NCBI GenBank assembly: GCA_051313645.2
Contig: JBNRSN020000015.1
Coordinates: forward strand, 44,640,001 to 44,704,000
Length of the DNA stretch: 64,000 nucleotides
Source: Centroscyllium fabricii
Taxonomy: Eukaryota
Direction: 5' to 3'
Shown: positions 1 to 64,000 of the stretch, one piece after another
Numbering within the stretch: the stretch's first letter is position 1
Layout of the letters: each line of letters opens with the position of its first letter
Position numbers and translations under genes: made by a program
Notes under the pieces: model-generated
The model's input: the letters and a program-made list of their open reading frames with translations, nothing else
Told to the model about the DNA's origin: nothing
Database searches by the model: none

Positions 1-1
1 G

Positions 2-51
2 CGAGTATATGGAACCATTGGATCAACGAGTATATGGAACCATTGGATCAA
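2..51. repeat. 25-bp tandem repeat, 2 copies (may continue upstream)
   Basis: CGAGTATATGGAACCATTGGATCAA twice, perfect. Confidence 0.9.
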
Positions 52-1392
52 CTTGCAATGGCTTTTTTCCCAATCCTGTATAGTACCATGCCCTAAGACT
101 TGCATTAATTGAAATACAGGTATAAGCATTCTTAAATGCAGATGATGATCTGGGACCTACCCTTCCCTTTAAATATTACTTTAGTCCTCCAGCTGTTTTC
201 TCAGCAGGAAATCTAAATCAGGCGTGCAATAGGTGCTTCCGTAATGAACTAATTAGAGAATGCTAACCAAATTTTGTATTTAATTTTAAATCAAGCCAAC
301 TTATTACCTGCCTTTTCAGTTGTTCATAGCAGGTGTATCCCAGCTTGCATCTTCTTGGGCTGCAGAGAAATGGATCATGGAGCTTCAGGGGTCGCGTGTG
401 TATTTAAATTCATGTTCCTATTAATTTGTACATATCAAAAAATGCTGATACAAACACATCTTGGTGTTCAGGTTTAGAATGTGCCCACCAATTTGCAACA
501 GCCTGTTCCAAAAGTCCAGCCTCTCAAAATTCAAACAGGACAAACCAAATAAGAAATATAATGGCAAATAGGACTGCGTTAGCTGGACTTCAAGGTGCAG
601 ATTGCCCGGTCTCGGGGATGGTTGGGCACACTTTACTCTAGGCTGCAGGCTGGACATCCCTGGTCTGCAGTTTTATTGGCCTGGTGAAGTGTATTTACTG
701 CTTGGAATGCCTGCTCGGTGAGCAGTGCTGTGGACCCAGAATCATGGCTGAGGCGAAAAACATTTTTAGGCTTGATAGCTCTTTCATAAATTAATTTATT
801 CTTTCTGTATAAAAATGTTGAGAGTGTGTCTTATTTCAATGTTCCAGGTGTCAAATGTATATGTGACAAATAAAGGTTGTCATTTTATTCTGAGGTTTAT
901 TATAGGTTGATTTCTGTTGGTGAGGGAAGGTTGCAGATTGAGCTGGAAATTTACAAGCATCTGGAGCGCCACAAATTTTCCTCGCCGACGGGAATTAAAT
1001 TCTAATTTATTTACAGCAATTAGACTCTGTGTCCTTAAACACAGCTCCAACGTACTTAGCAGTATGTCTGTTACATGGTATAATTATCTGGAATTTACAG
1101 CACAGAAACAGGCCATTCGGCCCAACTAGTCTATGCCAATGTGTATGCGCTAATCGAGCCTCCTGCCACTCTCCTTCATCTCACCCTATCAGCATATCCT
1201 TCTAGTACTTTCTCCCGGATGTACTTGTCTAGCTTCTCCTTAAATGCATCTATGCTATTTATTTATTGTATCAGAAAGTAACTTATTGGAACAGACTCTG
1301 TTAAGCTTCATCTGCTGATTATTATTATAAACTAGATGAGAAGGTAATTTTAAAATTAAAAACAACGAATAAATAAGTTAACTCAAATATAA

Positions 1393-1522
1393 TAGCAAAA
1401 TTCTGCGGATGCTGGAAATCTGAGATAACAACAGAAAACGCTGGAAAAACTCAGCAGACCAGGCAGCATCCGTGGAGAGAGAAACAGAGTTAACGTTTCA
1501 GGTCTGGGACCCTTCATCAGAA
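1393..1522 (-). mobile_element. Penelope pLTR fragment; similar copies at about 3087-3188, 22795-22870, 48890-49110 and 57578-57800
   Basis: gcaaaattctgcggatgctggaaatctgagataacaacagaaaacgctggaaaaactcagcag...gttaacgtttcaggtc...ccttcatcag is the reverse complement of the pLTR at 46265-46370. Confidence 0.8.
1490..1520 (-). ncRNA. Minimal hammerhead ribozyme motif (Penelope pLTR)
   Basis: Minus strand CUGAUGA-ag-GGUC-cca-GACC-u-GAAA-CGUUAA: both conserved boxes, stem II and a palindromic AACGUU stem III. Confidence 0.65.
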
Positions 1523-1805
1523 TAAGTTAATTCATTAGTTTTGAATGGATTTGCAAAATCCTTTTAGATCTATTTTTAAAATGTAAATTCTTACAAATGA
1601 ACTTAAAATGGTGTTCTGTGCTGCTGCTATTATAAGAGTTTCCTCTGAGCAATGCCACAGGAGATCTGCTCGTATTTTATGGAGATCTTTCTATTACTGG
1701 TTTATATCATTGTTTTGAATGAGAAAGCTGGAAGAAGGACTAACATCCTGAATACTGCTGACTGGCAGAATGTTGTGTTTTGCTGCCTGTTGCAGGTATG
1801 AGTTC

Positions 1806-2105
1806 ATAACATAAGAAATAAGAGCAGGAGTGGGCCATACGGTCCTTTGAGTCTGCTCCACTATTCAATAAGATCATGGCTGATCATCGACCTCAACTCC
1901 ACTTTCCTGCCCGAACTCCATATTCCTTGATTCCTCTAGAGTCCAAAAATCTATCTGTCTCAGCCTTGAATATATTTAAAGACTCAGCATTCACAGCCAG
2001 AGAATTCCAAAGATTCACAACCCTCCGAATGAAGAAATTCCTCCTCATCTCAGTCTTAAATGGCTGACCCCTTATCCTGAGACTATGCCCCCTAGTTCTA
2101 GACAT
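1806..2105 (-). mobile_element. CR1 3' fragment
   Basis: SRTRGHSLRIRGQPFKTEMRRNFF...VVNLWNSL plus 3'UTR. Confidence 0.88.
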
Positions 2106-3409
2106 ATCAGCATAGGGATTGAACCTTGAATCATCTTGGTCTGTAAAACTCAGTCCCACAACCAAGCAGTGTATTTACCCACTTAGCCTTGGGGGGAGCC
2201 CTGAAAGGGGTGTGGTTTAAGTTACTGGATTTATTTTTACATTCTCAGTAGTATTTCTGTAAAATCTGTAGCTGAAGTAAACATTTGTTTGTGGTTTGTG
2301 TAGGAAGGAATGTTAGCTAATATTGAACATTTTTGATTATTTTTGTGTCTGCTGGTGGTTGTGATTTCCCTGCAGTGTGGCGAGTATGTCCGGTGTTATA
2401 TAACTTCAGATGTGTAGATTATGTGTTTGACCGTGTCTTTGTAAGAGTGCCATTTGTCTTGTGCCATGTTGAGCTTGTTGATGACTTAATAGATTGCTGA
2501 AAACTTTGAATAAATCGTTCTGTCTGAAGAAGGAAGTGATTTCTACTCATTGCGTGGGAAGTGTACAGATTGTACTCGGACAGCAACAGATTCTGAAGAG
2601 CATCGTTCCTTACTCAAGACCTTGGATTTTCCATATAGCTTTGCACTCTGCTCTGATTCTCCTTTCCCCCCCCCCCCTCCCCCCAGCCTTTTTGTGCAGA
2701 GAATCTGGTCTCTGCAATCAAGCCTGCCTGGACGGGTTAGTGGAACTCCCTGTTTTTGGCACTTCAGTGAAGTGTAATGGTGGTGTGTGTAAAACACTTG
2801 CACTGTATCCATTTGAACTGTTAAGATGCCCATCGGTACAATTAGAGATTCTATCCTTCTACATGAGGATTGTGTCTGGAGAGAGCATTTTGTGTAACAC
2901 TGGGGTGAGGTACCAGTGATTACATGCCCATCACTGGTGGTGGGAGTAGTTTGAAGTGATGAATCAAAAATATCACACACACCATGCAACAAACTATAAA
3001 AGTGTGTTGGCTTAGAGTTCTTTTCCCCTTTAATATATTGGTACTTCCATACTAAATGAAACTGATGACAGTATTGAGTATTTTAAATAAAAACAGAAAA
3101 TGCTGGAAATACTCAGCAGGTCAGGCAGCATCTGTGGAGAGAGAAACAGAGTTACCGTTTCAGGCCGATGACCCTTCGTCAAAACAGAGTATTTTAAACA
3201 TCCCTTTACTAATTTCCATAGAGTGAGGTAGGGGGAATGCCAATTTGGCACTACAAGCAGAGTAACAGACATTGATATTCTAGGACTGGGTTGGATTAAT
3301 ATTAATTCATTTTCCCCTCCTTCAGTGACCTGATAGATCCTGTGTCGGATACACACCTGGTTGTGCTTAGCTGATCCAACCCCAGTCCTTATTAGTGATA
3401 ACAGTATTA

Positions 3410-4670
3410 CATGGAAACATAGAAGTTAGGAGCAGGAGTAGACCATTCGGCCCCTTGAGCCTGTTCCGCCATTTAATGCGATCATGGCTGATCATCTAAC
3501 TCCTTCTTGAATATATTTAATGAATTCGTCTCAACTGCCTTTTGTGGTAGAGAATTCCACAGGTTCACCACTCTCTGGGTGAAGAAATTCCTCCTCATCT
3601 CTGTCCTAAATGGCTTACCCCTTATCTTTAGACTGTGACCCCTGGTTCTGGACTCCCCTGCCATCGGGAACATCCTTCCTGCATCTAGTCTGTCTAGTCC
3701 TGTTAGAATTTTATAAGTTTCAATGAGATCCCCTCTCATTCTTCTAAACTCCAGCGAATATAAGCCCAGTCGACCCAATCTCTCCTCATACGTCATTCCT
3801 GCCATCCCAGGTATCAGTCTGGCGAATCTTCGGTGTACTCCCTCCATGGCAAGAACATCTTTCCTCAGATATGGCGACCAAAACTGCACACAATACTCAA
3901 GGTGTGGTCTCACCAAGGCTCTGTACAACTGCAGAAAGACATCCGTGCTCCTGTACTTGAATCCTCTCGCTATGAAGGCCAACATACCATTTGCCTTCTT
4001 AACCGCCTGCTGCACCTGCATGCTTACCTTCAGCGACTGGTGCACAAGGCCACCCAGGTCTCATTGCACTTCCCCTTCTCCCAATCTATTGCCGTTAAGA
4101 TAATAATCTGCCTTCCTGTTTTTGCCACCAAAGTGAATAATCTCGCATTTATCCACATTATACTGCATCTGCCCAATCACCCAACCTGTCCAAATCATAC
4201 TGGATTTTCTCTGCATCCTCATCACAGTACACAAGCGCACCTAGTTTTGTGTCGTCTGCAAACTTGGAGATATTACATCTAGTTCTCTCGTCCAGATCAT
4301 TAATATATATTGTGAATAGCTAGGGTCCTAGGACCGATCCCTGCTGTACCCCACTAGTCACTGCCTGCCACTCGGAAAAAGACCCGTTTATTCCAACTCT
4401 TTGCTTCCTGTCTGCCAACCAGTTCTCTATCCAAGTCAGTACCTTACCCCCAATCCCGTGAGCTTTAACTTTGCACGCTAATCTCTTATGTGGGACTTTA
4501 TTGAAAGCTTTCTGAAAGTCCAAATACACCACATCCACTGGTTCTCCCTCATCCATTCAACCAGTTACATCCTCAAAAAATTCCAGTAGATTAGTTGAGC
4601 ACGATTTACCTATTGTAAATCCATGTTGACTTTGTCCGATCCTGTCATTGTTTTCTAAGTGCTCTGCTAT
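3410..4670 (-). mobile_element. CR1 (HER1-like) LINE, 5'-truncated RT fragment
   Basis: VDVVYLDFQKAFNKVPH...VTSGVQQGSVLGP and LYRALVRPHLEYCVQFWSP...RRMRGDLIETYKIL; 3' end at about 3410. Confidence 0.93.
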
Positions 4671-5255
4671 TACTTCCAGGTTAGCTGCAGAGTTGAGCTC
4701 CTTCTATTCTGCTGCAACCCTAACCTCTACTTCAACCCCAACGTCTACTGCACCAGTGTGACATTTTTCAATTTCCCCACACATGCCATCTTGTGAAATT
4801 TTTAAGTGAGATTCCCAGTTAATACTGAATATGGGGCGATTTCATGCTGCTGGTCTGTATCTGCAAGAAAGCTGAGACTTCCCTGAACTCAATTCATGTC
4901 GTGGAACACACAACCAGTAGTGAGAGGAGACATTCTGTCCTGGACTTGAACCCAGGACCCAAAGCTGAAAGGCCGGAATCTCACTCATTGATTACAGTCA
5001 TTGACAATGCATTCTGATGATCACAACCTGTGTATTTCAGCAGCCTCAAATACAGCAAAATAAATGTTAATGTAATGCAACACAAACAAATCAGTATCAG
5101 TTTAAGCATCATGCCTCTTTTTGGCCAGTGCCTTTTGAACTGATCACCTCTCTCTCCTCTGTCTGGAAGTCTGCAGATGTCTGACTGGTTTAATTAAATT
5201 GCAGACATTAGCGGATTATTAGTTTCTGATCGTTGCTGGAAATCTTACATTGCAA

Positions 5256-6270
5256 TAGAAACAGAAGATGTTGGAAATACACACCAGGTCAGTCAGCATC
5301 TGTAAAGAGAACATACAGATTTCTGGTTGGGGGTGTACCCTTCATCAGAACTGAAGACTAAAAGATAAAAAGGTATTTTAGTAAGGTTTGAAAAACAGGC
5401 GAGAAGAGAGAATCAACAGTTACACCAATCGTGGAGAGTGAGTTAACGGATTGAAAGATTTGCAAGTTGCTGAATAGGAAATTGTTAGATGCTGTAAAAG
5501 ATCGCCAGAGAGGTGATAGAGAAACATAAAAGGGACAATAGAATGGGAATATAGTGGAGGATGAAAAGACATGGGAGGGGAATGAAGAAAGTGGGGGGGG
5601 GAAGCTGAAATTAAAAGTTGGTCCATCACCTGAGAAAAGGAAAAAAAATAGGTCAGTGCCGTGGGCACAGACTCCCACCCGCACTGTGTCCTGATAAAGG
5701 TTCTACACCTCAAATATTAATCTGCCTCCCCTCCCCTCGAACAGCGACTCCTGCTGCACTTGACCAGTGCATCCTATTGCAAAGAAAATGGAAGGTCTAA
5801 AATCAGTGTTCAGAGCAGAGAACTGCGGAGTGACAGCCCTGTTCCTGGGACTAGGGACAGGGTCACTGGCAAGGCTTGGAAGCTAAGCAGAGCCGGGCCT
5901 GGTTAGTACTTGGATGGGTGACCACCAGGGAATACCAGGTGCAGAAGGTCACGAAAGGAGCCCCGGGGAGGGGCAGTTGGCTGAAGATTGTTGGAATGAT
6001 GGGAAGGTGGAATGGCGGCGCGCACAGACGCAGCGGCTTTGCTGGACTCTTGGGAGCTTGCAAGATCACATTTCGTTGTTCATGTACTTGTACATTGTAT
6101 AATGACAATAAAAGTTGAATTATTATTGTTATTATTATTATGAGAGACTTTCTAAAGCTTGCACTCATTGGAACAGTGTAAGAGGCCGAAGACTGAGAGG
6201 TCAGAGTGGACGTTGAAGTGGCAAGACAGAGGGATGCTAGGGTAACATCTGCAGACAGAGTGGAGATGTG
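5256..6270 (-). mobile_element. Degenerate Penelope-like fragment interrupted by a 5S-derived SINE
   Basis: pLTR-like aaacagaagatgttggaaatac...acccttcatcagaactg; GIY-YIG C-terminal remnant at about 6140-6270 resembles 59630-59770. Confidence 0.55.
5876..6140 (+). mobile_element. 5S rRNA-derived SINE (SINE3-like) with AATAAA and (ATT)n tail
   Basis: ggaagctaagcagagccgggcctggttagtacttggatgggtgaccaccagggaataccaggtgc matches the 3' two-thirds of 5S rRNA (boxes A, IE, C), followed by a unique body and ttcgttg...aatgacaataaaagttga(att)n. Confidence 0.8.
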
Positions 6271-7254
6271 ACTTACATTGAAATTGAATTGAGTGACTTC
6301 AACATATATTTTTTGGCTGCCCCAATGGTTCAGTGGGTAAAAAAGCCACCTGATGTGCTACTGAGACATATAAACCCAAACGTTCCAGGTCTATGCTCAT
6401 CTGATCTCATTCAGCGTGTTGGTAGGGCGCTATAATTTGCCTCTGAATCTGGGCTGGAGATGAGAGAAAAATTGTGATCATAAGATATGGCAGACATGAG
6501 GTTATTTCTCGAAAATTGTGTGAAGCTGAATGGTCCTCGGCAGTAACCGCTGGATTAACAACCATGCAAAACTGAGGAGGCTATTTGAGCCTTAAACGGT
6601 CTTAACCTTTTGTGACTTTCCTAATAAGGCTCAGCATGTAAAATACTATAAACAAGGGGAAAACCCTGATTATTGAGAGTCCTGAAAATAGATGGTTCGT
6701 TGGTATAGTTGAAGAAAACATCTATAATTTAATTATTTTTTTCTCGTCCTTGGGGGTGAATAGTGAGATTTGACTGGTTTAGTGCCCAAACCAGTCAGTA
6801 TGGTTAAATTTTACAGCCAGGTTGAGCCACCTTGTGACAAGTCAGTCTGTAATGCACAGATTTTTTGTTGTTGTTCTTGTTCCATTCATGTCATTAGCCA
6901 TATTTAATGTGATGCTACCAATAAGCTTTAAAAAAAAAACTGCATTAGAGAAAATATACTTTAATATCAGTGATGCTTCTAATTCATCACCACAAATTGC
7001 TTCCATAGCCACTTGCTGTCTGTTCTTTTCTACTCCTTCACCTCCCACCCAAAAAAAGCTGTCATTGGTGATAGTTAAATGTGTAAAGGTAAAGATTCAC
7101 CCTGAGAATCAGACCTATATGTTTCTTTGTTCAGGGAACCTTGTGAAACAAACCCAGGTGTCAGCTGTGGCTCAGTGACGGAAGTTTGTGGGTGCAAGCC
7201 CCACTCCAGACTTGAGCGCAAACTCTAGGCTGGCACTTCAATGCAGCGCTCCGG

Positions 7255-7586
7255 GACTGGCGTGGTGCCGGTTTATCAAAAAGTCCGGATTACAGAGAGG
7301 TATAATAAAAGGTACGCGAGCCCCCGTACACGGCAACAAATCCAGGCTTCCTTGTTACTTAGCAACAGGTGCAAGATTCACAGCTAGAAATCCAGGCTTC
7401 CCAGTGCAAGAACCATGGCCACAAATTCGGGCTTCCCTGTTGCTTAGCAACAGGTGCAGGAACCCCGGTTACACAGCCACACATGCAGGAACGGCCACTA
7501 ATATGAAGTAAAACTTACCTGAACCTGAATTTTGCCAGTTAAGAGATTTCCGGTTATTTAGGTGCTGGTAAATCGAGAGTTTCCTG
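7255..7586. mobile_element. Partial Tigger/pogo-like MITE with internal 35-50 bp repeats
   Basis: Right end ...GGTGCTGGTAAATCGAGAGTTTCCTG|TA is pogo-like; internal repeats aaatccaggcttcc...gttrcttagcaacaggtgca. Left TIR not found. Confidence 0.55.
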
Positions 7587-8148
7587 TATGTATTTCTGAC
7601 CATTATATCGGGCTGTCAAACATCCACATGATGCTTGCTGGCCTGGGCCTGCACCTGCATCTCTTGGTAGGTCAGGAAACTTAAAATTAATAAATAGTCA
7701 GCTCCTTTCATGGGACAAATTAAACTGTTTCTAGCCCTTTGGATGGACTGAGAGAGTTTTCCTCACCTGTATCATGAGTGCCCAACCTGCAACCCATAGG
7801 TCACAGGTGGCTTCCAAGTTATGGTAATCTGTTCCTTGAAGCCCAGGCTACTCAGTTCTGCTTTCACTTAGATTTTTTATTTGCCGTTTGTCCTGTTTAA
7901 ATTTTCTGAGCTTGGAGATTTGTTGTGGCCTCTCTGGCGAATAAATCCTAAATAACACCAAGGTTTGTTAGCTGAATAGAGTTCACAAGAAGTCACAAAT
8001 AATCACCTTGTGAAAGACCCAACGTGGAAGATCCCTATCTTCGATCTTCAAAGTTTATGAGCAACCCTGTAGCGCATCCGCACAAACCAAGGCAGATGCG
8101 GATATTTCATCCTTGTATTTAAATATCTTCCTAACCTTGCCCCTCCCT

Positions 8149-10776
8149 GGCCGGAATTTTGCCCTAATGGCGGGGGATTGGTCGGGGCGGGTTTTTGTCC
8201 CACCCGATTAAGTGCCTGCGTTTCCCACGCGATTTTCGTCCAACGACCCAATTAATTCCCCGCCTGTGGGAAGACTTCCCAATCACCGATTTCCAGTCAG
8301 AAAGTCGCACAATATGACGTCAGGATTTGGGTTTTCTTTAATAAACACAGCTTGCCTCCTGCACTGCTCAGAGCTCTGCAACCTTCAGCAGGATGGCAGA
8401 ACGCGAGGGTGCTGCATCGGGCAGCGCGAGGGGACGACCCGCCCCCAAATTTGATGATGCCTCCCTCGACGCATTGCTCGAGGGGGCAACTACCCATAGG
8501 GAGGTTCTCTTCCCCTCCTCCGGGAGGAAGAGACCTCCCTCACAGACTAAGGCTGCATGGCAGCAGGTGGCTGAGGGGGTCAGCTCTTTGGGCACAACAC
8601 CCCGGTCTTGGCTGCAGTGTCGCAAGCGATTGCATGACCTTCATCGCACTGCCAGAGTAAGTATTCATTTCCCCTCACCCTCAATCTCATCCCCCTCACC
8701 TCTCCTCACCACAACTTATCTTCACCGCTCCCTTCCTCCACATCCCACTTGCCCATCACCTCCAAGCAACCTTACCCATTCCCTCTCTATGCTCACACTC
8801 ACGGTCCTTTCCCTCCATTCAGCCCTCACACTCCCTCTCACTCTCATGCTTGCTGCACATCTGGCACCACACAGGGAGAGCCTTTGGTCTTGCAGGCTCA
8901 CTGCATCTTTGTCACCCTACAGCAAACTTTGCTGGTCACTCGCTGCAACAACTCCTTCCTTCTCACTCAACCTCCACTTCTCTCCCTCATTGCAGGAAAA
9001 GACAGCCGCCAACAAGCGGCACAGCGCCGGGACCGGAGGAGGAGGACCCCCCACCATCCAGCAGCTCACCACCTGGGAGGAGGCAGTGCTAGACCTCGTT
9101 GGGGAGGGGCAAGCCCCGGGAGTGGGTGACGGCGGGGCAGGCAGGCAGGCAGGCAATCTCGAGCTGGTGACAGCATGGTTTAATTATTTCTCTAACAACT
9201 AACACATGAGACTGGCACAATGAATGTAAAAGCACTGCAGAGGCAGCTCTGCTCAGCTTCTGAATGCTATCTGTATGTAACCTTGCTGACATATCTCTAA
9301 CCTCTGCCTTTACTGCCCCATAGGCCCAGCCGCAGTTGGACGGACAACCAGAGATCAGCACCAGGCCACCCCTGTCCAGTCCTCAGAGGAACCTGCCACC
9401 TCTGAGGGTGCACCCTCAGCACCACAGACTCCACCCGGCACCAGCGCAGATACTAGCACCTCCGGTGGGCCCCCCTAGAGCTACATATGACTTGTCACCG
9501 GGTGATTCAGACCGCACTAGTGAGCCTCAGCAGATTGTGGAGACGGGGACAGCAGTGCATGTCGACACAGCGCCTTTGGATCCATCAGGCAGAGGACACA
9601 TGATGGGACTCCAGACACAGATGCAGGCGTCTCTGACAGGTTTTGTCTCCCAGGTAGCTGCGAGTGTCATGCGAATGGAGGAGTTTGTCGCAAGCATGAG
9701 AAGCGACCTTGCGGAGTCAGTGGCGCATGATCGCATCACCATGGAAAGGATGGCGAACACCATGGAAAGGATAGCGACCGTGGACGAGAGGATGGCCACG
9801 GCCATCGAGCACATAAGTCGCCAGTCTTTCGAAGACATGGGTACTGTCCACAATAGATACACATCTCTTGAGCAGCGAGTGGCATTTATTGAGCAGATGA
9901 CCCAGACCTTCATTGAAGTCCCTCTCAGTAGGACTTCCACTGCAGAAACGGGTCCCCATGGCCCCCCTGAAGTGCAGCAAGGTGCTGTCCAGCCACTTGC
10001 TGGCGCTGAGGGGGAGGTGACCCATGAGAGGGAGGTTGGTGGTGCAGCTGAAGGAAGTGGGGGCTCCTCTCCAAGCGCTCCCACGTCCACACCACTGCAG
10101 AGCCCTCGGTCAGAGGCCCGCCGGAGTCCCCATGCACCTGAGATGGAAGTCTCATACCCTGCCCAGCCGCAGGAGCATCAGGCTCCTGGTGTGGCTGCTG
10201 CTGTAGACGCATCTGCTCCTGGTAGAGATCATGCAATCCCAAGAAGGGAAGGAAGACAATGGCTCCCATGGCTGTGCTGGCAGCCTCGTCTGAGGAAGCA
10301 CTGAGGAGGGGGGGGGAAGTGAGAGGGCTTTCCCAGGTCACACTGCAGAAGTGTTTGAGGATTCAACCTTCCACAGGTGTGCTGAAGCCTGTTGCAAATA
10401 TCCCCAGAACTGAGAGAACAATGTGTTTGCGCAAGCGAATGATGGCTGATTAAATGTGAGCCTTCATTGAGTGACCGGACACAGATACTCAGCAGTCCCA
10501 CTGAGTTCACACAAGGGTTTCACCTGACGGGGTTTATCTTGGCGGGTTTTGTGCATGAAACACGTGAAAATTGCTACGGGCCCTTAAAATGGGATTACTG
10601 ATGCCAATTAAGGGCCCTTAACGACCTGAACAAGCAACCCCGCCGGGCGCCGGCGGGAAAGATTCGGGGCGGGAAAAAAGCCCGCACAAAAATTGAAATC
10701 CGGCGGGGAATGGGCGGGAACCAAAATTTTCTAATTTTCATCTCCCGCCCGACGGGGACATGAAAATTGCCCCCCC
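8149..10776 (+). mobile_element. Harbinger/PIF DNA transposon, internal-deletion derivative (Myb/SANT gene kept, transposase lost)
   Basis: Imperfect TIRs GGCCGGAATTTT / AAAATTGCCCCCCC. Both subterminal regions are homologous to the element at 34720-38939 (ccaattaattccccgc, tttccagtcagaaagt, cccttaaaatgggatta...aattaagggcccttaa). Confidence 0.85.
8393..10304 (+). CDS. Harbinger Myb/SANT-like (trihelix, MSANTD-type) DNA-binding protein; predicted exons 8393-8656, 8996-9166, 9324-10304, about 471 aa
   Basis: Exon 1 RPAPKFDDASLDALL...HREVLF...AWQQVAEGV...RSWLQCRKRLHDL is Myb_DNA-bind_5-like. Splice sites AGA|gtaagt, ttgcag|GAA, CTG|gtgaca and catag|GCC join in frame without stops. Heptad-like region MERMANTMERIA. 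Confidence 0.7.
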
Positions 10777-11744
10777 ATCTCTAACCCCCTTCAGCCTTAC
10801 ACTACCCCCTCCCCTCCAGAAATGTATTCCTCCGACTCTGGCCTCTTGTGCATTACCCCCTCATTTCATTGCACCATTGGTGGCTGTGCCTTCAGCCATC
10901 GAGACCCTACATTCTTCACCTCCCTCTCCTTCAAACCCATCTCTTTGTCACCCATCTAATCTCCATTTTTGTCTGATTACACCTCTATGAAGCACTTAAG
11001 GATGTTTTTCTATGTTAAGGCACTATATAAACAAGGTGTTGTTCATGCAGCCCACCCTGTTTACACAGGATAATTCTTGTAGCCTTCCTTTGCACTCTTT
11101 CTAATATGTATATGTCCCATTTGAAGTATGTCGACCAGAATTATGCATATTAATTGGATCTGACCCAGTAGAATCTCTAGATTTATACTGCACTGTTCTG
11201 GCTATGTATTCCAATATTCTACTTGCTTTTTTAATTACTTCTCCACATTGTTACAACACTGATAGTGACATCTTCTGTCGCTTTCAAACTCTTCCTCTGC
11301 CATTGTTATTCCCTTCATTGTGCACCTATGTTGCTCATTTTTTCTTCCAATATGCAGTACTTCGCATTTGCCAGTTTAAAATTTAATTTACCATTCATCT
11401 ACCCTGTTGTATAATGAACTTAAATCTTGAAAAATATTAACTGCATCCTCCATTCCCACTAAGGAATGTCAAACTTTTTTCCAGTCCCATCGTCTACCCT
11501 GGATTCCTAGGAATTTTAGTTTAATCAAGAGTATTTTGTGTAAAGCTTTTCCAAAAAACCTCGAAGTCCAAATAAAATAAATTGTAGGGATTCTACAGTC
11601 ATGATCTGCAGAATGATGACCTCCTGTGCTTTGAATGCTATGATTCTCGGATCTATTTTATTTATATGTAAAAATATCTTCAATGAAGTTGACTGTTTGT
11701 CAAGCTGTGCCTTCCCTCCTAAATCCATGATAAACACCATTGGC

Positions 11745-12130
11745 TTAGTGGGTAATGCACCATATGATGTGCTACCTAATCACCCTTAGCAGAGAGTTCC
11801 AGGCTACATCTGTTAGTTGATTTCACTTAGGGCAACAGTTAGGGTGGTATAATTATTCCTAGAGAGGGGGGGATAATCAGTCGGGTTTCCCACTTCAAAT
11901 CACTATCCAGTAACACCTGTTGGAAAGTGTACGTGTGGATATCAGGTGAGGAGAGAATTGTGGTTGGTTGTGATGCCCTCATTGTTGAAAAGCCTGCAAA
12001 CACTCACTGTCTCGGCTCACACAAAAAGAATGATTACTTGGGTTTGGCTTTGGCTTTGGAGGCAATCCAATGCCTTTGGAACCATGCCTCAGTATGACTC
12101 CGTCTCTTCAAGAGAGGAGACAACTGCAGG
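11745..12130 (+). mobile_element. Old unclassified tRNA-SINE-like repeat; further degraded copies at about 6320, 16050(-), 21300, 22920, 23380, 30870(-), 32040(-), 39620(-), 48170, 51090, 56960, 61395
   Basis: Recurrent motifs ctgtgctgagttagctgatctc, tcagccagggttcc...ctcctgatcact, ggacaggatc...ttggctgtgatgccc and catgaagaatggccacttgg in many diverged copies. Confidence 0.6.
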
Positions 12131-12278
12131 GAGAGGATAATACATACAGTGTGCTGAGGATTATATGGCCGCTACATCATATAATTGTGCAATGCACCAT
12201 AAATATTGTTAACCAGCCCATTGAATTTTACACGGAAAAAGGCACTGTCCTAAATGAAGTGTGTGGGATTTCTTTCAG

Positions 12279-12488
12279 GAGACTGATTATGTTGCAAATG
12301 ATCAAGTTGACCTTTACGACGATGTAATAGCGGCTGCCGATGGTAATAACCATGAAGATCAAAGTTATGATGACCTATTATCACGGACTCCCGGTGAGCC
12401 ACAGAAAACGGACAATAGTGCCAGGCCAACCATAGTCTACACGTACGGAGGCAAACGGCAAGCTGTCTATGTGGGAAACCTGACATGG
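12279..12488 (+). CDS. CPSF7: CFIm large subunit (CPSF7-like), coding exon A: acidic N-terminal region and start of RRM
   Basis: tttcag|GAG ... TGG|gtgagt, 210 nt, phase 0/0. Translates ETDYVANDQVDLYDDVI...IVYTYGGKRQAVYVGNLTW, matching the CPSF6/7 motifs DQIDLYDDV and YTY..KR.A.Y.GNLTW. Confidence 0.93.
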
Positions 12489-12914
12489 GTGAGTGACTCT
12501 GAACCTGGTTAATGTTACTCTGATGTACATAGCCATATGTCCAATGGATGGCAACTGCATTTGGATACACTCAAAAGTTTCCAAGAGGCCTGGATGGAAC
12601 AACTGGTAATGTTATTGTTATCCCTCCTTTTCTAAATATATTGGCTAAATTGCCTGGGACAATCCAATTTTGATGTGGGGAAAAGTATCCTGCTTTGGGA
12701 AACTGCCTAAATATAACTTCTGTCAGTTTTCCCTACTGTTGGAGAGGACTGAACCTTGCTGGCTCCCAACCATTCCTGGAATCCTGTTGTAGAGGCAATG
12801 GGCAAGAGACAGACAAGAGTCAAACTGGGCGAGTTAAGTTGCTCAGTCATGCCTACATGTGATGGAATGGTTTCGCTCACTGAGACTTATGGGTAAACTG
12901 CTTCTCATCATCAA

Positions 12915-14260
12915 ATTAAGTCTGACGAGAGCATATGAATAAATGAAAATGACCGACGGGAAAAGACCAACTGGTCCATTGAGCCTGTCCCATATTATGA
13001 TGCAGCTAAACACCATGGCTGCCATTGCCCACCCCCCACCCATCAGCAGCCTTGTAGTCTCCACGGAGAGGCATGAAACGGGGGGAAAAAAAACCCGAGT
13101 GCAAAAGAAATCTTGGAAATTCTTCTCCAACCCCGAAGGCAATCAAACAAGTTCCAAGAAATCACAGTAAATCCGTACACTGAACGAGCTGGCAACTCAT
13201 TTCAAAGGCCGATGACTCTGCAAAAAGAAAAACCTCCTGATAACTAACCTAGTTCTATGTTCATGTAACTTACACAAATATCCCCTGGTCCTCCCTAACC
13301 TATCTAACTCAAATAGCATATCCATATGGACCAGATCTAATCTTTTCATTATTTTAAAAGACCTTAATCAAATCTCCTCAAAGTCCATACTTTTCTAGAG
13401 TAAATATAACCCGCTCTCCAAGCATATCATGGTAACTAAGGGTATTTAAACTAGGTATCAATCTACTGGCCTTCCTCTGAACCTTTTCCAGGGCCTCTTT
13501 CACTCAGCATGTGAGGAGACCAAAAATGGGCACGGTGTTCTAAATGAGGCCTAATTAAGGTCTTATACAAGGATAGTATAATGTTTTTTGTTTTATATTG
13601 GATTGCCTTGGCAATACATCCTGGTAATCTATTTGTCTAGCCTCATGGCACTGGTTGTGAATCTTAAGAATCATGCACTATAACACCTGGGTCTTTCTCC
13701 TGCTCAATGGTCTTAAGTTCATAAGCTTGCATTGTATGCACGTGCTCTGTTCCCTTTTACCCATGTGCATAACACTACATTTATTTATATTAAATTACAT
13801 CTGGCAGACGTAGGCCCATTCCTCTATCACACCTAGTCTATTTTTCTTATCTACGGTCCTAAAGCCTGCACTAGCATTTGTATTATTCGTGGACCTCAAG
13901 TTACCCTGACACTTTCATCCAGACCATTGGTAAAGATGAAAAGCAGCGGTCCTAACGCAGATCCCTGCGGGACTTCACTGGTAACCAGTCCCCAAGCAGA
14001 ACCACTACCATTAATAACAGCTTTCTGCCTACACGCATACAACCAATTCCTCATCCATTATAAGATCTGCCCACTACTTCCACAGGATTAACCTTTTTTA
14101 GTAGCTTTTGGGTGACACCTTAACAAAAGCTTTTTGAAAATCCAGGTATACAATGTCAACCAGGCTACCCACCGCCACCAACCTAGTAACTTACTCAAAA
14201 AATTCAACTAAGTTGAAAAGACATGTCCTGCTGTTCCAGGTGTCATGTTGAGGGTCTCTG
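12915..14260 (-). mobile_element. Older CR1-clade LINE fragment of a different subfamily
   Basis: Minus-strand remnants of [24 protein letters not shown] and RPHLEH; distinct 3'UTR at about 12915-13200. Confidence 0.7.
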
Positions 14261-14264
14261 TAAC

Positions 14265-14367
14265 CAAAGTTCCCCCTAATTGTTTTTGGGTGCAGTTTCG
14301 TGCATACATGGAACTTAACATGGGAAAAGCCGGTCCCGTGCAGCCACGCAGCTCAGAGGGAATGTTG
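14265..14367. mobile_element. hAT-type MITE (103 bp), related to 44201-44343
   Basis: TIR CAAAGTTCCC / GGGAATGTTG; 8-bp TSD TCTGTAAC / TCTATAAC; shared subterminal gcrgccaygcagct. Confidence 0.75.
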
Positions 14368-15292
14368 TCTATAACTCTTGCTCTGTATTGGTGGACATAA
14401 AGAATATCTCTAATGATCCCTTGTAGCAGAAGTGTGCCAGGTCTAATATGATGAGTGTCTCCTTGACTAAGAACTGGAAGGTCTAATTGCAGACTGTGCT
14501 ATAATTTTGTTTGGAAATATGACCGGAAAGCCCCACCTTTGATTGCTGTCTTTATAGGACTGCAGCGATTCAAGAAGGCCAACATTTATTGCTCATTCCT
14601 AATTGCCCTTGAGACGGTGGTGGTGAGGGTACTCCTACAGTGCTGTTAGGGAGGGAGTTCCAAGATTTTGACCCAGTGACGGTGAAGGAACGGCGATATA
14701 TTTCTGAGTCAGGATGGTGTGTGACTTGGAGGGGAATTTGGAGGTGATGGTGTTCCCATGCGCCTGCTGCCTTCTAGGTGGTAGAGGTCTCGGGTTTGGG
14801 AGGTGCTGTAGTGACTACTGGAATTAGGGGACGGCGGGGTTAGGTGAGGAATCGTGGTGTGTACTAGTCTATGATGTAGTACATTTGCACATCAATCTGC
14901 CAAACTAGCCAGGCTACCATGTGCTTTAAAACCCTTGCAACAGGAAATATTTATTATGTGTTTATTATTGGACAAGTTCTGAAAATGATTTGGAGAGATT
15001 CCATTTGAAATCTTTGCCTTAATTAAGTGATAATTATTTGTCCTCCGTACTGATTGTTTAAATCAGAACATTCTGGCATTGTGAGTTTTGAAAACCTCCA
15101 ACTGGCAATTGTGAAGAAGGTTCTCTAAGTGTGTCTACAGAAGTAGGCTTTCTTTGCATCCTCTATCTTGAAAACTAGAAGTTTTCAAAATGGCGGCTGT
15201 TAGCGGAGGGTACTGCAGTAAGTTATATTTCTGTCGGGGACTGTATCAATGCCAAGGGTGCAAGTATTTATAAACGCCACAGTTTAACTTTA

Positions 15293-15868
15293 AGGCCCTG
15301 TCACACCTAGACGTTTTAGCCAGCGTATGCAAATTTGGCTAAAACGCTGGGTTACGTCGGATACGTTATGGGTACGTTATGCATACGCTGGGCATACGTT
15401 GCATACGTCGTTGTACTTCGAGTAAGTCGAGAATTTTTGAGCATGCACAAAAAATCTCGACGTATCTAGCGTATGATTCACACGTTCCGCATACGCTGGC
15501 CATACGTTGTAGGCACGTTAGGCGATCGTTGAACACACCTTACCTGTGCCCCTGTCATGCCCTGTCACACCTTGACGATTTCGTATGCCAACGTATCAAC
15601 ATTTATCTAAAACGTCGGCGATACGCTGCCGCGCGCTATGCATACGTTAGACTATCGTTGGGCATAAGTTGAGAACGCCGACAACACGCTAAGCATTCGT
15701 TGGTATAAGTTATCTGTAAGTTATCGATACGTTCTGTGTACGTTACTAATACGTTATGCATACGTTATGAATACGCTATTATACGCCCAAAACTGAAAAA
15801 AAGTCAAAAGTTCAGCGTTTAACCAAATTTGCATACGCTGGCTAAAACGTCTAGGTGTGACAGGGCCT
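15293..15868. mobile_element. Young MITE with 46-bp perfect TIRs and TTA TSD (PIF/Harbinger type)
   Basis: TIR AGGCCCTGTCACACCTAGACGTTTTAGCCAGCGTATGCAAATTTGG is identical at both ends; TTA at 15290-15292 and 15869-15871; CpG-rich interior. Confidence 0.9.
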
Positions 15869-16593
15869 TTACAGTTTATAAGCATCTCCGTGAAGGAGAG
15901 AGATGGGAGACGTGCAAAAAGAGGAAGAAAGAATGGGGAAAAAGTTACGAACAGCTACAGAGGTGACAAAAGAAAGTGCAAGCCATACAGAGAGAAAAAG
16001 GAGAGGGAAACAGAACAAATAATGGGAGTTGTGGGGAGATGGTTGTCATACCCAGTTGAGATCAGCTAAGTCAGCACAAAGTAGGGATTGGACCTGGGAC
16101 CTTCTGGTCTGTATTGTCTTGGTGTTGCACAGGGTGGTGCATTTGCCACTAGGATATTGGGGTGTCCTAGAGGACTCTGCTGGTTCTGTCTCCATTCCCG
16201 CTTATCGAGCCTTTGTTCTGGTCTGTTGTGTAGATTTAGTTGTAGAATCAGTTTTGTGGGTACTGCCTGTATGTTGCATCTGCAAAATTACTTCAGTGAG
16301 TCAGATGTAAACTGTGAAGTTATTAAACACTTGTACCTCCTGGCTTTGATGCAAGAATTTTAAGTCAGAGCACTTGTATCCAGCTGGTGTGACCACAAAA
16401 AACAAATTCAACTTGTAACCCAAATAAGGACATCAATGCCTGGAACATTTACACTTGAGGAAAGAAGACTCAGAGTTGATCTTATAGAAGCAAATCAAGA
16501 TCCTAAAGGGTAGGGACAAGATAAATATTAATATATCTTACATTGCTACCGATTATACAACAGGAGGGTAAAAGGAAAGTTTATATCTAACTA

Positions 16594-16935
16594 CAGGTTG
16601 AAGACCGTTAATCCAGTAACTGTTAAGCCGGCAGCTTCAGTCGTCCGGCATAAATTGCCCCGACTGCCCTGCGCATGCGCAAAATGGCCACCGCGATTGA
16701 TGCTTCGGCGAAAGATCTGCGCATGCGCCGCCAAACAGCGAGCGCATGCGCAGACCATTCAAAAGTTCCGGTGGCCATTTTGAATGATCTGCGCATGCGC
16801 AGACCATTCAAAATTTCACAGCGTCCATTTTGAATGCTGTGCGCATGCGCTGCCGTGGCTTCAATCAGTCGGCGTTTTCGAAGAATCCGGTAGGGTGCTG
16901 GTCCCAACCCTGCTGGATTAATGGTGTTCAACCTG
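16594..16935. mobile_element. Tigger/pogo-like (Tc1/mariner) MITE with TA TSD, nested in a decayed CR1
   Basis: TA|CAGGTTGAAGACCGTTAATCCAG ... CTGGATTAATGGTGTTCAACCTG|TA; CR1 3' sequence on both sides (about 16440-16590 and 16938-17020). Confidence 0.88.
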
Positions 16936-17285
16936 TACTTTACACAAGAGCTTGATGATTGTATGGAATGTACTGCCAAGGCAGGTAGCGGGAGCATGAA
17001 TGTTATTATATAACAACAATAATGTGCTAGTAGGTAAACAAATACTGAAATCTGCTGCTGATCTTGATGACTCCACGGATTGTCTTTGAGAATCCCCCCA
17101 ACCAATTAATAAACTAAACCTGTGCACAAGTGTTGGCATGTCATATGCTGTGATGCATAAAGTCTTCATCAAAATGGCACTACTTCTGGCTTTGAAAGCA
17201 AATTGTAGTGAATTAAAAGTCTTATCCTTTTGTTGTTGTCTTGATTTGCTAGTGACTTTCTAACCTCGTGTTTTGTTTCATTCAG

Positions 17286-17389
17286 TGGACGACAGACCAG
17301 GACGTGGCTGACGCTGTCCATTCATTGGGTGTGCAGGATCTGTTGGAGATCAAGTTCTATGAAAACAGGGCCAATGGGCAGTCTAAAGG
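17286..17389 (+). CDS. CPSF7: CPSF7-like coding exon B (RRM)
   Basis: ttcag|TGG ... AAAGG|gtgagt, 104 nt. [35 protein letters not shown] contains the CFIm signature [10 protein letters not shown]. Not in the ORF track. Confidence 0.95.
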
Positions 17390-18479
17390 GTGAGTTCATG
17401 TGAAAATCCAACTGAGCTAATGGGATACAATGAACACCCATATCAACTTCTCCTTGAGATACTAAAAATAAAAGAAAGCCTTTTGTTTCTGCAGCATCCA
17501 ATTATGCATCACAAATATTTTACTGCTTCAAATACAGTGAACCAAATTTGAGTGCAATAACTTGTGATGTAGACAAACATAGCAGCCATTTTACACACAG
17601 CAAGATCCAACAATAAAATAAGCAACCAGTTAACTCACTACTGTTATTTGAATAGTGCAATGAAATCACAAGCACCTCGGACAATGCAGCAGTATTGAGT
17701 TGGAGTGTCAGCTGCCGTGCACGTCAGTGTTCTTTACCTGCTGGAATCCTGGCGGAACTCACAACTGTTTAAGCTAAGATGGCACTAAAATACATGCTTC
17801 GAAATGATGGCCAGAGATCAAACCTGAGTCAACCTGGAGAGCAGTCACATGCACTATATCAGCACCTGAGTCCTCCAGGTAGCAACAGCTGTGCCATCTT
17901 CGAGCTATCCAAACCACAAAAAGAATTACTTGGACAAACGCAAAAGCAAAATACTGCGGATGCGGGAAGTCTGAACAAATATTACTTGGATTTACTTTTG
18001 GTGTAAGAATGGCTGTGGACAAGGAATTATGATTTAACTTTAATGTCCTTTTTGTTTATTTTGATCTTCGTGTTCAGTTTAAAGTGGGTGCTGGTGGCAT
18101 GGGAAGCTGGGCAGAAGGCAGCTAGGTTACAGCCCACACATTCAATGTCACTAATACACTGTATCTCGGGTTCTGTCATTCTGGCTAAATTACTTCAGGT
18201 TCCTTCCACCGGCAGATTGAAAATCCATCCATTTCAACTGCATGTTGATTGTTTCTTTCCTTTGTCGGGCTTGCTATCTTCTCCCAACTAATTTTTCTTG
18301 GTGTCACCACATTTAAGATAAATATATGCAAAAATGGGGTTGGAACCCTCCAGTGCTGCCCCCAAGGTTCAGTTAAGATGGATGTGTCCTGTAGAACTAT
18401 TAAAATATCCAGTGGTACAATTATAGATTCTAAACTTCCAAACGTGGGTTGTGCATGCAGAAAGCATATTTGATTTTTT

Positions 18480-19400
18480 ATAAATCACTTGGAAGACAGA
18501 GTATTATCCAAGGTGTTTAAGCTTGCTGATCACACTAAATAGGGTGCAGTGGCCAATGATGCTAACGAATGTGCTAACCAATGCAAAAGGATATGGATAG
18601 GCCAGGTCAGTGAGCAGAGAGATTGCAGATTGAATTCAACACAGATAAGTATAAAGTCATGGGATAAGAACCTATATTTATTGAGCACCTTTCACACCTC
18701 AGAATATCCCCAAATGCTTCATGGCCATTGAATTACTTTTTGAAATGTAGTCACTCTCATGCAGGCAAAAGTTAGGTAGAAGGAATAAGAATGTGAATTG
18801 CATATCAAATGTCAATGTGCTTGAGGTAACAGCAGGAAAGAGATTGGGGGTCTTTTTGGTGGATAGGCCATTAAAATCGTTGTTTGTGTTCACAGGTGGT
18901 TAAAAAAATCAGATAAAACGTTTGATGTATGGCTGAGTGTTTTACAAGTCAAGGACGTGATGTTCAAGTTGCATATGGGGTACTGTGGTCTCCATATTAT
19001 GGGAAAAATGTAGAATTATTGGAGGGAGTCCAGAGGAGGGCTGCAAGGCTGATTCCTGAACAAAGAGGGTTGAGTTATGAGGAAAGAATGTCTACTATAG
19101 ACTTTTATCTTCTAGGAAAAGGAGGATGAAGGAGGACTTAATGGAGGCCTTCAAGATTTTCACTAATGTGGAGAAATTAGGATCGAGGAAAGTTATTCTG
19201 TCAGCACAAGATTTAAGGACTTGGTGACACAATTTGAAGATACTGAAGTGAAAGGAAAATAGGAAATTTATCAATACTTTTTTTAGTAAGAGGGTGATAA
19301 CATTGTGGAACAGATTCGAAGTGGGGGGGAGGTTAGTAGGAAAAGGATCAGGTTTTAAAAAGGTCTGGATGATTTCTATTAGGACTATTCCATTGCAGGA
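18480..19400 (+). mobile_element. Old degraded CR1 fragment (others at about 11050-11530 -, 43615-43870 -, 61020-61310 +)
   Basis: WSPYYGKNVELLEGVQRRAARLIPEQRGLSYEER. Confidence 0.7.
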
Positions 19401-19891
19401 ATATTACTTCTAGAATCACAATAAGGAAACTGATGGGAAGTTTGGAGGAGTAGACGAGATGTTACTATGTAATATTGCTGGTATTTAGGTTTTGGTGCAA
19501 GAATTAACATGATTAAATATGGAGTGTATCACACTATATTAGTGCGGTTTTTTCTCGTAGCAGCGCTGTTGCCCTCCCCAAATGATAGCAAACGTAATCA
19601 TTGTTACTCATAACTGACACCACTGGGGAACTTTTATGAAAATTGGCCAATGTGTTCTCATCAAAGAAAAACAGTAAACATTAATTAAAGCATAATCAGA
19701 TAATAATATTGAAGCATTTGCCTAGTTTTGTTTTTACTGTTCTTTCTGAAGTGACTTTGATGCTATTTACAATGGGGTGGAATGATTTTTAAGAGCAGGT
19801 CATTGTGTTTTAAAAAAAAAATACCATGTCTCCAGCTTAAATTTCTAATTACCCCAGATGATTATTTGGTTCTATCGTCATACTGATTTAG

Positions 19892-20990
19892 AAAACATAG
19901 AACATAGAAAAATAGGAGCAGGAGTAGGCCATTCGGCCCTTCGAGTCTGCTCCGCCATTCAATATGATCATGGCCAATCCTCTATCTCAATACCATATTC
20001 CCACTCTCTCCCCATCATCTCCCCTTGATGTCTTTTGTGTCTAGAAATCTATCTCTCTCCTTCAACCAATGACGTATGCGGGAAAAGGGTTGAGGTTCTA
20101 CAGGCAGAGTTTCAGGAGCTAGGAAAAAGGTTAAAGAACAGGACCTCAAAGGTGGTAATCTCTGGATTACTTCCAGTGCCATGTGCGAGTAAGTATAGAA
20201 ACAGGAAGACACTGAAAGAAAGAAAGACTTGCATTTATATAGCGCCTTTCACGTCCATCGGACGTCTCAAAGCGCTTTACAGCCAATGAAGTACTTTTTT
20301 GAAGTGGAGTCACTGTTGTAATGTCTTTCTTTTTCTCCCAATGCCACGTGCAAGTAAGTACAGAACCAGGAAGATATTGCAGCCTTCTGTGGTAGAGAAT
20401 TCCACAGGTTCACCACCCTCTGACTGAAGAAATTTCTCCCCATCTCCATCCTAAATGTCCTACACCGTATCCTGAGACTGTGAACCCTCGTTCTAGACAC
20501 CCCCCCCCCCCCCCAAAGCCAGGGGTAACATCCTTCCTGCATCCAGTCTGTCTAGCCCTGTCAGAATTGTGTACGTTTCAATGAGATCCCCTCTCATTCT
20601 TCTAAACTCTAGTGAATACAGGCCTAGTCGACCAAATCTCTCCTCATACGACAGTCCTGCCATCCCAGAAATTGGTCTGGTGAACCTTCGATGCACTCCC
20701 TCTATGGCAAGTATATGCTTTCTTAGGAAAGGAGACCAAAACTGCACACAGTATTCCAGGTGTGGTCTCACCACGGCCCTGTATAACACTAGTAATCAAT
20801 CTCTTGGTCCTTTTTTGCTGAACTCTAAACTGCTCCCAATCCTCAGGCTTGCTACTTTTTCTGGCAACTTTATATGACTCCTCTTTGGATCTAATACTAT
20901 CTTTAATTTCTTTTGTTAGCCATGGTTGGGCCACTTTTACTTTTGTGTTTTTGCGCTAGAAAGGAATGTATAACTGGCAATTTGTTTTGA
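19892..20990 (-). mobile_element. Rearranged CR1 cluster (3' end and RT on -, ORF1 esterase piece on +, internal deletion)
   Basis: LYRAVVRPHLEYCVQFWSP on -; QPWLTKEIKDSIRSK on -; VLQAEFQELGKRLKNRTSKVVISGLLPVP on + at about 20070-20210. Confidence 0.8.
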
Positions 20991-23804
20991 ATATTGCAGA
21001 TGATATCTGTTTAGTGTGGGTAAGGGCTGGTGGCCATTTTGGGATGATCTCAGTATGAGACAGGTAGGTCTTGTGACCATTTTTTGTGTGGCTTGAGTTT
21101 TGTGAAAATGAACATTAATTGTGGCTCAATCATAACTATAAGCCTAGTTTTATGAAGCTAGCAAACAGAGTGATTCTGTGGGAAAAGAAAACTTACTTCA
21201 CTGTTGCTTCCAATGTGACCTGCGCAACAAAGACCCCAAGATTACAATGTCATTAGTTTCTAAATTTCTCAAATCGCCTTTAAACTGATAAAAGGGACAA
21301 TCAGCCAGAGTTCCCACTCCTGATCACTACACAGCATGTCCTTCTGATAATAGATATGTGTGTGGACATCGAATAAGGATAGGATCAGGCTTGGCTGTGA
21401 TTGAATAGCCTGTCAGCCACTCGGGTTGCATATGAAGAATGGTCACTCGGATGTAGGAACTTGCGAAATTATATCACGGCAAGAAAATTGGAAAGTTAAA
21501 AAAAAAATCAATATCCCATTCAGTGCCAATCAGTTGTGTTATGTGCAGGAAGAGGCCACAGGTTTCAACCTGGTCTGTATGTATTATTTTGTAATTTGTC
21601 ATTACAGTTATGCTGTTTGGTTGACAGAGTTTGTACAATATAATTTGATGAGCCAGGGCATTCTGTCCTTGCTAGTACAATGCCATTCAGTTCAATCATT
21701 CTTGCATTGCTTCAGGTTACTATAACAAAGCAATAGTTAAGCTAGTGTGATTTGTTCAATGTGATGGCTGGGAATCTGAACGCCATGAATTTTGGTTGTG
21801 CTTTTCATCTTAAACTGGCTGGTGTGGTTATAATGAACACTCCAGATGTGTAGAAATAAAGGATTTAGAGCATGTATTTGTTGTTGGTAGTCGGTGATTG
21901 CACCAGTATGTTTGTTCTTGCAATATAAGCATTTAGCACACGTTATTAATCCCTCTTGTCAGGAGGATCATCATGGTTCAATCTCTCATTTGCATTGAAT
22001 ACAAATAAAGCCAAACCATATTAATGTGTAATAGTGGGGGGAAGCGCCACTAGCGTGGCTAACACCAATGTAAGGGAGGATTGAGTTCATCTTTGTGTTA
22101 ACTCAGCAGAGTGTTAACATGGTGAGTTGTGCCAGAAACTAGCAACTCGTGCATTTAGTTCTTCACACATCAAGTTGTAGATTACCATTCAAAAAAAGGG
22201 GGAAGGTATTAGCTCATTACCACAGCCTACATGCCCATGAACAGCCAGTTCCTGAAGTGGAGTCTTGTCACTGATGTAGTGAAGTCCAATTAATTAAATA
22301 GGCTTCAAAAAAGCTCGAATTCCACAACTGGTTCAGCAGCATTTGTAAAGAGAAAAGACAGGTCAGTATTTTGGGTAGAGACTCTATCAGAACACAAACC
22401 TATCTTCTCTTTACAGTTGCTTAAGGACCTGCTCTGCATTTGTGCATTTTTGGTTTCATTTCATATTTCTAAAGTTGGTGTGGATTAGAGGTTAATCGCC
22501 CTGAAAGTCATGCATTTCTGCCACTTGAAATAACACTTGCCAAGTCTTGGCTCAGTTATTGAAGTGGCAAATAACGGTTAATTCAAGAAGAATTTTGAAA
22601 AAGCCATAATCTTTTGTTGGAAAAGACAATCTGCTTTTAAGAATCTGTTTTTACATGAGCGAGTCAGTGAGTGTGAATATGTTGCTGAGCAAGATACCAA
22701 ATGCACTTTGAACTGAGAATTGCAGTGCAGTAAATATATGAATGTTTAACCTGTGAGAATGGGGCCATTAGATTAAACAGGTGCTTTATAAAAATAAAGA
22801 CAGAAAATGTCAAAGACTCAGCAAAGTTAGGCAGATTTTGTGAACAGAACAGAAGAGTTGACGTTTCAGTTGTGGAATAAAGCTACAATAGAAAGTCGAG
22901 GAAACAAGGCCCTCAGTGACCAAGTTGATAGCAGTACAGCCTGCTGTAGTACTAAGCCATGCAGACCAGAAGGTCTCAGGACCAAGTCGGGTCTGTGCTG
23001 AGTTAGCTCATCTCTGCCAGGGCAGTAGAAGGGTTCTACAATCCAGAGGACTGAATTGGACTCGGTTGCGATGCCCTCATAATTGAATAACCTTGGTAAA
23101 GAAGTAGAGGTTGCCTGGTACCTGTAGAACTGTATCTGAAATGTATAATGAAAATGAGTGCTGCAGTAAAAAGTGAGAAAGGAGGAGAAGAAATGGTTGG
23201 TGGGTGGGAAACAATATTTTGTTTTGGCTGTACCTGAGGTTAGAATGAGGACTGTTGTAAACACTTCTGTACAAGCTGTTTTGTGGTGTTCCCTCCACTT
23301 GTGTCAGTGGTGCACAAACCATTTAGTGGGCAAGGACAGCACATGGTATAACACAAAGACACACAGACTCGGAGGGTCCCAGGTTCGGCCCCTTGTTTGT
23401 GCTTGATCCCTTGTCTTTGCTGAGCTGACTGATGTCACCTGGGCTTGCCTTTGACACACTCTGAGCACTTGGTTTAAGGAAAGGCAAATTAGGAAGGGTT
23501 ACTACTCCTGATCCCTATCTGCTAAAAAAAAGTGCATATATGTGGATGGTGCGTCAAACTCTACTCTGATGTTCTCCAAGGTTGACGAGCCGACTGACAC
23601 CCATTGTCTGGGCTCGTGCATGATGAATGGCCATTGGGCCAAGGTAACGCAAGGCTGCTGGAACCCATGAAACAGTACCTAGCATGAGTGGCCTTCAGGA
23701 GAAATGGGAAGAAAACTGGAAATGGCTTGCTGAATTGCTGTGCTGTGATGAGTAATAGATATCTCTTTTTTGTTTCTTTCTGTTTTCCTCTATTTGCTGG
23801 CCAG

Positions 23805-23950
23805 GTTTGCTGAAGTATATCTGGGCTCTGAAAATTCCGTCCGACGCCTCATGGAGCTACTTCCACAAAGAGAACTTCACGGACAGAGACCGGAGGTCAT
23901 GCCTTACAACAAACAGAATCTCAACCAGTTTGAAGCGCAATCCAAGAAAA
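23805..23950 (+). CDS. CPSF7: CPSF7-like coding exon C (end of RRM)
   Basis: Pyrimidine tract then ccag|G TTT GCT GAA ... AAG AAA A|gtaaat, 146 nt. FAEVYLGSENSVRRLMELLPQRELHGQRPEVMPYNKQNLNQFEAQSKK. Confidence 0.95.
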
Positions 23951-26219
23951 GTAAATCTTTGGAAATTCTACACTACATTAGATCTTCATTAACCTCTTTG
24001 CAGACCTGTATGTTTGTGAACCAGAGTAATACCTGCAGCAGTGGAACGGTGGATAACTGTTTCACATTCAGTTTTGTCAGGAATTACTCTGGTCACTCGC
24101 TAGTAAGCCAGTTACTAACACTGGCTTTATGCGGCACAATATGTTTCCATTTGGTTATTCTAGCACACAAAAAATTAAGTGGAAGTATTGTCATTAGGTA
24201 ATGAACTGAACTAGTTCAGTGGATACTAAATTCAGCTCTATGCCTTTGTCACATTAAGTTTTACAGGGGCAGGAAAATATATATTGTTCTGAAACACCAA
24301 TTGACCAATGGGAAACCAATAGGCCAAAACTTTTCAAGAAAAATTGTTTCCACTAAATAGCAGCACTGGATATAGAAGATGCAAATGTGACCAGCTGGGT
24401 TAAGAGAATTACTTTACTTGTGGGATATACCACACAATTGGGCTGGCAATTTGTGTTCAGAGGGAATATGTTTGGGGATATTAATTCTTGGACTCGCTAC
24501 TGTTTTCACTGCCTCCTCCCCAACACTTTAATATGACAAATGCTTCTATTTTCATATTTGTGAACTGTAAATGTGTTTTTAAATGGTTCTTATTGGAAAT
24601 ATGATGGAAGGAACAGAGCGTAATATCTTTTTTTCTCAAGAGATTTCTTGTTGTGATGTGACCGTGTTCCCAATTGCCATCAGTGTTCTCAGAGTCCAAC
24701 ATCTCCTGCATGTTGTGTTGCAATAAAATCTTGTGTTCGTGTAATTCACTGCACAATGAGGTCTATCTGTCCTGTGCATTTGAGGGGGAAGAGAAACAAA
24801 GCACTTCATTATGACAACTGTTGAGACTTCAAACTGATCGACGGGTGACATCTTGCATGTTGTGCATCATTTCTCTTTACCCCTTCAAGGGTTGGGGGTA
24901 TGTCCTTCCCCAAAGGCTGGAAACACCTTTTGCACCACTATAAAACATGCTGACTTTGCATTTCTGTGTATCAACCCACAGGCATCAGAGCTGCTTTCCA
25001 GTTCAATGGTTTTATTTGTCTACTCCACTTCAATGTCTGCCACATTCCTAATGCTTTCAGCAGGATTAGTCTTGTCTTTCTTACGCATGTTAAAAGATAA
25101 TACTACTTTGTAAATATAATCCCTTAAAGGGGCAGAATCCAGATTGGACACCCCCTCCCCTTATTTATAAATCACATTAATCTATTATTCATGGTTTCTG
25201 CAAAAATTTGGAATATTTTTGAATGGCGAGTGCTGTTGACATTGGGAACTGGCTGGGAAGAGTTACTGGGTCCAACGGTGTGAGGAGACTAAGTTAGCAT
25301 GCAGTTCATTTATTTTAATCTATTTTATCGATGCTACCATGATCAGTGCTCCTCTGAACTTCCCTTTTGCTCCGCTAATCTGCAACGCCCCATCTTGCAC
25401 GCTCTCCCTTGCCGCGTCTTTATTGTGTCTAAATCAAGATCATTGCACGGTCTCCAATTCTAACTCGTTCTTTCCCAGTATTTCAGAAATGTGGAACTCC
25501 TCATCTCCTTCAGTCTTTCCTTCCTCGTAAAATCTACAGGTTTTTAAAACCCAAACTTGATATTTAACCACTATTTCTTGATTCCCACTTTTTTCAGCCT
25601 TGATGGTGTCCTATAACGTGGGCCTTTCTGAATGAAATGTCTTGCCCTGCGGTCACCTTTACAAAGTTGCTGAAGGCAAAGATACTGATAATATTTGTCA
25701 TTGTGTTAATTCAGCTCCCTCACACTGTCAGGCTCCGTCTCTGTCAGTTTTGGAGTACTGCACAAATTTTAGTATTTTCCCCCCAGCACCAATAACGTAT
25801 TTGCCTTTTAGACTGTGTTTGTACCCGTGTGTGATAACTGTTGTATCTTTAAAATAAAACACGTTGATCACACCAATCTATAATGAGGCCTGATGATACA
25901 CTAATGTCATAAAGACACCCTCTTTGATTTTACTTTGCAACATTCCATCTGTGATTCTGGAAATTCTGGTAAGTTGAGAAAAGCATCTACATATAGCTGG
26001 TTAAAAAACTATCAGTGAAAATTTAATTTTTTTAAATTTGCATCAGAAACCTGAGTCATTTTAACATCAGATGGGCTTAGGACAAGATTGTTGGTTGACG
26101 ATAAAACTGGCAGAAGTGTGTAATTTTTGTTGTCGAGTTTGAAGTTATCCCAACCTGTCCTGACATTGTGAGGTCTTTGTATCCTATTTCATTGAGCCAA
26201 GCAGTGGAAAGCGACCTGA

Positions 26220-26398
26220 CTGGGATCCAGTTGGATCCAGTTATCCCTTCGTGTTAAATAATCCTTTGGTCCTTATTCCCTGGGATCCAGTTGGATCCAG
26301 TTATCCCTTCGTGTTAAATAATCCTTTGGTCCTTATTCCCTGGGATCCAGTTGGATCCAGTTATCCCTTCGTGTTAAATAATCCTTTGGTCCTTATTC
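26220..26398. repeat. Perfect 60-bp tandem repeat, about 3 copies
   Basis: CTGGGATCCAGTTGGATCCAGTTATCCCTTCGTGTTAAATAATCCTTTGGTCCTTATTCC repeated. Confidence 0.97.
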
Positions 26399-26529
26399 TC
26401 CTGATAATAAGGATTATTCTGGATTGGGATGTTGCTTACTGTTTGTGTTAGTGATCTATTCTTGTTTATCACTCCTTGTATGTAATTGAAATTGAATATT
26501 GGAACTTGCCCCTCGACCTTTTCAACCTC

Positions 26530-27190
26530 TCCCTGCCTTCTCCCCCCCCCCCCCCCCCTCACCTGTCCTCCCCTCTCCCCCCGCCTGTCCTCCCCCCACC
26601 CCCCCGGCCTTTCCTCCCCGTCTTTCCTCCCCCTCCCCCCGCCTGTCCTCCTCCCCCCGCCTGTCCTCCCCCCATCTGTCCTCCCCCCCTCCCCCGCCTT
26701 TCCTCCCCTCCTCCCCTGCCTGTCCACCCCCTCCCCCCTTTTCTCCCCCCTCTTTCCTCCCCCCGCCTGTCCTCCCCTCCCCCGCCTTTCCTCCCCTCCC
26801 CCAGCCTGTCCTTCCCCCCCGCCCCGCCGCCTGTCCTCCCCCCCCTCCCCCCGCCTGTCGTCCCCCCCCCCCCCGCCTGTCCTCCCCCCCCCCCCCTCCC
26901 CCCGCCTGTCCTCCCCCCCCGCCTGTCCTCCCCCCCCGCCTGTCCTCCCCCCCTCCCCCCGCCTGTCCTCCCCCCTCCCCCCGCCTGTCCTGCCCCCGCC
27001 ATTCCTGCCCCCGCCTGTCCTCTCCCCCCCCGCCTTCACTCCCCCCGCCTTCACTCCCCCCTCCCCGCCTTCTCTCTCTTCCCCCCCCCCCCGCCTACTC
27101 TCCCCCACCCCCCCACCTACTCTCTTTCCCGACCCCCACCTTCTCTTTCTTCCCCCCCCCGCCCCTGCCTACTCTCACCCCGCCTCCTCC
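26530..27190. repeat. C-rich minisatellite, unit about CnGCCTGTCCT
   Basis: Repeated ccccgcctgtcctcccc; extreme C skew. Confidence 0.92.
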
Positions 27191-27456
27191 ATGGTTTTAT
27201 TTGGTTGATTGGGTCACTGAAAAGAGCCCAACTCGTGGCGCTATTTCCTCCCCAGATGGCTGTTTTCTGCACATACTGATAGGGTTTGTTAAATTGAAGA
27301 GTGCAGATGGAGTGAATAAAGAGCAGCAGTTTCCAGTTGTTGAATGATTGATAATCGAAGGGCACAGGAGGAAAGACCTGTTTGTGCATCAAGCGGTTTG
27401 GATTTGGAATGCACTGCCTGATAGGATGGTGGGTGCAGAGTCAATAGTCATCTTCG

Positions 27457-27656
27457 NNNNNNNNNNNNNNNNNNNNNNNNNNNNNNNNNNNNNNNNNNNN
27501 NNNNNNNNNNNNNNNNNNNNNNNNNNNNNNNNNNNNNNNNNNNNNNNNNNNNNNNNNNNNNNNNNNNNNNNNNNNNNNNNNNNNNNNNNNNNNNNNNNNN
27601 NNNNNNNNNNNNNNNNNNNNNNNNNNNNNNNNNNNNNNNNNNNNNNNNNNNNNNNN
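27457..27656. other. Assembly gap (200 N)
   Basis: Run of N; the round length suggests a placeholder size. Confidence 0.99.
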
Positions 27657-30650
27657 CCGTCCTGTCGCCCCCCCCGCCCGTCCTGTCGCCCCCCCGCCCG
27701 TCCTGTCGCCCCCCCCGCCCGTCCTGTCGCCCCCCCCCGCCCGTCCTGTCGCCCCCCCCGCCCGTCCTGTCGCCCCCCCCGCCCGTCCTGTCGCCCCGTC
27801 CCCGCCCGTCCTGTCGCCCCCCCCCGCCCGTCCTGTCGCCCCCCGCCCGTCCTGTCGCTCCCCCCGCCCGTCCTGTCGCCCCCCCGCCGTCCTGTCGCCC
27901 CCCCGCCCGTCCCTGTCGCCCCCCCGCCCGTCCTGTCGCCCCCCCGCCCGTCCTGTCGCCCCCCGCCCGTCCTGGTCGCCCCCCCGCCCCGTCCTGTCGC
28001 CCCCCCCGCCCGTCCTGTCGCCCCCCCGCCCGTCCTGTCGCCCCCCCGCCCGTCCTGTCGCCCCCCCGCCCCGCCCGTCCTGTCCCCCCCGCCCTCCGTC
28101 GCCCCCATCTCCCGCCTCCTGTCTCCCCCCGTCCTTTCCCCCCCCGCCCGTCCTGTCGCCCCCGGCCGTGCCTGTCGCCCCCGCCCGTCCGTTCGCCCCC
28201 CGCCCGTCCTGTCGCCCCCCCGCCCGTCCTGTCGCCCCCCCGCCCGTCCTGTCGCCCCCCCGCCCGTCCTGTCGCCCCCCGCCCGTCCTGTCGCCCCCCC
28301 GCCCGTCCTGTCGCCCCCCCGCCCGTCCTGTCGCCCCCCGCCCGTCCTGTCGCCCCCCCGCCCGTCCTGTCGCCCCCCGCCCGTCCTGTCGCCCCCCCGC
28401 CCGTCCTGTCGCCCCCCCGCCCGTCCTGTCGCCCCCCGCCCGTCCTGTCGCCCCCCCGCCCGTCCTGTCGCCCCCCCGCCCGTCCTGTCGCCCCCCGCCC
28501 GTCCTGTCGCCCCCCCCGCCCGTCCTGTCGCCCCCCGCCCGTCCTGTCGCCCCCCCGCCCGTCCTGTCGCCCCCCCGCCCGTCCTGTCGCCCCCCGCCCG
28601 TCCTGTCGCCCCCCCGCCCGTCCTGTCGCCCCCCCGCCCGTCCTGTCGCCCCCCCGCCCGTCCTGTCGCCCCCGCCCGTCCTGTCGCCCCCGCCCGTCCT
28701 GTCGCCCCCCCGCCCGGCCTGTCGCCCCCCCGCCCGTCCTGTCGCCCCCCCCCGTCCTGTCGCCCCCCCGCCCGTCCTGTCGCCCCCCCGCCCGTCCTGT
28801 CGCCCCCCCGCCCGTCCTGTCGCCCCCCGCCCGTCCTGTCGCTCCCCCGCCCGTCCTGTCGTCCCCCGCCCGTCCTGTCCCCCCCGCCCTTGCTATCCTC
28901 CCCCCCGCCCTTGCTATCCTTCCCCCTGCCCTTCCAGTCCTCCCCCCCCCCCCCCCCCCCCACCTCCCCCCCCCTTGCCGGTCCTGGTCCCCCCCCGCAT
29001 GTCATGTCCCCCCCCACCCGCCGGTCCTGTTGACCCCCCCCACCGCCCGTCCTGTCCCCCCACCACCCGTCCTGTCCCCCCCACCACCCGTCCTGTTTCC
29101 CACCCGCCCGTCCTGTCCCCACCCACCCGTCCTGTCCCCACCCACCCGTCCTGTCCCCACCCACCCGTCCTGTCCCCACCCACCCGTCCTGTCGTCCCCC
29201 CCGCCCGTCCTGTCGTCCCCCCGCCCGTCCTGTCGTCCCCCCGCCCGTCCTGTCGTCCCCCCCGCCCGTCCTGTCGTCCCCCCGCCCGTCCTGTCGTCCC
29301 CCCCCGCCCGTCCTGTCGTCCCCCCCCGCCCGTCCTGTCGTCCCCCCGCCCGTCCTGTCGTCCCCCCGCCCGTCCGTCGTCCCCGCCCGCCCGTCCTGTC
29401 GTCCCCCCCGCCCGTCCTGTCGTCCCCCGCCCGTCCTGTCGTCCCCCCCGCCCGTCCTGTCGTCCCCCCCGCCCGTCCTGTCGTCCCCCCGCCCGTCCTG
29501 TCGTCCCCCCCGCCCGTCCTGTCGTCCCCCCCGCCCGTCCTGTCGTCCCCCCCGCCCGTCCTGGTCGTCCCCCCGCCCGTCCTGTCGTCCCCCCCGCCCG
29601 TCCTGTCGTCCCCCCCGCCCGTCCTGTCGTCCCCCCCGCCCGTCCTGTCGTCCCCCCGCCCGTCCTGTCGTCCCCCCCGCCCGTCCTGTCGTCCCCCCGC
29701 CCGTCCTGTCGTCCCCCCGCCCGTCCTGTCGTCCCCCCGCCCGTCCTGTCGTCCCCCCCGCCCGTCCTGTCGTCCCCCCCGCCCGTCCTGTCGTCCCCCC
29801 CCGCCCGTCCTGTTTCCCCCCCGCCGTCCTGTTTCCCCCCCGCCCGTCCTGTTTCCCCCCCCGCCCGTCCTGTTTCCCCCCCCCGCCCGTCCTGTTTCCC
29901 CCCCCCGTCCTGTTTCCCCCCCGCCCGTCCTGTTTCCCCCCCGCCGTCCTGTTCCCCCGCCCGTCCTGTTTCCCCCCCCGCCCGTCCTGTTTCCCCCCCC
30001 GCCCGTCCTGTTTCCCCCCGCCCGTCCTGTTCCCCCCCGCCCGTCTGTTCCCCCCCCGCCCGTCCTGTTTCCCCCCCCCGCCCGTCCTGTTTCCCCCCCC
30101 GCCCGTCCTGTTTCCCCCCCCGCCCGTCCTGTTTCCCCCCCGCCCGTCCTGTTCCCCCCCGCCCGTCCTGTTCCCCCCCCGCCCGTCCTGTTTCCCCCCC
30201 GCCCGTCCTGTTTCCCCCCCGCCCCGTCCTGTTTCCCCCCCCCGCCCGTCCTGTTTCCCCCCCCCGCCCGTCCTGTTTCCCCCCCCCGCCCGTCCTGTTT
30301 CCCCCCCCCGCCCGTCCTGTTTCCCCCCCCCGCCCGTCCTGTTTCCCCCCCCCGCCCGTCCTGTTTCCCCCCCCGCCCGTCCTGTTTCCCCCCCGCCCGT
30401 CCTGTTTCCCCCCCCGCCCGTCCTGTTCCCCCCCCCGCCCGTTCTGTTTCCCCCCCGCCCGTCCTGTTTCCCCCCCCGCCCGTCCTGATTCCCCCCCCCC
30501 GCCCGTCCTGATTCCCCCCCCCGCCCGTCCTGTTTCCCCACCCCCCGCCCCGTCCTGTTTCCCCACCCCCCGCCCGTCCTGTTTCCCCCCCCCGCCCGTC
30601 CTGTTCCCCCCCCCCCCCGCCAGTCCTGTTCCCCCCCCCCTGCTAGTCCT
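27657..30650. repeat. C-rich, CpG-rich minisatellite of about 19-22 bp units, GCCCGTCCTGT(CG/CGT/TT)Cn
   Basis: Over 100 tandem units in three variant blocks; accounts for all Pro/Gly/Arg-rich ORFs here. Confidence 0.97.
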
Positions 30651-31409
30651 GTCCCCCTGCCTTCTCTTCCTGTCGTCTCCCCCTTCCCTTCCTGTCGTCT
30701 ACCCCCCCTGCCCTTCCTATCATCTTGTCTCCTGTCCTGAAACTACCAACTCTTGCTGGGGTACTTTTCTGTTCGCAGCCCTCCATTGCCTCATCCAATA
30801 CTTCGTGTGAGTCTAGAGAGTTAACGTCCCTAGCCCAGGACGCTGTTATCATTTGTAGTTCCATTTGCAGCCCCAGCTGAGATCAGCTAACTCAGAGGTG
30901 GATCCTGGGACTCCTCTGGCCCATATGACTTGGTGTTACAGTAATAGCTGTGCAATGACCTATCCTATCGGATTTGAAATCTTGAACCGATCAAGCCCAA
31001 CCTCATTCCAATAACTTGTTCAATTAGGGGTTGGGGTGGAGGGAGGAATTGCAATCTTGCAGTAAATAGAAGAACACCAAGTGAGACTCAAGAATGTTCT
31101 GCGCTACAAAAGCACTGAATCCATTCAGTTAAAAAGGGCTCTTGTTTAAAATCCTACCATTTTCACCCATCCTGGTGGTTATTGCTTAAAAATTGACTTT
31201 TGTTAATTTTGAGTGCTGTGAACTCCCACTGCCCTGAAGGAACTGACTCATAATGACATACAGTTCCACGAACATCGGCCGCCCTCCGGCATCTTGCCCA
31301 AGTGACCATTCTTCATGCAAGCGCCTAGACCGCAGGTTTTCAAATCTTTGTGTGGGGAAATCTCCTAGAAATATTGAAAAATCTTCAGGGATCCCTGTCC
31401 GAACTTTCC

Positions 31410-31553
31410 AAATGTAAGAAGTCACACAACACCAGGTTGTAGTCCAACAGTTTTATTTGAAATCACAAGCTTTCGGAGCGCTGCTCCTTTGTCAGGTGAA
31501 GTGAAGAGATGCACATAGGCACAGCATATATAGTTAGGTTTTTCTGACTATAT
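31410..31553 (-). mobile_element. Partial copy of the same Penelope pLTR family as 41370-41955
   Basis: aatgtaagaagtcacacaacaccaggtt...ctttcggagcgctgctcctttgtcaggtgaagtgaagagatgc matches the left arm at 41370. Confidence 0.8.
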
Positions 31554-32559
31554 AAACTGGGAAGAGAGAGGGGGAAGGTTATGGCTGTTCTCTGCCAATC
31601 AGGTCTATCCTTTATCCTCATCAGTAACCAACATCACGGTGCAAGAAATAAAAGCTCATTGGAGTTCAGCACCTTTGAATGAAAGTGAACTAACATATGA
31701 ATCTGACCTTGGTGGAGAGCAGGAACTTGACAGTTTGATAAATGGGTATCCCTATTGTCCCCTGGGTACCAAGCTAATTGCCAAATTTGGTGGAAATCAT
31801 TGGGTTTGGAATTCTATATATTTTAACTTTTCTGTTGAAATTTGCACATCCTATGCTTTCAGACACAATAATCTGCATTTAAATCAAGGCTTTGTCCAAT
31901 TTTGTTTCCTATTGATCAGCAAACTTCTATTTGGTGATTACAGAACTGTAAAATAGTGGAATTTTACCTCACAAAATTTCCTTTTTGTGATGTGTTGTCA
32001 CAGATGCAAAATGGCTGCTATTTTCTTCCTCTTCTAAAGGCCCTGACTCATGCTGGGGTACAATTCTGAAGGCGCTGGTAGTCTTTTGATGTATGAATCA
32101 ACATCTCTTGGTTGGTATATGAGTCCAGCATGTCTACCAGCCATTCAATTGTGAGGGCATCACACTTGAACCTGATCCTGTCCTAAACTGACAGCTTTGC
32201 ATGCACTTTCCAACAAGAGTTGCTAGATAGCGACATAGCGTGGAGCCTTGACCAATTGTCCTCTCACTGACCCAGAGGTATAACAACCCTATTGCTTCCC
32301 TGACTGAGATGAGCTATCTCAGCAAAGACCTAGGATCAACCCTGGAACCTTTCTGGTCTCTGGCGATTCACTGGATAAACTCATTGAGCCACTGTGGGGA
32401 ACTTGGTTGCTGCTGTTTTTAATTAGCCCACCGTATTTTTTTTTTAATTAAGAGACCTAGCTGAAGGTTCAAAGTCTATAGTGCAGATATTCAAAGTGAA
32501 ATTGTAGATGAGAGAAATCAGATCAAAGTGATTAGGTGACAAAAGTCTAGACCCCTCCT

Positions 32560-33780
32560 ATTCTTACCTGTGTACACCGACGACACCCAGTTTTACCTCT
32601 CCACCATCGCCATTGTCTCCACAATTGTTGCTGTGCTGTCTGACGTCAAATCATGGATGAGCCAGAGCTGCGTTGAGCGTAAGCACCTCTTCAGCTGCCA
32701 TCAGAAATATTGCAATCAAGTCCCCAATTCCTTCACCTTCCTCGGTGTTGGCTCAGGTTGAATCTAATAATGGCCAATCTCAGTGTCCTGTTTGGCTCTG
32801 AGCTGAGTTTCAAAACTCCACATCTGGTTCAGCACCAAGAGTGCCTATTCCCACCCACATCATAGCATTCAGCTTCTTTCCCTGTCTCATTCCTTGCCAT
32901 TGCCAAAACCCTCATCCAATGCTTTCATCATTTTCAGGCTGAATTTATCTAATGCTGGCCTCCTGAGTTTCACTCGATACTAACTTCAACCGGGCGGCAC
33001 GGTGGCATAGTGGTTAGCACTGTTGCCTTACAGCACTGGAGACCCGGGTTCAAATCCAGCCTTGGCTACTATCTGTGTGGAGTTTGCACATTCTCCTCGT
33101 GTCTGCGTGGGTTTCCTCCGGGTACTCCGGTTTCCTCCCACAGTCCAAAGATGTGCGGGTTAGGTGGATTGGCTATGACAAATTGACCCTTCGTGTTAGG
33201 GGGATTGAATGTGTGGGGTTGCGGGGATAGGGTGGGATATGTGTCGGTGCAGGCTCGATAGGGGTCGGTGGCTATGGGGAGGGGGCAGGGTGCTGAGTTT
33301 GGATGATCAGCCATGATCTCATTGAATGGCGGAGCAGGCTTGAATGGCCTACTCCTGCTCCTATCTTCTATGTTTCTAACTCATCCAGGCTCTGCTGCTC
33401 ATATTCTATCATGTATTGGGTGAATGCATCGTCTCGTTCACTTATCACCCATGTGATATCCATTGGCACCCCATCTCTAGCATTTGACTTCAAAATCCTT
33501 GTCCTAATTTACAAATCCTTCCATAGCTTTGCTCCACTCTATTTCTTCAGCCCTCCATGCTACTTACTCCCTCTTCTCTTCCAACTCTGGCCTATTATGT
33601 GATGTTTCCCCACAACTCGTGCCCCTTTTCTGCTTCCTAATCTGGCCGAGTCTTCAGCTATCATGCCTTTCCACTCTGGAATTGTCAATAAGTCCCTTTA
33701 TCTTGCTACGTCTCTACCCATCTTCAGTAGCTTCCGCAAAACCTACCTTTTCAACCATGCCTTCGATCACCTCCCATAAT
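32560..33780 (+). mobile_element. L2-clade LINE fragment interrupted by an HE1 SINE
   Basis: YTDDTQFYLS...LSDVKSWMSQ and FDFKILVLIYKSFH. Confidence 0.75.
32992..33378 (+). mobile_element. HE1-like tRNA-derived V-SINE, long CR1-tail variant, inserted in an L2 fragment
   Basis: GGGCGGCACGGTGGCATAGTGGTTAGCAC...GGGTTCAAATCC head; V-domain tgtgtggagtttgca...gcgtgggtttcctccggg; CR1-like tail ending ctatgtttcta. Confidence 0.88.
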
Positions 33781-34971
33781 TCATTTCCCAACTCCAATTT
33801 CTACTGGATACATTACCAGTGTCCAATCCAATGCAAGTGCGAATTGTTGCCAAGCTTGAGTTTTAAAATCCCGTTTGGTGCTAAGTTGTGAGGTCCTGGG
33901 AAAGAATGAGTTAAGATAGTATATAGTGCAATTAAATGTTGATTTCAGCACCAAGGATGCAGAGGGGAGAAAGATAATTAAGATTGGTGTATTTGTAGAT
34001 GATTGGTGTATCTGTAGCATGCAAGGAAGAAGAGAGCAGAATTTAGAGCAACAATAATTGTAGTGGTATCAATAAAATAATGAAGTTTGAGACAGATTAG
34101 AGGCTAGAGATGAGCAAGGGATTGCCTGTCATGTGTGAAGCTTTTTCCTGTAACCTGCCCAGGAGTACGAAAAGGTGTCTGAAGACTCTCATCAAATGTG
34201 GAAGGACGATTAAAGTCTTGGTTAGACCTGGGCCTAGTAGATATTCAATAGGTGTGAAAATACATTTACAAAGTGGCAGTCAAAATCGGACACACAGCCA
34301 ACAATTTTATGTCCTACATTTATATTGCAGGAGTGTGACTGGATGAGTTAAAAGCTTGATTTGTTTTTAAATTGACGTGCATAGGTGTGTGAAAGTTGAC
34401 CGTGAGATTTCATTCAAGTAAAATTCGCCAAATTGTATTGAGTCATACTGACTGGGATTACATATTGTTCCTTTGCTCATAAACTGACGAAGACTGGAAA
34501 GATTTGTGAAAGGAAAGGAGAGCTGTAGAAGGAAATTAAATCCGCCATGCTAGAAAGCTCTGCCACTTGGGATATGCAGCCAGGTTCGGATGATCTTTCA
34601 TGCCAATGAAGGAATGTTTCAGGCTCACTTTTATCAGTGAGGTGCTGTGGAAGTCTGCAATTCCAGTAGAACCAAAATTCTGGCAAGCCACCTTCTGATT
34701 TAAACATTTGTGTGTGTAGGGGGGGAGATTTTTGCGAAGGTGTGGGAAACTGGCAGGTTTTGGGCGGATCAGGTTTCTGTCCCGAATATTCAAGGGCCTG
34801 GGAGCCCCACGCAATTTTGGCTCAATTGGCCAATTAATTCCCCGCGTGTCTGAGCCCCTGTCAATTGACTGTTTCCAGTCAGAAAGTTGCACAGTATGAT
34901 GTCATTGTGTCTGTTGCTTTTTAGGCATACAGCAAGCCTTCCGCTGCAGGCTTCTCATTACAGCACTGAGA

Positions 34972-36913
34972 ATGGAGCAGGAGCCTGCAGCAGCTGGTGT
35001 CCGCAGTAGGGCCCGATCCCCTCCAAGGTTTGACGAAGGCTCTCTACAGGCATTGGTAGAGGGGGCTAGGGCCCACAGGGGTGTTCTCTTCCCTGCGTCC
35101 GGGAGCAAGAGACCTCCCTGTCAGACAAAGGCTGCTTGGCAGCAGATCTCTGAAGCAGTGAACTCCGTAGCCCTGACACCTCGTTCGTGGATCCAGTGCA
35201 GGAAGAGATTCCATGACCTGCATCGATCTGGAAAAGTAAGTATGAAGTTCCCATCACCCTCAATCTGATCCCTATTGCCTTTCTTCACCAGCACTTGGCT
35301 TCATCAATCTCTTCCTCCACTTCACACTCACATCCATGCACCCTTACCCATTCCCTTTCTCTCTATGCTCATAAACACTTAACTATTCCACTGAGCAGCC
35401 CTCGCGCTCCCTCTCACACTGATGCTTGGAGCACAATGACAGCACACAGAAGGACCTTGGTCTTGCAACCTCACTGCATCTTTCTGTATCCCTCCAACTA
35501 TCTATGCCTGGCACTCTCTGCACTCACTCCTTCATTCTCACTGAACCTCCACTTGTCTCCCTCATTGCAGGGAAAGAGCACTCACAATAGACTGGAGCAA
35601 GCAATGACAGGAGGAGGCCCACCCTCCATCGCACACCTGACCACCTGGGAGGAAGCAGCAGTGGAGATAGCAGGGGATGAAGTGGCAGTGCCAGTTGGGG
35701 ACGGCGAGATGGGCATCATCGCAAGCTGGTGACAATCGTTTCCCATCTCGACATCGCAATTGTGGCAGATAATGATGCTGAATCTACATCATATCGACTT
35801 ATGATCATCTGCAAGATGCAATGTGCATGTAACCTTGCCATCACATCTCTAACTCTTTCCTTTACTCCCCCACAGGATCATCGAGAGCCCCCGTCCCCAA
35901 TGTGCAGGAGGAAGAGGCTGAGGCTGAAAACTCCTCAGAGGAAGCTGCAACCTCTGAGGGCGCAGCGTCAGCAGAATTCTGCGCACCCAGCACCAGCGCA
36001 GATACTCACACCTCGGTGAGATCTTCGGGACATAGCGTAGTGTTGTCACCTGGTGAATCACAGCTCACAAGTGAGCCTCAGCAGATTGTGGAGAGAGGGA
36101 CAGCAGTGGAGAGTCCTAATCAGAGGGCGCAGGACTCTGCCAGCTCAGCTGAGCTGCAAGTCGACCCTCAGCCTCTGGGTCCATCAGCTACAGCAGAGGT
36201 GATGGAACTCCATGAGCAGATGCAGGAGTCTCTGGCAGGTTTTGTCTCCAGGGTCGCTGCATGTGTGGAACAAATGGAGGAGTCCATAGCTGACATGAGC
36301 AGAGCCTTTGTGGAATCACAGGCACATGAACGCAGCACCGTGGAAAAGATGGCAACCTCCGTGGAAAGGCTGGCTACTGCCATGGAGGCAGTAAGTCGCT
36401 GGAGTGATGAAAACATAGTGAGTGTTCAGAATCGACTGACATCTCTGGAGGAGCGATGGGCAGCTATTGAACACCGAAACCAGACCTTCATGGAAATCCT
36501 TCTGAGAAGGACTGCCATTGCAGATGCGGGTCCCCATTACCCCCCTGATGTGCAGCAAGTTGCTCTCCAGCCACTTGCAGGCGCTGAGGGGGAGATGACC
36601 CATGAGAGGGAGGTTGCTGGCACACCTCAAGGAAGTGGGGGCTCCTCTCCACGCGCTCGCACTTCCGTGCCACTGCCGAGCCCTCGGTCAGAGCCCCACG
36701 AGTCCACACCCAAGCGAGATAGGCGTCCCAACCCCTGTACAGGAGCAGCAGACTGCTGGCGAGCCTTCACAGGCTCGCCACCCCAGTGGACGCCCGCCAA
36801 AGGTGTTGAGACAGGAGCAGCAGGGAAGTGAGCAAGGGGCCTCCACATCTGCTGAAGCCACAGGGGAACCACTACGTAGGAGCACGCGTAAGAGAAAGAT
36901 ACTGCACACGTAA
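34972..36913 (+). pseudogene. Harbinger Myb/SANT-like gene, probably frameshifted (exons 34972-35235, 35571-35728, 35876-36913)
   Basis: RSPPRFDEGSLQALV...AWQQISEAVN...RSWIQCRKRFHDL. Exon 2 donor is phase 2 but exon 3 needs phase 1. A second frameshift near 36695 puts the basic tail (GRPPK...LRRSTRKRK) in another frame. Confidence 0.75.
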
Positions 36914-37150
36914 TCACAAGGGTAGTCACTTGGGTGAAGTGTTGTCATCAGTTATGTAATTTGTAGTAAAAATCTGATGGCAACTGTTGTTGTGGCGTAT
37001 GTAATTTAGCGCATAGGGATTTCGCATTGAGGGCTTATGAGTACTTGCAATTATCAGTATGCTGGAGAACTAGCTAGGAATCCACTGGGTCTTGGCCATG
37101 GCCGATGCTCAGTTAGGAATCTGCGAGTCAAAAGTGTTTAATTGAGTAGG

Positions 37151-38400
37151 CTAAGCAAATCTGCCCAGGATGATTGTGTTCCCTGCAGCCCGGACAGCAA
37201 TGGTCTCACGTAACGCTCGCTCTGGTTGACGGGCTTCTGCAGGATGCTCGTTTGCGGACTCCTCGTCCTCCTCCTCATCATCATCATCATCATCTGAGGA
37301 GGATATGCGAGGAGCCTCTTGGTCGTCAGGCATCTGCAAGCAACGACACTGTGCCACGTTGTGCAGTGCACAGCAGACCACGACCATTCTGGAGACCCTG
37401 TCTGCTGAATACTGGAGGGCTCCACCTGATCTATTTAGGCATCTGAAGCGCATCTTCAGAAAACCAATGGTTTGCTCTATAATGCATCTGGTGGAAATAT
37501 GGCTGGAGTTGTAGCGCTCATCAGCCTCGTTGGCTGGCCTCCTCAACGGCATTATTAGCCAAGTCTTATGGGATAGCCCTTGTCCCCAAGTAGCCATCCC
37601 TCAAGTTTGTGTGGCGGGCTGAAGAGCGGAGGCACAGGAGACTGGTGCAGGATGGAGTCATGGCAGCTGCCAGGGTACCTGGCACAAACATGCAAAATCT
37701 CCTTGTGGTCACACACCAGCTGAACATTAAGGGAGTGGAAGCCCTTGCGGTTGACAAAAGCCCCTGGGTTAGCATGGGGTACCTTAAGGGCACATGTGTG
37801 CAGTCAATGACGCCCTGCACCCTTGAAAAGCCTGCCAGACGAGCTAAGCCAATCGCTTGCGCCCTGACATTTGCGTGATCCCTGGTGAAATGGATGTGAT
37901 TGTGCGTGAGGGCAAAGAGGGCATCGGTTACCTGCGTGATGCAAGTGTGCACGGCTGACTGGGAAATGCCGCTGATATCTGCTGCTGATCCCTGGAATGA
38001 GCCTGAGGCAAACAAGTTGAGTGCGGTGGTGACTTTGATGGCCACTGGTAAGGAGTGTCCAACTCGTGCTCTGTGCTCCAGGGCTTTCTACAGCATTGCG
38101 CAGATGTCAGTCACTACCTGTCGCGAAAGCCGGAGCCGCCCATGGCACTGCCACTCAGTCATATTGAGATAACTGACCCTGCATCTGTAGAACCTGTTTG
38201 GGGGGTATCTCCTGCGCCGATGGGCTTCCACGCACTGGCCCCTTCTGGCCTGTGCTGCCTCCGGCTCCTGCCTGTCGCTCCTGGTTCTGTTGCTGCTGCT
38301 GTTGTTGCTGTATCTGCTGTTGTTGCTGTATCTGCTGCTGCCGCTTCTGCCGTTGGAGATCCTCTAATGCCAGGAAGGGAAGGAAAAAAAGGCCTCCCAT
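37151..38400 (-). pseudogene. Harbinger DDE transposase (HARBI1-like, DDE_Tnp_4), disrupted
   Basis: Fragments in different frames: KVTTALNLFASGSFQ...[84 protein letters not shown]. Several frameshifts and an in-frame stop. Q-rich N-terminus from ATG 38400. Confidence 0.92.
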
Positions 38401-40569
38401 GCTTCTGGTGCCTGCCTCCGCTGAGGTAGCACTGACTGAGGGTATAGCACTGAGTGAGGGTGGACAGAGGGCTTTCCCAGGAGGTCACACTGCAGAAGTG
38501 TGTGGGGCTGGAGCCTTCTGAGGGACTGGTGAAACCTGCAACAAGTTGCCCCAGGCCTGAGACTGACTGGCCTTGGCCTACCAGCTGCCAATGAAGGCAG
38601 CTTAAATGTGGATCATAATGATGGACCTGCTGCTGATAATCAGGGAGCCGATTATGTTCCTGCGGGGTTTCAGGATGGCGGGTTTTGGGTGGGAAACGTT
38701 TTAAAATAGCCGGAGGCCCTTAAAATGGGATTATCCATAGCAATTAAGGGCCCTTAATGAGGATTACAAACATTCCCACTGGTGGTGGGCGGGAAAGATT
38801 TGGACCGGTTAGACACGCCGGACGAAAATTGCAAAGCGGCGAGGATCCGGCAGGAGGGGTCGGGACCCCCTGGTTTTGTGATTTTTAAGCCCCGCCCCGC
38901 CGGAAACTCGCCCTCATGGTCCTCTGAAAATCCCCCCCCATGGTTTTTGAATGTGTAAAGATCCAACTTGCATTATGAACTGCAAACCTACACAAAGAAG
39001 GCAAACAAGAGAACGGAAAGAAAGAGAGATGGGAGTAGAAGAGACAAAGGAAACAAATGGACGAAGACGACTAATTCCAAAAGAGGGCAGAACTGTAGCG
39101 AGGGAAAAGTGGATAATATGTTCTGAAAAAGAGATAGATAAATTAAATTGAAATGATGTAAAAAGACATATTGAAAGTAAAAAGACATATTGAAAGCAGA
39201 TTCTGTATCTGTGAATCACTGGACATTGCAAATCAAGTCACATCTCTTAAATTTGAAAATGTATCCATATTTCCATGTATCTTTAAATGATGTACTAAAG
39301 GTTATTGTGCCCTTTCAATATTCAAATCAGAAATATCTCCAGTATAAAACCAGTGTTATTAAATGGAAAATTTTAATTGACGACATTGATTTTTAAATTT
39401 ATTTTGAAGGTAACAACCTACCCTCACAACAGAGTCTTTTGTTTTGTCAGCTTTCCCCGCCCTTCATGAAAATGCCGACTCTTATTGGGGCTGCCCTCCA
39501 GTACCTTGCCCAAGTGGCCATTCTTCTTGTATGAATCTTTATGGTGAGTATCAGCAGGCTTTTCCACTGTGTAGGTCTTCACAGCAGGGCCTGAACCTGT
39601 TTTCACTCGATGCAAATATAGTCACTGGATAGCAATTAGTAGCTGTAGTCCTGGCTGATTTCCCCCGCTGCCCCTTCTAAATCGAATGGCACTGGTATTA
39701 ATTGTAACAACCCTACTGCTGCCCTGGCTAAGCTTTACTAACTCAATGCAGACCAGGAATAAAACGGAACGTTTTGGTCTATATGGCTTTTTACAATATT
39801 GGGTAGAGTCTTCTTCCATTTTGCCACTGAGGGTGCCCTCTGCAAAAATAAATGCGATTTTTGCATTTGTTGTAGGACAAAGTGGGTAAAAAGTAAACAG
39901 CTGATTAATCTTTTGTTTCTCTTAACTTAATTTCTTTTGTAACAAAATGATTGTTAGGGGGAAGGTGTAACATTGATTACAGAATGGTTTAAAAACACAT
40001 GGGTTTTTCAAAAATGTTTCATAAGTCCAGTTGGTTTTTCTTGGTTTAGCTTATAGCAGGACTTGAGTTGACAGTAAAGTTGCATTGCCCAGTACCATTA
40101 ATTGGGGTGACAGTACTGTTACAATGGAAGTGCTATCTGCTTTAAGTATAAATCCAAGTCCTTAATAGAATGTATGCCCACAATCATGGAAACTGGTTCC
40201 TCCCATTATCAATTTCCGCACTGATAGAATTAATTTCAGCTGCCGGAAATGGTCGAACTCGGGAACAAAATGTGGCGTCAGTTTCAAGCTAGGCTCACCA
40301 CAAAAATAAATTACTTTCAAATCGAGCAGATAGTTTACTAAGACTGAGGTATTCCAGTTCATCAAGCCTACTAATAACAGTGAATCCCCTAAGTGATTAT
40401 TGTTTTGTGCTAAACAGTATTTCATTGAGAGAGTTCCAACGGTTTTACGCAAAAAGCCTTGACCCCCCCTCCATAATTAAACTTTCTTTTGTTTGTGTGT
40501 GTGTCGAGGGGGAGGGGCAGGGGGTTTAAAAACGGAACAGAAGGACAAGATAGTTGACAAAATAGTAAT

Positions 40570-41276
40570 GGCCTGGATTTTGGGGGGGTAATCACAGAAA
40601 AACTGTCAGTGTTCACTGTCATTACCCCTCTGAAACTCACCGTAACCTCAGGACTCAACGCTTGCGCAGATAAACATGGAAATCCTAAAGTTGCGGTCAG
40701 TCATTCCCTGCTCCGCCACAGGCTGCACTGTGGAAGTCACCGTAGCCAGCAATCAGTGAAATCGCTTGAACTGATGAAAATTTCCCCTTTTCCGTTCTAA
40801 TATCGCTGTTAAACACCCCATAAAAAGTTGAGCCTTGTTGAAAGATGTGTAACTTGGGTTTTAACAGCATATTGACTGCTGAACAATTGCTCTGGTCCTG
40901 AAAAACGAATCTTATATTTGTGAAATGCCAAATTTCTCCATTATGTTCAAATTACTAGATTTTAAAATAAATATGTTTTTTTAAGTTTGTTTATGATATT
41001 TCAGCTTCTACCTTAACCCCATGTGTATGTCCCAATCTTTATTTTGCTCTAAAAAAAATTCAAGTGAATGATAAAGCTGCTTTTTATTTCCTGGTTTGCT
41101 GTCTGAGAATATTTCAATATGGTTGGCTGCTTAGATAGCTTGATGACATGACTGCTGCTGTACGCTGGAGATCCCCTTTTGACAGTGATACAAACAAATT
41201 AAGGTCGAGAAAGCTAAAAATTTTGCCACAGAGATCGCGAGATCTTTGTGGGCAGCTTTACCGCAAATTCCGGGCC
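40570..41276. mobile_element. Non-autonomous TIR element with Harbinger-like termini
   Basis: GGCCTGGATTTTG ... CAAATTCCGGGCC inverted ends, similar to the GGCCGGAATTTT end at 8149; no coding capacity. Confidence 0.6.
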
Positions 41277-41369
41277 ATTGTGTTAGCACATTGTGGATAA
41301 TTGCACATTGCCTATAATATTTTTCTCTCATCATTTTTTAACTTCATCGCTGAACTATAGATTGGATGA

Positions 41370-41955
41370 ATGTAAGAAGTCACACAACACCAGGTTAAAG
41401 TCCAACAGGTTTATTTGAAATCACAAACTTTCGGAGCATTGCTCCTTCGTCAGGTGAAGTGAAGAGATGCATATAGGCACAGCATATATAGTCAGAAAAC
41501 AATGCTAGATGATTACAGGTCATTTTTCTAGCTGCCCTTTATCACACCTCGGCAGAGAGATAATCACAGCAATCAAAGGTGTGAATGGTGTCCAAACAGG
41601 TCAGTCATACAGACCCCAGCATGTGCAACATTTGACCCCATGTGACCTCACCTCATTGTTCTTTGTTGGAATGTTTTCCTAAGACTGACCTGTTTGGACA
41701 CCATTCACACCTTTGATTGCTGTGATTATCTCTCTGCCGAGGTGTGATAAAGGGCAGTTAGAAAAATTACCTGTAATCATTTAGCATTGTTTTCTGACTA
41801 TATATGCTGTGCTGAAATGCATCTCTTCACTTCACCTGACGAAGGAGCAGCGCTCCGAACGCTTGTGATTTCAAATAAAACTGTTGGACTATAACCTGGT
41901 GTTGTGTGACTTCTTACATTTGTCCACACCAGTCCAACACCGGCACCTCCACATC
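41370..41955. mobile_element. Non-autonomous Penelope-like element: inverted pLTR pair
   Basis: Arms about 41369-41606 and 41683-41920 are near-perfect reverse complements, each with a hammerhead-like core. 13-bp TSD ATAGATTGGATGA (41357-41369) / ATAGGTTGGATGA (41956-41968). Confidence 0.8.
41425..41453 (-). ncRNA. Minimal hammerhead ribozyme motif
   Basis: Minus strand CUGACGA-a-GGAGC-aau-GCUCC-GAAA-GUUU. The mirror copy on + at 41836-41860 has GAAC instead of GAAA. Confidence 0.6.
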
Positions 41956-44200
41956 ATAGGTTGGATGAGTAAGGTTGACCCAGATTATTACTAGGTGGGG
42001 GGTGGGAGATGCTGTCCATCAGTGTTTAAATCAGAGGTTGATGTAAATGAAGATTTTTCTTTTCTTTGCCACCCCACCCACCCCTTTTCGTTCTATAATC
42101 TCATGTCCCTGGGTCACATTCTTTTGAGTCCATCTTGGGCAGGTGCTGTTCTGAATTAGTCACAAGGATGTGCCAAGAGCAGACTGATAATACACTTGCC
42201 TCTAATGTTTCTTCCTTTGATTGTGAGGCAGCCCCTGGCCTCTGCTCATAGAAACATAGAAGATAGGAGCAGGAGTAGGCCATTCGACCCTTCGAGCCTG
42301 CTCCGCCATTCAATGAGATCATGGCTGATCATCCAAACCCAGTACCCTGTCCCTGCCCTCCCCCCACATCCCTCGATCCCTATTGAGCCTGCACTGACAC
42401 ACATCCCACCCCAGTAGGATTGAGACTGTGAATGAAGGGATGTTGAACCCATGCCTCATCCCTCCATCCCCTTTATGCTTCACTATTGGTGGCAAAGCCA
42501 TTTTGCTGTGGAATTTTCCTAAACCCCTCTCCACTTATTCCCTCTTGCTACTTCTCCATCCACCTTTAAAATCTCTTTTTAACAAAAAATCCTATCTCTT
42601 TAACTGAGCTTTCAGTCACCTCCCATATCTCCCTATCTCCTGCTCGGCGTCAGTGGATTTGTAGTTACAATAACCTCAATGTCACGTGGCCTCCGTCTAC
42701 AATCATCCCCAGCATTATTAACGGTAAAATGTTGAAAATTAATGCATTATGTAGTCTAAATAGAAGTGCTAGCTTGGATGTAATCAGATTTGGGTGAAAT
42801 AAACACTGGAACATGAGCGAATACATAACTCGCTCTCCCTCATTCCTGACTCCTGTCTTGTGCTGGTTGATATGGTCTGAATTTTTGTAGGACAATTTAA
42901 GAACAGGAAAAGCCCATCAATGAATAATCCCACTTCACCTTCCAGCATCCTATACATTCTATAACACTGCCACTTCCCATTAATATTTTGTGTACAAATT
43001 GCACTGTACATGGTTGTGCCTTAAAGTGACTAATGGGAGAAGCAGTCTCCAGGCCGAGCACCTGCATATGATGCAGATGTCCAATAAAAACTACTCTTAA
43101 TGTGGTAAGGTGATGCAGCTTACCCCAAAGTGTTAGCAAGCAAGTTCGCTCCCACAAATTCCCAACACATGTCTGTTACCAATCTTGACCATGTAATGAA
43201 ATGGAGGGTGCCCATTCCCACAGGAGTGTATCACCTAATACTGGGTCACTCCCAATATCAGCGGTACTAGGCTGCCCACACATCCTTAGCTAGGATATGA
43301 AGGCTTATGACCTAGAGGGATCTGGAAGATGGAGTTAAATTCAGAAACACTTTGTCAGAGTCTCAACACTGCAGCTTACAGCCAGGAGTCTTGCTCTGTG
43401 CTTATCCTGTGGCTTGTCCTAGTTGTGTACATGAATCTATTATGTGACATTCACCATTATTAAGGGTTTAGCAGTAAAAAACAAATAGTGATTCAGCTTT
43501 GTTTTAATATTGCTTTATTATAAAGTGTAATTAATATATTTTCATGTTTATTTTTTGATCCTTTAACACTTTACTGTTTTTGTTGTATTTGACTTATTTT
43601 TGTAGTTTATGGTCATAAGAATATAAAATCTGGAGTGAGAAAAGAACATTCAACCCATCAAGCTTGGCCCATTCAGAGTCTTCATATAATTCTACCACCA
43701 CCAACTATTGATTTCCTACTTTAAGGAACATTAACTTTCTTCTACATCTTCAACCCTGCTTCTCAACAGACAATGTTTCAGCTCCCTTTTGGACATGCTA
43801 ATTGACCCTGAATTAACTACCTTCTCTGGGAGTCTGTTTCACATGTCTCCTATCCTCTGTTCTGGGAGTTTTCTAATCTCTCACATTTATCAGTGTCGTT
43901 ATAAATTGAATTATGACTTATCGTGATTTTTAGTGGCTATTATAAAAGATGTTTGTGGAAACCAGTGGACATTGTCACACTGCCTTTTCCTGTTCAATAA
44001 CTGGAAGAAATTCTCTGTTCATTACTGCTCTGTGGCTAGTAGACATTTCAACCCTAGCAGCGCACTGTATCAATGGCAAAGAGCACATAGAAACATCTTT
44101 CAAGTCAATCAAATCTCTTCTGATTTGATCCAATTTCTCCAGCATTTGTACATCATATACTAGCTCTCCTTAAATCAAGCTTTTGGTCACCTGTCCTAAT

Positions 44201-44343
44201 CAATGTTCCCTCGTTTTTTGGGAGGGCTGTGCGGCCCCTTTAATGGACTGCATGGCCCATTCAAACTTCCGCACCTGTGCGGATTTTTGCATTGTGAAGC
44301 CACCTCGCCAGCTGCATGGCCATGCAGCTTAAAGGGAACATTG
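44201..44343. mobile_element. hAT-type MITE (143 bp)
   Basis: TIR CAATGTTCCCT / AGGGAACATTG; perfect 8-bp TSD GTCCTAAT at 44193-44200 and 44344-44351. Confidence 0.9.
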
Positions 44344-45786
44344 GTCCTAATATGTCTTTACATGGCTCGGTGTCAAATTTTATCTGACAACACCCCTGTG
44401 AAGTGCTGTGGGACTTTTTATTCCATTAAAGATACAAAATAAATGCAAGTTGTTGTATTGTGTAAAATTCAGGCCTTTGTGACATGGTCTCTAACTCCAG
44501 TTAAGGCCCTAGAGTTTTAACCTCAAGTACTCATTCAAAAATTATGCCTTTGTATTAGTTTTTCAAATGAAAACTATACTTAAAAGCTTAAAATGTTTTT
44601 AAGCTTTTGCAATGGTAGTTTCCCCCAACATTGGAGCAGCCATTCTAAGGTTGGTTGTTCATGTAAATTGGTCATTGGTCACCAGGGCCTCTGCTCCACT
44701 AAAAAGTACATGTGGTGGTGATGCTTTTCATCGAGCAGTGGCAGTTTGCTAAGAAGCTGAGATTGACTGTTCCAGCATCTCAACTCTCACTAGGGGGTCA
44801 ATAGTAATGAAGTAATTTTATTTTTAAATTTCACCTCTTCCCTTGCAGCATAGCTCTACCTGAGTACTGCTGCATGCTTGACCAATATTAACTTTCTTTA
44901 ACTTTGGTGCGTTCTATCTTAGCTGGTCCTGAATGCTGATCTCCAGGATTTTCTCTCTTGGAAGTCAGCAGAGTGGCTCCCTAGTGCTTCATCTGAGAGA
45001 AAATGTTGGTAATGCTTGGTCAGGCTGTGTGTTATGAGGGTGGACCTTTCTACTTCCTTGGAGGTTGGGGAAGAAGGAGAAAGGGTCACTTACTGTTCGT
45101 TTCCCCCCCCCCCCCCCATTAAGTCTTGTTGATCAGTTTAGAAGTTCCTGAAACAGTCCTACCTGGTCTGTCAAAGAGTGACGAGCAGTTACAGCTGTGT
45201 TATAGTGGAGAGAAATTGGGGTTTAACTCCACCCCCCTCCTCACCACATTCCATTCAGACTGTGACTTACCACAAAGGAAACAACCTTGCAGAATATAGC
45301 AGCTTTGGATGGGAGACATTTATAAGGCTCAATGGCTTCAGGTGACATCAGCAGTGGAGATGGAGCTCAAGTATTTTGTGCTGCTTACCCCAATCCATTG
45401 TCTATGCTGCTGTTTTTGGTTCCCTTATTGTGCACAGTGGGAGAAGTGTAAAATCTTGAGTGAGTTATATTTGGATTCTGTTTGAAAATAAATGCATTGA
45501 ATTGATGCTACTGAGTACCGTAGGTGCGAGTGTTATGAAGTGAGCGAAGACTGCATTTTGAAATATGTTGAAATCAGGAGTCATTGCACAATAGCCTATC
45601 CTAACTCACTTGGCCAGGATCTCAAAACTGGAACTCCTTACCTCCCTCAGTCTTTACTTCATCATACAGTATCTGTAGTTTTAAAACCCAATCTTGGCAT
45701 CACTTACTCACTGATTTAGCTCACGTTCTCCTCTTTTCAACATTGGTGGTGTTTTGCACTATGAGCTAATAAATATCAAAGTGGTC

Positions 45787-46370
45787 TCCTACATCGGGGA
45801 GACCAAATGCAGATTGGGTGACCGCTTTGCGGAACACCTCCGTTCAGTCCATAAGGGGGACACCGAGCTCCCGGTGGCCTGTCACTTTAATCCTCCACTC
45901 CACTCCACTCCCATTCAGACCTCACTGTCTGTGGCCTGTTGCATTGTTCCACGGAAGCTCAGCGTAAACTCGAGGAACAACACCTCATCTTTCGCTTAGG
46001 CACTCTACAGCCCTCTGGACTAAACATAGAGTTCAACAATTTTAGATCATAACCTCAGCCCCCACCACATATATATGTTTTCTCTCTTTTTTCAATCCGT
46101 CTGGGCTTTTTTCTTTTTTCTTTACTCTGCCAGAACCGTTCACACCTATCCAGAGCCATCCTGTGTTCCTTGAATTTCTGATCTTTCCTTTGTTCTTTCA
46201 GCCCCCCCCCCCCCCCAACCTTTCCCCAGCAAGCTTTAAAATCTGTCCCCCTCCTGGCTGCTCCAGTTCTGAAGAAAGGTCATCGACCTGAAACATTAAC
46301 TCTGTTTCTCTCTCCACCGACGCTGCCTGGCCTGCTGAGTTTCTCCAGCGTTTTCTGTTGTTATTTCAAA
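45787..46370 (+). mobile_element. Penelope-like retroelement 3' fragment (GIY-YIG endonuclease C-terminus plus pLTR)
   Basis: YIGETKCRLGDRFAEHLRSV...PVACHFN, then RKLEEQHLIFRLGTLQPSGLNIEF, followed by pLTR with CTGAAGA...GAAA. Confidence 0.88.
46269..46300 (+). ncRNA. Minimal hammerhead ribozyme motif, sense to the host pre-mRNA (twin at 49690-49721)
   Basis: CUGAAGA-a-AGGUC-auc-GACCU-GAAA-CAUUAAC. Confidence 0.55.
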
Positions 46371-46439
46371 GTAAGGATTGTCCAGGCAAGAGATATTTAG
46401 GTTACCTTTCAAGAATAATTTTATCTTGAAAGTACTCTT

Positions 46440-47760
46440 AGGAACATAGGAGGCCATTCAACCTCTCGAGCCTGTTCAGCTATTCAGTGAGATCATGGCT
46501 GACCTGTATCCGAACTTCATCTACCTGCCTTGGCTCCATAATCCCTTAATACCATTGGCAGGCAAAAATCAATTGATCTCAGTTTTTAAATTATTAATTG
46601 AGCTAGCAGCTACTGTTTATTGCAGGAGATAGTTCCACACTTCTATGACCTTATGTGTAAACAAGTATATCTTAACTTCTTTCCTGAATGGCCTGGCTCT
46701 GATTTTAAGGTTATGTCCCCTTGTCCTAGACATCCCCATCAGCAGAAAATGTTTCTCTCTATTGATCCCATCAATTCCTTTCAAAATCCTAAAAACCTGA
46801 ATCAAACCACCCCTTAAGCTTCTATATTCCAGAGAATACAAGCCTAGTTTATGTAATCTCTCCTCATAATCTAACCCTTGGAGCCCTGGTACCATTCTGG
46901 TGAATCAGTGCTACAGGTCAATATATCCTCTCTAAGGTGTGGTGCCCAGACTGTACACATTACTCCAGATGTGGTCTAACCAGGGCTTTGTATAGCTGTT
47001 GCAAAACTTCCTCCCCTCTTATATTCTAGCCCAATAGATGTAAAGGCTAACATTCCATTAGCCTTTTTGATTATTTTTTGTACCTGACCACTGCATTTTC
47101 GTGATCTGTGTACATGGACCCCAAAATCTCCATGGACCTCCACTGTTCCTAGCTTTTCACCATTTAAAAATTATTCAGATCTATCCATTTTTTGTCCAAA
47201 ACAGATGACCTACCTCACACTTATCTGCATTGAAATTCATCTGCCACAGATTTGCCCACTCAATTGGTCTAACAATGGCTCTTTGTAATTTTATGCTCTC
47301 ATCTACACTATTTACTACTGTATACCACCTATCTTTGTGTCATCAGAAAACTTCGATATATGGCTCTCTATTGTGTTATCTAAGTCATTCATAAATATAG
47401 TGAATAGTTGAGGCCCCAGATCCTTGTGGGGCACCATTAGTCACTTCCTTCCAATTCAAGTGCATACCCATTATCCCTACTCTCTGTCTTCTCCTGCCTA
47501 ACCAATCTCTTAACTAGGTCAATAATTCGTCTTCAGTTCCATGAGCTTTAATTTTAGCTAAGTCTCTTATGTGGAACTTTATGGAATGCCTTCTGGAGGT
47601 CCATATAAACTAGTCATAGACATTCCCCTGTCTACTCCTTCAGTTACTTCCTCAAAATTCAACCAGGTTTGTTCATTATGGCCTACCCGTTACAAATCCA
47701 TGTTGGCCCTCTCTAAACAGCTCATATTTCTCTGTGCTCGGTCACTTTGTCCTAATTATA
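46440..47760 (-). mobile_element. CR1 LINE fragment
   Basis: MVPGLQGLDYEERLHKLGLYSLEYRSLRGGLIQVFRIL...SRTRGHNLKIR, with degraded RT upstream. Confidence 0.85.
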
Positions 47761-48544
47761 GTTTCTCTCTGTTCTTGCTACATATTGTACTTCAAACATA
47801 ATCACATGGAGCACTTTCTGTTTTGGACAGTATATGATTACATTTCAATGTTGAAGCAACAATGCAGTTGTATTGTGAATTATTGATCCTCAGCGTCACT
47901 GGTTTATGATAACTGAACAAGTAAAATGTTGTTTTATTGCATGGGGTTTTTGCCAGTGTTCTGTGGAATGCATTCTGCAATTCAGTTAATTTTGCATGAA
48001 AAATGAAAACCAGTGGCCTTGCTGATTGGTTAACAAAACAAATGAGAACAGGTTCCTTGGGGTCTAACTGGTAGAACAATGGGTAAACTCAGGCAGTGGA
48101 AATAAAGAAATTCTAATTACCAAGGAAAAAATGACAGCCTGCAGTCCAATACTTGTGTCTTCCGCCACCTCTAGGTGCTCAGTGTATTTATCTAGTGAGT
48201 CATTGAGGTATAAAGACCAAGAAAAGTTTAATCTGTTTTGGCCAAGCTGATCCCAGCTAGGGTAAGGGTGCCAGAATTGGCCTCAGTGCTTCTGGAGGAA
48301 AAAATAGACTCCGGGTCCCCACAACCACTGTTGGATGTGCGCATATGTGGATATCAGAGGAAGAGGACAGGATCCGGCTCGGTTGTGATGCGCTCTTAAG
48401 CTGAATAATGTAAAATGTTCACTCTTTTGGCTCGTATATAGCTCCTTGGACAAGGTACTAGATTGGTGGCACATGAAACTGTATTCCAGCAAGGATTCAG
48501 TGCTTTTAGGAGAGTGAGGAAGGAGAACAGAGAACATTTTTGGA

Positions 48545-48695
48545 CTTCTTCTTCTTCTTGTCGTATCTTCTTTCGAAGTGGTGGATGGAGTTTTTAACAG
48601 ACCGGTTAACGGTCTGCTTTTTGACCGCGCGTTAGCGCCTCCTCCGTGGTCACTGCCTGCTATTGCACCTGGTCTTCCCCGATGGTCTCCCATCC

Positions 48696-48728
<33 letters not shown>

Positions 48729-48759
48729 CGAGGTCGATTTGGGATCGGGCGTTCAAAGC
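48545..48759 (-). mobile_element. Second 5S rRNA-derived SINE with a different body and (AAG)n tail
   Basis: Minus strand tgaacgcccgatc...ctcggaagctaagcagagtcaggcctggtcagtacttggatgggagacc...accaggtgc, then a unique body with a cagaccg/cggtctg hairpin and gatacgac(aag)n. Confidence 0.8.
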
Positions 48760-49351
48760 AGATTCTTCTGGAATGAGCAATGTTAGCAAATCATGCAGCA
48801 GATGTTTGAGTTGGTTAGCCTGTTTTCCCTCAGTTTTTTTGGGAGGTCTTTTCACGACTGCATTTTTTTTTTAGTTAACTTTGAATGCTGAAATAAAAAT
48901 CGAGAACACTGCTAATACACAGCAGATCCATCAGCATCTGAAGAAAAAGAGAGGTTAACACTTCTGAGTTCTGAAGAGGGTTGAGAGCTGAAATATTAAC
49001 AGTCTTTCGCTTTCAAATGGTAGAACAGTGGATAAACTCAGGCAGTGGAAATAAAGACATTCTAATTACCAAGGATAGCTGCACATTCCAGCATTTTCTG
49101 TTTTCATGACTAGAATCTTTCCAATCCTGGTCCAGGTAGATTCTGGAATCAGGCCTTCCAGAAACAAGCACAACTCTTCAACCACACTTGTAGGATGAAA
49201 TTCATCTTTACAAAAGAAAACAAAATAATGCCTGTTTTCCTTCAAAATTAATTGAAATTGCAGGAAATTGTAGCTTTGAAGTGATCTTGTTATCGGGTCA
49301 TTAATTACAGAGAAAAGCAGGCATTCTCCCAATTTTCCTTCTGAGGAATTT

Positions 49352-49790
49352 CACCTTATCTTTCGCTTAGGCACTCAACAGCCCTCTGGACTAAACATAG
49401 AGTTCAACAATTTTAGATCATAACCTCGGCCCCAACCACACTTTTTTATATATATATATTTTCTCTCTTTTTCAATCCACACTTTCATCTGGGCTTTTTT
49501 CTTTACTCTGCCAGAGCTGTTCACACCTATTCAGAGCCATCCTGTGTTCCTTCAATTTCTCCTAATATCTCTTACCTTCCCCGCCTTCTAGCCTGTTGCT
49601 GATCTCTCATTTGTTCTTTCAGCCCCCCCCCCCTTTCCCCAACCCCTACAAGCTTTAAAATCTATCCCCCCCATCTGGCTTCTCCAGTTCTGAAGAAAGG
49701 TCATCGACCTGAAACATCAACTCTTTATTTCTCTCCATCGATGCTGCCTGGCCTGCTGAGTTTCTCCAGCGTTTCCTGTTGTTATTTTGT
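49352..49790 (+). mobile_element. Penelope-like 3' fragment, same family as 45787-46370
   Basis: atctttcgcttaggcact...gccctctggactaaacatagagttcaacaattttagatcataacc through pLTR ending ctgctgagtttctccagcg. Confidence 0.85.
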
Positions 49791-50185
49791 TTTATTGGGA
49801 AGATGGGAACAGAGGCTTAATTTCTATTCTTTCACCCTGTGACTGGAACTTGCGCCAACCCAGCCTCAGTCTGATGCAAATTAAAACCCGAGTGTACCCA
49901 GATCCCAAGAGCGAACAGTACGAGACTTACCCTACCAGTCTGTACAGCTGGTTCCAGTTTGGCACCAAGTCTCAAGCCAGGAGGGTAAGCAGTAGTTTGG
50001 CCAGCAGGTGGTGCTGTTCTGAAAGTGGAAGATCAGCATTGCTGCTGGATCATCAGACATTGCACCTGAAGTTGAATATTCTTATTTTCTAGCATGCGAA
50101 TGGCCTCACTTTTGGGAGCATATTTACCAACTTGGTACTTGTTCATGATTTAAATGCTGACATTGTTTTGTAAATGTTTCCACAG

Positions 50186-50738
50186 GACAGAATCCTCAGC
50201 GAAGCCAGTCACATGACTCAATGAATTCTCCAGACCACCGCGATTCCCCATTGCCACGGAGAGGGCCATCGCCAGCTGAAAATGCAATAGCACCTCCCAG
50301 GAGGGATAAGTTACCACCTTCCTTCCAGATGCCAGGTCGGCCTCCATATGGTGAAATTCCACATGGGATTCCACCCCCAGGCCTTCTGCCCCCTCCTATG
50401 CCACTTCCTCTCAACTCTGGGTACGGACCACCACTTCAGATGCAGCCAGGACCCTTGCCCCCACCAGGTGCATTCTTAGCCCGACCTGGCCCTCCAGGAT
50501 CTATTGTACCCCCGTTGCCACCAGGACTCCCTCCCCACTTAGTAGTGCCTCCTCCAGGTGCTGTTCCACCTGCACCTCACATCAATCCTGCCTTCTTTAT
50601 ACCACCAAATGCCGGCTTGCCTCCACCAGTTGATAACAGAGGACTCCCACCACCACCACCACCACCACCACCACCATCGGATGCCTACGGTAGGCCGCCA
50701 CCACCTCAGTACAACAGAGAGGAATTCAAACGTGGAAG
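50186..50738 (+). CDS. CPSF7: CPSF7-like coding exon D (proline-rich region)
   Basis: ccacag|GA CAG AAT ... GGA AG|gtaggt, 553 nt, in frame with exons C and E. Contains LPPHLVVPPPGAVPPAPHINPAFF (CPSF7 has [24 protein letters not shown]). Confidence 0.93.
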
Positions 50739-50741
50739 GTA

Positions 50742-51038
50742 GGTGAACCTGTGGAATTCTCTACCACAGAAGACAATTGAGGCCAATTCATTAAATATAT
50801 TCAAGAAGGAGTTAGATATATTTCTTAAGGCTAAAGGGATATGGGGACAAGGCAGGGACAGGGTACTGAATTTGGATGATCATTGAATGGGGGAGCAGGC
50901 TCGATAGGGATCGAGGGATATGGGGACAAGGCAGGGACATGGTACTGAATTTGGATGATCAGCCATGATCTCATTGAATGGTGGAGCAGGCTCGAGGGGC
51001 CGAATGGCCTACTCCTGCTCCTACCTTCTATGTTTCTA
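50742..51038 (+). mobile_element. CR1 3' fragment / SINE-tail chimera inserted in the exon D splice donor
   Basis: ggtgaacctgtggaattctctaccacaga...ctatgtttcta; flanked by GTA at 50739-50741 and 51039-51041. Confidence 0.88.
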
Positions 51039-51493
51039 GTAAGGCCTGTCCAGCTGAGCTGCATGATCTTATGATTTTAGCTACTTTTCTAGCTCAGTGG
51101 TTAAATGGGTAGACTGAGAAAACCTGAGGTTTGCGCTCTCTGCTATGCTGATTTACTCGATCACTACAATTGGGATTGAGGGGGATGATCAGCGAGTGTT
51201 CTGATCTCTATCCAGTGACACTTACTGGCTCGTTTAGATGTTGGATGAGGACAGGATTGGGCTCGGCCGTGGCACAATATGAGCTTTCCTGGGGAGTAAG
51301 TTGCAAGACTAATTTTGGGGGTTGATGAGGTTTAGAGTCAGTCATTAAGTTATACAGCACAGAAAGAGGCTCTTTTCTGTACAACACATACAATTTCTCA
51401 TTTCTTATGGTATGAAATATCTATACAGGACACTGAAAATTACGGCTCCCACATGTAACTGCAAGATTCTGTTTCACGGTGAGATGCAGAAAA

Positions 51494-51798
51494 CGGCACG
51501 GTGGCATAGTGGTTAGCACTGTTGCCTCACAGCACTGGAGACCCGGGTTCAAATCCAGCCTCGGGTACTATCTGTGTGGAGTTTGCACATTCTCCCCATG
51601 TCTGTGTGGGTTTCCTCCGGGTGCTCCGGTTTCCTCCCACAGTCCAAAGATGTGCGGGTTAGGTTGATTGGCCAGGATAAATTGACCCTTAGTGTTAGGG
51701 GGATTGAATAGGTGGGGTTACGGGGATAGGGTGGGATATGTGTCGGTGCAGGCTCGATGGGCCGAAATGGCCTCTATCTGCACTGTAGGGATTCTATG
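51494..51798 (+). mobile_element. HE1-like V-SINE, short-tail variant
   Basis: Same head and V-domain; ends gcaggctcgatgggccgaaatggcctctatctgcactgtagggattctatga. Confidence 0.88.
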
Positions 51799-52808
51799 AA
51801 AACTGTGGGTGATTGGGGCTGAATAATTATAGCAGTAATCAGTTAATAAGTTCATTACTCAAAACCACGGGAATTAAGCCATTAATGTTTTTAATATAAT
51901 CTATCTAATATCTAGCAGATTTCCCATGGCTTTGCTCATGTAATTCAGAGGATGCGTTGTTTTATATAGACAGGAACATTAAACCATGTTATGTGCAATG
52001 TAATGCTCTGTTATTAAGGGAGATCTGTGGGTAATTTGGCTTGTCCCTTCAAGGTCACATGGCCATATTGCTGTAAATAGGCACATGCTGAGGTCATATT
52101 TGCTGTTAGACACATTTTGAAGTCAATTAAAGACGATTGTTGTTGTTGCAGGGAGAGTTTATCTGAAACTAGCAAGAAATGAGTGAGCTTTCTTGTTTTT
52201 TTTACTTTCATTAAGTGTGACGCTGTAATGTTCATGTGATACCCGGAGTGGGAGGGTTGTGCTGGTCTCCTGAGGCATTGCTCACATGTAACCTGGGATT
52301 TGGCGAATATTTGTAATTTTTTAGATACCAACCTGCCCTCTTAAAAATGGTCTAAATAGGCAACTCATGGTTAATTAGAGGCCAATTGATGATGCTGTTG
52401 GAAGTTTCTCTAGATTGGCAGTTGTTTGGGGAGGGATAAGGTTATCTCAAGATCAGAAAAAGCCGCAGGAAATGAAGGGCTTTCTTTTTCTTTGTATGTG
52501 TGTACTTTTTAAGATTGTTCTGTTGTTATTTATGGTACTTCATGTCTGAGGTGATTGATGACTGTTTTATTTTGATTTATATGTTAATAAAGTCTGTCTG
52601 AAGTGTGACAGACACACTGGACAACGCATTATGGAATGTTGCAGCACATAAACAGGTGATTTGGTCCAACAAGCTCCATGCTGTAGTCTGGAGTGATGAG
52701 CCTCGGGCCTGAGCCTGCAATTCTTCCACACAGTCAGCTCCTGATTTTAGTCATACCACTGTGGAGTCCAAATGTTCTGCAAGGAGCGGAGAATAAAACA
52801 ATAGGACC

Positions 52809-53176
52809 AGTGGTTAGCATTGTTGCCTCACAGCACTGGAGTCCCGGGTTCAAATCCGGCCTCGGGTACTATCTGTGTGGAGTTTGCACATTCTCCCCGT
52901 GTCTGCGTGGGTTTCCTCCGGGTGCTCCGGTTTCCTCCCACAGTCCAAAGATGCGCGGGTTAGGTTGATTGGCCATGATAAATTGACCCTTAGTGTTAGG
53001 GGGATTGAATATATGGGGATAGGGTGGGATATGTGTTGATGCAGGCTCGATAGGGATATGGGGAGAGGGCAGGGGCGGGGTACTGGGTTTGGATGATCAG
53101 CCATGATCTCATTGAATGGCGGAGCAGGCTCGAAGGGCCGAATGGCCTACTCCTGCTCCTAGTTTCTATGTTTCTA
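52809..53176 (+). mobile_element. HE1-like V-SINE, long CR1-tail variant (3' fragment of the same type on - at 42247-42412)
   Basis: V-domain plus tail ggatgatcagccatgatctcattgaatggcggagcaggctcgaagggccgaatggcctactcctgctcc. Confidence 0.88.
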
Positions 53177-53575
53177 TAATTCTATCAAATATTTGATGCT
53201 TTCACCTGCTGTGTTGGAGGCTGGGATAACATTCCCTCCTAATAGAATTTCCTCACTTTCTTTTGCTGGACAGCAAGAAAAGAGAGGGATCAGCTTTGAT
53301 CTCCGCTGTGTTAACATCCTACAGCTAGCCAGACAAGCTATGAATGGATACCCAGAGGCACATGGAGCACCAAGTCTGCCAAGTGATTTTCTTAAGTACA
53401 CTGAAGAACTAGGCCATTGATGACCTAGTATGCATTTTCTGCCCCTATTATCAGTGAAACGTTCTGAGTTACCACTAGTTATCTTTGCGGACATCACGTT
53501 TGTGCAGCATGATGTCTGAAGCGATTGCTGACTGTTTTATTTTGATTTATGAGAATCCATGTCCTTTCCTTGCAG

Positions 53576-53691
53576 AGATCCTGACCCCAGCAGTCCTCCT
53601 CTGAACGAGGCAGAGTTTGAAGAGATGATGAACAAGAACCGAGCGATCTCTAGCAGTGCCATCTCCAAAGCTGTGTCTGGAGCCAGCACAG
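53576..53691 (+). CDS. CPSF7: CPSF7-like coding exon E
   Basis: ttgcag|A GAT CCT ... ACA G|gttagt, 116 nt. [38 protein letters not shown]; ISKAVSGAS is CPSF7-type (CPSF6 has ISRAVSDAS). Not in the ORF track. Confidence 0.95.
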
Positions 53692-54868
53692 GTTAGTGAT
53701 TCAGCAGGATGCAGGTCTTTCCACCCAATCGCTGCGCATTGAATAACTTGTTAGCTACAAAACTGTACTCATCTACGAGGAGTTCAGAGTAGAGGTATCA
53801 GTAAAACTCCCTCTCTCCCTCCGCTCTCACCCTGCCCGTCTCAGGTGGTGATCCATGCAGAGATATGATTCCTTGGGCACTTTGCAGAACTCCAGTAGGA
53901 GACATTGTGATGAGCCTTGATTTCAACACAGTGTCGATGTAAAGAGGAGGTAGTGTGTGTAGGATAGGGTATCTGGAGCTTAGGAAGAACAAGAAAGGAA
54001 AGTTTGGAGGAATAATATTGATGAAAGCTGCCCAGTGCATGTCCGCACCATACCCACGCTTACTGAGGTCTTATATGTACAAAGTCTGCTGGCAAGTTCC
54101 ATGTGCAGTGCAAATGAGGACAGAGTATGTGGTTATGTTTTGTCAGTTTGTGAATAAGCCCAGTTGGAACAAGTACCAAGAGCTCGTTTCAGCTTCTGAA
54201 AGAAAATGGGTAGGTTAACATAGAGATGTCCAAGTCTTTGTCTTTATGGACTGCATAGGTGTGTACCATAGAGCTTTGAGGACACACATACAAAAACAAC
54301 AATGCACATTTATATAGCGACTTTATGATAAGACAATGTCCCAAGGCACTTCACAGTGGCAAAACTTAAAAATAGACACAGAGCCAAAGAAGGAGAAATT
54401 AGGAGAGATGACCATAAGCTTGACCAAAGAGATGGGTTTTATAGGAGGGTCTTAATGAAGAGGAGCCAGAATGGTTTAGAGAGGGTATTTGAGAGTCCAG
54501 GCAGCTGAAGGCACAGCCACCAATGATGCAGCGAAGGGGGATGCACAGGAGCCTGAGCCAGAGGGGTGTGTGGTGGCGGGGGGGTGGGGGGGGGAGGTGG
54601 TGGTGGTTGTAGGCTGAAGGAAGTTACAGAGATAGCGAGGGTGAGGCCAAGGAGGGATTTAACAACAAGCATGGGAATTTTGAATTGGAGGTGTTGGGGG
54701 ACCGGGAGGCAATGTAGGTCAGTTAGGACAGGACGATGGTGGTAGGATATTGACAGTAGAGCTTTGGATTATAGAAGGTGAAATATGGGAGGTTACCCAG
54801 GAGAGCATTGGAATAATTGAATCTGAATGTGACAAAGGCAAGAATGAAGGTTGCAGCAGAAGATGGCT

Positions 54869-55440
54869 TGAGACCACATCTTGAGTATTGTGTGCAGTTT
54901 TGGTCACTTTATCTAAGGAAGGATGTTCTTGCCATGGAAGGAGTGCAGCGAAGATTCACCAGGCTGATACCTGGGATGGCAGGAATGACGTATGAGAAGA
55001 GATTGAGTTGATTGGGTTTGTACTTGCTGGAGTTTAGAAGAATAAGAGTGGATCTCATTGAAACTTATAAAATTCTAACAGGACTGGACAGACTTGATGC
55101 AGGAAGGATGTTCCTGATGGTCAGGGAGTCCAGAACCAGGGGTCACAGTCTAAGGATAAGGGGTAAGCCATTTAGGACAGAGATGAGGAGGAATTTCTTC
55201 ACCCAGAGAGTGGTGAACCTGTGGATTTCTCTACCACAGAAGGCAGTAGAGGTCAATTCATTAAATATATTCAAGAAGGAGTTGGATATATTTCTTAAGG
55301 CTAAAGGGATCAAGGGATATGGGGAGAAAGCAGGGACAGGGTACTGAATTTGGATGATTAGCCATGATCTCATTGAATGGCATGCAGGCTTGATGGGCCA
55401 AATGGCCTACTCCTGCTCCTATCTTCTATGTTTCTATGTT
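54869..55440 (+). mobile_element. Young CR1 3' fragment inserted in an L2 fragment (L2 about 54290-55990, - strand)
   Basis: RPHLEYCVQFWSLYLRKDV...RRNFFTQRVVNLW plus 3' end; flanking minus-strand L2 RT remnant ([16 protein letters not shown]). Confidence 0.88.
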
Positions 55441-56283
55441 AAGAGGTGGAAGCAGGTGGTCTTTGTGATGGACAGGATATGGGGTCAAAATTTGAGCTCC
55501 ACTTTGAACAGGATGGCAAAGTTGTGAACAGTTTGGTTCTGCCTGAAACAGTGGCTAAGGAGAGGGATGCAATTGCTTTTGAGGTTACAGAGTTTGTAGC
55601 AGGGGGCTGGAAACGATGGCTTCAGTCTTCCCAGTGTTTAGCTGAAGGAAAATACGGCTTGTCCAAGACTTGATGTCGGACAAGCAGCCTGACAGCATAG
55701 AGGAAGGGTTGAGAGAGGTGGTGAGGGGTAGAGCTGGGTATCAACAGCATATACGTGGAAGTTGACCCCATGTCTATAGATAATTTTGCCGAGGGGCAGC
55801 AGGTAGATGAGGAAGAAGAGGGACCAAGGATGGGTCATTGGGGGACCCCAGGGGTGATGGTGCACAGGCAGGAAGAGAAACCATTGCTAGAGATGCTGTG
55901 ACTGTGATTAGATAAGGAACAGTGGAACCAAATGAAGGCAGTCCCACTGTGCTGGACAGTAGAGGTGAAACATTGAATGAGGATGGTCTGTGTTCTAATT
56001 AATTTACATATATCTCAACTTACTTCCAGACCTTGGTGTTCTGGTTTACGATTTAACCACAAATGAGGCAACAATGCTAAGAATAGCCCTTTCAAACTTC
56101 CAGAACCAAAACATTTAAATAGAAAAAATCAGGAAATAATTTGTACTGCCAGGGCTCAGGGGCCACATCTGGCCCACAGACTGCAATTTGGATCCCTCCA
56201 GGTTAATACTTTAGATGCACCAATTTGTGCATTGGTGTAAAGTTCTGAAGTGGGCTCAGTTTTTCAACCTTTGTGTTATACAG

Positions 56284-56437
56284 GGGACTATGGGAATGCG
56301 ATCGAGACGTTGCTTACGGCCATCGCCCTGATTAGACAGTCGAAGGTCGCTGCAGATGACCGCTGCAAGGTTCTAGTCAGCTCCCTGCAGGATTGCCTCC
56401 ACGGGATTGAGTCCAAGTCATATGGGTCAGGATCCAG
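56284..56437 (+). CDS. CPSF7: CPSF7-like coding exon F
   Basis: tacag|GG GAC TAT ... TCC AG|gtaagc, 154 nt. [51 protein letters not shown]. Confidence 0.96.
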
Positions 56438-57854
56438 GTAAGCAGATAAAAAGAATCACCTCAGTTGTCTGAGGTTGAAACTGCTATCGCTTGTGGAAGT
56501 GTGCAGATATGTATGATGGCACCCATATGGGCAGGAAGATTGCTGCTATCTTTGTCCAGCAAAACACTTAACAATCTCGTACGTCACAAGCTTGTATTGG
56601 CAGGGTTATTGTCTCTGACTGAGATCAGCTAACTCAGCACAGACCAGGGTTCAAACCTGAAATATTTCTGTTTTATACTGCTTTAATCAGTTGGGGGGAC
56701 AGAGAGAATATTTCCAGTAGCTTGCACATCTAATAATATGAAAAAAAGATTAAAACATCTAAGTGATATTTGTAACTGCAGTCTCTTCAATTTCTCCCTT
56801 TCGCAAGCATACACGTGCTGTTTTAGTTTGCCACTCTCAGCAGGCTGGTATTAGCAAGTGGTCCAATACGGAATCTGTCAGATCAACATGCTTTTGAGCA
56901 GATATCTATTAGATAGATGTTTTCCCCCAAAATGGGTGGAGGGTAATTGCTCTCTGATGACTCAATGGGTAAAAGCATCGGCTATAAGGTATTAATGAGT
57001 CACACAGACCAGAATGTCCAAAGTTCAGTCCCCCGTCAATCCGAATTAGCTGGTTGGGGCGGTACGATTGAGCTAGGGAGAAGAACATTTATCCAGGGTT
57101 CCTGCTTCTGATCACTTTTCAGTGACCTCTGCTAGAAAGTACACATCAGGTGACAAGACCATTGGGCTCCACACACTCCACAATTGAATAGCTCGTTGAC
57201 ATTCATTGTCTACTTTCAAGCATGAAGAGTGACTGCTTGGTTGAGGTAACTGGAGGGCTGTGGTACTGTATCCCAGCAACAATCACTGCCTTCTGGAGAG
57301 GAATGGGAAAAGGAAGAAATGAAAAATGTTTATTTATCAGGGGGAAGTACATTACAACAAAAGGATTAATTACATAGTATTAGATAGTATTTACAGGACA
57401 GAAACAGGCTATTCGGCCCAGCAGGTCCATGCCAGTGTTTATGTTACACATAAGCCTCCTCCCACCCTTCTTCATCTAACCCCATCAACATATTCTTCTA
57501 TTCCTTTTTGCCTCATGTGTTTATCTAGCTTCCACTTAAATGCATATACATCGCCTCAACTACTCCTTGTGGCATCACAACAGAAAACGCTGGAAAAACT
57601 CAGCAGGCCAGGCAGCATCGGTGGAGAGAGAAACAGAGTTAACGTTTCAGGTCGAAGACCTTTAGTCAGAACTGGAAAAAAACAGGAGGGGATAGATTTT
57701 AAAGCAAGCGGGGGCTGGGGAAAGAGGATTGGGGGTGGGGGGGGGAGGCGGTGAAAGAACAAAAGGGAAAATCAGCGACGGGATAGAAAGCAGGAGAGAT
57801 TAAGAGACATTGAGCGACTTTAAGAGGTCTTCAAGAAATACAGGATGGCTCTGG

Positions 57855-58880
57855 ATGAAGTGTGTCGCTACTTTTAGTGATTTGTGTATCTGTACCCCCA
57901 GATCTCTCTGCTCCTCTACCCCATTTGGACACTTATTTTCCAACAAGTATGTGGCCTCCTTATTCCTCCTCCTAAAATGTACCACCTCACACTCTCTATA
58001 TTGAAGTTCATTTGCCAATTACATAAGTTTATTAATGCCTTCCTGTATTTTGTCACAGTCCTCCTGTATTATCTACACCCCCCAATTTGGTGTTGTCTGC
58101 AAATTTTGAAATTGTACTTTCAAATCCGAATCATTTATTTAAATAGTGAACAATAGTGGTCCCAGCACTGATCCTTATGGAACACCACTTCCCACCTTTT
58201 GCCAGTCTGAGTAACTACCTTTAACCCCGACTCTCTGTTTTCTGTTTAGTAGCCAGCTTGCCATTTATTCTACTACTTGTCCCCTGACACCACATGTTCT
58301 GATCATAATTAGGAGTCTACTATGTGTTACCTTATCAAAGGCCTTTTGGAAATCGAAATATGTTACGTCTACCACATTGTCCTTATCTACCCTTTCTGTT
58401 ACTTCTTCAAAGAATTCAGTAAGGTTGGTCAAGCACGACCTTCCCTTTTGAAATCCATGTTGACTACTCTTTATTATATTTTCAGTTTCTAGCTGTTTTT
58501 CTATTACATCTTTGAGTTAGGATTCCATTATCTTTCCCACCACCGACGTTAAGCTAACAGGTCTATATTTCCCTAAACTTGTTCCATTTCCCTTTTTAAA
58601 TATAGGATTCACATTAGCTGTCCACCAGTCCTCTGGTACTATTCCCTTTTCAAATGAATTTTTATATATATGTAGTAGTGCCTCTGCTATCTCTTCCCTA
58701 GCTTCTTTTAATATGCATAGATGCAATCAATCCGGGCCAGGATATTTATCCTCTCTAAGTTTTGTTAGTTTATCAATTATCTCCCCCCTTTCTATCTTAA
58801 ATGTCTTTATATCTTTTTCGATATTTTCTTCTAGTGTCATGCTCACCATGTTAGTCTCCCTGGTAAATACAGAGGCAAAA
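57855..58880 (-). mobile_element. CR1 RT fragment
   Basis: LKEAREEIAEAL...GIVPEDWWTANVNPIFKKG...YRPVSLTSVVGKIMES and VEEQRDLGVQIHKSLK. Confidence 0.85.
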
Positions 58881-58998
58881 TAATTATTTAATATTTCTCC
58901 TTGAAGTGTTTAGCACTCCAATACTGAAGGTATATTCAAACATGCATCCTGAATGGTAGTTGCTGAAATAATTGGCTTGATTGCATTTCCATTTGCAG

Positions 58999-59188
58999 AA
59001 AGAGAGATCGATCACGAGACCGAGAGTACAGCCGCTCCCACGACAGGAGCCGCAGGCACAGGGACCGTTCACACAGTGAGGATCGGCATGAAGATTATTA
59101 TCGTGAGAGAAGCAGGGAACGGGATCGACATAGAGACCGGGACCGTGACAGGGAAAGAGATCGGGAGAGGGAGTATAGGCACCGCTAA
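58999..59188 (+). CDS. CPSF7: CPSF7-like last coding exon G (RS/RD/RE domain and stop)
   Basis: ttgcag|A AAG AGA GAT ... CAC CGC TAA (59186-59188). [62 protein letters not shown]. The exon continues 1 nt past the stop to the donor G|gtatgc at 59190. Exons A-G total 1473 nt (491 codons). Confidence 0.95.
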
Positions 59189-59296
59189 GGTATGCTTGGA
59201 AAACAAAGCTTGTTTAAAAGTATTACCTGAAATAAAAACAGAAAATGCTGGAATTACTCAGCAGGTCAGACAGCATCTGTGGCGAGAAACATTTCA

Positions 59297-59328
59297 GTTA
59301 ACATTTCAGGTCGATAACCTTTCATCAG
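59297..59328 (-). ncRNA. Minimal hammerhead ribozyme motif
   Basis: Minus strand CUGAUGA-a-AGGUU-auc-GACCU-GAAA-UGUUAAC. Confidence 0.55.
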
Positions 59329-60092
59329 AACTGGAAAAAGTTAGAGATATAACAGGTTTTAAGCAAGTGCAGAGGCAGGGAAAAGTGGGAGGGGAGGAAG
59401 GAGAGATTAAATGACAAAAGGGATGATGGTGCGAGGCAAAAGGACATGGTACTGGGTCAAGTAAAGAAACAAAAGATGGGTCTAGAAGAGGTGCAAATGG
59501 GAATAACAGAATCATCAACAGCTGCCAGGTGAAAAAATGGGGGCAGAGGTTATGATCTGAAATTGTTGAACTCGTTGTTGTGTCCAGAAGGCTGTAAAGT
59601 GCCTAATCAAAAGATGAGGTGCTGTTCCTCGAGCTTACGCTGAGCTTTGTTGGAACAATGTAAGAAGCCGAGGTCAGAGTGGGAGTGGAGTGGAGAATTC
59701 AAGAGACAGGTCGGCAGAAGCTCGGGGTCACGCTCGTGGACTGAATGGAGGTGTTCCGCAAAGCGATCATCCAATCTGCATTTGGTCTCCCCAGTGTATA
59801 GGAGACTGCATCGTGAGCAGACATTACAGTATAGTAAATTGCAAGACGTAAATCGTTGTTTCACCTGGAAGGAGTGTTTGGGACTCTGGATGGTGGGAAG
59901 GTAAAAAGGCAGATGTTGCATTTCCTGCGTTTGCATGGGACGGTGCCATGGGAAGGGGTGGGGGTGATTGAGGTGTAGACCAGGTTTTCATGGAGGGAAC
60001 GGTCCCTTTGGAATGCTGAAAGGAGAGGGAAAATGTATTTGGTGGTGGGATCACACTGGATGGAGGTGGCAGAAATTCATCGATTCATGGAG

Positions 60093-60458
60093 GATAGGAG
60101 CAGGAGTAGGCCATTCAGCCCCTCGAGCCTGCTCCGCCATTCAATGCGATCATGGCTGATCATCCAAACTCAGTACCCTGTCCCTGCTTTCTCCCCATAT
60201 CCCTTGATCCTTTTAGCCTTAAGAAATATATCTAACTCCTTCTTGAATATATTTAATGAATTGGCCTCTACTGCCTTCTGTGGTAGAGAATTCCACAGGT
60301 TCACCATTCTCTGGGTGAAGAAATTCCTCCTCATCTCTGTCCTAAATGGCTTACCCCTTATCCTTAGATTGTGACCCCTGGTTCTGGACTCCCCGACCAT
60401 CGGGAACATCCTTCCTGCATCTAGTCTGTCCAGTCCTGTTAGAATTTTATAAGTTTCA
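60093..60458 (-). mobile_element. Young CR1 3' fragment nested in Penelope
   Basis: IETYKILTGLDRLDAGRMFPMVGESRTRGHNLRIRGKPFRTEMRRNFF; near-identical to the reverse complement of about 55057-55425. Confidence 0.9.
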
Positions 60459-61749
60459 ATGGCGAAGGATGATCCATTGAATGTGGATGCTGGTGGAGTG
60501 AAGGGTGAGGACAAGGGGAACCCTATCGTGGTTCTGGGAGGTAGGAGAAGGACTGAGAACAGAAGTGCGGAAAATGGAACGGACACGGTCGAGGGCCGTG
60601 TCAACCACGGGAGAGGGGAATCCTCGGTTGAGGAAAAAGGAAGACATATCAGAAGCACTATTATGGAAGGTGGCATCGTCACAACATATGCGACGGAGAA
60701 ACTGGGAGAATGGAATAATTGTCTTATTACATTGTAATGTCTTTAAAGTGTTTCACACAATTAATTACTGTATGAAGTCTGAAGGCTCTTGTTATGTGGG
60801 TAAATAAAGTGGCTGTTCCATCCAGCAGTCTCCCATAAGCAGTGATATGATAGTGTTGATTGAGGGTGAAATTTTAGCCACTTCCTGTCTTCTTCAAAGA
60901 GCTGCATGGAATCTTGAACATCTACCATAACGGGTAGCTGGGACTTCGGTCTAATGCAATTCTGAAGGGTATACCTCTGAAATTGCAGTGCTCCCTCCAT
61001 TCTGCATGGAATGTGACCCTGGATTATAAACTCAAACTCCTTGGATAAAGATGAGATGGCCTCCCAATATTAGATTGAATTACTACTGTGTACTGTAGGA
61101 AATTTCAATAAGAAATTATTTAAAATTTATGCTGGTTAGACTATACTAGGGGATGTAATGGTGTGAAGTAACGATTTTAAAGGAGATGACTATGTTTACA
61201 CAGGGTAAGCGCAAGACTGTGAACTATAACCTGCAAGCTTAAAATAGCAATAACTGGGAGTGGTTAGTAGAATGGATCTTCATAAAAACAACTCTCGGAG
61301 CATTTAAAAATTAGTTTGCGTTTGCTGTTCACAGAGCAGCAATATGGACACCACAGTTGACCTCTGTGACCCCCACATTGGGGAGGAGAAAAGTCAGCCC
61401 CTTTTCCTGTTCCTGGTCACGGTTCAGTGACCCCTGCTGGAATGTGCAAATGCCTGGACATCAAGTGAGGGCAGGAATGGACTCAGCTGTGATGCCCATC
61501 CTCTTCCTTCCCCCAATTAAAAACCACCTGACATTAACTGTCCGGGCTTACAGGTGTAATATGACGAGTTGGCCAAGATACCAGAGGTACCAGTGAAACT
61601 ACTCCAACATGGGTCAGTGCCTTCAGAGGAGCGGGGAGGGGAATAGAAGATCATGCTGATTGTGTAGGAGGAGGGTAGATATCACTGCTCTTATATCTAA
61701 ATTAATGTCTCTTATTCTCTCTCTTTCTCTCCCTTCCCTCAATCTACAG

Positions 61750-64000
61750 AGAACAGTTTTCACCTTTGTACAGATCCTGGATCAGGAGAAAAATTTAAAA
61801 AAATAAATCAGGAAGACATTTTGAAACGAGTGAAGAAAGGAGCTGAATTCTTGGGAGAGGTGTGTGCACCATGGGCTGTAGAAAGTGAAGTGCTAGTACA
61901 CACAGAGCTGCAACTTGAAGAATTTCTCCAGTTGGGAGTAGAGTTCTGGAACATAAACCTGCTATTATGTCGAACAACTTGTTTTGTTCAACAATTATAT
62001 ATTAAACATTTTTTTACATTCTCAATTTCTTTGAAAGTTGCTGGCTGGGCAGATCTTTTTACTATGAGGTGCAGATGGCTGGGAGAGGGAGTCTTCTGTA
62101 GGAGGCCGCATTTTTGACTGGATACCGTAAGTGTCCATGCCAATCTTTTCATGGCCCACTGAGGGCACTGAGCCCGAGCCCTAACATGTATTACCTGTTG
62201 AGAGCTGCTGGTAAAACTTTTAGGGGGTAAAATGTCATCAGTAGGGTGCATCGTCTTGAATAAAATCCTGTAACTAATGATATCTGTTGTTTTCTGTGGT
62301 AACATTGGAGCATTTCCTCCGGTCACTCACTGTTCCTAGCTAAATTCTAAATAAACAGATTTTACTGGAAATAGCAATCAAAGGAAATCTTCCTGTTTTA
62401 ACTCTTTCCACTTTGCAAATGAACCGGTGGAAAGTGACCATCATCAGTCTGTCATGGAGTAAACATTTTTTTAAATTCTTTTGTATCTGGGTGAAGGCGG
62501 GGTGCAGGAAAAAGAAACTTTTGCATCTGTGTGCCACAACCTGTGACCAGTCAGGAGCAGTCTGATGAAGACTTTCTTTTTTTATATGTGTGTAGAACAA
62601 TGGTGGTGTTGTCGTCCAGATCTCTGTGTGCATCGTAATGTCAGCTTGGATCACATCCAGTCAGCAAAATGTATTTTTCTTTGTGATGCTAGAGTTTCAG
62701 AAGTATTTTGGTTGTAAATTTAAAATAGAAAATTGAAGTTTTTTTAATATCTTTTATGAGGTAATACGCATTTTGTAGTCAAGCCGAGCAGGAGAGACCC
62801 CATCAACATTCTGTGCCACCTGCAAAATCTCTCGTTTGTTGAGCTTTTTAAAAAAAAATTGCAGTGTGGTAACAAAAATGTGCTTTTCATCCTCTCCCAC
62901 TGGGCAGCTTTCCCCAACGAGACTTCCTTGGTTGTCAGAATACACTGCAAACTCACTTAGCTGAGCTCAGTGCTGCTCCACATCACTGCTACATTAAGGA
63001 ATGAAAATCTCACCGGATGTATCATTTTTTTTAAAGTTAATAAAAAGCAGCAAGGGGCCATGTTTACAATGATCAAGTTTGAAGTGAGAGTAAATTAAGA
63101 ATTACTGGGAACCTGTTGGCAAAAATTTATGGGGAAATCTCTCCCCAAAAAGTATCAAAAGAAATTGAGACTTTGTTGAGTCTCCAGAACCTTCACATTT
63201 TCAAACATATTGCAACAACACTGGCTGCAGTTCTGCCACTGTTGGGTGATGAGAAATGTTAAAAGGGTTAACATGCAGCCACCAAAATCTTTTTGTTTGT
63301 GCAGCAAGTTTGGATTTGCCACTAGATGTCCTTAGTGCACTCTGAATACTACATGGTATAGAAATAGTGAATGTTGGCGACATCTGGTGGTAAACAACTG
63401 GTACTGCCACCCTCAACATTTGTTTTGCTGCTGGCTTTTCTGATCTCAAGAGAAGTGGTTGTTTTAAATTGTGCGCAGTTGTTGCCTGCACATGCCCAGC
63501 TTTAGAGTGTCGAGCTTTTCAGCAGCTGTAAGTACAAAAGGGCTAAAAGACTCAACAGCATATTGTGCAATAATGGCTTTAATGGTGACGTGATGGAGGT
63601 CAGTGATGGTTATTTTGACTGGAATCTGAGTTTTTTAGGTGCTTGAATGGAAGTTGCTGCGTGGGAACTCATGCAGTGCAGACCATGAAGGATTTGTAAA
63701 GAGCAATTGAGACTTAACTGATCGGGTCGGTAACTTTTACGCAGTAATCAAGTGATTCACTTCAAACCCTACCTTGACGACATAGTGTTGCATTTGCAGC
63801 GTCAGTGGTGAGAATCTCTGAAGTTTGGCAGTGAGCTCTGTGCGGCTCCATTTTATTTCAGTCCCTGAAGCAGGCTCGACCTTCATTTCAAGTTGTTGAT
63901 TTAAATGTTTTAGTGCTTTTCATTTTGGAGAGTTGGAAATGGGAATACCTAATTATTCTGGGACTTGAGGCTGGGTTGGCACCTGCTGGCTTGGTGCTAC
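61750..64000 (+). other. CPSF7: Putative terminal 3'UTR exon of the CPSF7-like gene (3' end not determined)
   Basis: Long pyrimidine tract ctcttattctctctttctctcccttccctcaatctacag ends at 61749. Downstream sequence has no repeats I recognise, is U-rich, and has AATAAA at 61802, 62259, 62350, 63039 and ATTAAA at 62001. Confidence 0.7.

Follow-up and report, generated by a model that had tools for sequence, protein, structure and literature searches.

The window that we analysed is a stretch of 64,000 nucleotides from Centroscyllium fabricii (contig JBNRSN020000015.1), and at positions 8149-10774 of its forward strand it carries a transposase-less Harbinger derivative of 2,626 bp, flanked by a 3-bp duplication (CCT/CCA) in which two of the three bases match. 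The gene around this element has its first coding exon 1.4 kb before the window and its next exon near 12300, with exons that match RSLD_CPSF6 (PF25524) in profile searches lying downstream; it is predicted to be a CPSF6/7-like gene, and by its N-terminus it may be CPSF7 rather than CPSF6. A PDB search with one host exon gave no match. The exon positions place the element in intron 1, between host exons 1 and 2 and on the same strand, so that the original prediction of a nested, same-strand intronic gene was right as to position. A later intron of this host holds a two-gene Harbinger of a related family (about 34720-38940), both genes of which are broken. The window also holds a long C-rich tandem array of ~20-nt units (26400-30800; N run near 27450-27650), a possible weak spot of the assembly; a degenerate 11-nt CpG-rich tandem repeat (15362-15786); and a MITE-like inverted repeat of 247 nt (41363-41926), 94% complementary and with a spacing of 70 nt, of which another copy lies near 31409.

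Alignment with family copies shows that the element keeps both of its ends, at 8149-8160 (5′) and 10763-10774 (3′). The ends of the family are sharp and conserved, and the inverted repeats that they form are imperfect and only ~12 bp long; the TIRs of PIF/Harbinger elements are usually 25-50 bp according to PMC9179366, and PMC4482050 gives 12-61 bp for NuwaI. The 3-bp target duplication is perfect in 25 of the 41 copies that have both ends (16 of 26 among those with the deletion described below), other duplication lengths and offsets being far rarer in the same 41. As for the target sites of known groups, the CWG duplication of the NuwaI group is not the pattern here (CAG makes up 1 of the 25 perfect duplications), and the C|TNA|G target of NuwaII is seen in part: C precedes the duplication in 26 of 41 copies and G follows it in 23 of 41, with TNA in only 3 of the 25 duplications. 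The flanks of the 41 copies suggest a target preference of roughly CAC-NNN-GTG, in which the 3-bp duplication at the centre is variable, and the first base differs between the two family ends; this pattern is an exact match to none of the groups in PMC4482050. No second copy of the element's 5′ flank junction was found among 40 scored matches.

A spliced Myb/SANT frame of about 471 amino acids without an internal stop had been predicted in this element, and we reproduced it: exons at 8393-8656, 8996-9166 and 9324-10304 on the forward strand, separated by GT..AG introns, join into 471 codons and a single terminal stop. The Myb/SANT domain lies in exon 1, which matches Myb_DNA-bind_5 (PF13873; E 7.7e-9, above cut-off) in a profile search, and Atlas assigns its domain type to the same family with high confidence; the domain is unchanged from the family state. 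Exon 2 is 171 nt long, against 160 nt in most family copies, and the family donor at 9167 is in phase 1, so that the predicted phase 0 reading of the donor in this copy is correct. The CRE palindrome TGACGTCA, predicted upstream of the ATG, is indeed present at 8315-8322; its use as a pointer to selection is not supported, since 85 of 109 copies have it and it is the state of the family. Protein searches with the exon-3 frame gave no match among 1.84 billion, and exon 1 gave none against longer proteins; both results are uninformative, because even close family proteins are missing from them.

The element had been compared with the Harbinger of the later intron (~34.7-38.9 kb). We rejected this in-window sister as a comparator, as it belongs to a different family and is itself frameshifted (exon 2 of 158 nt; a frame of 155 codons), being 70-75% identical to the true parent. 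That parent is ~5.3 kb long, with a Myb gene facing a transposase gene, and its opposite strand holds a stop-free frame of 519 codons. At the DNA level it shares 75% identity with the in-window sister, a fragment of which matches DDE_Tnp_4 (E 1.5e-13, in a profile search run on the sister and not on the parent's frame). The PF13873 Myb gene, the two-gene parent and the 3-bp target duplications of the family together bear out the predicted Harbinger origin, and the predicted loss of the transposase amounts to ~2.6 kb of the 5.3-kb parent. The deletion junction (10167-10184) lies inside an 18-nt imperfect direct repeat, found both in exon 3 of the Myb gene and, in antisense, at the start of the transposase gene. 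As a consequence of the deletion at this repeat the derivative is without the basic tail that ends the parent's Myb protein, and the 471-aa frame takes its last 40 codons from the antisense strand of a transposase 5′-end remnant (10167-10269, reverse strand; ~34 codons from the likely Met). The majority of deletion copies have the same open tail, at 500 codons. Among full-type copies, stop-free transposase-side frames of 485-529 codons occur in 5 of 17 (L157, L160, L165, L171 and L173), and the family may be recently active.

A search of the species' own genome (7.2 Gb) found copies at 89-96% identity. A 19-mer from the right arm had 5,789 exact matches (control 0), giving a family of at least 5,789 copies; this motif was aimed at deletion copies and also lies within full-length elements, and since it occurs in both alike the number counts the whole family, the deletion fraction being taken from an unselected sample, the first 60 motif matches on one contig. 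That sample contained no deletion copy. The same junction was found on many contigs in 44 of 90 fetched copies, a set enriched for it, and all 40 scored matches to a junction query span the junction. The deletion class numbers at least the 44 copies observed and, by the rule of three, probably fewer than about 290; the count of same-deletion copies that the original prediction had proposed as a check thus stands at no fewer than 43 others. The class forms a star-like cluster among the youngest branches of the tree, and a single origin is compatible with the data (p-AU 0.87) but not thereby established. Within it the copy at 8149-10774 has an ordinary end branch (0.011 against a median of 0.014), and it is 98% identical to other copies. 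It is a recent insertion in a young Harbinger family. A second Myb-bearing class with shared transposase deletions (L188, L191, L196, L208, L212 and L226), with breaks near 3323/3596 and 3862/4644 of parent L173, a full-type copy, makes up 6 of the 60 unselected copies and is commoner than the deletion class studied here; one member, L226, has an open Myb frame of 510 codons.

Measured against the copy's own family, the extra (GGCA)n run predicted in exon 2 is an exact private insertion of 8 nt (9135-9142, GGGCAGGC), and the extra C predicted near 9463 is a private insertion of one C at 9462. Neither is carried by any of 28 aligned family copies, and of the 118 and 119 copies in which the respective contexts could be mapped, no other has them; both are observations on the assembly sequence. 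Between them, at 9143-9461, 162 coding nt (54 codons) are read in another frame, and at 9462 the frame is restored and reads through to the terminal stop, so the two insertions do compensate each other as had been proposed. The prediction was right on these two and overlooked three further private changes, all in frame: +3 at about 9035 in exon 2, and in exon 3 a 48-nt deletion at ~9555 and a 9-nt deletion at ~10196. Exon 3 also contains a variable 21-nt repeat (near 9735-9775), which was excluded from every substitution count. In the family majority the shifted frame runs without a stop for 294 nt past the site of the +8, and thus any +1 or -2 change there would reopen the frame without selection. 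The indels of this copy were found in none of the other copies examined, and the copy therefore has no detected offspring.

Long reads are known to gain or lose single bases in short runs, and it has to be asked whether the assembly is wrong at one of the two insertions, most likely at the single C, which stands next to another C; the real copy would then be a plain frameshifted pseudogene. One-base changes are the commonest in the family, 89 of its 105 indels outside repeats not being multiples of three, and the contigs of four sequencing runs (two samples, one study), which cover all 29 bins of 8950-9760 in pieces no longer than 60 nt that come from many copies, speak neither for nor against the indels. 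An error would, however, have needed the right size and a position inside the 294-nt window, and a tandem expansion of 8 nt would be typical of slippage rather than of sequencing. We hold such an error to be very unlikely.

How much the open frame means depends on how often it is met in the family. Our alignment contains 74 copies, 16 of the 90 fetched having been dropped as truncated or interrupted, which raises the rates of open frames. The gene is open past 10170 in 6/37 deletion copies (the copy studied included) and in 5/37 full-type copies, in a set biased to young copies; among the other deletion copies 5/36 are open, 4/36 of them to the same stop, and in the unselected sample 1 of 24 complete genes is open. 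Net-zero sets of frameshifts occur in 12 of the 73 other copies, a few of which are probably alignment slips. Neutral resampling of the observed changes left 17-18% of frames open, and 0.4-0.5% open by way of compensated frameshifts (young copies); with ~2,300 complete Myb genes in the genome (5,789 x 24/60), this gives roughly 2-10 such copies per genome, which a scan for oddities can be expected to meet. The open frame of the copy at 8149-10774 is not more than chance, others among deletion and full-type copies being likewise open, and the original suggestion that it points to selection is not upheld.

The contrary reading is that we are looking at an early domestication, or at a selected helper or brake for the element's own family. 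Such a gene would have its own promoter in an active host gene and would make a protein that has its Myb domain intact and binds the family ends but is without the parent's C-terminal tail; the 3′ part of its mRNA would be complementary to the start of the transposase message. In a variant of this reading, the second frameshift would have rescued a young copy, with selection on the DNA-binding domain and a dominant-negative or antisense brake on the family's thousands of copies as the outcome. We regard both the reading and its variant as unlikely. A copy that bears as many changes as this one (15 substitutions, 4 indels) would keep an open frame under neutrality in only 0.9% of cases, and if the deletion class is taken by itself, at 44 to about 290 copies, the expected number of compensated open frames is only ~0.2-1. 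The Myb domain is in the family state, the three further indels are all in frame, the element lies in the first intron of a gene of housekeeping type, and repeated domestication of Myb genes is a precedent (PMC9392472). Against this, the gene must have gone through a frameshifted state, and it was its openness that caused this copy to be chosen for study.

The same reading draws on the substitutions, where the copy has a synonymous lean and a low dN, and where all four rare changes in exon 1 are silent. Private changes in other copies follow a neutral ratio, 26% synonymous. The strictly private substitutions of this copy, in its own frame, are synonymous in 3 of 7 cases (p 0.26), and looser carrier cut-offs give 8/13 (p 0.02) and 9/14 (p 0.01); in the shifted segment 3 of 4 changes are silent in the new frame. 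The signal thus varies with the cut-off, and copies without an open frame look similar: L098 has the identical 8:5 ratio, and L100, which has a stop, ties for the lowest dN. That lowest value, 0.69% in the copy at 8149-10774 (33 whole deletion copies; pooled 1.47%), is not below the rate in the non-coding parts of the same copy (p 0.49 by Fisher's test; 0.17 with silent sites). Against the family majority dN/dS is ~0.3 on 16 changes (p 0.01-0.26), and broken copies reach 0.34-0.42; exon 1 is free of rare amino-acid changes in 10/73 copies. The synonymous lean is a hint that keeps selection on this copy alive as a reading without establishing it.

Selection is visible elsewhere in the family's history. 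In the Myb exon (8393-8656), non-CpG variants present in at least 4 copies have a silent-to-replacing ratio of 9:2, compared with 39:99 among singletons (p 0.0007), and exon 3 has no such silent bias among its shared variants. The signal comes from full-type copies, the deletion class having no shared exon-1 variants. This bias clearly reflects selection on past active masters, at the DNA-binding domain.

Our preferred reading, which we consider highly probable, is that the copy at 8149-10774 is an ordinary non-autonomous, Myb-bearing Harbinger copy, likely in neutral decay and with a frame likely open by chance. A deletion at the 18-nt repeat would have made a transposase-less master, which full-length copies may have moved in trans in one burst, and one of the resulting copies would have inserted in intron 1 of the CPSF6/7-like gene. 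Once the copy was in place, its (GGCA)n run presumably gained 8 nt by slippage, and a second slip of 1 nt could have reopened the frame without selection. A frame change over 54 codons, a deletion of 16 codons and the loss of the basic tail would be beyond what a conserved protein tolerates.

As it stands, the copy carries little weight, being one in a large young family, and serves as an example that open frames in young repeats have to be judged against the rate in their family. Were selection to prove true, the copy would show, recently and in a form seldom seen, the process behind the vertebrate NAIF1 and MSANTD genes, and its thousands of neutral sisters would serve as an inherent control. 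The family is in itself of modest value for a question raised in PMC9179366, which reports no Harbinger in elephant shark and suggests other cartilaginous fish for examination, of which this genome looks to be one. A search of openly accessible papers found none on this Harbinger family, nor on frameshifts that compensate each other in the Myb gene of a Harbinger element.

The two-gene PIF/Harbinger elements of fish and the Nuwa groups share with the family a Myb/SANT gene facing a DDE transposase, the 3-bp duplication and ends that start with GG (PMC9179366, PMC4482050); the family differs in its imperfect ends of ~12 bp and in a variable duplication that is neither CWG nor TNA. The Myb-like protein of Harbinger elements binds the ends and the transposase and carries the latter into the nucleus, according to PMC9179366, and Myb-only derivatives that spread are described in PMC13668399: Harbinger-1M_cIno of Caenorhabditis inopinata is likewise transposase-less, with a Myb/MADF gene, both ends, a 3-bp duplication and a low-divergence cluster of copies. 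There, however, MADF-only copies outnumber a single intact transposase (PMC13668399), whereas here the deletion class is a minority, absent from the 60 unselected copies, and 5/17 full-type copies have long open transposase frames. NAIF1 and MSANTD1-4 have the same Pfam domain type and the same kind of source gene, and PMC9392472 gives them an age of 430-500 million years, with synteny throughout the vertebrates and purifying selection acting on them. A domesticated gene of that kind stands outside any mobile multi-copy element; the copy at 8149-10774, in contrast, is ~1-1.5% from its family, of which there are thousands of close paralogues, and still sits between both element ends.

Follow-up and report, generated by a model that had tools for sequence, protein, structure and literature searches.

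When a retroelement begins only a few nucleotides into an intron, the question arises of whether it destroyed and rebuilt the 5' splice site or whether it spared a donor that was already there. In the window analysed here (the whole stretch of 64,000 nt), such an element occupies positions 50742-51038, behind a coding exon that ends ...GGAAG at 50738 in phase 2 and inside an intron that opens GTAGGT (50739-50744). A first-pass annotation had proposed that a CR1 3' fragment integrated at +4 of the donor with duplication of a GTA target, that the LINE supplied the present +4 to +6, and that the former donor, GTAAGG (51039-51044), came to lie downstream. The letters and coordinates behind this proposal are all correct, including the TAG at 50740-50742 and the start of the next exon at 53576, and so are the limits set for the repeat, with other copies in the window aligning from 50742 and ending at 51038. 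The history that we read from these letters is a different one: comparison with element-free relatives points to an insertion that is specific to this lineage and that removed a short piece of the target site, through which the donor would have gained only +6 and the positions beyond it, and to this reading we assign a probability of about 70%.

The exon concerned is a proline-rich one (50186-50738, forward strand, phase 1 to phase 2), delimited by protein alignment and by a spliced contig of run X18 in which an upstream exon is joined to 50186. Synteny with SDHAF2 indicates that its host gene is CPSF7 (CFIm59): the only match in the genome to the Sdh5 (SDHAF2) domain lies ~19 kb ahead of the window, in the opposite orientation, and CPSF7 and SDHAF2 of dog are described as overlapping (PMC7349241). 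A paralogue is present on another contig of the genome, solved structures do not discriminate between CPSF6 and CPSF7, as the RRM structures of both match, and the exon used as a query retrieves shark CPSF6/7-like proteins whose database names are mixed between CPSF6 and CPSF7. The exon is 88-97% identical to 21 shark and ray proteins (the alignment took in 21 of the 29 listed), and its reading frame, 50161-50742, ends in REEFKRGR-stop. The following exon (R-DPDPSS...ASTG; 53576-53691, forward strand) was located by tblastn with shark orthologues, and all 21 aligned proteins retain the RD side of the RG-RD junction across the 50738/53576 intron, with one of them reading RA. Exactly at the equivalent junction, isoform X1 of Mustelus asterias (P0002) carries 13 extra residues, an addition that may reflect an alternative donor, an alternative acceptor or a micro-exon. 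A scan of metagenome contigs for the end of the CPSF7 exon found none.

Within the proline-rich exon, a (CCA)10 run at 50647-50676 adds six prolines (18 nt) relative to all 21 aligned proteins and to the contigs of the three relatives introduced below; run X3, a second sample of the window organism, breaks at this run and gives no confirmation of it. A cassette exon of ~31 codons (~39432-39543), which matches isoform X1 of P0008 and P0011, follows the RRM exons and precedes the proline-rich exon, and in a contig of run X9 the end of this cassette exon is connected to 50185. The donor at 23951, behind the third matched exon and before the cassette exon, shows weak U1 pairing (-3.2 kcal/mol). 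Within the long intron of the gene, positions 27657-30619 are occupied by a C-rich tandem repeat of 20 nt in ~146 copies, with a G+C content of 0.8.

For the history of the donor itself, we compared positions 50186-51400 with four of 21 runs, namely X3 and the runs X5, X6 and X13 of three related organisms, here called B, C and D. The pre-insertion allele of the window lineage itself is not among these sequences. The element at 50742-51038 is absent from all three, with one contig each crossing the site. In B and C (X5 record 16 and X6 record 23), the contig matches 50186-50743 and 51042-51333 with 15 letters between the two blocks, while in D (X13 record 1) it matches 50186-50743 and 51036-51333 with nine letters between; a count that starts at the G at 50743 and ends at the A at 51042 gives 15 for each of the three relatives and 298 for the window. 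Judged by their alignment end points, all three stop at 50743, which is donor +5. The presence of GTAGG in three of three relatives that lack the element shows that donor +1 to +5 (50739-50743, forward strand), together with the TAG that it holds, is host sequence. The in-frame TAG does close the exon's frame, as the first-pass annotation had it, and it is found in the relatives as well. From the same end points it appears that the relatives have a letter other than T at +6, and the T of the window, which is the U1 consensus base, was likely supplied by the element along with +7 and +8 (50744-50746, forward strand). Of the three donor positions that had been ascribed to the LINE, only +6 remains with it, +4 and +5 being matched in all three relatives without the element.

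The remainder of the empty site departs further from what had been expected. A target duplicated at +4 predicts that the exon is followed by GTAAGGCC, with one GTA and then AGGCC; all three relatives have 17 more letters, keeping GTAGG and 15 letters ahead of AGGCC, which speaks against an element integrated at +4 and flanked by a duplicated GTA target. Nor would the donor have been rebuilt from GTAAGG, since GTAGG already stands at +1 to +5 where the element is absent. GTAAGG, which is seen in D and unmatched in B and C (neither has a match at 51036-51041), occupied roughly +18 to +23 before the insertion, where it was not the donor, and the notion of a displaced old splice site falls with this position. 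The relatives in fact carry five of the six letters of GTAGGT with no LINE present and lack only the +6 T, close to the finding that the annotation itself had named as contrary to its model. The host letters missing from the window number from nine (D) to 15 (B and C), that is, at most 20 nt. The three relatives have many differences from the window organism in common and may form a single clade instead of three independent outgroups; against B and C, the flank differs at 18 of 292 positions. At 51109, the three relatives have 15-16 more letters than the window, and their lack in the window lineage indicates that separate small deletions occur here. In X3, a single error-free contig spans 51011-51369 and no second contig covers the flank, a weak hint that the insert is fixed; its 28 letters within the element fall below the 31-letter threshold, and the 5' junction of the insert is left uncovered.

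These observations bear directly on the GTA that stands on both sides of the insert. GTA as part of the element was rejected, as it precedes only four of the 119,924 exact copies of the CR1 word formed by the first 20 nt of the insert, and one of the four belongs to an intact copy (L056), in which it is a variant at an internal position. In a sample made up of the first 30 of 73,782 matches to the SINE junction described below, a direct repeat of at least 3 nt flanks 15 and one of at least 4 nt flanks 10, compared with chance levels of 32% and 12% in 870 mismatched flank pairs with comparable boundary slack. The SINE family can make short duplications, and a 3-nt direct repeat such as GTA is not above chance. 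Read against the empty site, the apparent duplication is best regarded as a coincidence of two host GTA triplets 17 nt apart. One could still save the insertion at +4 by supposing that 17 nt between the two triplets were lost here, or gained in B, C and D, so that a GTAAGG donor existed before the element arrived with its GTA duplication. Such a donor would pair well with U1 (-10.0 kcal/mol in the model), duplications of 3-5 nt are typical of L2-clade elements (PMC4245944) and occur in this SINE family, GTA does flank the insert on both sides, and B, C and D may be a single clade. However, this history requires one base to have been hit by both an indel and an insertion, and it leaves to chance the match of the first two letters of the element to +4/+5 in three of three relatives and the match of its last three letters to D. 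A 3-nt repeat, moreover, is produced by chance in about a third of pairs. We consider it quite improbable.

The 5' end of the insert shows a short overlap with the host, and the 3' end may do so as well. At the 5' end, the GG at 50742-50743 fits both partners, the relatives' matches ending at 50743 and the element copies beginning at 50742, which amounts to a microhomology of 2 nt. A longer homology between the exon end and the sequence upstream of CR1 copies (shared GAGGAATT) was rejected, with a shuffle p of 0.075 and 256 of 3412 window 30-mers ending in GG scoring as high. At the 3' end (51036-51044, forward strand), the tail closes in CTA and is followed by GTAAGG; by the alignment end points of D, the one relative that resumes at 51036 (B and C do so at 51042), CTA was probably also part of the host target and would constitute a second microhomology.

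The insert measures 297 nt, lies in sense orientation to the gene, and is a chimera of a CR1-like sequence and a SINE tail, so that its description as a CR1 3' fragment holds for the first half and fails for the second. The 5' part (50742-50904, forward strand), defined on copies in the window to which it is 85-93% identical, comprises a 5'-truncated CR1-like ORF2 end and 3'UTR with a private internal deletion; an ORF2 C-terminal motif makes its membership of the CR1 clade probable. The 3' part (50895-51038, forward strand) is the tail of a SINE family and ends in a TTTCTATG-type microsatellite. Its junction 32-mer has 73,782 exact copies in the genome and a SINE body upstream in 30 of 30 fetched loci. 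This tail may be of the HE1/HER1 type. Copies of the family end in TTTCTATG-type repeats, in agreement with the 8-nt microsatellite 3' end expected of a CR1-clade LINE (compare the 8-bp microsatellite in PMC5729268).

The two halves overlap in a 10-nt word (50895-50904) that is present in both. The form that combines the internal deletion with the junction occurs once in the genome, and a chimera propagated as a master was set aside on this ground, none having been seen. CR1-type 3'UTR letters upstream of the SINE junction have 92 matches in the genome, of which 15 were fetched: six lie in two tandem arrays, five are SINEs with a doubled 91-nt unit, three are CR1/SINE-tail joins resembling the present insert and one is truncated. 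Template switching at the shared word appears to be the simplest cause of the chimera, although it may instead have arisen by recombination between copies. Tandem doublings and arrays (L003-L013, L016) originate from a 10-nt word of which there are two occurrences at a spacing of 91 nt. tRNA-type SINEs with a CR1-like tail were found at the loci L018-L047 and, within the window, at 51494-51800, 52805-53176 and 42249-42392.

Relative to the shared tail, the bin that contains the SINE junction is 206-428-fold shallower in X5, X6 and X13 than in X3, a ratio of depth and not of copy number. This scarcity of the junction in B, C and D, roughly 200-430-fold, argues that the SINE spread in the window lineage and that the polarity at our site is insertion, specific to that lineage; a lineage-specific burst of the SINE may contribute to the 7.2 Gb genome. 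Compared with the majority letters of 30 family copies, the tail of the insert has differences at seven of 144 positions, five of them private, which, set beside the 18 differences in the 292 flanking letters, is compatible with an insertion after the split. The opposite polarity, with an element ancestral to all four organisms and deleted almost entirely in B, C and D so as to leave GG, nine letters and CTA between the GTA triplets, would explain why the relatives' extra letters resemble the element in starting with GG and, for D, in finishing close to CTA. The letters between, however, match neither end of the element (matching breaks off at 50743 and sets in again at 51036 or 51042), and the SINE behind the 3' half is far scarcer in exactly these three organisms. 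Of all the histories discussed here, this is the one to which we give the least credence.

Taken together, the empty site, the junctions and the SINE distribution suggest the following course for the lineage-specific insertion. Reverse transcription would have been primed near intron position +17, where the CTA of the tail perhaps annealed to a target CTA (as seen in D only), would have begun on a SINE RNA and would have switched to a CR1 RNA at the common 10-nt word. The GG microhomology would then have served to join the 5' end to the host, and +6 to about +14 would have been lost in the process. The resulting allele may have been tolerated because the donor core stayed intact and the T acquired at +6 can pair with U1, and splicing from 50738 to 53576 would continue as in other sharks. 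Losses of this size have precedents, short target-site truncations being given for 5 of 25 ZfL2-2 inserts (PMC2666801) and for 6 of 30 ZfL2-1 inserts in HeLa-RC cells (PMC4245944). It is also conceivable that two steps were involved, an ordinary insertion at about +17, with a duplication or none, and a later deletion that removed +6 to +14 or +17 together with the 5' part of a longer element and was sealed at GG. The donor core would again be host sequence, and the end state would be the same as that of a one-step truncation. The private internal deletion in the element and the 15-16 nt indel at 51109 show that small deletions happen here, and a SINE family able to make duplications suits the ordinary first step. 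Yet two events would be needed at one spot, and a short truncation with 5' microhomology is known as a one-step product (PMC2666801, PMC4245944). We regard the two-step course as unlikely, while ranking it ahead of the other alternatives.

The element begins inside the U1 footprint. We calculated duplex energies with the U1 5' end of this genome; these refer to unmodified RNA and are not MaxEntScan scores. The present donor GTAGGT yields -11.1 kcal/mol, a value that no other GT site between 50186 and 53576 reaches and that is on par with the best other donors of the gene (-3.2 to -11.2 kcal/mol for five others), while the same donor with a base other than T at +6 yields -9.2 to -9.7 kcal/mol. 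With the +6 T, the pairing predicted for U1 likely rose in strength from about -9.2 kcal/mol to the present -11.1 kcal/mol. The GTAAGG site at 51039 reaches only -5.0 kcal/mol, a value that 27 of 175 intronic GT sites, itself included, equal or surpass, and three other GTRAG sites exist in the same intron. It is an unremarkable, weak donor-like site and would be cryptic at noise level at most. Extension of the exon to 51038 would add 300 nt and leave a distance of 296 nt between the TAG and the new junction. A stop codon more than 50-55 nt before a junction triggers nonsense-mediated decay, and by this rule the extended isoform would be a target. The prior weight that we can give to such an isoform is small, with -5.0 set against -11.1 kcal/mol.

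Within the insert, a scan of 50744-51038 for acceptor-like sites (YAG with at least nine pyrimidines in 14) found none; an AG ending at 51039, just outside the scanned interval, follows the pyrimidine-rich tail. A sense ATTAAA at 50790-50795, 52 nt into the intron, is a feature of the family, and no other poly(A)-type hexamer precedes it in this intron. Its use in this intron is speculation. More ambitious still is the idea that the +6 T fixed the insert by strengthening the donor, and that ATTAAA (at +52) together with the host TAG (at +2) yields a stable CFIm59 without its RS domain by intronic polyadenylation, at a level set by U1 binding, as a feedback switch; we hold this to be highly improbable.

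The position of the insert is unusual, whereas the kind of event would be an ordinary one. In mammals, fixed transposable elements are depleted near exon boundaries, with the donor side more tolerant than the acceptor side (PMC3088655), and from this depletion the position appears uncommon. Our literature search, in which subscription journals were poorly covered, found no report from sharks of a transposable element that overlaps a donor and supplies a consensus base, and none of this locus; narrow terms for splice sites reconstituted at retroposon insertions also returned none. The locus offers a clean natural example of a retroelement that landed within the U1 footprint of a conserved gene's donor and survived, the core letters spared and a consensus +6 gained. 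It also carries a warning, as a 3-nt repeat read from a single genome is not the same as a target-site duplication. Beyond this, the insert can serve as a presence/absence marker for this shark lineage, and it reveals a SINE family amplified in the window organism and scarce in three relatives. Greater weight would come only if RNA showed a regulated truncated CFIm59, produced through the cryptic donor or the ATTAAA of the element.

Several known systems resemble parts of this locus. Among them are the ZfL2-1 and ZfL2-2 assays of zebrafish elements, which likewise produced 5'-truncated inserts with at most 20 nt of the target lost and microhomology at the 5' end (PMC2666801, PMC4245944); ours differs in being a natural CR1-like insertion whose truncation falls inside the U1 footprint of a splice donor. 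Sharks and rays also possess the HE1 V-SINE and the HER1 LINE, a SINE/LINE pair with a common 3' end, and in sharing a 3' tail between a tRNA-type SINE and a shark LINE this pair is like the present one (PMC3747384); unlike it, the SINE junction here is abundant only in the window organism among the four organisms compared. The passerine TguSINE1/PittSINE system combines a CR1-derived tail, an 8-nt microsatellite end and a chimera explained by template switching (PMC5729268), whereas here the switch would have led from a SINE tail to a LINE body and left a dead single copy, with no new family. Finally, the zones in which transposable elements are under-represented near mammalian exons (PMC3088655) cover positions within 20 nt of an exon, where ours lies; the present element goes beyond this in overlapping the donor itself and, as the comparison with its relatives suggests, in supplying one of its consensus bases.
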